A DNA stretch of 31,665 nucleotides from Gemmataceae bacterium (GTDB taxonomy: Bacteria > Planctomycetota > Planctomycetia > Gemmatales > Gemmataceae): positions 1 to 31,665 of the forward strand of contig DASPXY010000347.1 in NCBI GenBank assembly GCA_035637055.1, read 5' to 3'. Shown one piece after another: positions 1 to 31,665 of the stretch (the first letter of the stretch is position 1; every line of letters starts with the position of its first letter). The notes beneath the pieces were generated by a model. The model was not told where the DNA came from and did no database searches. It saw nothing but the letters and a program-made list of their open reading frames with translations. A program made the translations under genes and the position numbers.

Positions 1-2
1 TG

Positions 3-212
3 GGACGCGACTTTCTGGATGAGGTCGAACGGGCCCTGGCGGAAATCACCGCTAACCCAGCCCGATTCGGTTTTGCCGATGCCGACATCCGCGAAGGCCC
101 TTTGACCCGGTTCCCCTACGCGGTCTACTACCGGGTGCTCGCGGATCGCATCCGGGTGCTCGCGGTGTTCCACACCTCTCGCGACCCTGCAGGGTGGCAG
201 TCGCGGAGTTGA
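3..212 (+). CDS. RelE/ParE-family toxin, C-terminal part (5' truncated by the window edge)
   Basis: My translation from position 3 gives GRDFLDEVERALAEITANPARFGFADADIREGPLTRFPYAVYYRVLADRIRVLAVFHTSRDPAGWQSRS*, with TGA at 210-212. The RFPYxxYY...IRVLAVFHxSRDP pattern is typical of ParE/RelE plasmid-stabilisation toxins. Not in the ORF track because the start lies outside the window. Confidence 0.85.
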   Translation, partial: GRDFLDEVERALAEITANPARFGFADADIREGPLTRFPYAVYYRVLADRIRVLAVFHTSRDPAGWQSRS

Positions 213-347
213 TGAGCGCCTCATCATCGAACACTCTCCTCCCGTAAGGGTAGCCCTCGCTTGGCAGCCCACAACACTTTCTGTAATGGATCGGCCGCCG
301 GCGCATCGTGCTTCTACTGAGCCGCACCACGGACCGAGGGCGGTGTT

Positions 348-878
348 GTGGGACGCGATCCTCGTCGCGAGATCGAGCAACTCTTCCGCGCGCACGGCAA
401 GGGTGTGGGCAGCTATGTCCTTGCGCGCGTCGGCGACCCGGAGCTTGCCGAGGAGATCACGTCCCGCGTCTTCCTGACCGTCGTGCGGTGTTATCACCAG
501 CAGCGCGGCTCGGTGCTGGGCTGGCTATGGGCCATTGTCCGCAGCGAGGTGGCCCGCTATTTCCGTGACCGGCGACCGCAAATATCGCCCTCTGAGGATT
601 TGCCGGCGCCGCTGGAACTGCCGCCCGACGAACTCGCCCGGCGCGAACTGCACGACTGCTTGCGAACGGCAATGGGCAAGCTGTCGGAGGAACAACAGCA
701 ACTACTGGGCCTGAAGTTCTTCCTGAACCTGCGCAACCAGGAGATCGCGGAGGCCACTGGGCTGACGCCCTCGAACGTCGGCGTCAAACTGCACCGGGCC
801 TTGCGCGAACTGCGCGAACTCCTCAACGGGCCGGCGTCGGTCCACTTTCCCCAATCCACTCAAGGCGACATGCCATGA
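348..878 (+). CDS. ECF-type sigma-70 RNA polymerase sigma factor
   Basis: GTG start with GAGGG 7 nt upstream. Region 2 pattern (AEEITSRVFLTVVR...WLWAIVRSEVARYFR) and region 4 HTH (LSEEQQQLLGLKFF...QEIAEATGLTPSNVGVKLHRA). Confidence 0.92.
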   Translation: MGRDPRREIEQLFRAHGKGVGSYVLARVGDPELAEEITSRVFLTVVRCYHQQRGSVLGWLWAIVRSEVARYFRDRRPQISPSEDLPAPLELPPDELARRELHDCLRTAMGKLSEEQQQLLGLKFFLNLRNQEIAEATGLTPSNVGVKLHRALRELRELLNGPASVHFPQSTQGDMP

Positions 879-1258
879 ACGAACAACCAGCAAACAATCT
901 GACCGAAGGCTGGCCGCCCGACCCGCACAACGAGGACCTGGCCCGATTCGCCGGCGAACTGCACGCAGCGCTTCCGGAGATGGCGCTCGGGTCGCTCGCG
1001 AACGTCGAGCAGAGGCTTCACGAGGAACTGACACGGCAAAGGCGCCGGGGTCGGCTGGCCCGCCTGGCGTTGGCGGCCTCGGTGCTGCTGGCGCTGGGCA
1101 TCGGCGGCTATGCCTGGTTGCGACCGACCACCGCGGAGCGCCAACCGCGGCCAGTCGATGAACGCTTCACCGTCGAGTTGGCGGCGCCGCAGACACCGCT
1201 GCCGTCCCAGCCGCCGCTCGTGCGGTTGGAGGAACATCAGAGCTTGTTCGCGGATTGA
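875..1258 (+). CDS. Putative single-TM anti-sigma factor
   Basis: ATGA overlap with the sigma stop (875-878). Cytoplasmic N-terminus, Arg-rich stop-transfer (RQRRRGR), one TM (LARLALAASVLLALGIGGYAWL) and a short Pro-rich C-terminus. Function is inferred from position and topology. Confidence 0.7.
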   Translation: MNEQPANNLTEGWPPDPHNEDLARFAGELHAALPEMALGSLANVEQRLHEELTRQRRRGRLARLALAASVLLALGIGGYAWLRPTTAERQPRPVDERFTVELAAPQTPLPSQPPLVRLEEHQSLFAD

Positions 1259-1265
1259 CAAGAAC

Positions 1266-1308
1266 TCCTCGTTGAGCCGCGGTTCGGAGAACCGCGGCTC
1301 AACGAGGA
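1266..1308. repeat. Perfect 20-bp inverted repeat (REP-like hairpin)
   Basis: TCCTCGTTGAGCCGCGGTTC (1266-1285), loop GGA, GAACCGCGGCTCAACGAGGA (1289-1308). It lies between the anti-sigma stop and the macroglobulin start. Confidence 0.9.
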
Positions 1309-1340
1309 CGGAATCGACGCACGCTTCCAACGGGTGTACC

Positions 1341-4300
1341 ATGTTGCGCGTTCACGTCCAGATAGCCGGGGTCATCGTGCTGGCGTTCGCTTGCCGTGTC
1401 CAGGGACAGCAAACGCCCGCGAAGATCGATACGCCTCTCGCTCAGGCGCAGCGCCTGGCGGAACAGAAGCCCAGCGCCGCGCACTGGCTGGGACTGGCCG
1501 AACTGAGGCGGGCCGCCGGTCAGCGGCAGGAGGCGCTTGCCGATCTCGCCCGCGCCCTCAAGGCGGCGAAGGCGGACGCCGGGCTGCGCGCCACGGAATT
1601 GCAAGAACTGCTCTGCTGGCGCATGCTGCCGGTGCCGGAGCCGCAGCGAGCCCAGTTCCGCCAGGAAATTGCCAGGCTGCGCGCGGCAGGGCAAAGCAGC
1701 CTTTGGCTACCTGTCTACGAGCTTTATCAGGCAATCCTGGAACGCGATCGGGGCGCTCTGCTGACCGCCGCGGCGCGCATGCCGGCACGCTTGCCGCAGC
1801 GGTTCCCTGGCGCTGCCGGCGAATCGGCTCAACTGGATCTGCTGCACGAACTCGGGGAGCAGCGCAATCATGCTGCCGTGCGGGTGCTGAGCGGGCGCTC
1901 CTACGAGCCGCTGCACGCCCTGCGCGACCTCGACCGCGGCCTGACGCGCGAGGCCGACTTCCTGCGCGGCCAGGGTGAGGCGCGCGCCAGTCAGGCGCTC
2001 CTCGCCGTCCGCGATCGGCTGCGGCAGGCGTACCTCGCATCCGCCCGCCACGTGATCGAACGGCTGTTCGTGCTGCGTCTGCTCGACCGCCGCCAGGAAC
2101 GCGACGCCCTGCTCGCTCGGGTCAAGGCCATCCCCTATTTGACGGATCGCGAAAAGCTCATTCAGCTGTTCGATCAGCTCGACGAGGAGCGCGCCTGGAC
2201 CGTGCTGCTGGAGCCGCTGCTGGCCAGCGAGGTCGCCGTGGTCAACGCCCCGGCCGACCTGGCCGGCGCCCGCGCCAGGCCCACCGCGGACCTGCACATT
2301 CAGGCCAACCTCAAGAGCGTCCAGGGCGAAAGCACCACGTACCAGGGAGCGGTGCGCGTCACTCTTGGAGCGCTGGCGGTGCGGTGCGAACTGCTGACGC
2401 TGGTGCGACCGGAGAAGCAGTCGGGGGTAATGCTGACGGGCACGGGCGGCGTGCGCGTCGAGGGCGTGCCGCGGCACACCATCATTCGGGCCGATCGCTT
2501 CAGCTTCAGCTCGGACACCGGCGGGTTCACCTTCGGCGGCGATGTCCGCCTCGAACAACCGGGCAGTACCTGGAAGTTGCGGGCTTGCAGTGTGACGCGC
2601 ACTGGCGAGGTGCGCGAGCAGCAGAGCCTGCTCGACGATTTCCGCACCGCCCCCGATGCGACGGCGAAGCTGGCACTGCTGCCGCAACTCGCCCGCGTCT
2701 ACGAGGACAATGAACTCCCCGCCGAGGCCCGTTACTTGCTTGCCCTCTATCTGCTGCGGCCACATCTCATCTGGCACGCGCCCTATCTCACACCTGCGGA
2801 ACGCGAGCGCGATCGGGAGGACGTCGCCAGGGAAAAGCACCGCGCTGGCGACGCCTGGCAGGAGGCGATGGGCGGCGAAGAGTGGATGCACGGCGACATT
2901 CCCGAGGCGACCCGTCAAGAAGTCCGGCAAGCGCTGGCCCGCTGGCAGGAAGCCCATGCCGGCAAGGGCGAGCGCCTGCTCAAGATACCGCCGGTGAGCG
3001 CGTACTTCTGGCGGCTGCGGGAGCCAAGCCACCAGGAACTGCCGCGCGTGCGGCGGTTGCTGGAGGGAGTGCGCGGCGACCTGGAAAGCCATGCTCGCCG
3101 CTGGCTGGCCGAGATCGAGCGCAACAACACCGTTCTCACCTGCGACATCCCCGGCGGCGGCGCTGCGGGCAAACCCTTCCCGGTGGTCATGGACGTCCGC
3201 AACGCCGACCGCGTCGCCTTCATGCTCTACCGCATCGAACGGCCGGAGGATCTGCTTTGGGTGACAAATCGGATCGGCGATGACTTCATTTATCGCGATC
3301 ACGGGTTGCAGTACCCCGGCTGGGAGCGCGAACGGATCAAGGTGCTGGAAGAGCGTGACGCCATGGCCGTCGGCAAACGAGGCGCCGCCGCCGGGGAGCA
3401 AATGCCGCTGACAGCATTCCGCCCTGAGAAACTGGTCCATCGATGGGACGTGCGGGTGGCGGATCTGAAGGTGCTGCCCGCAAGCCCACGGGTAGCTACC
3501 CGTGGGCTTGACCGGCATGACTGGGGGGATCGTGAGGACGCCGATGCATGGTATTTTGACGACTATTGCGATCGCTTCAGGGAGCGACTCGAAGGACGCT
3601 ATCGACCGCGTCCGGGACAGTTCAGCTCCTGGCAGTGCGGCCGCATCGTCGAGGTTCCCGGCAAGGCGCTGGCCCAGCCCGGCGCTTACGTTCTGCTCGC
3701 CGAGAGCAACGGGCAGAAGGCGTATGTGCCGGTCGTGATCGATCCGCTCAGCCTGACGCTGCGCCGCTGCCGCGATGGCCTGTTCGCGCTCGTCAGCGAC
3801 GGCGACGGCTTGAAACCCGTGGCCGGGGCGCGCATCCTCGGCAAGCGCATGCTCGGCGAAGCGGTCACCGATGCCGAAGGCGCCACGTTTGCCCGCATCT
3901 TCGCCGCGGGGAATCGGGCCATTGTGGCTCATCACGAGGGGCGTTTCGCCGTCGGTGGTTTCGGCCGTGTGTTCGACGGGATCTACGTCTCGCCACTGGA
4001 TATGGCCCTGGATCGGCTCTACGGCCTCATGAAGCGGGGCGAGCGCGGCGACGCGAAGCATACCGAAGAACTCCGCGTCTATGCGGATCGTCACGTCCTG
4101 GCGGCGTACACGGATCGTCCCACCTATCGCCCTGGTCAGGAGGTCCAGTTCAAGCTGATCGTCCGCCGCCTCGCACCAGAGGCGGTCCTCGTCGCCGACG
4201 GCAAGCCGCGCCCCTTCCGGGCCGACGATTTCGACATCCCGGTCAAGCTCGCTCTCCCTGATACGACTAAACCGCTCCCTTATGTCGTACTTGACCCCAA

Positions 4301-7300
4301 TGGCCGTGGGGTAGCCGCTGGCACGCTGACGCTGAGCGAGTTCGGCACGGCCGCGGCGCAGGTGGCCCTCAACGACGAGGCGGCCCTCGGGCCTTACTCG
4401 CTGCGCGTTTGGGTCGCCGGCAGTAATCGCGTCGTGCCTGCCGTCTTCGCCGTCAAGCATTACCGGCGGCCCAGCTTCGAGGTCGATGTCGCAGGCGTCC
4501 CCGCGAAGTTGACGCAGGTGCGCGACCTGACCCTCGACGTCTGCGGCCGCTACTACTTCGGCAAACCCGTCGCGGGCGGCACCCTGCACGCGCAGCTGCT
4601 GACCGCGGATCGCTGGCGGTCCGTCACGGAGGCGGAGTGCAGGCTCGATGAAAAGGGCACCGCACGCCTGAAACTGAAACTCCCCGCTCATCTCTCCGCC
4701 GGGCACTATCGCGTCATCTGCAGCGTCACCGACGACAGCGACCGTACGGTTACCAAGGCCCTGCCGCTGGAGATTGTGTCCGCGGCGAGCACTGCCGGCC
4801 CCGAGTTGGCCGCCGTCCCGCGTTTTCTGCCGGCAGGTGGCGAACTGCTCGTCAAAACCGCGGCAAAGGAAATCGTGGTTGAGCAGGACAAGACCGTTAT
4901 GCGGTTCGGCGCGATCCGTGGGGCTGCGACGCTCAAGTTCCCCGTGCCAGGCTGGTATCGCCTCCGAGTCGGCGCGCAGCAGGCGGAGGTGTTTGCCTAC
5001 GGCGGCGACAAGCATCCGCTCGACCTGCGGTCCAGCCAAGATCCGGACAAGCACGAGCATCCCTGGGCTCGGCACGTCGGTTGGGTCAACCTGAGCGATT
5101 ACCACTGGCAGGAATCCGGCAGGCCCTCCCGCTGCGAGAACGCGGCCCAGCAGTTGCTCGCCCTGTTCGATCGCCACCAGGTCGCCGTCGGCGACAAATT
5201 GCGCCTGCTGGTGTATGTGCCGCACGAACGCGCTCGTCTCCTCTTCACCGCCGAGGGGCGAACGGTCCTCGACTATCTCGTGACGTGGACACCGAAGGAA
5301 AAGGGTCGCTATCACGTCGTTGAGATTCCGATAAAAGCGAGGCATTTCCCCGCTTTTTATCTCCAGGGGCGGATCCTCGCCGGGGAGGGGCCAACCGGAC
5401 AATCGCACCCCGAGGTTCTGGAGGCGAGGGAGCAACTGCTGCGTAGGTACGACGAGGATGACGGCGTCAATCCACTCTGGTGCCGGGTGGACGTGCTCGA
5501 CCCGAAGCGCAAGCCCGGCGAGGCACCGTTGCACGTGCAGGTCGAGACAGAGCGCGGCGAGTTCCGTCCCGGCGACCGCGTCAACGTGCGGTTGAAGGTG
5601 ACCGACCGGCAAGGGATGCCGCGGCGGGCCGAGGTGTCGTTCGCGGCCGTCGATGAGAGCGTCTACACGTTCGGCGAGGACAATCTTGCGGGGCTGGCAG
5701 GCTTCTTCGGCACGCCGCACGAGACGCCGCGCTTCCTGCCGAAAGCGTGGCGCAGCAGTGTCGGCAACAAGTGGCGGGCCGGGGCGGGGAAAGGCGGGGC
5801 GGGGCAACTCCAGGACATGGCGAAGATGGCCCAGGCGGCTCAGCGGGAGATGCGTCAGGCGATCGACAAGGCTGTCAAACAACTGGAGGCTTCCCAGGCT
5901 GATCGGATCGATGCCCCCCGTGCCCTGCCGCCGGCCATGCTCGGCGGCGAGTTGCCTGTTGGCGGCATCCCGCTGGGACGGCTGCGTCAGGACTTCCGCG
6001 AAACCGCGAGCTGGCAGCCCTTGCTCCGTACCGGCGCCGACGGCAGCGCCGAAACCTCGTTCAAGTTGCCCGATTCGCTGACGTGCTACCGCCTGACCGC
6101 GGTGGCTCTGACCAAAGACAGCGAGGTCGGCGTCGGCCGGGCACGTCTCCGCGTCACTCTGCCGCTGGCGGTCCAGCTCATGTTGCCGCGTTTTGCGGTC
6201 GAAAAAGACCGTTTATTCGCCGTGGCGCTGATCCACAACGGCACCGACCGCGAGCGCATCTGTCAAATCCACTTCGCGGGCCAGGGGGCGAAGTTCGACC
6301 GCGCCAGCGCTGCCCTGCGTGACTGGAAGGCGACTGAGGAAGACGGCAAGGTCAGCGGCCGCGGGGTCGTCACGGTGCCGGCGCAGGGGACGGCCCGCGT
6401 CGGCGTCTGGCTGAAGCTGGATCAGATCGGCCCCGTGACGCTGACGTGTCGTGCCGCCGCCGACGAGTTGTCTGACGGCGAAACGCGCACGCTCACGGTG
6501 CAGCCGCGTGGCCGTCCGCAGGAGGTGATCGCCAACGGTGCGCTGCCGCAAGTTCCGGGCAAGCCACAGGAGAAACGCATCGACCTGCCGGCCGGTTTCG
6601 TGGCGCGCGACCTGCGCATCAGCCTGGCGTCGAGCGAGGAGGCCCAGGCCCTTGATGGACTGGAGTACCTGATCGGCTACCCCTACGGCTGCATCGAGCA
6701 GACGATGAGCCGTTTCCTGCCGGCGGTGATGGTCGCCCACGCAGCGCGACAGGCTTCGCTCGAATTGCCATCGCAGGTCGAGGCGAAACTGCCCGATGTG
6801 CTGGCGAAGGGTTTGGCGCGCGTTTATGGCTTCCAGCACGCGGACGGCAGTTGGGGCTGGTTCGACAAGGACGATCGCAACGACCCGATGACGGTCTACG
6901 TCGTTTACGGGCTGGCCCGCTGCCGGACGACGGGCACGCCCGTAGATCGGGAGGTGCTAGATCGCGGTTGTAGCTATCTGCGCGCCCAGCTGCGCGGCCG
7001 CAAGCTGTCCTCCGATCTCGCCGCCCGCGCCTGGTACGCCCTGACCCTGGCCGAGCGTGCCGATGTCAAGGAACTGGAGGCGGATGTGCGGCAGCGCTGG
7101 GCGGAACTCTCTCCCGAAGGGCGCTGCAACTTCGCGCTCGCCTGTCGCACTGCCGGTTTGCATGAGTTGGGCGAGCGTCTCTGGGCTGCAGTCCGCACCT
7201 GGCAGCCGTCCGGCGCCGAGCAGAGTGCCCTGTTTCTGAATACGCAGATCGCTTATGGCGCCAGTTGGGACGATTGCCGGCGCAGTTCGCGGCAGCTGTT

Positions 7301-8024
7301 GTCGCTGCGCTCAGGGGATCGCTGGGAGCACACGCGGGCCACCTCCTGGGCCATTGAGGCTCTGGGGCAGATGCTCGCTTACCTGCCCGAGCGCAGCGCC
7401 GTTCGCCGCCTCCAGGTGCGCGTTGGCGGCCGAACGGTGCTCGACCTGACCGAACCCGCCGACCTGAGCAAACGGGTCTACCGCGTCCATCTGCCCGCGC
7501 AGCACCTCCCCACGCGCGAAGGGCTCGACATCCGCCTGATTGCCGAGTCCCCGGAACAGGTCCACTTCGCGCTACGGGCCGAGGGTGTCCAGCGTCTGGA
7601 TGAGATAAGGCCGAGCGGCTCGCGCCTCAAAATCCTGCGGCACCTGGAGACGCTCGACGGCAAACCGCTGACGGAAGCCGTCGCAGCCGGGCAGGTTTTC
7701 CGCGTCCGCCTGGAACTGGAACTGGCGCAGGCCGAGAACTACCTCATCATCGAGGATCGCCGCCCCGCCGGGTGCGAGTTCGCTGACGAGCGCCTCGAAG
7801 GCGAGGCGGCCCGCGGTGCCGCGCACGTGGACTGGCGCGACGATCGCGTGTGCATCTTCCGCACGAGCCTGAGCGCCGGGCGGCACGAACTGGTCTATTA
7901 TCTCCGTGCCGAGACGCCCGGAGTTAGTCAGGTGTTGCCGGGATGTGTCTATCCAATGTACGCGGACACGAACCGCGGCGAAACAGGCTCGGCGCGCGTG
8001 CAGGTGAACGAGCGCGGGCCGTGA
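1341..8024 (+). CDS. Bacterial alpha-2-macroglobulin (MG2, A2M, thioester and C-terminal domains) with a long N-terminal extension, about 2227 aa
   Basis: MG2 motif YTDRPTYRPGQEVQFK; MG3 YRRPSFEVDV; A2M motif LRQDFRETASWQPLLRTGADGSAETSFKLPDSLTCYRLTAVA; thioester PYGCIEQ (CIEQ at 6690-6701); C-terminal YYLRAETPG...PMY. Start moved to ATG 1341 because it gives a signal-peptide-like MLRVHVQIAGVIVLAFACRVQG and avoids overlapping the anti-sigma gene. Confidence 0.92.
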   Translation: MLRVHVQIAGVIVLAFACRVQGQQTPAKIDTPLAQAQRLAEQKPSAAHWLGLAELRRAAGQRQEALADLARALKAAKADAGLRATELQELLCWRMLPVPEPQRAQFRQEIARLRAAGQSSLWLPVYELYQAILERDRGALLTAAARMPARLPQRFPGAAGESAQLDLLHELGEQRNHAAVRVLSGRSYEPLHALRDLDRGLTREADFLRGQGEARASQALLAVRDRLRQAYLASARHVIERLFVLRLLDRRQERDALLARVKAIPYLTDREKLIQLFDQLDEERAWTVLLEPLLASEVAVVNAPADLAGARARPTADLHIQANLKSVQGESTTYQGAVRVTLGALAVRCELLTLVRPEKQSGVMLTGTGGVRVEGVPRHTIIRADRFSFSSDTGGFTFGGDVRLEQPGSTWKLRACSVTRTGEVREQQSLLDDFRTAPDATAKLALLPQLARVYEDNELPAEARYLLALYLLRPHLIWHAPYLTPAERERDREDVAREKHRAGDAWQEAMGGEEWMHGDIPEATRQEVRQALARWQEAHAGKGERLLKIPPVSAYFWRLREPSHQELPRVRRLLEGVRGDLESHARRWLAEIERNNTVLTCDIPGGGAAGKPFPVVMDVRNADRVAFMLYRIERPEDLLWVTNRIGDDFIYRDHGLQYPGWERERIKVLEERDAMAVGKRGAAAGEQMPLTAFRPEKLVHRWDVRVADLKVLPASPRVATRGLDRHDWGDREDADAWYFDDYCDRFRERLEGRYRPRPGQFSSWQCGRIVEVPGKALAQPGAYVLLAESNGQKAYVPVVIDPLSLTLRRCRDGLFALVSDGDGLKPVAGARILGKRMLGEAVTDAEGATFARIFAAGNRAIVAHHEGRFAVGGFGRVFDGIYVSPLDMALDRLYGLMKRGERGDAKHTEELRVYADRHVLAAYTDRPTYRPGQEVQFKLIVRRLAPEAVLVADGKPRPFRADDFDIPVKLALPDTTKPLPYVVLDPNGRGVAAGTLTLSEFGTAAAQVALNDEAALGPYSLRVWVAGSNRVVPAVFAVKHYRRPSFEVDVAGVPAKLTQVRDLTLDVCGRYYFGKPVAGGTLHAQLLTADRWRSVTEAECRLDEKGTARLKLKLPAHLSAGHYRVICSVTDDSDRTVTKALPLEIVSAASTAGPELAAVPRFLPAGGELLVKTAAKEIVVEQDKTVMRFGAIRGAATLKFPVPGWYRLRVGAQQAEVFAYGGDKHPLDLRSSQDPDKHEHPWARHVGWVNLSDYHWQESGRPSRCENAAQQLLALFDRHQVAVGDKLRLLVYVPHERARLLFTAEGRTVLDYLVTWTPKEKGRYHVVEIPIKARHFPAFYLQGRILAGEGPTGQSHPEVLEAREQLLRRYDEDDGVNPLWCRVDVLDPKRKPGEAPLHVQVETERGEFRPGDRVNVRLKVTDRQGMPRRAEVSFAAVDESVYTFGEDNLAGLAGFFGTPHETPRFLPKAWRSSVGNKWRAGAGKGGAGQLQDMAKMAQAAQREMRQAIDKAVKQLEASQADRIDAPRALPPAMLGGELPVGGIPLGRLRQDFRETASWQPLLRTGADGSAETSFKLPDSLTCYRLTAVALTKDSEVGVGRARLRVTLPLAVQLMLPRFAVEKDRLFAVALIHNGTDRERICQIHFAGQGAKFDRASAALRDWKATEEDGKVSGRGVVTVPAQGTARVGVWLKLDQIGPVTLTCRAAADELSDGETRTLTVQPRGRPQEVIANGALPQVPGKPQEKRIDLPAGFVARDLRISLASSEEAQALDGLEYLIGYPYGCIEQTMSRFLPAVMVAHAARQASLELPSQVEAKLPDVLAKGLARVYGFQHADGSWGWFDKDDRNDPMTVYVVYGLARCRTTGTPVDREVLDRGCSYLRAQLRGRKLSSDLAARAWYALTLAERADVKELEADVRQRWAELSPEGRCNFALACRTAGLHELGERLWAAVRTWQPSGAEQSALFLNTQIAYGASWDDCRRSSRQLLSLRSGDRWEHTRATSWAIEALGQMLAYLPERSAVRRLQVRVGGRTVLDLTEPADLSKRVYRVHLPAQHLPTREGLDIRLIAESPEQVHFALRAEGVQRLDEIRPSGSRLKILRHLETLDGKPLTEAVAAGQVFRVRLELELAQAENYLIIEDRRPAGCEFADERLEGEAARGAAHVDWRDDRVCIFRTSLSAGRHELVYYLRAETPGVSQVLPGCVYPMYADTNRGETGSARVQVNERGP

Positions 8025-8158
8025 AGTGGTATCCCCGACGGACGGTGCCGGGATCTGTTTGACAAGCAGCGATTGGTCGATTATCTCTAGACTAACTTGC
8101 GGTGATGCCGCATGGGGGTGCTCTCGAAGGTAGTTTCAATTCCAAAGGGGAAAGAGCG

Positions 8159-8305
8159 ATGCTGGCAACCTGTATGACCCTGCTGGCGAATGGGGATGTG
8201 ATGAGCGGCGCCCTGCGCGGGGCCTTGATCGGCGGGGCCGTCGGCGCGGTGGTCGGCCTGGTCATCTGGCTCGTTCGCAAAGGGCAAGGCGGCGACAAGT
8301 CCTGA
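8159..8305 (+). CDS. Small (48 aa) membrane protein with GxxxG glycine-zipper-like segment
   Basis: Purine-rich RBS-like AAAGGGGAAAGAG precedes ATG 8159. MLATCMTLLANGDVMSGALRGALIGGAVGAVVGLVIWLVRKGQGGDKS has a hydrophobic helix followed by RK. Confidence 0.6.
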   Translation: MLATCMTLLANGDVMSGALRGALIGGAVGAVVGLVIWLVRKGQGGDKS

Positions 8306-8446
8306 TGGTGTCGTTCGCTGTTGTGACGGTGCGAAAACTTCGGGAGGCCAGGTCTAGCTTCGTGCTTTGCACGGTGGGCGGCGTTGCGCCGCCCGAGCGT
8401 TTGGCTCTCCATACGCCAGAGGGAAGGCTGTTTCAGGCCCGCGGCA

Positions 8447-8536
8447 GATGATCAGGTGACGAGGTGACCAGGTGACCAGGTGAAAGGGAGTTACGCCGGT
8501 CACCTGGTCACCGTGTCACCCTGTCACCTTGTCATC
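8447..8536. repeat. Fold-back of 8-bp tandem repeats (GGTGACNA left, NNGTCACC right)
   Basis: Left units GGTGACGA, GGTGACCA, GGTGACCA, GGTGA (8455-8483). Right units GGTCACC, TGGTCACC, GTGTCACC, CTGTCACC, TTGTCATC (8498-8536). Confidence 0.85.
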
Positions 8537-8597
8537 CGCAAGGGCCCGAGAGCCTTCCTCCTCCCAGGTCGTGCAGTAGACGCTCCCGAAGTGCAAC

Positions 8598-8627
8598 CGG
8601 GCTGCCCGGAGGATTCCGGGCAGCCCG
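8598..8627. terminator. GC-rich 13-bp hairpin, probable (possibly bidirectional) terminator
   Basis: CGGGCTGCCCGGA, loop GGAT, TCCGGGCAGCCCG. It lies about 25 nt past the stop of the minus-strand gene at 8652, between convergent genes. The U-tract is weak. Confidence 0.55.
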
Positions 8628-8651
8628 TGCTGTTTCAGGCGGCCAGAAACA

Positions 8652-9050
8652 TTAGAGTTTCTCCAAGTAAGCCAGAACCTCCGCAGTGGTGTACGTCCTC
8701 CCCTTGTCTTCCATTCGGCGCTGCAACTCTTCCTTGCTGATCTGAGGTTCCAAGTTCTCGTACTGCGATTTGTCGAAGGGCGGCCAGAAGTACCCCAACA
8801 CTCGGCCGGTCTCATCGCAAAGATCCACAGGCCCAAAGGGTATGTGAAGTTTGCTGGCCATTGCCGCATCGACGACGATCCTGGCGTCATCCTCTTCCGG
8901 TTTGGTGGAGGATGCGTTTTGTTGCCCCGATTTGTTAAGGGGTGGCGAAAAGTCCCCCAACAGCTGGCCGACTTCGCTGTACACTTTCGCATGGCCAGGA
9001 CGATTTTGGAATTTGCTGGCCATCGCCCCATCGACAACGATCCTGGTCAT
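8652..9050 (-). CDS. Antitoxin-like hypothetical protein with a duplicated N-terminal module; paralog of 29197-29439
   Basis: AAGGAG RBS 6 nt before ATG. Two repeats, TRIVVDGAMASKF...GQLLGDFSPP and ARIVVDAAMASKL...GRVLGYFWPP. C-terminal EPQISKEEL...YTTAEVLAYLEKL aligns with SPEVTEEEL...YTTEEVLAHLKTL of the 29.3-kb antitoxin. Confidence 0.75.
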   Translation of the reverse strand: MTRIVVDGAMASKFQNRPGHAKVYSEVGQLLGDFSPPLNKSGQQNASSTKPEEDDARIVVDAAMASKLHIPFGPVDLCDETGRVLGYFWPPFDKSQYENLEPQISKEELQRRMEDKGRTYTTAEVLAYLEKL

Positions 9051-9088
9051 GGTATGCTCCTTTCCGCGTTGCTGGTCTCGCTCGTGGG

Positions 9089-9094
9089 ATTGTA
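9089..9094 (-). promoter_or_regulatory. Candidate sigma70 -10 element (TACAAT) for the antitoxin-like gene
   Basis: The minus strand reads TACAAT about 40 nt upstream of ATG 9050. TTCCCC lies 18 nt further upstream and is a poor -35. Confidence 0.4.
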
Positions 9095-9126
9095 GCGCAG
9101 CACCCGCAGAGCGGGGAACAGAATTC

Positions 9127-10650
9127 TCACGGCGGACCGCCGACCTCAGCCTCTTGCGGCGCGATCTCAGGCTCGGGCTTGCGCGCCTCGCCCTCCGGCG
9201 GGTTGACGGGGATAGGCTCCTGCTTCTCGACCTTCGGCGCCGCCTTGACGCCGTCCGGCGCCAGCTTACCCAGGTTCTCGAACAGGTACGCCAGCGACGC
9301 CATCAGCTTGCGGAAGTCGCCCGCGTCGAGGCTCTCGTCGGGCGCGTGGGCGTTTGTCTTCGGATCTTCGATGCCGAGCATGATCGCAGGGGCCCCGCCG
9401 AACAGTTCCGCCAGCGGCCCGACGAAGCCGATGCTGCCGCCGCAGCCGATCGCCACCGGCTTCTCGCCGTAGCCCGCCTTCAGCGCCTTCAGCGCCGCCT
9501 CGAACGCCGGCCCGTTCGGATCGGTCATCCACCACCCCACCGACCCCGCCGGCTTGACCGTTACCTTCACCCCCCACGGCGGATCCTTCGTCAAATAGTT
9601 TTTGACCTGCTCGTACACCTCGTCGGGATTTTGATCCGGCACGATGCGGCAACTGACGATCGCCGACGCCTTCGGCAGCACCTGGTTCGAGGCCCCCTTG
9701 ATCGAACTGGCCTCCAGGGCAATGATCGTCGCCGAGGGCAATCGCCATGTCTGCTCGTACGGGTGGACGCCCTTGGCCATCGCGAAGTTCACGCCGTCGA
9801 GCACGCCCATCTCCTTGCGCCATTTCGCATCATTGCCGGGCAGGCCCTTGAAGGTCTTGCGTTCCTTGGCGGTGAGCTTGCGGACCTTGTCGTAAATGCC
9901 CGGAATGGGCAGTTTGCCGTTCTTGCCATAGAGCCGCGACAGGAGCACGTTGAGGGCAATGGCGGCGTCGGCGAGCATGCCGCCTGCCATGCCGCTATGC
10001 ACCGGCTTGGTCGCGCTCTCGACGTCCACCTGCATCGCCACGATGCCGCGCAGCGAATACGTGATGCTCGGAATGCCGGTGTCGATGTTCTCCGTGTCGC
10101 AAACGACGATCACGTCCGCCTTGATGCGCTCCTTCTGCTCCTCGAAGAACCTGTTGAGGTTGCTCGATCCGACCTCCTCCTCGCCCTCGACCAGCATCTT
10201 GACGTTGACCGGCAGATCGCCGCCCGTCTTGAGGAACGCGGCGATGGCACCGAGCTGCACGGCAATGGCGCCTTTATCGTCGGCGCTGCCGCGACCGTAG
10301 AGTCGCCCCTCACGCTCGGTCAACGTCCAGGGGGGCGAATGCCATTTGCCCTCGTCAATATCCTTTTGATGGACCGGCTGCACGTCGTGGTGAGCGTAGA
10401 GGAAGACGGTCGGCTTGTCGGGGGCGCCCAGCCATTCGCCGTAGGCGTAGGGATTGGCGTTGCCGCAGCGCAGAATATCGACGTTCTGCAGGCCCGCCGC
10501 GCGCATCTGTTCGCAGGTCAGCGCGGCGCTGCGTTCGAGTTCCTGCTGATGTTCGCCGTCGGTGCTGACACTCGGGATAGCGACCAGATCGGCCAGCGCC
10601 TTGACCTGTTGCGCCTCGTTCGCCTTCAGCCAGTCCAGAGCTTGCTGCAT
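9127..10650 (-). CDS. M20/M25/M40 family metallopeptidase (dipeptidase, ArgE/DapE/Dug1-like)
   Basis: Motifs YAHHDVQP, LYGRGSADDKG, VEGEEEVGS, CDT, GGSIGF and NAHAPDE. ATG 10650 is chosen for its GAGGA RBS. Confidence 0.92.
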   Translation of the reverse strand: MQQALDWLKANEAQQVKALADLVAIPSVSTDGEHQQELERSAALTCEQMRAAGLQNVDILRCGNANPYAYGEWLGAPDKPTVFLYAHHDVQPVHQKDIDEGKWHSPPWTLTEREGRLYGRGSADDKGAIAVQLGAIAAFLKTGGDLPVNVKMLVEGEEEVGSSNLNRFFEEQKERIKADVIVVCDTENIDTGIPSITYSLRGIVAMQVDVESATKPVHSGMAGGMLADAAIALNVLLSRLYGKNGKLPIPGIYDKVRKLTAKERKTFKGLPGNDAKWRKEMGVLDGVNFAMAKGVHPYEQTWRLPSATIIALEASSIKGASNQVLPKASAIVSCRIVPDQNPDEVYEQVKNYLTKDPPWGVKVTVKPAGSVGWWMTDPNGPAFEAALKALKAGYGEKPVAIGCGGSIGFVGPLAELFGGAPAIMLGIEDPKTNAHAPDESLDAGDFRKLMASLAYLFENLGKLAPDGVKAAPKVEKQEPIPVNPPEGEARKPEPEIAPQEAEVGGPP

Positions 10651-10727
10651 GACACGGTTCCTCATCGGGATAGTTTGATGGGGAAAGTGTATGCGCAGCG
10701 ACCCTCCGCGTTTAGCTGCGGAGCGAA

Positions 10728-10833
10728 AACCCCTCCCCCCAACCCCCTCCCCGCAACGGAGAGGGGGAGAAGAAGAGACGTGTCTGGCTTGCTCCCCCTC
10801 TCCTTGCAGGGGAGGGGGTTGGGGGGAGGGGTT
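10728..10833. repeat. Family A C-rich/G-rich palindromic element, copy 1
   Basis: 25-bp perfect terminal IR AACCCCTCCCCCCAACCCCCTCCCC / GGGGAGGGGGTTGGGGGGAGGGGTT, plus inner IR GGAGAGGGGGAG / CTCCCCCTCTCC. Confidence 0.92.
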
Positions 10834-10839
10834 CTGACG

Positions 10840-11274
10840 CTACACAGGACGTCCGAACACGCCGAGGCGGTTGAGGAACACGAGACTGCCGACGATGGTG
10901 GCTGCGATGCTGGCCAGCAAGACGGCGCCGGCGGCGATGTCCAGCGAAGGCCAGGTGCGTTTCTTGGTCTCATCGTCCAGGCCGCGGAACAGCGTTTCGA
11001 TGGCGCTGTTGAACAGCTCCGCCGTCAGTACCGCCCCAATGCAGCCCAGCAACAGGCACCACTCGATGAGATTACAGCTGAGGACGATGGCGCCGGCCAC
11101 GACCAGGGCGGAGAAGAAGAAGTGGACGAAGAAACTGGAATGACCGCGGATGCCCAGTTTCAGCCCGCGGAAGGCGTCGCCGAACTTGTGCCGCCACGGC
11201 CGCGGCGGCCTCGTCTGCGCCGGCGGCTCGGCCGGCTCGGGCACGACAACAGGAGACTGCGGAAACGCGGTCAT
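10840..11274 (-). CDS. dgkA: Diacylglycerol/undecaprenol kinase (prokaryotic DgkA family)
   Basis: KFGDAFRGLKLGIRGHSSFFVH...AELFNSAIE...DIAAGAVLL, with three hydrophobic helices. Confidence 0.88.
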   Translation of the reverse strand: MTAFPQSPVVVPEPAEPPAQTRPPRPWRHKFGDAFRGLKLGIRGHSSFFVHFFFSALVVAGAIVLSCNLIEWCLLLGCIGAVLTAELFNSAIETLFRGLDDETKKRTWPSLDIAAGAVLLASIAATIVGSLVFLNRLGVFGRPV

Positions 11275-11369
11275 ATTTGAGCAGTGGACAGGCGTTAGTT
11301 ATCAGTTGTTCGGAAAGACAGGAAACCCCACACAACCGGCACCTCCTGATATAAGCTGGCCTGTCGTTT

Positions 11370-11404
11370 CTGACAACTGACAACTGCCGACTGACAACCG
11401 ACAA
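11370..11404 (+). repeat. Heptamer tandem repeat (CTGACAA)x5, with a degenerate inverted arm at about 11293-11313
   Basis: Units CTGACAA, CTGACAA, CTGCCGA, CTGACAA, CCGACAA. The upstream GTTAGTTATCAGTTGTT is a degenerate reverse complement. Confidence 0.8.
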
Positions 11405-11420
11405 CCCCCGATGATATAAT
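11391..11420 (+). promoter_or_regulatory. Candidate sigma70 promoter for the uvrD-like gene (cTGACA-18-TATAAT, extended -10 TGaTATAAT)
   Basis: TG at 11412-11413, consensus TATAAT at 11415-11420, CTGACA at 11391-11396. The ATG is at 11480. Confidence 0.65.
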
Positions 11421-11479
11421 CGGCGGGATGATGCAGGGGTGGGTGATAAAGGTAGGCAACCAGCGCGGACGATGAGCCC

Positions 11480-14416
11480 ATGGACAACCTGCAGACCGTG
11501 ATGGGCCTGACGTTCTTCCCGCAGCAATGGTGCGCGGTGACCGCCCCGGTTGGCCCCGTGCTGGTGCTGGCTGGCCCAGGCGCCGGCAAGACACGCTGTC
11601 TGACCGGCCGCATCGGTTACCTTCTCGCCCATCACAACGCCGATCCGCAGCGCATTTGCGCCATCACCTTCACCAACAAGGCCGCGCAGGAAATCGCCGA
11701 CCGTCTGCGACACGGCCTCGGCGACCTCGTCGAAGCGCTGAAGCTGGGCACGATCCACGCCCTTTGCCTGGAATTCCTCCGCGAGCATGGCCGCCGTCTC
11801 GGTCTGCCGAGCGGCTTCGGGGTGGCCGACGACGAACATCAGCGCCTCGTGCTGGCGCGGCTGGGCGTACCGTCGAAGCGACACGGTCAACTCCTGCTCC
11901 TCTTCGGCCGTCGCCGCTTGCAGGGACACACGCTCAGCCAGCAAGACGAGGCCCTGTTTGGCCGCTACCAGCGCGAGTTGCGCTCCAACCATCTCATCGA
12001 CTTCGACGAGATTTTGCAGCTGACCCACCTCCTCTTGCGGGACACCCCGGCGATCCTCGACGGCTACCGCGGCCGCTGGGATCATGTCCTTATCGACGAG
12101 TGCCAGGATCTCGACGCGACGCAGTACGCCATCCTGAAACTCCTGGCCGACAGTCACCGCAGCCTGTTCGCCGTCGGCGATGACGAGCAGTCGATTTTCT
12201 CCTGGCGCGGAGCCGATCCGAGGGTGCTGGCCCGCTTCGTGACGGACTTCGGCATCGATGAGCCGATCGTGCTCGACGTGAACTGCCGCTGCGCCCGAGG
12301 GATCTTCGACGCCGCTCGCCGCATCCTGCCGTCGGCCCAGCCGTTGTTTGAGAAAAAGATAACAGCGATCCGTGAATCATCATTTAACGTCCGGGCGATT
12401 GGCTTCGCCGACGAGACGGAGGAGGCTCCCTGGATCCTCGACGATCTGCGCCAGGAGATCGCGACTGGCCTGCGGCCCGGCGATTGTGCTGTCCTGTATC
12501 GCACCCACCAGGCCGGGCGGGTGTTCGAGGAGGCGCTGGTGGCTGCGGGCATTCCGTGCCGGCTGGCGCGCGGCCAGTCGCTCTCGGACGACAAGGTGAT
12601 CGCGCGGGTGTTGGCGGCGCTGCGGGTCGTCGCGAACCCCGACGCCGACCTGCACGTTGAAAGCCTCGCCGCCAAGGTTTTTTCCGAGCCGCTGTTGGCC
12701 GAGATCAAACGGCGGCCGGGCGCGACCTTTCTCGCGCGACTGCGGATCAACGCGGAACAGACGCACGGACCCGACGCCGGTCGCTGCTGGCGCTTCCTCT
12801 ATCAAGCGGAGAACCTCAAGGGACTGGGCCGATTGCAAGGCGATCTGCATGGCCTGGTGCAGGCGGTGCTGGCCCAGGGGATCGGCGAGTACGAGGGGCC
12901 GCTGGAGGCACGCCACGAACGCCTGGACGACCCCGAGGCGCTGCCGTCGGCGGTGGCCCTCGCCGAAACCCTGCTCGCCGTCGAGCAGCGACGCGGCCGC
13001 ATCCTCCTCGCTCCCGCTGGCGGGCTGGAGATCGTCGCCCGCGTGATGATCCGCAGCGTGTTGCGCGGCCTGACGGTGGAGCACCTCCGCGCAGCGGGAG
13101 CGGCATTGCCTGGCGACCGGGTCTTCTGGAAGCCCACAGGCCCCGGGCCATGGCCGTTCTCGCCGGGTGAGGAGCGACTGCAAAGCGTCGTCCTCATTAA
13201 GGCGCTGCAGATCATCGAGGGGCGGCGCTATCGCAAGGGGCTGACGGACTACGTCGTTTTCGACACCGAGACGACCGGCAAGGACGTCCAGCATGCCGAG
13301 GTGATCGAACTCGCCGCCGTGCGGGTGCGTGGCGGGCGCGTGGTGGATACGTTCCAGTCGCTGGTGTCGTGTACCAAGCCAATCCCGCCCGGAGCGACCG
13401 CGGTACACGGCTACACCGACGCCGACCTGCGCGGCCAGCCCGCACTTTCCGAGGTGTGGCCGCGATTCCGTGCGTTCGCCGGCGACGACGTCCTGGTGGT
13501 GCATAACGGGCGTCAGTACGACGTACCGCTGCTGGAGCGACTGACAGCTGGTTGGGGCGGCACCGAGGGGATGTTCTTCTTCGATACGCTGCCGCTCGCT
13601 CGGAGCCTCTTCCCCGCTGGCAGCCTGCGGCTCGTGGACCTGGCCGCGCGCTTCGGAGTCGATACCGGCCGCGGACATCACGCCCTCGACGACTCGCTGT
13701 GCCTGGTCGGCGTGTTCGAGCACTTGCAGGAGGAGCGGCTGCGGCGCTGGCGCAAGACGTGCCTGGCGGAGTTGCTGGACTGCGTCGCTCTCGGGGCGGC
13801 GATCGAGGGACGCACCGACCTGCACCCCGAAGATCAGGCCTTTGTCGAGGCGGCGCGCTGGAGCGAGCTGCGCCGTCCGCCGGCGGTCGTCGATGCCTAC
13901 ACCGAGGAGGCCGAACGCTTCGGATTGCACTGTCCCTCACTCGACGAGTTACTCGGGCGCATGGGCACCCCCGGATGGAAGGGCGGCCGCGGCGACCCGG
14001 CCGGACACGAGCGCCCCGCGGAGTCGCATGCGCGGCTGTCGCGTGTGGTGGCCCTCGTCAAGACGGCTCCGCTGGACGAGGCAGTGCGCGCCCTGCTCGA
14101 CAAGGTCGCCCTGTCCACGTCGGAGGGAGCAAGCGTCGATCCGGAGCGCGTAAGTCTCCTGACCTTCCACTCGACGAAGGGGCTGGAGTTCGGCCGCGTC
14201 TACATTGTCGGAGTCGAGGATTTCCAGCTGCCGGGTTACTACGCGATGACGGAGAAGCGCGCCGAGGACATCCACGAGGCACGGCGGCTGCTCTACGTGG
14301 CGATGACGCGGGCGAAGGATCGGCTGACGCTGACCTGGTGCAAGGAGCGCGCCGGCAAGCCGACTGGCGGCACGATGTTCCTCGACGAGATGGGCCTGAC
14401 GCAGGGAAAGGCGTGA
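11480..14416 (+). CDS. UvrD/PcrA-type SF1A helicase with an inserted DEDDh 3'-5' exonuclease domain
   Basis: Helicase motifs GPGAGKT, ITFTNKAA, IDECQD, VGDDEQSIFSWRGA, TFHSTKGLEF and EARRLLYVAMTRAK. Exonuclease motifs FDTETTG, HNGRQYD and HHALDD at about 13250-13726. Confidence 0.92.
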   Translation: MDNLQTVMGLTFFPQQWCAVTAPVGPVLVLAGPGAGKTRCLTGRIGYLLAHHNADPQRICAITFTNKAAQEIADRLRHGLGDLVEALKLGTIHALCLEFLREHGRRLGLPSGFGVADDEHQRLVLARLGVPSKRHGQLLLLFGRRRLQGHTLSQQDEALFGRYQRELRSNHLIDFDEILQLTHLLLRDTPAILDGYRGRWDHVLIDECQDLDATQYAILKLLADSHRSLFAVGDDEQSIFSWRGADPRVLARFVTDFGIDEPIVLDVNCRCARGIFDAARRILPSAQPLFEKKITAIRESSFNVRAIGFADETEEAPWILDDLRQEIATGLRPGDCAVLYRTHQAGRVFEEALVAAGIPCRLARGQSLSDDKVIARVLAALRVVANPDADLHVESLAAKVFSEPLLAEIKRRPGATFLARLRINAEQTHGPDAGRCWRFLYQAENLKGLGRLQGDLHGLVQAVLAQGIGEYEGPLEARHERLDDPEALPSAVALAETLLAVEQRRGRILLAPAGGLEIVARVMIRSVLRGLTVEHLRAAGAALPGDRVFWKPTGPGPWPFSPGEERLQSVVLIKALQIIEGRRYRKGLTDYVVFDTETTGKDVQHAEVIELAAVRVRGGRVVDTFQSLVSCTKPIPPGATAVHGYTDADLRGQPALSEVWPRFRAFAGDDVLVVHNGRQYDVPLLERLTAGWGGTEGMFFFDTLPLARSLFPAGSLRLVDLAARFGVDTGRGHHALDDSLCLVGVFEHLQEERLRRWRKTCLAELLDCVALGAAIEGRTDLHPEDQAFVEAARWSELRRPPAVVDAYTEEAERFGLHCPSLDELLGRMGTPGWKGGRGDPAGHERPAESHARLSRVVALVKTAPLDEAVRALLDKVALSTSEGASVDPERVSLLTFHSTKGLEFGRVYIVGVEDFQLPGYYAMTEKRAEDIHEARRLLYVAMTRAKDRLTLTWCKERAGKPTGGTMFLDEMGLTQGKA

Positions 14417-14443
14417 GGACTATTATGGCGGCGCGAAAGCTCG

Positions 14444-14548
14444 TCACACAAGCCCGGAGCGCCAGCGACGGGACGGTAGCATAGTCCCGTCGCTGGCGCT
14501 CCGGGCTTGTGTGATGATGGTCCCGTTGCTGGCACTCCGGGCTTGTGT
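14444..14548. repeat. Family B REP-like cluster: perfect 31-bp inverted pair plus a third diverged copy
   Basis: TCACACAAGCCCGGAGCGCCAGCGACGGGAC (14444-14474), 9-nt loop, exact reverse complement (14484-14514), then GTCCCGTTGCTGGCACTCCGGGCTTGTGT (14520-14548). Confidence 0.92.
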
Positions 14549-14618
14549 AATACTGCTGTGCCGGACTAATCGGAGCAACCGGCTGTAGCCGAGTGCTTTT
14601 CCCCTGTCGGACGAAATA

Positions 14619-14627
14619 TGCTACGAT
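14619..14627 (+). promoter_or_regulatory. Candidate extended -10 promoter (TGcTACGAT) for the FHA/APH genes
   Basis: TGCTACGAT lies about 80 nt upstream of ATG 14706. TTCCCC is 17 nt upstream of the hexamer. Confidence 0.35.
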
Positions 14628-14705
14628 TACGATACACGGCGGCTCCGCGACACGGTCCGCGGACCTCCATCGTCCCAGCACGAAGTCTCAGAAAGGATCT
14701 CGCGG

Positions 14706-15287
14706 ATGACCTTACCGCTCGCCCAAGACGGGCCGGACGCAAGAATCGTCGACAACCTTCACGTCCCGTTGCCTTTTCCTGTCACCGATCCGCCGAACCA
14801 CGAAAGCGAAGAGCCGGTATCATTCGCGGGCCTATCGTTCGAGGGAGGCGGCCTGACGCTCTGGTGCGATCCGGGGACAACTATGGTCGAGAGCCCCCAG
14901 TCGGAAATCCAACTCCAACTCCAACCGGGGAAGCCCGTGGTGATTGGACGGCAGCAGGGCGGACGGGTTCCCTATCTCGATCCGGCCTACACCCCGACAC
15001 GGGTGCTGCCCGACACGAATCGATCGGTCCTGACGATGGCCGGCGACGGCAAAGATATCACTGTCAGCCGAGGCCATTTCCTCCTGCGGGCCACGGCCGA
15101 AGGGCTACTGCTTCTCAACGGTGTGCCGCGCCGTGGCGGCGGAGTGCGGCCACCGCTCAACGGCACCTGGCTGCTCGAACCCGAAAGACGCCCTCTCGGG
15201 GATGGTGAGGAGTATCTCATCGCGACCGGGTCCTCGGCCAGGATTCGCCTGCCCAACGGGGCCAAGGTGCGCATCCGCGGAGCCTGA
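14706..15287 (+). CDS. Stand-alone FHA-domain protein with loop insertions
   Basis: FHA signature residues appear in order: VVIGRQ, ITVSRGH, LNGTWL. The start codon is uncertain. Confidence 0.7.
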   Translation: MTLPLAQDGPDARIVDNLHVPLPFPVTDPPNHESEEPVSFAGLSFEGGGLTLWCDPGTTMVESPQSEIQLQLQPGKPVVIGRQQGGRVPYLDPAYTPTRVLPDTNRSVLTMAGDGKDITVSRGHFLLRATAEGLLLLNGVPRRGGGVRPPLNGTWLLEPERRPLGDGEEYLIATGSSARIRLPNGAKVRIRGA

Positions 15288-15289
15288 CG

Positions 15290-16204
15290 ATGACCCAGGC
15301 ATGGACCGCTGAGTGTAGCGTCTCGGCCGACCTCGCCCGCTCGCTGATCGAGGCTCAGTTCCCGCAGATGGTGTTGGCGTCGGTGGAGCCCTTCGGGGCC
15401 GGCTGGGACAATACCGCCTTCCTCGTCAACGACACCCTTGTCTTCCGCTTCCCGCGCCGGCAAATCGCCGTGCCGCTGCTGGAGGCCGAGGCTCGTCTGC
15501 TGCCCGTCCTCGCCGAGCGGCTGCCGCTGCCGATCCCCGTGCCCACCTTCGTCGGCCCCCCCACCGCGAGCTACCCGTGGCCCTTCGGCGGCTATCCGCT
15601 CCTTCCCGGCCGGACTGCCTGCTCCGCCAACCTCGACGACGAACAGCGGCAGGCCCTCGCCGCGCCGCTGGCGCGCTTCCTGGCCACCCTCCACACGACC
15701 CCTGCTGCCTGGGCCGCCCATCACGGCGCCGGGCCAGATCCCATCGAGCGCCTGGATATCGCCCGCCGCCTCCCGCGCCTGCGCGAGTTGCTGGCGCAGT
15801 TCGCCGCGCACCATCTCGTCGAGGACGTCCGCCCGCTCACGGCTCTCGCCGACGCGGCACCCGCCGTCTATGTCCCGCGCGCGGATACCCTGGTCCACGG
15901 CGACCTCTACGTGCGCCATCTCCTCGTCAACGAGGACAAACGCCTGGCTGGGGTGATCGACTGGGGCGACATCCACCTCGGCGATCCCGCGGCCGACCTG
16001 ATGGTCGCTCACAGTTTCCTTCCGCCGACGGCACACGACGCCTTCCGCGCCGCCTACGGGCAAATGGACAGCACCGCCTGGAACATCGCTCGCCTACGTG
16101 CTCTCTGGCACACGGCGAACGTGCTGAGCTACGCCCAGGATGTCGGTGATGTCGATCTGCTGCGCGAGGGCCAGCGCGGACTGCGGTATCTCGCCCTGAC
16201 GTGA
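15290..16204 (+). CDS. Aminoglycoside/choline phosphotransferase (APH)-family kinase
   Basis: GAGWDN, VFRFPR, LVHGDL (Brenner motif) and GVIDWGD. It starts 2 nt after the FHA stop. Confidence 0.9.
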   Translation: MTQAWTAECSVSADLARSLIEAQFPQMVLASVEPFGAGWDNTAFLVNDTLVFRFPRRQIAVPLLEAEARLLPVLAERLPLPIPVPTFVGPPTASYPWPFGGYPLLPGRTACSANLDDEQRQALAAPLARFLATLHTTPAAWAAHHGAGPDPIERLDIARRLPRLRELLAQFAAHHLVEDVRPLTALADAAPAVYVPRADTLVHGDLYVRHLLVNEDKRLAGVIDWGDIHLGDPAADLMVAHSFLPPTAHDAFRAAYGQMDSTAWNIARLRALWHTANVLSYAQDVGDVDLLREGQRGLRYLALT

Positions 16205-16350
16205 GCCGGGGAAAAGCCCGCGGGCCGCGGCCCGTGGGCTTGAGGCGGTTGCCACACGGAAGGGGCTGTGGTAGCCTGAGACCAGCGCCTAACGTCCCAT
16301 CGGCCGCTTGTGAGCGTCGGTTCGTGGCCCGCGAAGAAGGAACGTGCGAC

Positions 16351-19152
16351 ATGCCGAGGTGTCCCAGCTGTGGCGCGGAGGTGCCGCCGGGCATGCGCTT
16401 CTGCGGCGCGTGCGGCCATGCGCTCGCCGCCACCGTGAGCGACGTTTCGGGCAGCTCACCCAGCGGCGTACCCCACGGCTCGCCGCCCTCGGGGCCCACC
16501 GGAGCGTCGCAGCTCGCCAGGCCAACCATCGCCTCGACCACCTCCGACCCACCTCACGCACCACCCTCTTCCGGCGTCGCCGAGCGTTTCACGCCAGGAC
16601 AGATCCTCGCGAGCCGCTATCGCATTGTCAGCCGCCTTGGCAGAGGGGGAATGGGCGAGGTCTACCGCGCCGACGACCTCAAACTCGGCCAGGCGGTCGC
16701 CCTCAAGTTTCTGCCCGAGGGACTGGCTCACGACCCCGGCCGGCTCGCCCTCCTGCACGACGAGGTCAAACTCGCCCGGCAGATCTCGCACCCGCACGTC
16801 TGCCGCGTCCATGACATCGGTGAGGCGGACGGCCAGACGTTCATCTCGATGGAGTTCGTCGATGGCGAAGACCTGGCCGCGCTGCTACGGCGCATCGGTC
16901 GCTTGCCGCCCGACAAGGGCGTGCAGGTGGCGCGGCAACTGTGCCTGGGCCTGGCGGCGGCCCATGAGCGCGGGGTGATCCATCGCGACCTGAAGCCCGC
17001 CAACGTGATGCTCGACGGCCGCGGACAACTTCGTATCACCGACTTCGGCCTGGCCCGCTTGACGGCACAGGTCGCCGGCGCCGATGCCCGTTCCGGCACC
17101 CCCGCCTACATGGCCCCGGAGCAGCTGGCGGGCCGCGAGGCGACCGCGCGCAGCGACCTCTACGCCCTCGGGCTGGTGCTCTATGAGATCTTCACCGGCA
17201 AGCAGGCATTCCCGGCGCGATCGCGCACCGAACTCCTGCGCTTGCGCGAGCAATCGACCCCTCCCGGTCTCTCCAGCCACATCACCGACCTCGACCCGGC
17301 GGTGGAGCGCGTCATTCTGCGCTGTCTGGAGAAGGAGCCGCGCAAGCGGCCGCTGTCGGCGCTGGCGGTGGCGGCGGCCTTGCCGGGCGGCGATCCCCTG
17401 GCGGCGGCACTGGCGGCGGGCGAGACGCCTTCGCCCGAGATGGTGGCAGCGGCGGGTGAGGCCGGCGGACTGCGACCGGCCGTCGGACTCGCCTGTCTGG
17501 CAGGGGTGGTACTCGGGTTTGTCGTTCTGGCTCTGCTGGGCAACACGACGAAACTTGTCAGTCGGGTGCCGCTGCCACTGAAGCCCGACGTCCTGGAAAA
17601 CCGGGCCGAGACGATCCTGCGCCAACTCGGGTATGAGCAGCCTTATCGGGCGTATGGTTTCGGCGTGGACCGTTCGGTGTTCCGCGCCGTGCGGAAATCG
17701 GGCCAGGACGATCCGTGGGCAGGACTCGCGACGCTGCAACCGCCTGCTCTTTACTTTTGGTATCGCCAAAGTCCTCAGCCCTTGGTGCCGACCCTGTTCT
17801 CGCAGGATGGGGCGGCGATGCCGGGGCGCGTCACCCCCGAAGATCCCCCGGCGCTGCTTCCCAAGATGGCCCTGGTGCGCCTCGATCCGAAGGGGCGCCT
17901 GACCGCCCTTCAGGCCATTCCCCCAGCCTTCGGCGAGGAAGGCCCGCTCCCCCCAGGCCACGAACCCGATTGGCCCCGCTTGTTCCCCGCGGACATGGTC
18001 GGCTTCTCCTTGGCGGACGAAAAGGCGTTCACGCCGACACAGACGCAGTGGGCGCCGCCGGTCGCGTACGACGCCCGCAAAGCCTGGCGCGGCACCTACC
18101 CGGAAAGCGGTCTCAGCATTCAGGTCGAGGCGGCGACCTATCGCGGCAAGCCTGTCTTCTTCCGGATCGTCGGCGACTGGAATCGACCTGATGCCGGGGC
18201 CGACGCCGCGGGCTTCACACTGAGTGCGCTCGTACGAATCATGGGTTACGGGATCGATTACCTCCTGATTATCTGTAGTATCGTGCTGGCGGTCCCGAAC
18301 CTGCGCGCGGGGCGCGGCGATCGCCGGGGCGCTCTGCGGCTGGCCCTGGCGTCGTTTGCCATCGTGTGGTTGAGCTGGTTCTTGCAGGCGAGCCATGTGG
18401 CCACGCTGGCGGAGTCGGATCAGATCGAGATGGGTCTGGCCTGGGCGTTGTTCTTCGCCGCGAAGATGTGGCTGTGTTACATCGCCCTGGAGCCGTACGT
18501 GCGCCGGCTGTGGCCGGAAACTCTCGTGTCGTGGAGCCGCCTGCTGGCGGGACGGGTGCGCGATCCGCTCGTCGGCGCGTCGATCCTGATCGGCTTGCTG
18601 GCTGGGGTGGGCTTCGCCATCCTGGAGCAACTGGTGCTGCTGGCCCCTCCCTGGTTCTACCTGCCAGCGCCGCCGCCGTTCGCCAGCCGCGGCACCGACG
18701 CGACCCTGATGGGCGGCCGCTTCGTTCTCGGTTACGGGCTCTACCTCGTCATCTTTGGCTTCCGCGTTGCCCTGATCTGGATCCTGTTTTTCTTGCTGCT
18801 GCTCCGCGTCGGTTTGCGCAACCCCTGGCTGGCTGCCGGGACTTACATTCTATTTCAGATGCTATATGTAGGTTTTTCGCTGGGTGATCCGCGCGTTTCC
18901 TGGTTCTTCTACGCGGTGGGGTTTGCGCTGGTGGTGGTCGTGCTGATGCGCTATGGCGTCCTCGCGGCGGCTACCCTGTGGATCGCCCGCAACGTCCTCC
19001 TGTCTTTTCCGCTGACGGCGGACCTGTCGGCCTGGTTTGGCAGCAGCGGCTTGTGGGCCATGGCGGTGCTGCTGTTGCTGGCCGGGTACGGGTTCTGGAC
19101 GTCGCAGGCGGGGCGGCCACGGCTGAGCGCTCGCTGGCTAGGCGAGGAGTAG
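16351..19152 (+). CDS. Hanks-type Ser/Thr protein kinase with N-terminal zinc ribbon and multi-pass C-terminal membrane domain
   Basis: GAAGGA RBS before ATG 16351. CPSC...CGAC ribbon; LGRGGMGEVY, VALK, HRDLKPAN, DFG, GTPAYMAPE, SDLYALG. One TM, then an extracytoplasmic domain, then about 9 more hydrophobic helices by eye. Confidence 0.92.
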   Translation: MPRCPSCGAEVPPGMRFCGACGHALAATVSDVSGSSPSGVPHGSPPSGPTGASQLARPTIASTTSDPPHAPPSSGVAERFTPGQILASRYRIVSRLGRGGMGEVYRADDLKLGQAVALKFLPEGLAHDPGRLALLHDEVKLARQISHPHVCRVHDIGEADGQTFISMEFVDGEDLAALLRRIGRLPPDKGVQVARQLCLGLAAAHERGVIHRDLKPANVMLDGRGQLRITDFGLARLTAQVAGADARSGTPAYMAPEQLAGREATARSDLYALGLVLYEIFTGKQAFPARSRTELLRLREQSTPPGLSSHITDLDPAVERVILRCLEKEPRKRPLSALAVAAALPGGDPLAAALAAGETPSPEMVAAAGEAGGLRPAVGLACLAGVVLGFVVLALLGNTTKLVSRVPLPLKPDVLENRAETILRQLGYEQPYRAYGFGVDRSVFRAVRKSGQDDPWAGLATLQPPALYFWYRQSPQPLVPTLFSQDGAAMPGRVTPEDPPALLPKMALVRLDPKGRLTALQAIPPAFGEEGPLPPGHEPDWPRLFPADMVGFSLADEKAFTPTQTQWAPPVAYDARKAWRGTYPESGLSIQVEAATYRGKPVFFRIVGDWNRPDAGADAAGFTLSALVRIMGYGIDYLLIICSIVLAVPNLRAGRGDRRGALRLALASFAIVWLSWFLQASHVATLAESDQIEMGLAWALFFAAKMWLCYIALEPYVRRLWPETLVSWSRLLAGRVRDPLVGASILIGLLAGVGFAILEQLVLLAPPWFYLPAPPPFASRGTDATLMGGRFVLGYGLYLVIFGFRVALIWILFFLLLLRVGLRNPWLAAGTYILFQMLYVGFSLGDPRVSWFFYAVGFALVVVVLMRYGVLAAATLWIARNVLLSFPLTADLSAWFGSSGLWAMAVLLLLAGYGFWTSQAGRPRLSARWLGEE

Positions 19153-19173
19153 CCACAACGCCAAAGCGGTTCA

Positions 19174-19230
19174 ACGAGCGGCGGGGTTTATCCCCGCCGT
19201 CTGGCCAGCGGGGATAAACCCCGCCGCTCG
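19174..19230. repeat. Family C REP doublet
   Basis: ACGAGCGGCGGGGTTTATCCC (19174-19194) and its exact reverse complement (19210-19230). The left unit also forms the short hairpin GGCGGGG-TTTAT-CCCCGCC. Confidence 0.88.
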
Positions 19231-19273
19231 TCGCCTCCGACAGCCATCTGCAAACCGCTCTCGCCAACCCGAT

Positions 19274-19294
19274 ACAAGCCCGGAGCGCCAGCGA
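19274..19294 (+). repeat. Family B REP-like unit (single arm)
   Basis: ACAAGCCCGGAGCGCCAGCGA is identical to 14448-14468. Confidence 0.85.
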
Positions 19295-19471
19295 TGGATG
19301 ACCTCCGTTGCTTGGTGGCGGATTAGAGCAGACAGGCAAGATATTCCGTGCGTATGTTTCCCAGCTTCTTTTCTTTATCTGCAGACAATACCGGTCGCGA
19401 GTCGATTTCTGGTAATGCCGACGCGTGGTCCGCCCTGCGCCGGCACGGCTGTGCCTGACTCGGAGGAGTCC

Positions 19472-20821
19472 ATGAAGCACCCCAGCTGGGCGAGCAGCCT
19501 TGCCCTCTGCCTGATCCTTGCCGCCAGTTCCGTCCGCGCGCAGGAACCTGGACCGCCCATCCAACTCGGCCCACCAGCGCCACTCCTGGAACCTGCGCCA
19601 CGCCCGGGATTGGAGCACGGGGAAGCGGACGAGCCAGCGACGGCAGAGGCCATCCGGCTCGGGCGACCAACATCCCTCGTGGACTCAGCGGCGTGTGCCT
19701 CCGACGAGTACCCCACGCCGCGCCTGTTCAGCCTGGCGCCGGAGCGGTCCGCGGAAGCAACGATCCTCCAGGCGGCATGGCACAGCGACGAGCCTCAGCC
19801 ATCGGCGGGAGGCATCTGCCCCGACCGCCCACCACCGTTGCCGGGAACGGTCCCAGCGCCGGGGCAAGGAGACGGCCAGCCCGCGGCACGGGATGGCGGC
19901 TCTCCGCCCAGCACCGACGCCTTCGCCCTGGCCCCACCCGCCAGCGGCGCCGAGACGGGCGGCTTCAACCCGAATATGTTCGGCGATCACCTCTCGCCCT
20001 CGTTCGTGAACGTGTCCTCGTCATCCAACCAGGCGGGAGCGCTTGCTACCGTGGTTCGCGGAGCGTTCAAGATCGCCGAGAACGAAAGCCCCCGCCCGCA
20101 GGATCGCCTGTTCTTCACCTACAACTACTTCAACAGTGTCCCGGGCGGGTCGGATGCCTCCGGTGTTACCCGCTCCGACGTTCACCGCGTTGTCATGGGC
20201 TTCGAGAAGACCGTCCTCGATGGCAATATCTCCGTGGGCGTCCGCGCGCCGTTCATCCGCTTTCAGGGCGACGGCAGCGTCGGACGCGAGGATCTCGGCG
20301 ACCCGAGCATCGTCCTGAAATATGCCTTCATTAACGATCGTCAAACGGGGAATGTGCTTTCCGGCGGACTCGTGGTGACCGCTCCGGTCGGAGCGAGCTT
20401 CCTGCCCGCGGGAGCTGCGAACATCCACCCGACCCTGTTCCAGCCCTACGTCGGCGCGATTTACAACCTCGGCGACTGGTACGTTCAAGGCTTTTCGTCG
20501 ATCATCCTGCCGACGGCCCACCGCGACGTCACCGCCTGGTACAACGACGTGGCGCTCGGTTACTTCCTCTATCGAACCACGCAGCCTGGCCGCCTGTTGA
20601 CTGCGGTGGTGCCGACGATCGAGCTACACGTGACGACGCCGCTGAATCACCACGGAGGCGATGCGCAACCGATCACGGGGATCGACCTGGTGGACCTGAC
20701 CGCCGGGGTGACCTTCGGCGTGGGCCGGCGTTCGACGCTCGGCCTGGCGGTGGTGACGCCGTTGACAGGGCCGCGGCCGTTCGCCGTCGAGGGCCAGGCG
20801 TACTTGAACTGTCGCTTCTAG
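19472..20821 (+). CDS. Secreted, probably outer-membrane beta-barrel protein with a Pro-rich N-terminal linker
   Basis: GGAGGA RBS; signal peptide MKHPSWASSLALCLILAASSVRA; KIAENESPRPQDRLFFTYNYF motif recalled from planctomycete proteins; amphipathic beta strands; terminal YLNCRF resembles a beta-signal. Confidence 0.72.
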   Translation: MKHPSWASSLALCLILAASSVRAQEPGPPIQLGPPAPLLEPAPRPGLEHGEADEPATAEAIRLGRPTSLVDSAACASDEYPTPRLFSLAPERSAEATILQAAWHSDEPQPSAGGICPDRPPPLPGTVPAPGQGDGQPAARDGGSPPSTDAFALAPPASGAETGGFNPNMFGDHLSPSFVNVSSSSNQAGALATVVRGAFKIAENESPRPQDRLFFTYNYFNSVPGGSDASGVTRSDVHRVVMGFEKTVLDGNISVGVRAPFIRFQGDGSVGREDLGDPSIVLKYAFINDRQTGNVLSGGLVVTAPVGASFLPAGAANIHPTLFQPYVGAIYNLGDWYVQGFSSIILPTAHRDVTAWYNDVALGYFLYRTTQPGRLLTAVVPTIELHVTTPLNHHGGDAQPITGIDLVDLTAGVTFGVGRRSTLGLAVVTPLTGPRPFAVEGQAYLNCRF

Positions 20822-20863
20822 GGTTCGGTTAGCGACGCTTCGCGGAAGCGTTGGCCAGGCAGG

Positions 20864-22135
20864 TCACCACGCCCGGAACAATAGGTAGCAGCCCACCGCC
20901 CCGACCGGCACCATCGCCAGCCCCCACGCCAGCACCTTGCGGAACAGGACGCGATGATCCTCCGTCGGCGCGGCGTAGGCAACGCAGATGGCCCCGATCG
21001 TCGAGAGCGGCGACGCGTCAACCAGGTGCCCCGCGACGATGATCGACGACGCCACCGCGAGCGGTTCGCCGCCCACCTCGGTCGCCAGCGGCAGAAACGC
21101 CGGTAACACCACTCCCGACGTGCTCGCATAGACCGACACGAACGCCGCGAAAAACGCCACGACCCCCGTCACCGTCTCCGGCGTCGATAGGCTACGGATC
21201 AGGTCGGCGAACAGTTTCGTGCCCCCCGTACGCCTCAGCAGGTCCGTCAGCACGCTCACGCCGCAGACCATGATGATAACGCCCCAGGGCATCTTGCGGA
21301 GCGCCTCGCGCTCGTCGGCCACACCGCCGAGCGTCAGGCCAATCGATAGCGCCAGCGCCGCCATCCCCACGTTGACGCGAAACACAATCGCGCCGACGAT
21401 CAAGAGCCCGATGGCCGCGAGCGTGACCGCGTGCCTGGCCCGGAAGTGCGCCTCCGCGCTCACCCGTGGCGCGCCGGCGCGGATGCTGTCCTCGCTCCCC
21501 GGCTCGTGCTGCCGGAACAGGCGCCAGCCGCCGAACAGGCCATACCCGGCGAACGCCACCGCCGCCTGAGCCATGAGATTGTGCAAGAAAACCGCGGTTT
21601 CATGACCGACAATACCGATCTTCCTCATCTGCTCCTCGGCGATGATCCCGGTCGGCGTGATGGGCGAAAGGGCACCGGCGAGCGAGCCATGCGCGACCAT
21701 GATCGTCATGAGGAAGGCGGGAATGCGCGCCCGGTGAGCGACCGCCATCGCCATCGGCGAGATCAGGGCGGAGGCGGCGATGTTGCCGGCGCCGACGGTG
21801 GCGATCGCGCAGGTGAGGGCAAAGAACATCACCGGAATCAGGCCGGCGTTGCCGCGGCAGAGACGCACCGCGGCCCGCGCGACCGTGTCCAGCGTGCCGT
21901 TGTTCTGCGCCTGGGTGAACAGGAGCGTCACCCCGAGCAGCGTCAGGAACAGGTCGGTCGGGAACCCGCCCACGAGGGCTCGGAAGTTCGCTTTCGGATC
22001 GCCCCCGATGAGGTAGACGCCGATAATCCAGGCGAACGCGAGCGCGAGGACGCCGGGGTTGACGTTCGTCGTGCAACTACAGACGATCACCACGAGGAGA
22101 GCCGCCAGCGAGATCCAGGCCAGATCAAGTACCAT
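20864..22135 (-). CDS. Ion-transporter (IT) superfamily permease (SLC13/CitMHS/DcuC-like)
   Basis: About 11-12 hydrophobic segments, with GALSPITPTG and ASPLSTIGA re-entrant hairpin-like motifs. Confidence 0.8.
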   Translation of the reverse strand: MVLDLAWISLAALLVVIVCSCTTNVNPGVLALAFAWIIGVYLIGGDPKANFRALVGGFPTDLFLTLLGVTLLFTQAQNNGTLDTVARAAVRLCRGNAGLIPVMFFALTCAIATVGAGNIAASALISPMAMAVAHRARIPAFLMTIMVAHGSLAGALSPITPTGIIAEEQMRKIGIVGHETAVFLHNLMAQAAVAFAGYGLFGGWRLFRQHEPGSEDSIRAGAPRVSAEAHFRARHAVTLAAIGLLIVGAIVFRVNVGMAALALSIGLTLGGVADEREALRKMPWGVIIMVCGVSVLTDLLRRTGGTKLFADLIRSLSTPETVTGVVAFFAAFVSVYASTSGVVLPAFLPLATEVGGEPLAVASSIIVAGHLVDASPLSTIGAICVAYAAPTEDHRVLFRKVLAWGLAMVPVGAVGCYLLFRAW

Positions 22136-22153
22136 GCGGCCCCCGCGTTCGTA

Positions 22154-22284
22154 GCGGTGTCAAGACCCCTCCCCCCAACCCCCTCCCCCAAAGGGAGAGG
22201 GGGAGCCAGCAAGCCAAGCGCCGTCTCTTCTTCTCCCCCTCTCCGTTGCGGGGAGGGGGTTGGGGGGAGGGGTCTTGACACCGC
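22154..22284. repeat. Family A palindromic element, copy 2 (inverted relative to copy 1)
   Basis: Terminal IR GCGGTGTCAAGACCCCTCCCCCCAACCCCCTCCCC and its reverse complement. The right arm is the exact reverse complement of about 51 nt of the left arm of copy 1. Confidence 0.92.
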
Positions 22285-22285
22285 G

Positions 22286-23467
22286 TTAGTTCGCCAGGCG
22301 CCGCAGCCCGTCGCGCAAGCGCTCCAGACCTTGCTCCAACGCCGTGCCGCCCGCCGCGAAGGAGACGCGCAGCGTCCCTTCGCCACCCGGCCCATAGGCG
22401 GCGCCGTGGATCACGACGACGCCAGCTTCGCGCAGCAAAAAGCGGCGTACCTCGTCCGACGGCCGCCCCAGGCCGCGCACGTCCAGCATGACGAACAGGC
22501 CGCCCTCCGGCACGAGGGGCTGGACACCGGGCAAGCCGCGCAGCCGCTCCACGACGAGATCGCGCCGCGCCTGATACTCCGCCCGCATCCGCTCGACGCT
22601 GGCCTGATCGGAACGGAGGGCGCTCACGGCCGCATCTTGCACGAACGTCGCCGGCCCGCGGCTGGACTGCTGCAGCACCAGAAGCATCGCACCGATCAAC
22701 TCGGGTGGCCCGGCACAGTAGCCGACACGCCAGCCTGTCATGGCGTACGTCTTCGAGAGACTGTTGACCAGCAGCGTGCGCCCGCGTGCTTCCGGCGACA
22801 GCGCGGCAGGCGAGACGTGTCGATGGCCGTCGTAGACCAGCGCCTCGTAGATCTCATCGCTGAGCACGAAGAGGTCGCGGGCGGCGGCGAAGTCCATCAC
22901 CGTGCGCAGTTCCTCCGCGGTGAAGACAGTGCCGGTCGGGTTCCACGGCGTATTGAGCAGGACGAGGCGCGCTTGAGCCGTGCGGGCGCTTTCGAGGGCG
23001 GCGCGGTCGAGGACAAAGCGACCTTCACGGATCGTTGAAGACACCGATACGGCGCGGCCGCCCCACAGAGCGATGGGACCGGTGTAGGCGTCGTAGATGG
23101 GGTCGGGCAGCAGGACGTCGTCGCCGGGCTGGATCAGGGCGCCCAGGGCCGTCGCCAGGCCCGCGGTGGCGCCGTCGGTGATGAGGATTTCGCGGCCGGG
23201 GTCGTAGGTCAGGCCGTTGTCGCGCGCCAGCTTCTCCGCGACGGCCTGACGGAGAGTCGGTTCGCCCTGGTTGTCGGGGTAGCCGGTGCGGCCATCGCGG
23301 AGGGCTTTTTCAGCGGCCTCGACGATGTGAGCGGCGGTCGGCGTATCGGGCTGACCGCGCATCAGGGAGATAACGGAGCGTTCTTCGGTCTGAAGCTGCC
23401 GCACCTCCTGCAGGACACGGTTGACGGCGGTGGGGACCAACCCACCGACGCGAGCGGCAATGCGCAC
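22286..23467 (-). CDS. PLP-dependent aminotransferase class I/II (AspC/AspB-like)
   Basis: LNTPWNPTG, LSDEIYE and NSLSKTYAMTGWRVGY (PLP lysine). The GTG start at 23467 (MRIAARVGGL) follows a GAGGTG RBS. Confidence 0.92.
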   Translation of the reverse strand: MRIAARVGGLVPTAVNRVLQEVRQLQTEERSVISLMRGQPDTPTAAHIVEAAEKALRDGRTGYPDNQGEPTLRQAVAEKLARDNGLTYDPGREILITDGATAGLATALGALIQPGDDVLLPDPIYDAYTGPIALWGGRAVSVSSTIREGRFVLDRAALESARTAQARLVLLNTPWNPTGTVFTAEELRTVMDFAAARDLFVLSDEIYEALVYDGHRHVSPAALSPEARGRTLLVNSLSKTYAMTGWRVGYCAGPPELIGAMLLVLQQSSRGPATFVQDAAVSALRSDQASVERMRAEYQARRDLVVERLRGLPGVQPLVPEGGLFVMLDVRGLGRPSDEVRRFLLREAGVVVIHGAAYGPGGEGTLRVSFAAGGTALEQGLERLRDGLRRLAN

Positions 23468-23554
23468 GATGCTCACCTCATCGATCCGAGTACGTGGCGA
23501 TCGTTCCTGGAATGATTGGATGGAAGCGCACCGCCGACGGCAAGCGCCCTGTGC

Positions 23555-23676
23555 TAGCAGCCCGTTGAAAACCCCTCCCCCGGCCCCTCCCCGCAGCGGA
23601 GAGGGGGGCAAGCCAGAAAACTCTCCCCTCTCCTCTCAGGGGAGGGGCCGGGGGAGGGGTTTTCAACGGGCTGCTA
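23555..23676. mobile_element. Family A palindromic element, copy 3, with IS-like ends (MITE-like)
   Basis: Perfect terminal IR TAGCAGCCCGTTGAAAACCCCTCCCCCGGCCCCTCCCC and its reverse complement. Core 23558-23673 is flanked by CTAG and CTAA. The repeat structure is certain, but mobility is inferred. Confidence 0.6.
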
Positions 23677-24627
23677 ACCCCCAGACAGCGCGAGGAGGCG
23701 CTTCACCGCCGCGGACAGCCGCGGGTGACGCACCGACAGCCGATGGAAGTGCCTGGCGATACCCAGCGCCACCGGCCCCAGACGACGCACTTCTTCCAGT
23801 TCGCGCGCCTGTTCCGCCAACTCTACCCGCGTCTCGGCAAGGGCCTGCCGTGCCGCTTCCAGCTCCGCAGCGAAGTATCCCAGCCCCGGCAAAGCCCAGG
23901 TGAGGTCGCGCTCGTAGCCGCGCGCGATCAGCCACTTGCCGCAGATCCCGGCGAGCACGGCCAGTTCGCGTGGAGTTGCCTGCGCGCGCCAGCTGCCGCT
24001 TCGTCCGTCGCGAATGTGGTTCCAGTGCAGCAGGGTCTTCTCATCCCAGCGGTGGGCGTTGGTCGGCGCTTCCAGGTCCACCCCCTGCTCGTGTAAGTGC
24101 GCGGTGAATTCCGCGGTGCGGCGCCGGGTCGCCTCCAGCGAATACTCGCCCACAACCGCCTCCGCTGCGCCATTGTCCAGATGCATGCCGAGGTGAGCGG
24201 CGAGCACCACAACGGCGGCGGCAGGTGCGGCCATGATCTCCTCGTAGCGCTGCGAGAGTGTGTGCGGTTGGTCGGCCCAGAAGGCGTCGTTGGCCAAACA
24301 GAGATGAAGGAGGTCTTTTCGCTCCACTACGTCCTCGAAGGACGCGCCATTCTTATGCATCAGCGAGTAGGCGACGTCACGCAGGTCGCGGTAGGCGTAG
24401 ACGGCGAGCGCGCGGCCCTCCGCCAGCGCCGCAGCGAAGGCAGGGTGTTTGTCATGGGCCTTCAGCACGCGCCAGCGGGCCTCTTCCCCACGGCTTTGAC
24501 TGGCGTACTGCTCGCCAGTGAGGAATCCCAGGCGACTGCCGTCCAGGTGCCCTTCCACCAGATGGCTGACGACCTCGTATTGCCAGGTTGATCCCGCCCG
24601 GTACATGCCGACACAGAAAACATCCAT
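23674..24627 (-). CDS. Sulfotransferase-domain protein with C-terminal coiled coil
   Basis: N-terminal CVGMYRAGSTW (PAPS 5'-phosphosulfate loop), VLKAH, and YAYRDLRDVAYS (3'-phosphate binding). Confidence 0.78.
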   Translation of the reverse strand: MDVFCVGMYRAGSTWQYEVVSHLVEGHLDGSRLGFLTGEQYASQSRGEEARWRVLKAHDKHPAFAAALAEGRALAVYAYRDLRDVAYSLMHKNGASFEDVVERKDLLHLCLANDAFWADQPHTLSQRYEEIMAAPAAAVVVLAAHLGMHLDNGAAEAVVGEYSLEATRRRTAEFTAHLHEQGVDLEAPTNAHRWDEKTLLHWNHIRDGRSGSWRAQATPRELAVLAGICGKWLIARGYERDLTWALPGLGYFAAELEAARQALAETRVELAEQARELEEVRRLGPVALGIARHFHRLSVRHPRLSAAVKRLLALSGG

Positions 24628-24660
24628 GTCCGGTCTCCGACTTGACTTGCCTCACCCGGA

Positions 24661-25341
24661 TCAGGTCGAAATCTTCTCGTAATAGACGCCTACCCAACCC
24701 GGGAGACCCACTGGCTTGTACTCGCCCGCTTCCACAACGATGGCGCCGTCGCCGTCCTGGATGTGGAGCGGATCGAGAAGGTGTGGGGTAGTGCCGAGGC
24801 GGGCGGCTAGGGCTGCCATTGCCACTTCCAAGTTCCTGAAGCGGCGCCTGAACGCCCCGTAATCGAAATCGGGATCCTCCAGCAACTGACCCAGCAGGGA
24901 CGGCGGCTGTGGTGGCTTCAGAGGAGGTGAAAACTCCCCCAATGGGGCGGCCGCCCGCCAGGTCAGTGATTGGGCCTCTACTTGCTCCCCCTCCTTGAAG
25001 ATACTGTAGCCCGCGACATAGCCCGCATCGAAGGAGAACAGGTAGATGACTGGACTGAGGCTTCGGGACAAAGACATCGCCAGGGGGTTCGCCCGATACC
25101 AGGTCGGGAATGGACCTGGCAACCCATCCCCCCAGGACGAGAGCGGCACCCACCGGGACTGACCGGCTGGTCCAACGAAAATCATTTGCACCGAGCGATA
25201 GTGGAAGCCATCCGCATAGATCCTCGGTGCTTCGTGGTAGACGATCCGGCGACGGAGTCGGCCAAGGGCATCCTCAAGCGCCGTGAAGATCAGCGACTGT
25301 TCGACGGCCGGTACCAGGATGGTGTTGTAGCAAGCGCCCAT
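24661..25341 (-). CDS. Hypothetical protein (226 aa)
   Basis: ATG-started ORF that fills the gap between co-oriented genes, with normal composition and no motif I can name. Confidence 0.7.
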   Translation of the reverse strand: MGACYNTILVPAVEQSLIFTALEDALGRLRRRIVYHEAPRIYADGFHYRSVQMIFVGPAGQSRWVPLSSWGDGLPGPFPTWYRANPLAMSLSRSLSPVIYLFSFDAGYVAGYSIFKEGEQVEAQSLTWRAAAPLGEFSPPLKPPQPPSLLGQLLEDPDFDYGAFRRRFRNLEVAMAALAARLGTTPHLLDPLHIQDGDGAIVVEAGEYKPVGLPGWVGVYYEKIST

Positions 25342-25412
25342 ACGCTCAACTCTCCAGCTACTTCACGATGCATTATCGGGAACCAGCGCCGCGATGCAAT
25401 CCGAGTTGCTCT

Positions 25413-25450
25413 CCCCTCGCCTCGAATCCCTCTCCCGCATAGGGGAGAGA
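25413..25450. repeat. Degenerate half-copy of family A
   Basis: CCCCTCGCCTCGAATCCCTCTCCCGCATAGGGGAGAG resembles the family A arm CCCCTCCCCCCAACCCCCTCCCCGCAACGGAGAGGGG. Confidence 0.45.
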
Positions 25451-25496
25451 AACGAGGAACGCCGCCCGGATCTTGGCCCCGGACGGCGTTTCTCGT
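25445..25496 (-). terminator. Probable intrinsic terminator after the thioredoxin-like gene
   Basis: Imperfect 16-bp stem ACGAGGAACGCCGCCC / GGACGGCGTTTCTCGT. On the minus strand it is followed by TTCTCT and lies 24 nt after the stop at 25520. Confidence 0.5.
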
Positions 25497-25519
25497 GTTC
25501 CAACCAACTGCGGTGAGGA

Positions 25520-26077
25520 TTACTTCAGGATCTTCGGCACGTTCGCCATGATCTGCGTGATCGCCTGGTCGTTCAACTGGCCCTTGCGGAATACATGGTT
25601 GGCGACCACAACAAGCTTGTTGTACAGGACGACGGTGACGTCGGCGTCGCGGGCGACCTCAAACCTCTCCGGGCCGCTCGGGCCGTCGATGGCCAGCACG
25701 GTGTTCTTGATGTTCTCGGTCGCGGCCAGCTTCTTCAGCTTGTCGGCCAGTTCTTCCCTGTCGGTCAGGAAGACGACGAAGCTGCCCATGCCCTTGTCCT
25801 TGTTCTTCGCGGTGGCGGCGTCGAGTTGCTTGATCAGCTTCGTCAACGACGGGCTGACCTCGCGAGCGAAGACCATCGCCACCGGGCTGAGGCCGTGCTT
25901 GCACACCAGGGAACTTTTCCTGCCGGCCTCGGGGCCGGTGACGTTCAGCGGATAGAACGGACCGGGAATGCGTTTGCCGGCCTGCGGGCCGGACTTGGGC
26001 GTGCCGCCCGCGAGGGTGCTGCCGACCACCACGCCGAGCGTCAGCACCGCCACCGCCAGAATTCGCGTTGTCCTCAT
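25520..26077 (-). CDS. Exported thioredoxin-like-fold protein (planctomycete-type)
   Basis: GAAGGAG RBS; signal peptide; KSGPQAG...GPFYPLNVTG...SLVC...PVAMVFAR pattern. The fold is inferred. Confidence 0.7.
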   Translation of the reverse strand: MRTTRILAVAVLTLGVVVGSTLAGGTPKSGPQAGKRIPGPFYPLNVTGPEAGRKSSLVCKHGLSPVAMVFAREVSPSLTKLIKQLDAATAKNKDKGMGSFVVFLTDREELADKLKKLAATENIKNTVLAIDGPSGPERFEVARDADVTVVLYNKLVVVANHVFRKGQLNDQAITQIMANVPKILK

Positions 26078-26244
26078 CGGATCGATCTCCTTCAGATAGG
26101 AACCTTCGAGAGCTTTTTTACCTATTTAGAGCTCTGGCCGGCGAGCGGCAGGAGTTTCTGCACGAGTTTACGGAACGGTTACCCTCTGGGGACTTGCGAG
26201 AAGCCGGTGACTATGGGTCGGGACTCTATGTGCGATCAGGACCG

Positions 26245-27087
26245 TTACGCAGTTGCGACCTCGCGGACGGCGGCGATGGGCAGGTCGCGCTTGGTCCCCC
26301 ACACCTCCCACTCCGTGGCGGTGCGGGTCAGAAAGATGCGCTGGAACTCGTCCTCCCTCGCGCACGTCATATTCAATTCGTCGAGGAGCCGTTGCAAGAA
26401 GTGAGGCTCCAGCGCCGCCAGGGCAACCCATCCCTCCTTTGCCGGATACAGCTGGTAACCCGGAACACCGCCCCCGAGGATCCCTCCGGGAGCAGTCAAC
26501 CCTCGCCGGAACGGCTCGGCAAACCACTCCGCGGCCTGTGCCAAACTGACCCAAACACACTGACTGCCCTGACCGCGGTCGCGCGCCAGCATCAGGGCGA
26601 GTGCGGTACTGACGACCTCCTGAGCCCCTGCCAGGTCCGCGATACACGCGCGCGGAAGATGGGGCGGCGTCAGCAATCCTGCCCGGGCCTGGTAGGTGAG
26701 ATCGTGGCCGGGCAGGTCGTTCAGCGGGGCAAGGTAGCCCACGATCCCCACTTGACACAGCCGCGGGTAACGGGCGTGCAACGAATCCCACGCCAGCCCC
26801 AACCGCTGCAGGGCCGCCGGTCGCGTCGCCGTGATCAACAGGTCTGCCCACGCCAGCCACTCGTCAAGTCGGAGACGCTCCGCCGGTTCCTTGAGGTTCA
26901 GACGCACAATTTCCTGGCCCTGGTGCAATTCGCCGTACCAGTCCGGCCGAACTCGAGCGAGGGGGTCGCCGTCCGGCGGTTCGACCTTCACGACCGCGGC
27001 CCCCAGATGGTGCAGGCGGGCGACCGCCAGCGGCCCCGGCAGATTGACGGCCAGCGTGAGAACGTGAGTGTTTTCGAGAGGTTTCAT
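26245..27087 (-). CDS. Family III CoA-transferase (CaiB/BaiF), short form
   Basis: VLTLAVNLPGPLA...LGAAVVKVEPPDGDP, GHDLTYQA (catalytic Asp region) and YQLYPAKEGWVALAALEPHF. Confidence 0.88.
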   Translation of the reverse strand: MKPLENTHVLTLAVNLPGPLAVARLHHLGAAVVKVEPPDGDPLARVRPDWYGELHQGQEIVRLNLKEPAERLRLDEWLAWADLLITATRPAALQRLGLAWDSLHARYPRLCQVGIVGYLAPLNDLPGHDLTYQARAGLLTPPHLPRACIADLAGAQEVVSTALALMLARDRGQGSQCVWVSLAQAAEWFAEPFRRGLTAPGGILGGGVPGYQLYPAKEGWVALAALEPHFLQRLLDELNMTCAREDEFQRIFLTRTATEWEVWGTKRDLPIAAVREVATA

Positions 27088-27105
27088 GACGCCAACGGTT
27101 TCCTC

Positions 27106-27846
27106 TCAGCGCACCCGCTCCCAGCTGACGGCGGTGACACACGGCTCGATCCCGAGACGCTGCACCATCTCGTTCAGGTACTTGTCGTTCCGCTCGTGCG
27201 AGAAGATCTCCGCCACGACGGCACACACGCCGGCCTGCTCGGTATCCTGCATGGCCAGGCCCTGAACATTCATGCTCGGGTGCGAGTTGATGTGGCGCAT
27301 GAACACGTTGCGGACGAGACCCGCCTCCTGCGTCTGGCAGACGGCGCGCATCCGGTAGACCGTTTCCACTTCCACCGCTGTTTTGGCCCGGGCCTGGAGG
27401 CGGCGGACCACCGGCCGCAGGCACACGTTGACGAGCAGGATGGCCGCGGTGCCGAGGGCGGCCTCCAGCGGCAGGCCTGAGCCAGCCAGAACGCCGATGG
27501 CGGCGCTGCACCACAACGTCGCGGCCGTGTTCATGCCGCGCACGGTCAGCCCCTCGCGCAGGATCACGCCGCCGCCCAGAAAGCCGATGCCGCTGACGAC
27601 CTGGCCGGCGACGCGCGTCGGGCTGGAGTCACCGCCGAGCAACTGCGGCAGCGCCACGAACATGGCGGCCCCGAGGCAGACCAGGGCGTTGGTGCGCAAC
27701 CCCGCCGGGTGCCCGCGAAACTCCCGCTCCAGCCCGATAACCATGCCCAGCAGCATCGCGGCGCCGATATTCAGGATAAAGGCGAGCGCATCCATCGTCG
27801 AAGGCGGGCCGGCGGTGCTCGCCGCGAAGGTCACCATCACCGACAT
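27106..27846 (-). CDS. mgtC: MgtC/SapB family membrane protein with C-terminal ACT-like domain
   Basis: AAGGAGG RBS. Motifs IGLERE, AGLRTNALV, RVAGQVVSGIGFLGGGVI and GMNTAATLWCSAAIG. Confidence 0.9.
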   Translation of the reverse strand: MSVMVTFAASTAGPPSTMDALAFILNIGAAMLLGMVIGLEREFRGHPAGLRTNALVCLGAAMFVALPQLLGGDSSPTRVAGQVVSGIGFLGGGVILREGLTVRGMNTAATLWCSAAIGVLAGSGLPLEAALGTAAILLVNVCLRPVVRRLQARAKTAVEVETVYRMRAVCQTQEAGLVRNVFMRHINSHPSMNVQGLAMQDTEQAGVCAVVAEIFSHERNDKYLNEMVQRLGIEPCVTAVSWERVR

Positions 27847-27864
27847 GGCGGAGCCTCCTTGGGG

Positions 27865-28890
27865 TTATTCCTTCAGGGCCAGGATGGCGTCCAGCGGACT
27901 GTCGGTCGGCCGGCCCTCAACGCGGCTGAAGCCCGCCGCGCGGAGCAACGCCGCGTACTCCGCGAGCGTGCGTTCCTTCCCCTCGGTGCAGGTTAGCATG
28001 TTCAGCGATTGCAGCACGGCCCAGCGCGGCCCGCTGCGGTCGTCGTCGAGCAGTTTCTCCGCGATGAGCAGGCCGCCGCCGGACGGCAGGCGTTCGTAGA
28101 TGGCCCGCAGCAGCCGACGGATCTTGTCCTCGCTCCAGTCGTGGAGGATGCGGCCGACGGCGAACAAATCCGCCGCGGGCAGCGGCTCGGTGAAGAAGTC
28201 GCCGGCTAGCACCTCGACGCGATCGGCAAGCCCGGCAGAACGGACGTACTCCTCGGCCAGCGGCACGACCGCGGGCAGGTCGAAAACGACGGCACGCAAC
28301 GTCGGGTAGCGGCGACAGGCAGCAACGGCGAAATGGCCGGTGGCGCCGCCCAGGTCGGCAAGGCGATGGAAGCGGCTCAGGTCAAACGCCTCAGCGACGC
28401 GCGGCGAACTGAGCAGGCCGTGACCGTGCATGCCGAGTAGAAACTCGCGTTTGTCGTCGTCGGTGCGAAAGAAGTGGGCGAAGATCGGCCCGTCGAGGTC
28501 GAACGCCTGCCGCCAGCGGTGCGTGCCCTCACGGACGGCGTCTTCCAGATTGCCCCACAACCTCCACAGCACCGTATTGGAGTAATTGATGTAGCCGGTC
28601 AGCCGCCGCGGACTCTGGCGGCACAGGTAGGCCGCGCTGGCGGGCGTGTTGGCGTAGGCGTCCCTGTCGCGCGTGAGCAGGCGCAGCCCAACGCAACCAT
28701 CGAGCAATCGCTGTAGGGCGTCGGGGTTGACTTGAAGGTCATGGGCCAGCACGGCGAGCGAAGCGGGGCCGTCGGCCAGTCGATCGAAGAGGCCAAGAGC
28801 GACGGCGGCGAACATCACCTTGGAGCAGCGGAAACCCTCCAGCAGATCGAGAACAGGGGATGGATCGTGGGCCGGCGTCTCGGCGGACAT
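27865..28890 (-). CDS. SAM-dependent O-methyltransferase (Methyltransf_2, ASMT-like, with dimerisation domain)
   Basis: DLGGATG, VFDLP, GDFF, GRILHDW and ERTLAEY. The start is trimmed to MSAETPAHD to avoid overlapping the toxin gene. Confidence 0.9.
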   Translation of the reverse strand: MSAETPAHDPSPVLDLLEGFRCSKVMFAAVALGLFDRLADGPASLAVLAHDLQVNPDALQRLLDGCVGLRLLTRDRDAYANTPASAAYLCRQSPRRLTGYINYSNTVLWRLWGNLEDAVREGTHRWRQAFDLDGPIFAHFFRTDDDKREFLLGMHGHGLLSSPRVAEAFDLSRFHRLADLGGATGHFAVAACRRYPTLRAVVFDLPAVVPLAEEYVRSAGLADRVEVLAGDFFTEPLPAADLFAVGRILHDWSEDKIRRLLRAIYERLPSGGGLLIAEKLLDDDRSGPRWAVLQSLNMLTCTEGKERTLAEYAALLRAAGFSRVEGRPTDSPLDAILALKE

Positions 28891-28927
28891 CAAGCAGTTC
28901 CTCGCCCGGTGATTGGCTGGCTCCGGC

Positions 28928-29197
28928 TCACTGCCCTCGTCGCCGAAACTGCCGAATGTAGAGCACCGAGACCGTTTGACCATCTGCCTCAATGCGGAAT
29001 ACGACGGCGAGGGGCGGGACGAACGTGATCCTTCGGCCGCGGGGCCGGGATTCGCCTTCGTTGTGAGGGTCGGCACCGAGTCGTTGATCGATGGTGTGGC
29101 TGGCTGCGGTAATGGCCCGACGGCCTTCGGAATCCGCTTGCGTCCAGATCGCCGCAAGGACATTCAGGGCTCGTCGCGACCAGCGGACTCGGAACAT
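28928..29197 (-). CDS. Putative RelE/ParE-fold toxin (89 aa)
   Basis: MFRVRWSRRALNVLAAIW...IDQRLGADPHNEGESR...RITFVPPLAVVFRI...VSVLYI has RelE/ParE-like topology and size, and is basic. TGATG coupling with the upstream gene. Confidence 0.7.
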   Translation of the reverse strand: MFRVRWSRRALNVLAAIWTQADSEGRRAITAASHTIDQRLGADPHNEGESRPRGRRITFVPPLAVVFRIEADGQTVSVLYIRQFRRRGQ

Positions 29198-29439
29198 CAC
29201 TGCTGCTCCAGGGTTTTGAGGTGGGCGAGCACTTCTTCCGTGGTGTACCATTCGGTGGATTGTTCCAGGTGGTCCAGTTCTTCCTCGGTCACTTCTGGAG
29301 AAACAGGCTCCCACTCCGACAAGTCGAGTACAGGTACAAACTGCCCCAACACCCGCCCCGATGGGTCGCACAACTGCACTGCCTGAGTCAACCCATTGAG
29401 TTTGCCGGCAAAGGCCGCATCGAGGATGAGTTGTGTCAT
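29197..29439 (-). CDS. Putative antitoxin (80 aa, acidic)
   Basis: AAAGGGA RBS before MTQLILDAAF. Acidic C-terminus (EEELDHLEQSTEWYTTEEVLAHL). Its stop overlaps the toxin start. Confidence 0.7.
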   Translation of the reverse strand: MTQLILDAAFAGKLNGLTQAVQLCDPSGRVLGQFVPVLDLSEWEPVSPEVTEEELDHLEQSTEWYTTEEVLAHLKTLEQQ

Positions 29440-29488
29440 TTCTGAGTCCCTTTCTCGTTCTTCGGTTGAAGGCATTTCACCCTTCCGC

Positions 29489-29517
29489 ATCTTACCCAGC
29501 AGTTTCGGTGCCTGCAA
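29489..29517 (-). promoter_or_regulatory. Candidate sigma70 promoter TTGCAG-17-TAAGAT for the TA operon
   Basis: -35 at 29512-29517, exact 17-nt spacer, -10 at 29489-29494, 50 nt upstream of ATG 29439. Confidence 0.6.
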
Positions 29518-29525
29518 ATGCATCT

Positions 29526-29546
29526 GGAATCCTTGGATCTTGGATC
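29526..29546. repeat. Short heptamer repeat (GGAATCC TTGGATC TTGGATC)
   Basis: Three heptamer-spaced GGA(A)TC units just downstream of the PQQ-like gene stop. Confidence 0.4.
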
Positions 29547-29560
29547 CTCGCTTACGTCCG

Positions 29561-31665
29561 CTAGTGCTTGCGTGCCGGGTAGGCCGTGATGGTGGTCGGC
29601 CCCTGCGCGATGAGTTGACCGCCATGCACGAGCAAGTTCCCCGGCGCCTCCTTCAACCCCGTGTGGACCTGCGCCGGCTGCCCCTTCTCCAGATCGACAG
29701 CGCCGATCGCTGGCCCCTTACCGCCAACCGCATTTCGCAGAGGTAAATAGTAGGTATTGCCGGCGGCGACTCCCATGCCGGAGGGCACCCCCGTTTCGAC
29801 GCGCCAGACTTGCTTGCCGTCTTTGAGAGCGAGAGCGCGGCAGTCCCGCTTGCCGACCAGCAGCACCTTGCCGCTGCGGACACCCGCCAGGTAGAGGTCA
29901 TCGTCGCGCTTCGCCTTCCACTGCAGCGAGCCGTCGCGCAGGTCCAGGCAGTGAACTGATCCCTCACCCGCGGCCGTGAACACCACCTTGCCGCCGGCGA
30001 TCACTGGCGCCGTGTTGTGCCACTCCGGCCGGAGGTTGACGCCGCCCTGCGGCCCGGACCTGCCCTCGCGGTAGGTGTAGACCCACAGGAGGCTTTCCGT
30101 CAGCAGATCAACGGCGAGGATGGCGCCGGCATTGGTCGGGCAAATGAGGACGCCGTCGCTGTACGCCAGGTGAACGGGCTGCGTGCAGCGCAAGGGGGAA
30201 GCGGCGACCGTGTCCTGCACCGTCGCCAGCAGATGCTGCGAGAGCACCTTGCCGCCCTTCGCCGGATCGAGACTGACCAGGCGCAGCTGACCATCTCGTT
30301 CGTTGAGCGCGTACAGCGTGCCACCCAGCGGCAACGGGGCGCCCAACCAGTGGCCACCGAGGGATGGGTCACCCTGCCGCCACTCGAGCTTGCCGGTCTT
30401 GAGTTGATACGCCTGCAAGCTGTTCTGCGCGATCAACTCACTGAGTGTCCCTGTGATCCCTGCGCGCGGGCCGGTCGGTGGGATGGACAGGTCATCGACG
30501 ACATAGACGAACTGGCCGTCCGACGAGAGCGTGCCCGCGGCGGGGTTCTCGAATACAACGCCGCCAAAACCCTGCTTCTCGTAAGTCTGCAGCCAATTCT
30601 GCACTGGCCCGCGCAGCTTGTTGTCGGCCAGCAGCATCGCCAAACTACCCTCCAACTCGGTTGGCTTCCATTCGATGTCGCCAGGTTTCGCCTCGACCTG
30701 GCCTTGCTTGTCTTTCAACTCGGTCAGCTGGACGCAGGTGATGCCGGCGTGCGTGCGGTAGATGACCTTGTCGCCGACCGCCAGCGGGAAGAAGCCGGGC
30801 AGCACAGGGGCGTCTTGTTGACCATCTCGCTGTCGGCGTGCCCGATCAATCCACGGCTCGGCCTCCTTGCCCTTGTCCACCTCACCGCTCCCCTCGAACA
30901 CGTCGAGCAGAGTGCGCCGCTGCCAGATGACCTTGTCGAGAACGGGGGTGCCTGCCGCGGCGCCCTGCCCGGAGCGTGCGGCGTTGCCCTGGAACAGCAG
31001 CCAGGCGAGCCCGCGCCCTTCGCTCGCCGCAGCCACGCGCTCCAGTTCCTGCCGCGCCTGCTCGACGCTGAATTTCCGCTCCCCGAGTACCAGGCCAGTC
31101 TTGTCGATCTTCGTCGCCAGTTGCTTCCAGACGCGATCGCTGCCGGCGCGGTCGCCTGTCACGCGGAAGGCCACGGCGGCCCGATACAGCGTCAACGTCG
31201 TGGGTTCGGCGAAGGGCTGGCGGAGCAGACGTTCGTAACAGAGGGCGGCGGGGAGGTAGCGGCCGGCCTCATGATGCTGACCGCCGAGAAGGGTCAGCGC
31301 CTCGGGGCCGGCGCTGGTGTAGAGACCGCGGCGAATCGCCTGGGCCAGTAAACGCGGATCGTTCTGTTGCTTCGCCCGCGCGAGCAGATCGCGGCCAAGT
31401 GAGCCGTAATGCTCGTTGTAGACCTTGATGGCCTCGACCGGCAATCGCGCCAGCAGGGCGTTGGCCGCGACGTTCGGACTGTGCCAGCGAACGAACGGCT
31501 TGCCCTCGGCGTCCTTGCCGCACTCCTGCAGCAGGGCGCTGCCGGAGGCGTCGAGCAGCATCTGCAGACTGTGGGCAACCGTGTGCCATTCGCGATCCTT
31601 GATGTAGGTAGGAATCTGGCGAAGGATTTGCGGCAAGCGCGTATTGCCCTCCACGAAATCGTCCA
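29561..31665 (-). CDS. PQQ-binding-like (BamB-type) beta-propeller protein with TPR-like N-terminal part; 5' truncated
   Basis: The frame stays open to the window edge (...DDFVEGNTRLPQ). Propeller repeats include YQLKTGKLEW, AVDLLTESLLW, CLDLRDGSLQW and ALALKDGKQVW. TPR-like helix pair EALTLLG...YLPAALCYERLL. Confidence 0.85.
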   Translation of the reverse strand, partial: DDFVEGNTRLPQILRQIPTYIKDREWHTVAHSLQMLLDASGSALLQECGKDAEGKPFVRWHSPNVAANALLARLPVEAIKVYNEHYGSLGRDLLARAKQQNDPRLLAQAIRRGLYTSAGPEALTLLGGQHHEAGRYLPAALCYERLLRQPFAEPTTLTLYRAAVAFRVTGDRAGSDRVWKQLATKIDKTGLVLGERKFSVEQARQELERVAAASEGRGLAWLLFQGNAARSGQGAAAGTPVLDKVIWQRRTLLDVFEGSGEVDKGKEAEPWIDRARRQRDGQQDAPVLPGFFPLAVGDKVIYRTHAGITCVQLTELKDKQGQVEAKPGDIEWKPTELEGSLAMLLADNKLRGPVQNWLQTYEKQGFGGVVFENPAAGTLSSDGQFVYVVDDLSIPPTGPRAGITGTLSELIAQNSLQAYQLKTGKLEWRQGDPSLGGHWLGAPLPLGGTLYALNERDGQLRLVSLDPAKGGKVLSQHLLATVQDTVAASPLRCTQPVHLAYSDGVLICPTNAGAILAVDLLTESLLWVYTYREGRSGPQGGVNLRPEWHNTAPVIAGGKVVFTAAGEGSVHCLDLRDGSLQWKAKRDDDLYLAGVRSGKVLLVGKRDCRALALKDGKQVWRVETGVPSGMGVAAGNTYYLPLRNAVGGKGPAIGAVDLEKGQPAQVHTGLKEAPGNLLVHGGQLIAQGPTTITAYPARKH

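What the first reader, a model, noticed from the sequence alone, without database searches (positions are those of the whole stretch)
2286..2615. Apparent OstA/LptA-like beta-jellyroll domain fused into an alpha-2-macroglobulin
The segment ADLHIQANLKSVQGESTTYQGAVRVTLGALAVRCELLTLVRPEKQSGVMLTGTGGVRVEGVPRHTIIRADRFSFSSDTGGFTFGGDVRLEQPGSTWKL follows the repeated OstA/LptA pattern (I-x-A-D...F/Y-x-G-x-V-x-V...l-x-a-d-x-l) twice. LptA-type folds carry lipid tails across the periplasm. I know of no A2M described with this domain. Inference: it may bind lipid or dock on the Lpt bridge, linking a protease trap to outer-membrane biogenesis. This is the strongest candidate for an undescribed architecture here.
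Basis: inference. Interest (0 to 1): 0.78.

Follow-up and report, generated by a model that had tools for sequence, protein, structure and literature searches.

The report
LptA-like dock ties macroglobulin to anti-sigma
A secreted protease-trap protein of planctomycete bacteria carries a domain borrowed from the lipopolysaccharide-transport bridge (LptA fold), but the domain seems to serve as a dock for a small membrane regulator encoded next door, which would link the trap to a dedicated stress sigma factor, an arrangement I found described nowhere.

Summary
Residues 393-503 of a 2,227-aa thioester (CIEQ) alpha-2-macroglobulin fold as an LptA-type beta-jellyroll: the model matches E. coli LptA at Z 16.5, rmsd 2.1 A over 116 residues, and 23/29 homologues hit PF03968. 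At least 52 relatives share the fusion, so it is no artefact.

The Lpt-bridge reading is poorly supported: no lpt genes are adjacent. Instead the domain and a TPR-like neighbour travel with an ECF sigma gene and a single-TM, anti-sigma-like gene (12/12 loci with the module, 0/5 without). In Tepidisphaeraceae the TM protein is fused to the jellyroll without any macroglobulin. In two other proteins it is fused straight onto the macroglobulin and the module is gone. A complex model supports binding of the TM protein's tail to the module (0.87, best control 0.16; mark reached by 58/80 solved, 2/110 mismatched pairs), one strand lying on the edge LptA uses for LptC.

Best reading: a dock coupling a protease trap to an ECF/anti-sigma circuit; lipid sensing is untested. 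The scan had noted the operon on this window; I found no note or paper on the fusion.

The parts
282..307 (+). Putative ECF-type (auto-regulated) promoter, TGTAAT-N15-G[GC][AC]TC
   Evidence: Present 59-70 nt upstream of the ECF start in 11 A2M loci; TGTAAT in 11 of 13 upstream regions against a maximum of 4 in 2,000 shuffles; kin not independent; not found in L039 or L040
348..878 (+). ECF sigma factor, 176 aa
   Evidence: Sigma70_r2 and r4_2; TIGR02937 E 8.9e-20, above cut-off; conserved upstream in 12 module-bearing loci
875..1258 (+). Single-TM, anti-sigma-like protein, 127 aa: cytoplasmic helical N-domain, TM about 1064-1120, periplasmic tail with a V-x-D-x-[FY]-x-[VL] strand (about 1148-1195) and a P-L-V-x-L-x-E-[YH] motif (about 1208-1255)
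   Evidence: ATGA-coupled to the ECF; TM hydropathy with basic residues before it; NF052375 anti-sigma E 4.6e-5, below cut-off; hhalign 98.5% to the N-terminus of TM-jellyroll fusions and 97.4% to the N-terminus of TM-A2M fusions
1341..1406 (+). Probable true start and Sec signal peptide of the A2M (no lipobox)
   Evidence: Homologues begin here; no lipobox in 38 full-length members
1431..2270 (+). N-terminal all-helical, TPR-like domain (helixN, aa 108-387)
   Evidence: AF2 model; TPR-like VIA hits only at Z about 8; no Pfam family; its conserved LHALRDLD, HVIERLF and PYL motifs form the predicted site for the tail's C-terminal motif
2286..2618 (+). LptA/OstA-type beta-jellyroll domain (aa 393-503), the finding
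   Evidence: first strand (aa 389-402) and Y411 (equivalent to LptA F54) predicted to contact the tail strand
2625..4079 (+). Second helical domain and first MG-like region; marks this A2M subfamily, present with or without the module
4104..8024 (+). Canonical bacterial A2M body: MG2, MG3, bait-region domain, variable bait about 5727-5984, A2M, TED with CIEQ (6690-6701), bMG10 with RDDR and YPMY
   Evidence: Pfam; C[IV]EQ in 38/38 and RDD[RK] in 37/38 members

Best explanation
The jellyroll is a co-opted LptA fold used as a protein dock. With the TPR-like domain before it, it forms a module that binds the periplasmic tail of the co-transcribed single-TM protein: the tail's strand extends the jellyroll's first beta-strand (as LptC and thanatin do on LptA) and its last motif sits in the helical domain. 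This tethers a thioester A2M that lacks a lipoprotein anchor to the inner membrane and makes it the outside partner of an ECF/anti-sigma pair. A challenge to the envelope (protease cleavage of the bait or of the tail, or a ligand competing for the jellyroll edge) would release or expose the tail, lead to loss of the anti-sigma, free the ECF, and induce the operon from its own promoter. SHOWN by tools: fold, thioester motif, no lipobox, operon conservation, homology of the TM protein across three fusion types, co-gain and co-loss of module and tail motifs. PREDICTED: tail-module binding. INFERRED: anti-sigma activity, the stimulus, regulated proteolysis, autoregulation.
For: (1) ECF + TM gene directly upstream in 12/12 module-bearing loci with enough flank, in 0/5 module-less loci of the same subfamily. 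(2) helixN and jellyroll are present or absent together in 74 full-length A2Ms: 52 both, 22 neither; the label changes repeatedly on the A2M tree. (3) Rosetta fusions: TM-helixN-jellyroll and TM-jellyroll without A2M, behind an ECF where the flank is held; TM fused straight to the A2M with module and tail both missing, P0220 and P0221. (4) Tail motifs track the domains: helix motif in 19/22 separate TM proteins and 4/4 TM-helixN-jellyroll, 0/8 TM-jellyroll, 0/2 TM-A2M; strand motif 21/22, 4/4, 7/8 by regex (one at the wrong place), 0/2. (5) Complex model supports binding: 0.87, best of 3 controls 0.16; mark reached by 58 of 80 solved and 2 of 110 mismatched pairs; runs agree in at least 85% of contacts, partner pLDDT at least 68; the interface matches the motif assignment I made before the run. 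(6) Conserved ECF-type promoter. (7) No lipobox in 38 members, whereas E. coli ECAM is inner-membrane anchored (PMC4498604).
Against: No experiment. The TM protein's anti-sigma match is below cut-off and sigma binding was not modelled. Halves of a split gene tend to pass the complex test, and the strand-on-edge part resembles solved LptA-thanatin and LptA-LptA complexes, so it may come from memory (the lowest-error contacts, on helixN, have no solved counterpart that I found). A2M-less fusions keep the jellyroll even though no tethering is needed there, so the domain probably does more than dock. The locus counts include kin; the module-less loci represent perhaps three lineages. The promoter motif is missing in L039 and L040.
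Confidence: 0.6

Rival explanations
1. Lipid or LPS sensor (RseB-like): the jellyroll groove binds a mislocalised lipid, which displaces the tail strand and triggers the ECF; the A2M is mainly the induced output that happens to be fused to the sensor. Compatible with the docking model; it differs in what is sensed.
For: Inward-facing positions are 97-100% hydrophobic, including equivalents of LptA I36, I38, F54, Y114. The jellyroll is the one outside domain kept in every A2M-less fusion. The predicted tail contacts include Y411, equivalent to LptA F54 in the thanatin cavity (PMC6235536). Precedent: RseB release from RseA is proposed to be caused by LPS (PMC8103513).
Against: A hydrophobic interior is required by the fold itself. 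P0220 and P0221 keep anti-sigma-like domain and A2M without any jellyroll. No LPS genes are conserved nearby (lpxK and a KDO-transferase-like gene near L001 only).
Confidence: 0.2
2. Anchor only: the TM protein is a membrane anchor for the A2M and not an anti-sigma; the ECF simply drives the operon.
For: The A2M lacks a lipobox; direct TM-A2M fusions exist; the anti-sigma hit is below cut-off.
Against: The conserved cytoplasmic helical domain, ATGA coupling to the ECF, and ECF + fused TM-jellyroll two-gene units with nothing to anchor.
Confidence: 0.12
3. One reading: the domain joins the Lpt bridge (LptC, LptA or LptD) and carries LPS, or places the trap at sites of outer-membrane assembly.
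For: True LptA fold, Z 16.5; in A2M-less fusions the topology (TM plus periplasmic jellyroll) resembles LptC and the C-terminal edge is free.
Against: No lpt neighbours; found in only 9/267 genomes of the order and in no other genome of 400 sampled from the phylum at a strong E-value, unlike an essential Lpt part; far below the LptA equivalog cut-off (17 against 71.7 bits); jellyrolls of the family fall on their own branch apart from true LptA-like proteins (SH-aLRT 83, weak); N-edge predicted occupied, C-edge continuous with a helical domain.
Confidence: 0.06
4. Assembly chimera or chance resemblance.
For: The genome is a fragmented MAG (1,783 contigs); the single-sequence Pfam score is below cut-off.
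Against: 52 homologues from independent assemblies with the same order of domains; concordant profile and structure matches.
Confidence: 0.01

Closest known systems
Type I bacterial alpha-2-macroglobulins (E. coli ECAM/YfhM, Salmonella SaA2M; PMC4498604)
   Same: MG, bait, TED and C-terminal MG domains; CxEQ thioester; RDDR and xxMY motifs.
   Different: No lipobox, no adjacent pbpC; about 600 extra N-terminal residues (helixN, jellyroll, second helical domain); encoded behind an ECF and a TM gene.
LptA / LptC / LptD N-domain beta-jellyroll (PF03968; PDB 2r1a, 4uu4)
   Same: Fold (Z 16.5, rmsd 2.1 A, 116 residues), hydrophobic interior, predicted strand addition at the first beta-strand.
   Different: Embedded in a 2,200-aa A2M or in a TM regulator; no lpt context; sparse distribution; scores far below the LptA equivalog cut-off.
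RpoE-RseA-RseB (MucA/MucB type) envelope-stress ECF system (PMC8103513)
   Same: ECF, single-TM anti-sigma, and a periplasmic partner with a lipid-carrier-type fold that binds the anti-sigma's periplasmic part, in one operon. It works like this by inference.
   Different: No sequence relation tested or found; RseB has a LolA-like fold (own knowledge), here it is an LptA fold plus a TPR-like domain, fused to a thioester protease trap.

Membership tests
LptA/OstA beta-jellyroll fold (PF03968) | Twisted beta-taco jellyroll superposable on LptA | tested here: met
   Z 16.5, rmsd 2.1 A over 116 residues
LptA/OstA beta-jellyroll fold (PF03968) | Profile match to PF03968 | tested here: met
   23/29 homologues at E<=0.1, best 1.4e-8; the window's copy alone 18.6 bits against cut-off 20.4; stand-alone relatives exceed the cut-off
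LptA protein (Lpt bridge component) | Reaches the TIGR03002 equivalog cut-off as a stand-alone periplasmic protein | tested here: not met
   17 bits against 71.7; fused inside an A2M
LptA protein (Lpt bridge component) | Encoded with lptC/lptB or other lpt genes | tested here: not met
   the genome's lptF/G match is on contig C1437
LptA protein (Lpt bridge component) | Binds LPS acyl chains and LptC/LptD | not testable with these tools
   Interior residues are hydrophobic, which does not show binding
Thioester (type I) bacterial A2M | CxEQ thioester in a TED domain | tested here: met
   CIEQ at 6690-6701; 38/38 members C[IV]EQ
Thioester (type I) bacterial A2M | MG, bait-region, A2M and C-terminal MG domains with RDDR and xxMY motifs | tested here: met
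YfhM/ECAM subtype | Lipoprotein anchor and pbpC partner gene | tested here: not met
   No lipobox in 38 members; no pbpC next to any locus; PF06832 not found in the 82% complete genome (inconclusive alone)
Thioester (type I) bacterial A2M | Protease trapping activity | not testable with these tools
   Needs biochemistry
ECF sigma / membrane anti-sigma system | ECF (sigma2 + sigma4) co-transcribed with a single-TM protein bearing a cytoplasmic helical N-domain | tested here: met
ECF sigma / membrane anti-sigma system | TM protein belongs to a known anti-sigma family | tested here: inconclusive
   NF052375 E 4.6e-5, 23.5 bits against cut-off 100; no Pfam hit
ECF sigma / membrane anti-sigma system | Conserved autoregulatory -35/-10 motif upstream | tested here: met
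   TGTAAT-N15-G[GC][AC]TC in 11 loci; function untested; absent in two divergent loci
ECF sigma / membrane anti-sigma system | Direct sigma-anti-sigma binding and inhibition | not tested

The most novel reading that the evidence does not exclude
A thioester alpha-2-macroglobulin acts as the receptor of a transmembrane signalling system: docked through a co-opted LptA jellyroll on its anti-sigma factor, it reports protease attack (or its own trapping transition) to an ECF sigma factor, giving bacteria an inducible protease-sensing defence circuit.
Probability: 0.3. Interest if true: 0.85.

Novelty: new variant of a known kind. Interest (0 to 1): 0.7.

Why it matters
To my knowledge the LptA jellyroll is described only in LPS transport, and bacterial A2Ms only as passive, lipoprotein-anchored traps. 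This locus family points to both being rewired: the jellyroll's LptC-binding edge reused as a dock for an anti-sigma tail, and a protease trap wired to its own sigma factor. It gives a directly testable minimal system (three genes, a predicted promoter, a 46-residue tail and a predicted interface), natural deletion and fusion variants that act as ready-made controls, and a warning that 'LptA/OstA family protein' annotations in Tepidisphaeraceae are probably regulators rather than LPS carriers.

Tried and rejected
Single-sequence fold of the segment was unusable (pLDDT 38); the alignment-based model was used instead. PF03968 and PF04453 searches of the own genome found nothing, inconclusive at 82% completeness and because the window's own domain was also missed. 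A promoter matrix scan of the genome ranked the locus itself first (it was in the training set) and otherwise gave no convincing promoter sites, so no wider regulon could be read. No sigma-70 promoter in 200-8700. The helixN domain has no secure family: Atlas recognition was low and structure hits were generic TPR at Z about 8. A disulfide between the conserved inward C426 and C493 was considered: they lie on non-adjacent repeats and are lost singly in P0043 and P0053, so I do not claim it. The jellyroll tree is poorly resolved (116 columns, quick method) and cannot order the fusion events; the full-length tree timed out. L060, a weak anti-sigma hit, is a different ECF/anti-sigma pair. The ECF reclassification paper's supplements were not held, so the ECF group is unassigned and a mention there cannot be excluded. 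The literature searched covers open-access papers only.

Full report
OBSERVATION. The segment 2286-2615 (+) reads as quoted and lies in frame in ORF 1110-8024. Homologues start at the Met at 1341, so the protein is about 2,227 aa with a Sec signal; residue numbers here follow the 2,304-aa ORF. Pfam finds MG2, MG3, A2M_BRD, A2M, TED and bMG10 in the C-terminal 1,300 residues, with CIEQ at 6690-6701. The segment alone hits PF03968 at E 0.0023, just under the cut-off, TIGR03002 at E 0.0037, and only LptA chains in the PDB. A search with residues 100-680 returned 30 large A2Ms, two named from Planctomycetota (Gemmataceae; Planctomycetes bacterium) and one auto-named LptA. Of 29 aligned jellyroll segments, 23 hit PF03968, best 1.4e-8; their profile finds E. 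coli, Klebsiella and Acinetobacter-type LptA chains at E 1e-6 to 3e-5 over the whole domain. The AF2 model of aa 100-720 (pLDDT 87.7) shows a helical domain, an all-beta domain at aa 395-505, and a second helical domain. All 22 Foldseek hits at E<=1e-3 are LptA, LptH, LptC or LptD; VIA gives Z 16.5, rmsd 2.1 A over 116 residues against LptA 2r1a, far above the unrelated rows near Z 8.

CONTEXT. The A2M is the third gene of a unit: ECF sigma (348-878), a 127-aa single-TM protein coupled by ATGA (875-1258), then the A2M. This order holds in all 12 module-bearing loci with enough flank (window, L001, L003, L004, L005, L019, L030, L031, L032, L035, L036, L040); L033 ends too early and L037 is rearranged. 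A motif TGTAAT-N15-G[GC][AC]TC lies 59-70 nt before the ECF start in 11 loci (shuffles reach at most 4 of 13 for TGTAAT), as expected of an autoregulated ECF promoter (inference). No pbpC and no lpt gene neighbours any locus; the genome's lptF/G match is elsewhere. The module is rare: 9 of 267 genomes in the order and no further strong match among 400 sampled from the phylum.

MODULAR VARIANTS. A profile search of 1.8 billion representatives and domain mapping showed the jellyroll in other settings. (a) TM protein fused to helixN and jellyroll, 520-548 aa, no A2M; directly behind an ECF in L008, L020 and L039, with no A2M or lpt gene within 10 kb in L039. (b) TM protein fused to the jellyroll alone, 212-252 aa (8 proteins). 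Named members of (a) and (b) are Tepidisphaeraceae, annotated 'LptA/OstA family protein'. Their N-terminus is homologous over its full length to the window's small TM protein (hhalign 98.5%, E 1.8e-15). (c) A separate TM gene plus a stand-alone helixN-jellyroll (L021). (d) Jellyroll plus second helical domain and MG1, once with an alpha/beta-hydrolase. Conversely, among 74 full-length A2Ms of this subfamily, 52 have both helixN and jellyroll and 22 have neither. The five module-less loci I could read have no ECF or TM gene upstream. Two module-less proteins, P0220 and P0221, instead begin with the TM protein's cytoplasmic domain and TM helix fused straight to the A2M (hhalign 97.4%). On a tree of the A2M/TED region the module label changes several times, at least 2-3 forced by strong branches. 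So the jellyroll follows the ECF/TM pair, and it is dispensable for an A2M that is either unlinked to the ECF or covalently joined to the TM protein.

INTERFACE. The periplasmic tail has two conserved motifs. The helix motif P-L-V-x-L-x-E-[YH] occurs only where helixN exists (19/22, 4/4, against 0/8 and 0/2); the strand motif V-x-D-x-[FY]-x-[VL] occurs wherever a jellyroll exists and not in the two direct A2M fusions. From this pattern I expected strand-to-jellyroll and helix-to-helixN. The complex model of the tail (aa 82-127) with aa 105-506 supports binding: score 0.87, best of three controls 0.16; the mark was reached by 58 of 80 solved complexes and 2 of 110 mismatched pairs; runs agree in at least 85% of contacts and partner pLDDT is at least 68. 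The lowest-error pairs join tail residues 115-125 to the invariant LHALRDLD, HVIERLF and PYL motifs of helixN. The interface also lists tail 92-107 and the jellyroll's first strand (aa 389-402) with Y411; I read these as paired. In LptA that first strand binds LptC, the next LptA and thanatin, and F54 (the Y411 equivalent) lines the thanatin cavity (PMC6235536). Caveats: this is a model, split-gene halves tend to pass, and the strand addition resembles solved LptA complexes.

MECHANISM. Best supported (0.6): the module docks the secreted, lipobox-less A2M (0/38 lipoboxes) on the tail of an anti-sigma-like membrane protein, anchoring it and making it the outside partner of the ECF circuit, in the manner of RseB on RseA (PMC8103513). 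Protease attack or a competing ligand would free the tail, the anti-sigma would be lost, and the ECF would induce more of the unit. Fold, motifs, gene order and fusions are shown; binding is predicted; anti-sigma activity, stimulus and proteolysis are inferred. The main rival (0.2) is that the groove senses lipid: interior positions are hydrophobic and the jellyroll is kept in all A2M-less forms, but it is absent from P0220 and P0221. An anchor-only role (0.12) and the Lpt-bridge role (0.06) fit less well.

COMPARISON AND NOVELTY. The body is a thioester bacterial A2M but not of the YfhM subtype (no lipobox, no pbpC; PMC4498604). The domain has the LptA fold but is not an LptA (17 against 71.7 bits). 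Nine literature searches found no A2M with an OstA/LptA domain, no A2M tied to an ECF, and no LptA-fold anti-sigma domain; coverage is open-access only and the ECF group supplements were unavailable. Verdict: a real, conserved, apparently undescribed architecture; a new variant of the ECF/anti-sigma/periplasmic-partner kind; interest 0.7.

Noticed in passing
window 1266-1308: 20-bp inverted repeat between the TM gene and the A2M start; related copies on 41 contigs of the genome, so a dispersed REP-like element and not part of the system.
   Followed up: partly
window 8455-8630: A second dispersed palindromic repeat downstream of the A2M, with matches on 75 contigs, the best about 120-130 bp at 97-99% identity.
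   Followed up: partly
window 3-209 (+): C-terminal part of a ParE/RelE-type toxin-antitoxin toxin gene at the contig end, just upstream of the ECF promoter (PF05016 E 1.4e-5).
   Followed up: partly
window 8159-8305 (+): 48-aa glycine-zipper membrane peptide downstream of the A2M (weak Pfam hits below cut-off); conservation not checked.
   Followed up: partly
window 11480-14416 (+): UvrD/REP helicase with an RNase T-type exonuclease domain inserted (aa 592-745).
   Followed up: no
P0074, P0075, P0079, P0081, P0085, P0157 (L018): 400-750 aa membrane or secreted proteins made of jellyroll, second helical domain and MG1 without the rest of the A2M; P0074 ends in an alpha/beta-hydrolase, and the TM-jellyroll gene in L012 is followed by an alpha/beta-hydrolase gene.
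   Followed up: partly
L030 and L031: Frameshifts in the A2M (both) and the ECF (L030) genes; assembly error or decay not resolved.
   Followed up: no
L037:5657-7221: ECF N-terminal part lies directly against the end of helixN, as if the rest of the ECF, the TM gene and most of helixN were deleted.
   Followed up: no
L001:2262-3389 and 24170-25513: lpxK and a KDO-transferase-like gene lie about 7 kb on either side of the unit in this one locus only.
   Followed up: no
G000 contigs C91, C286, C1476, C137, C880, C437: The genome holds several further, distant A2M-like genes (21-35% identity) without the module.
   Followed up: no
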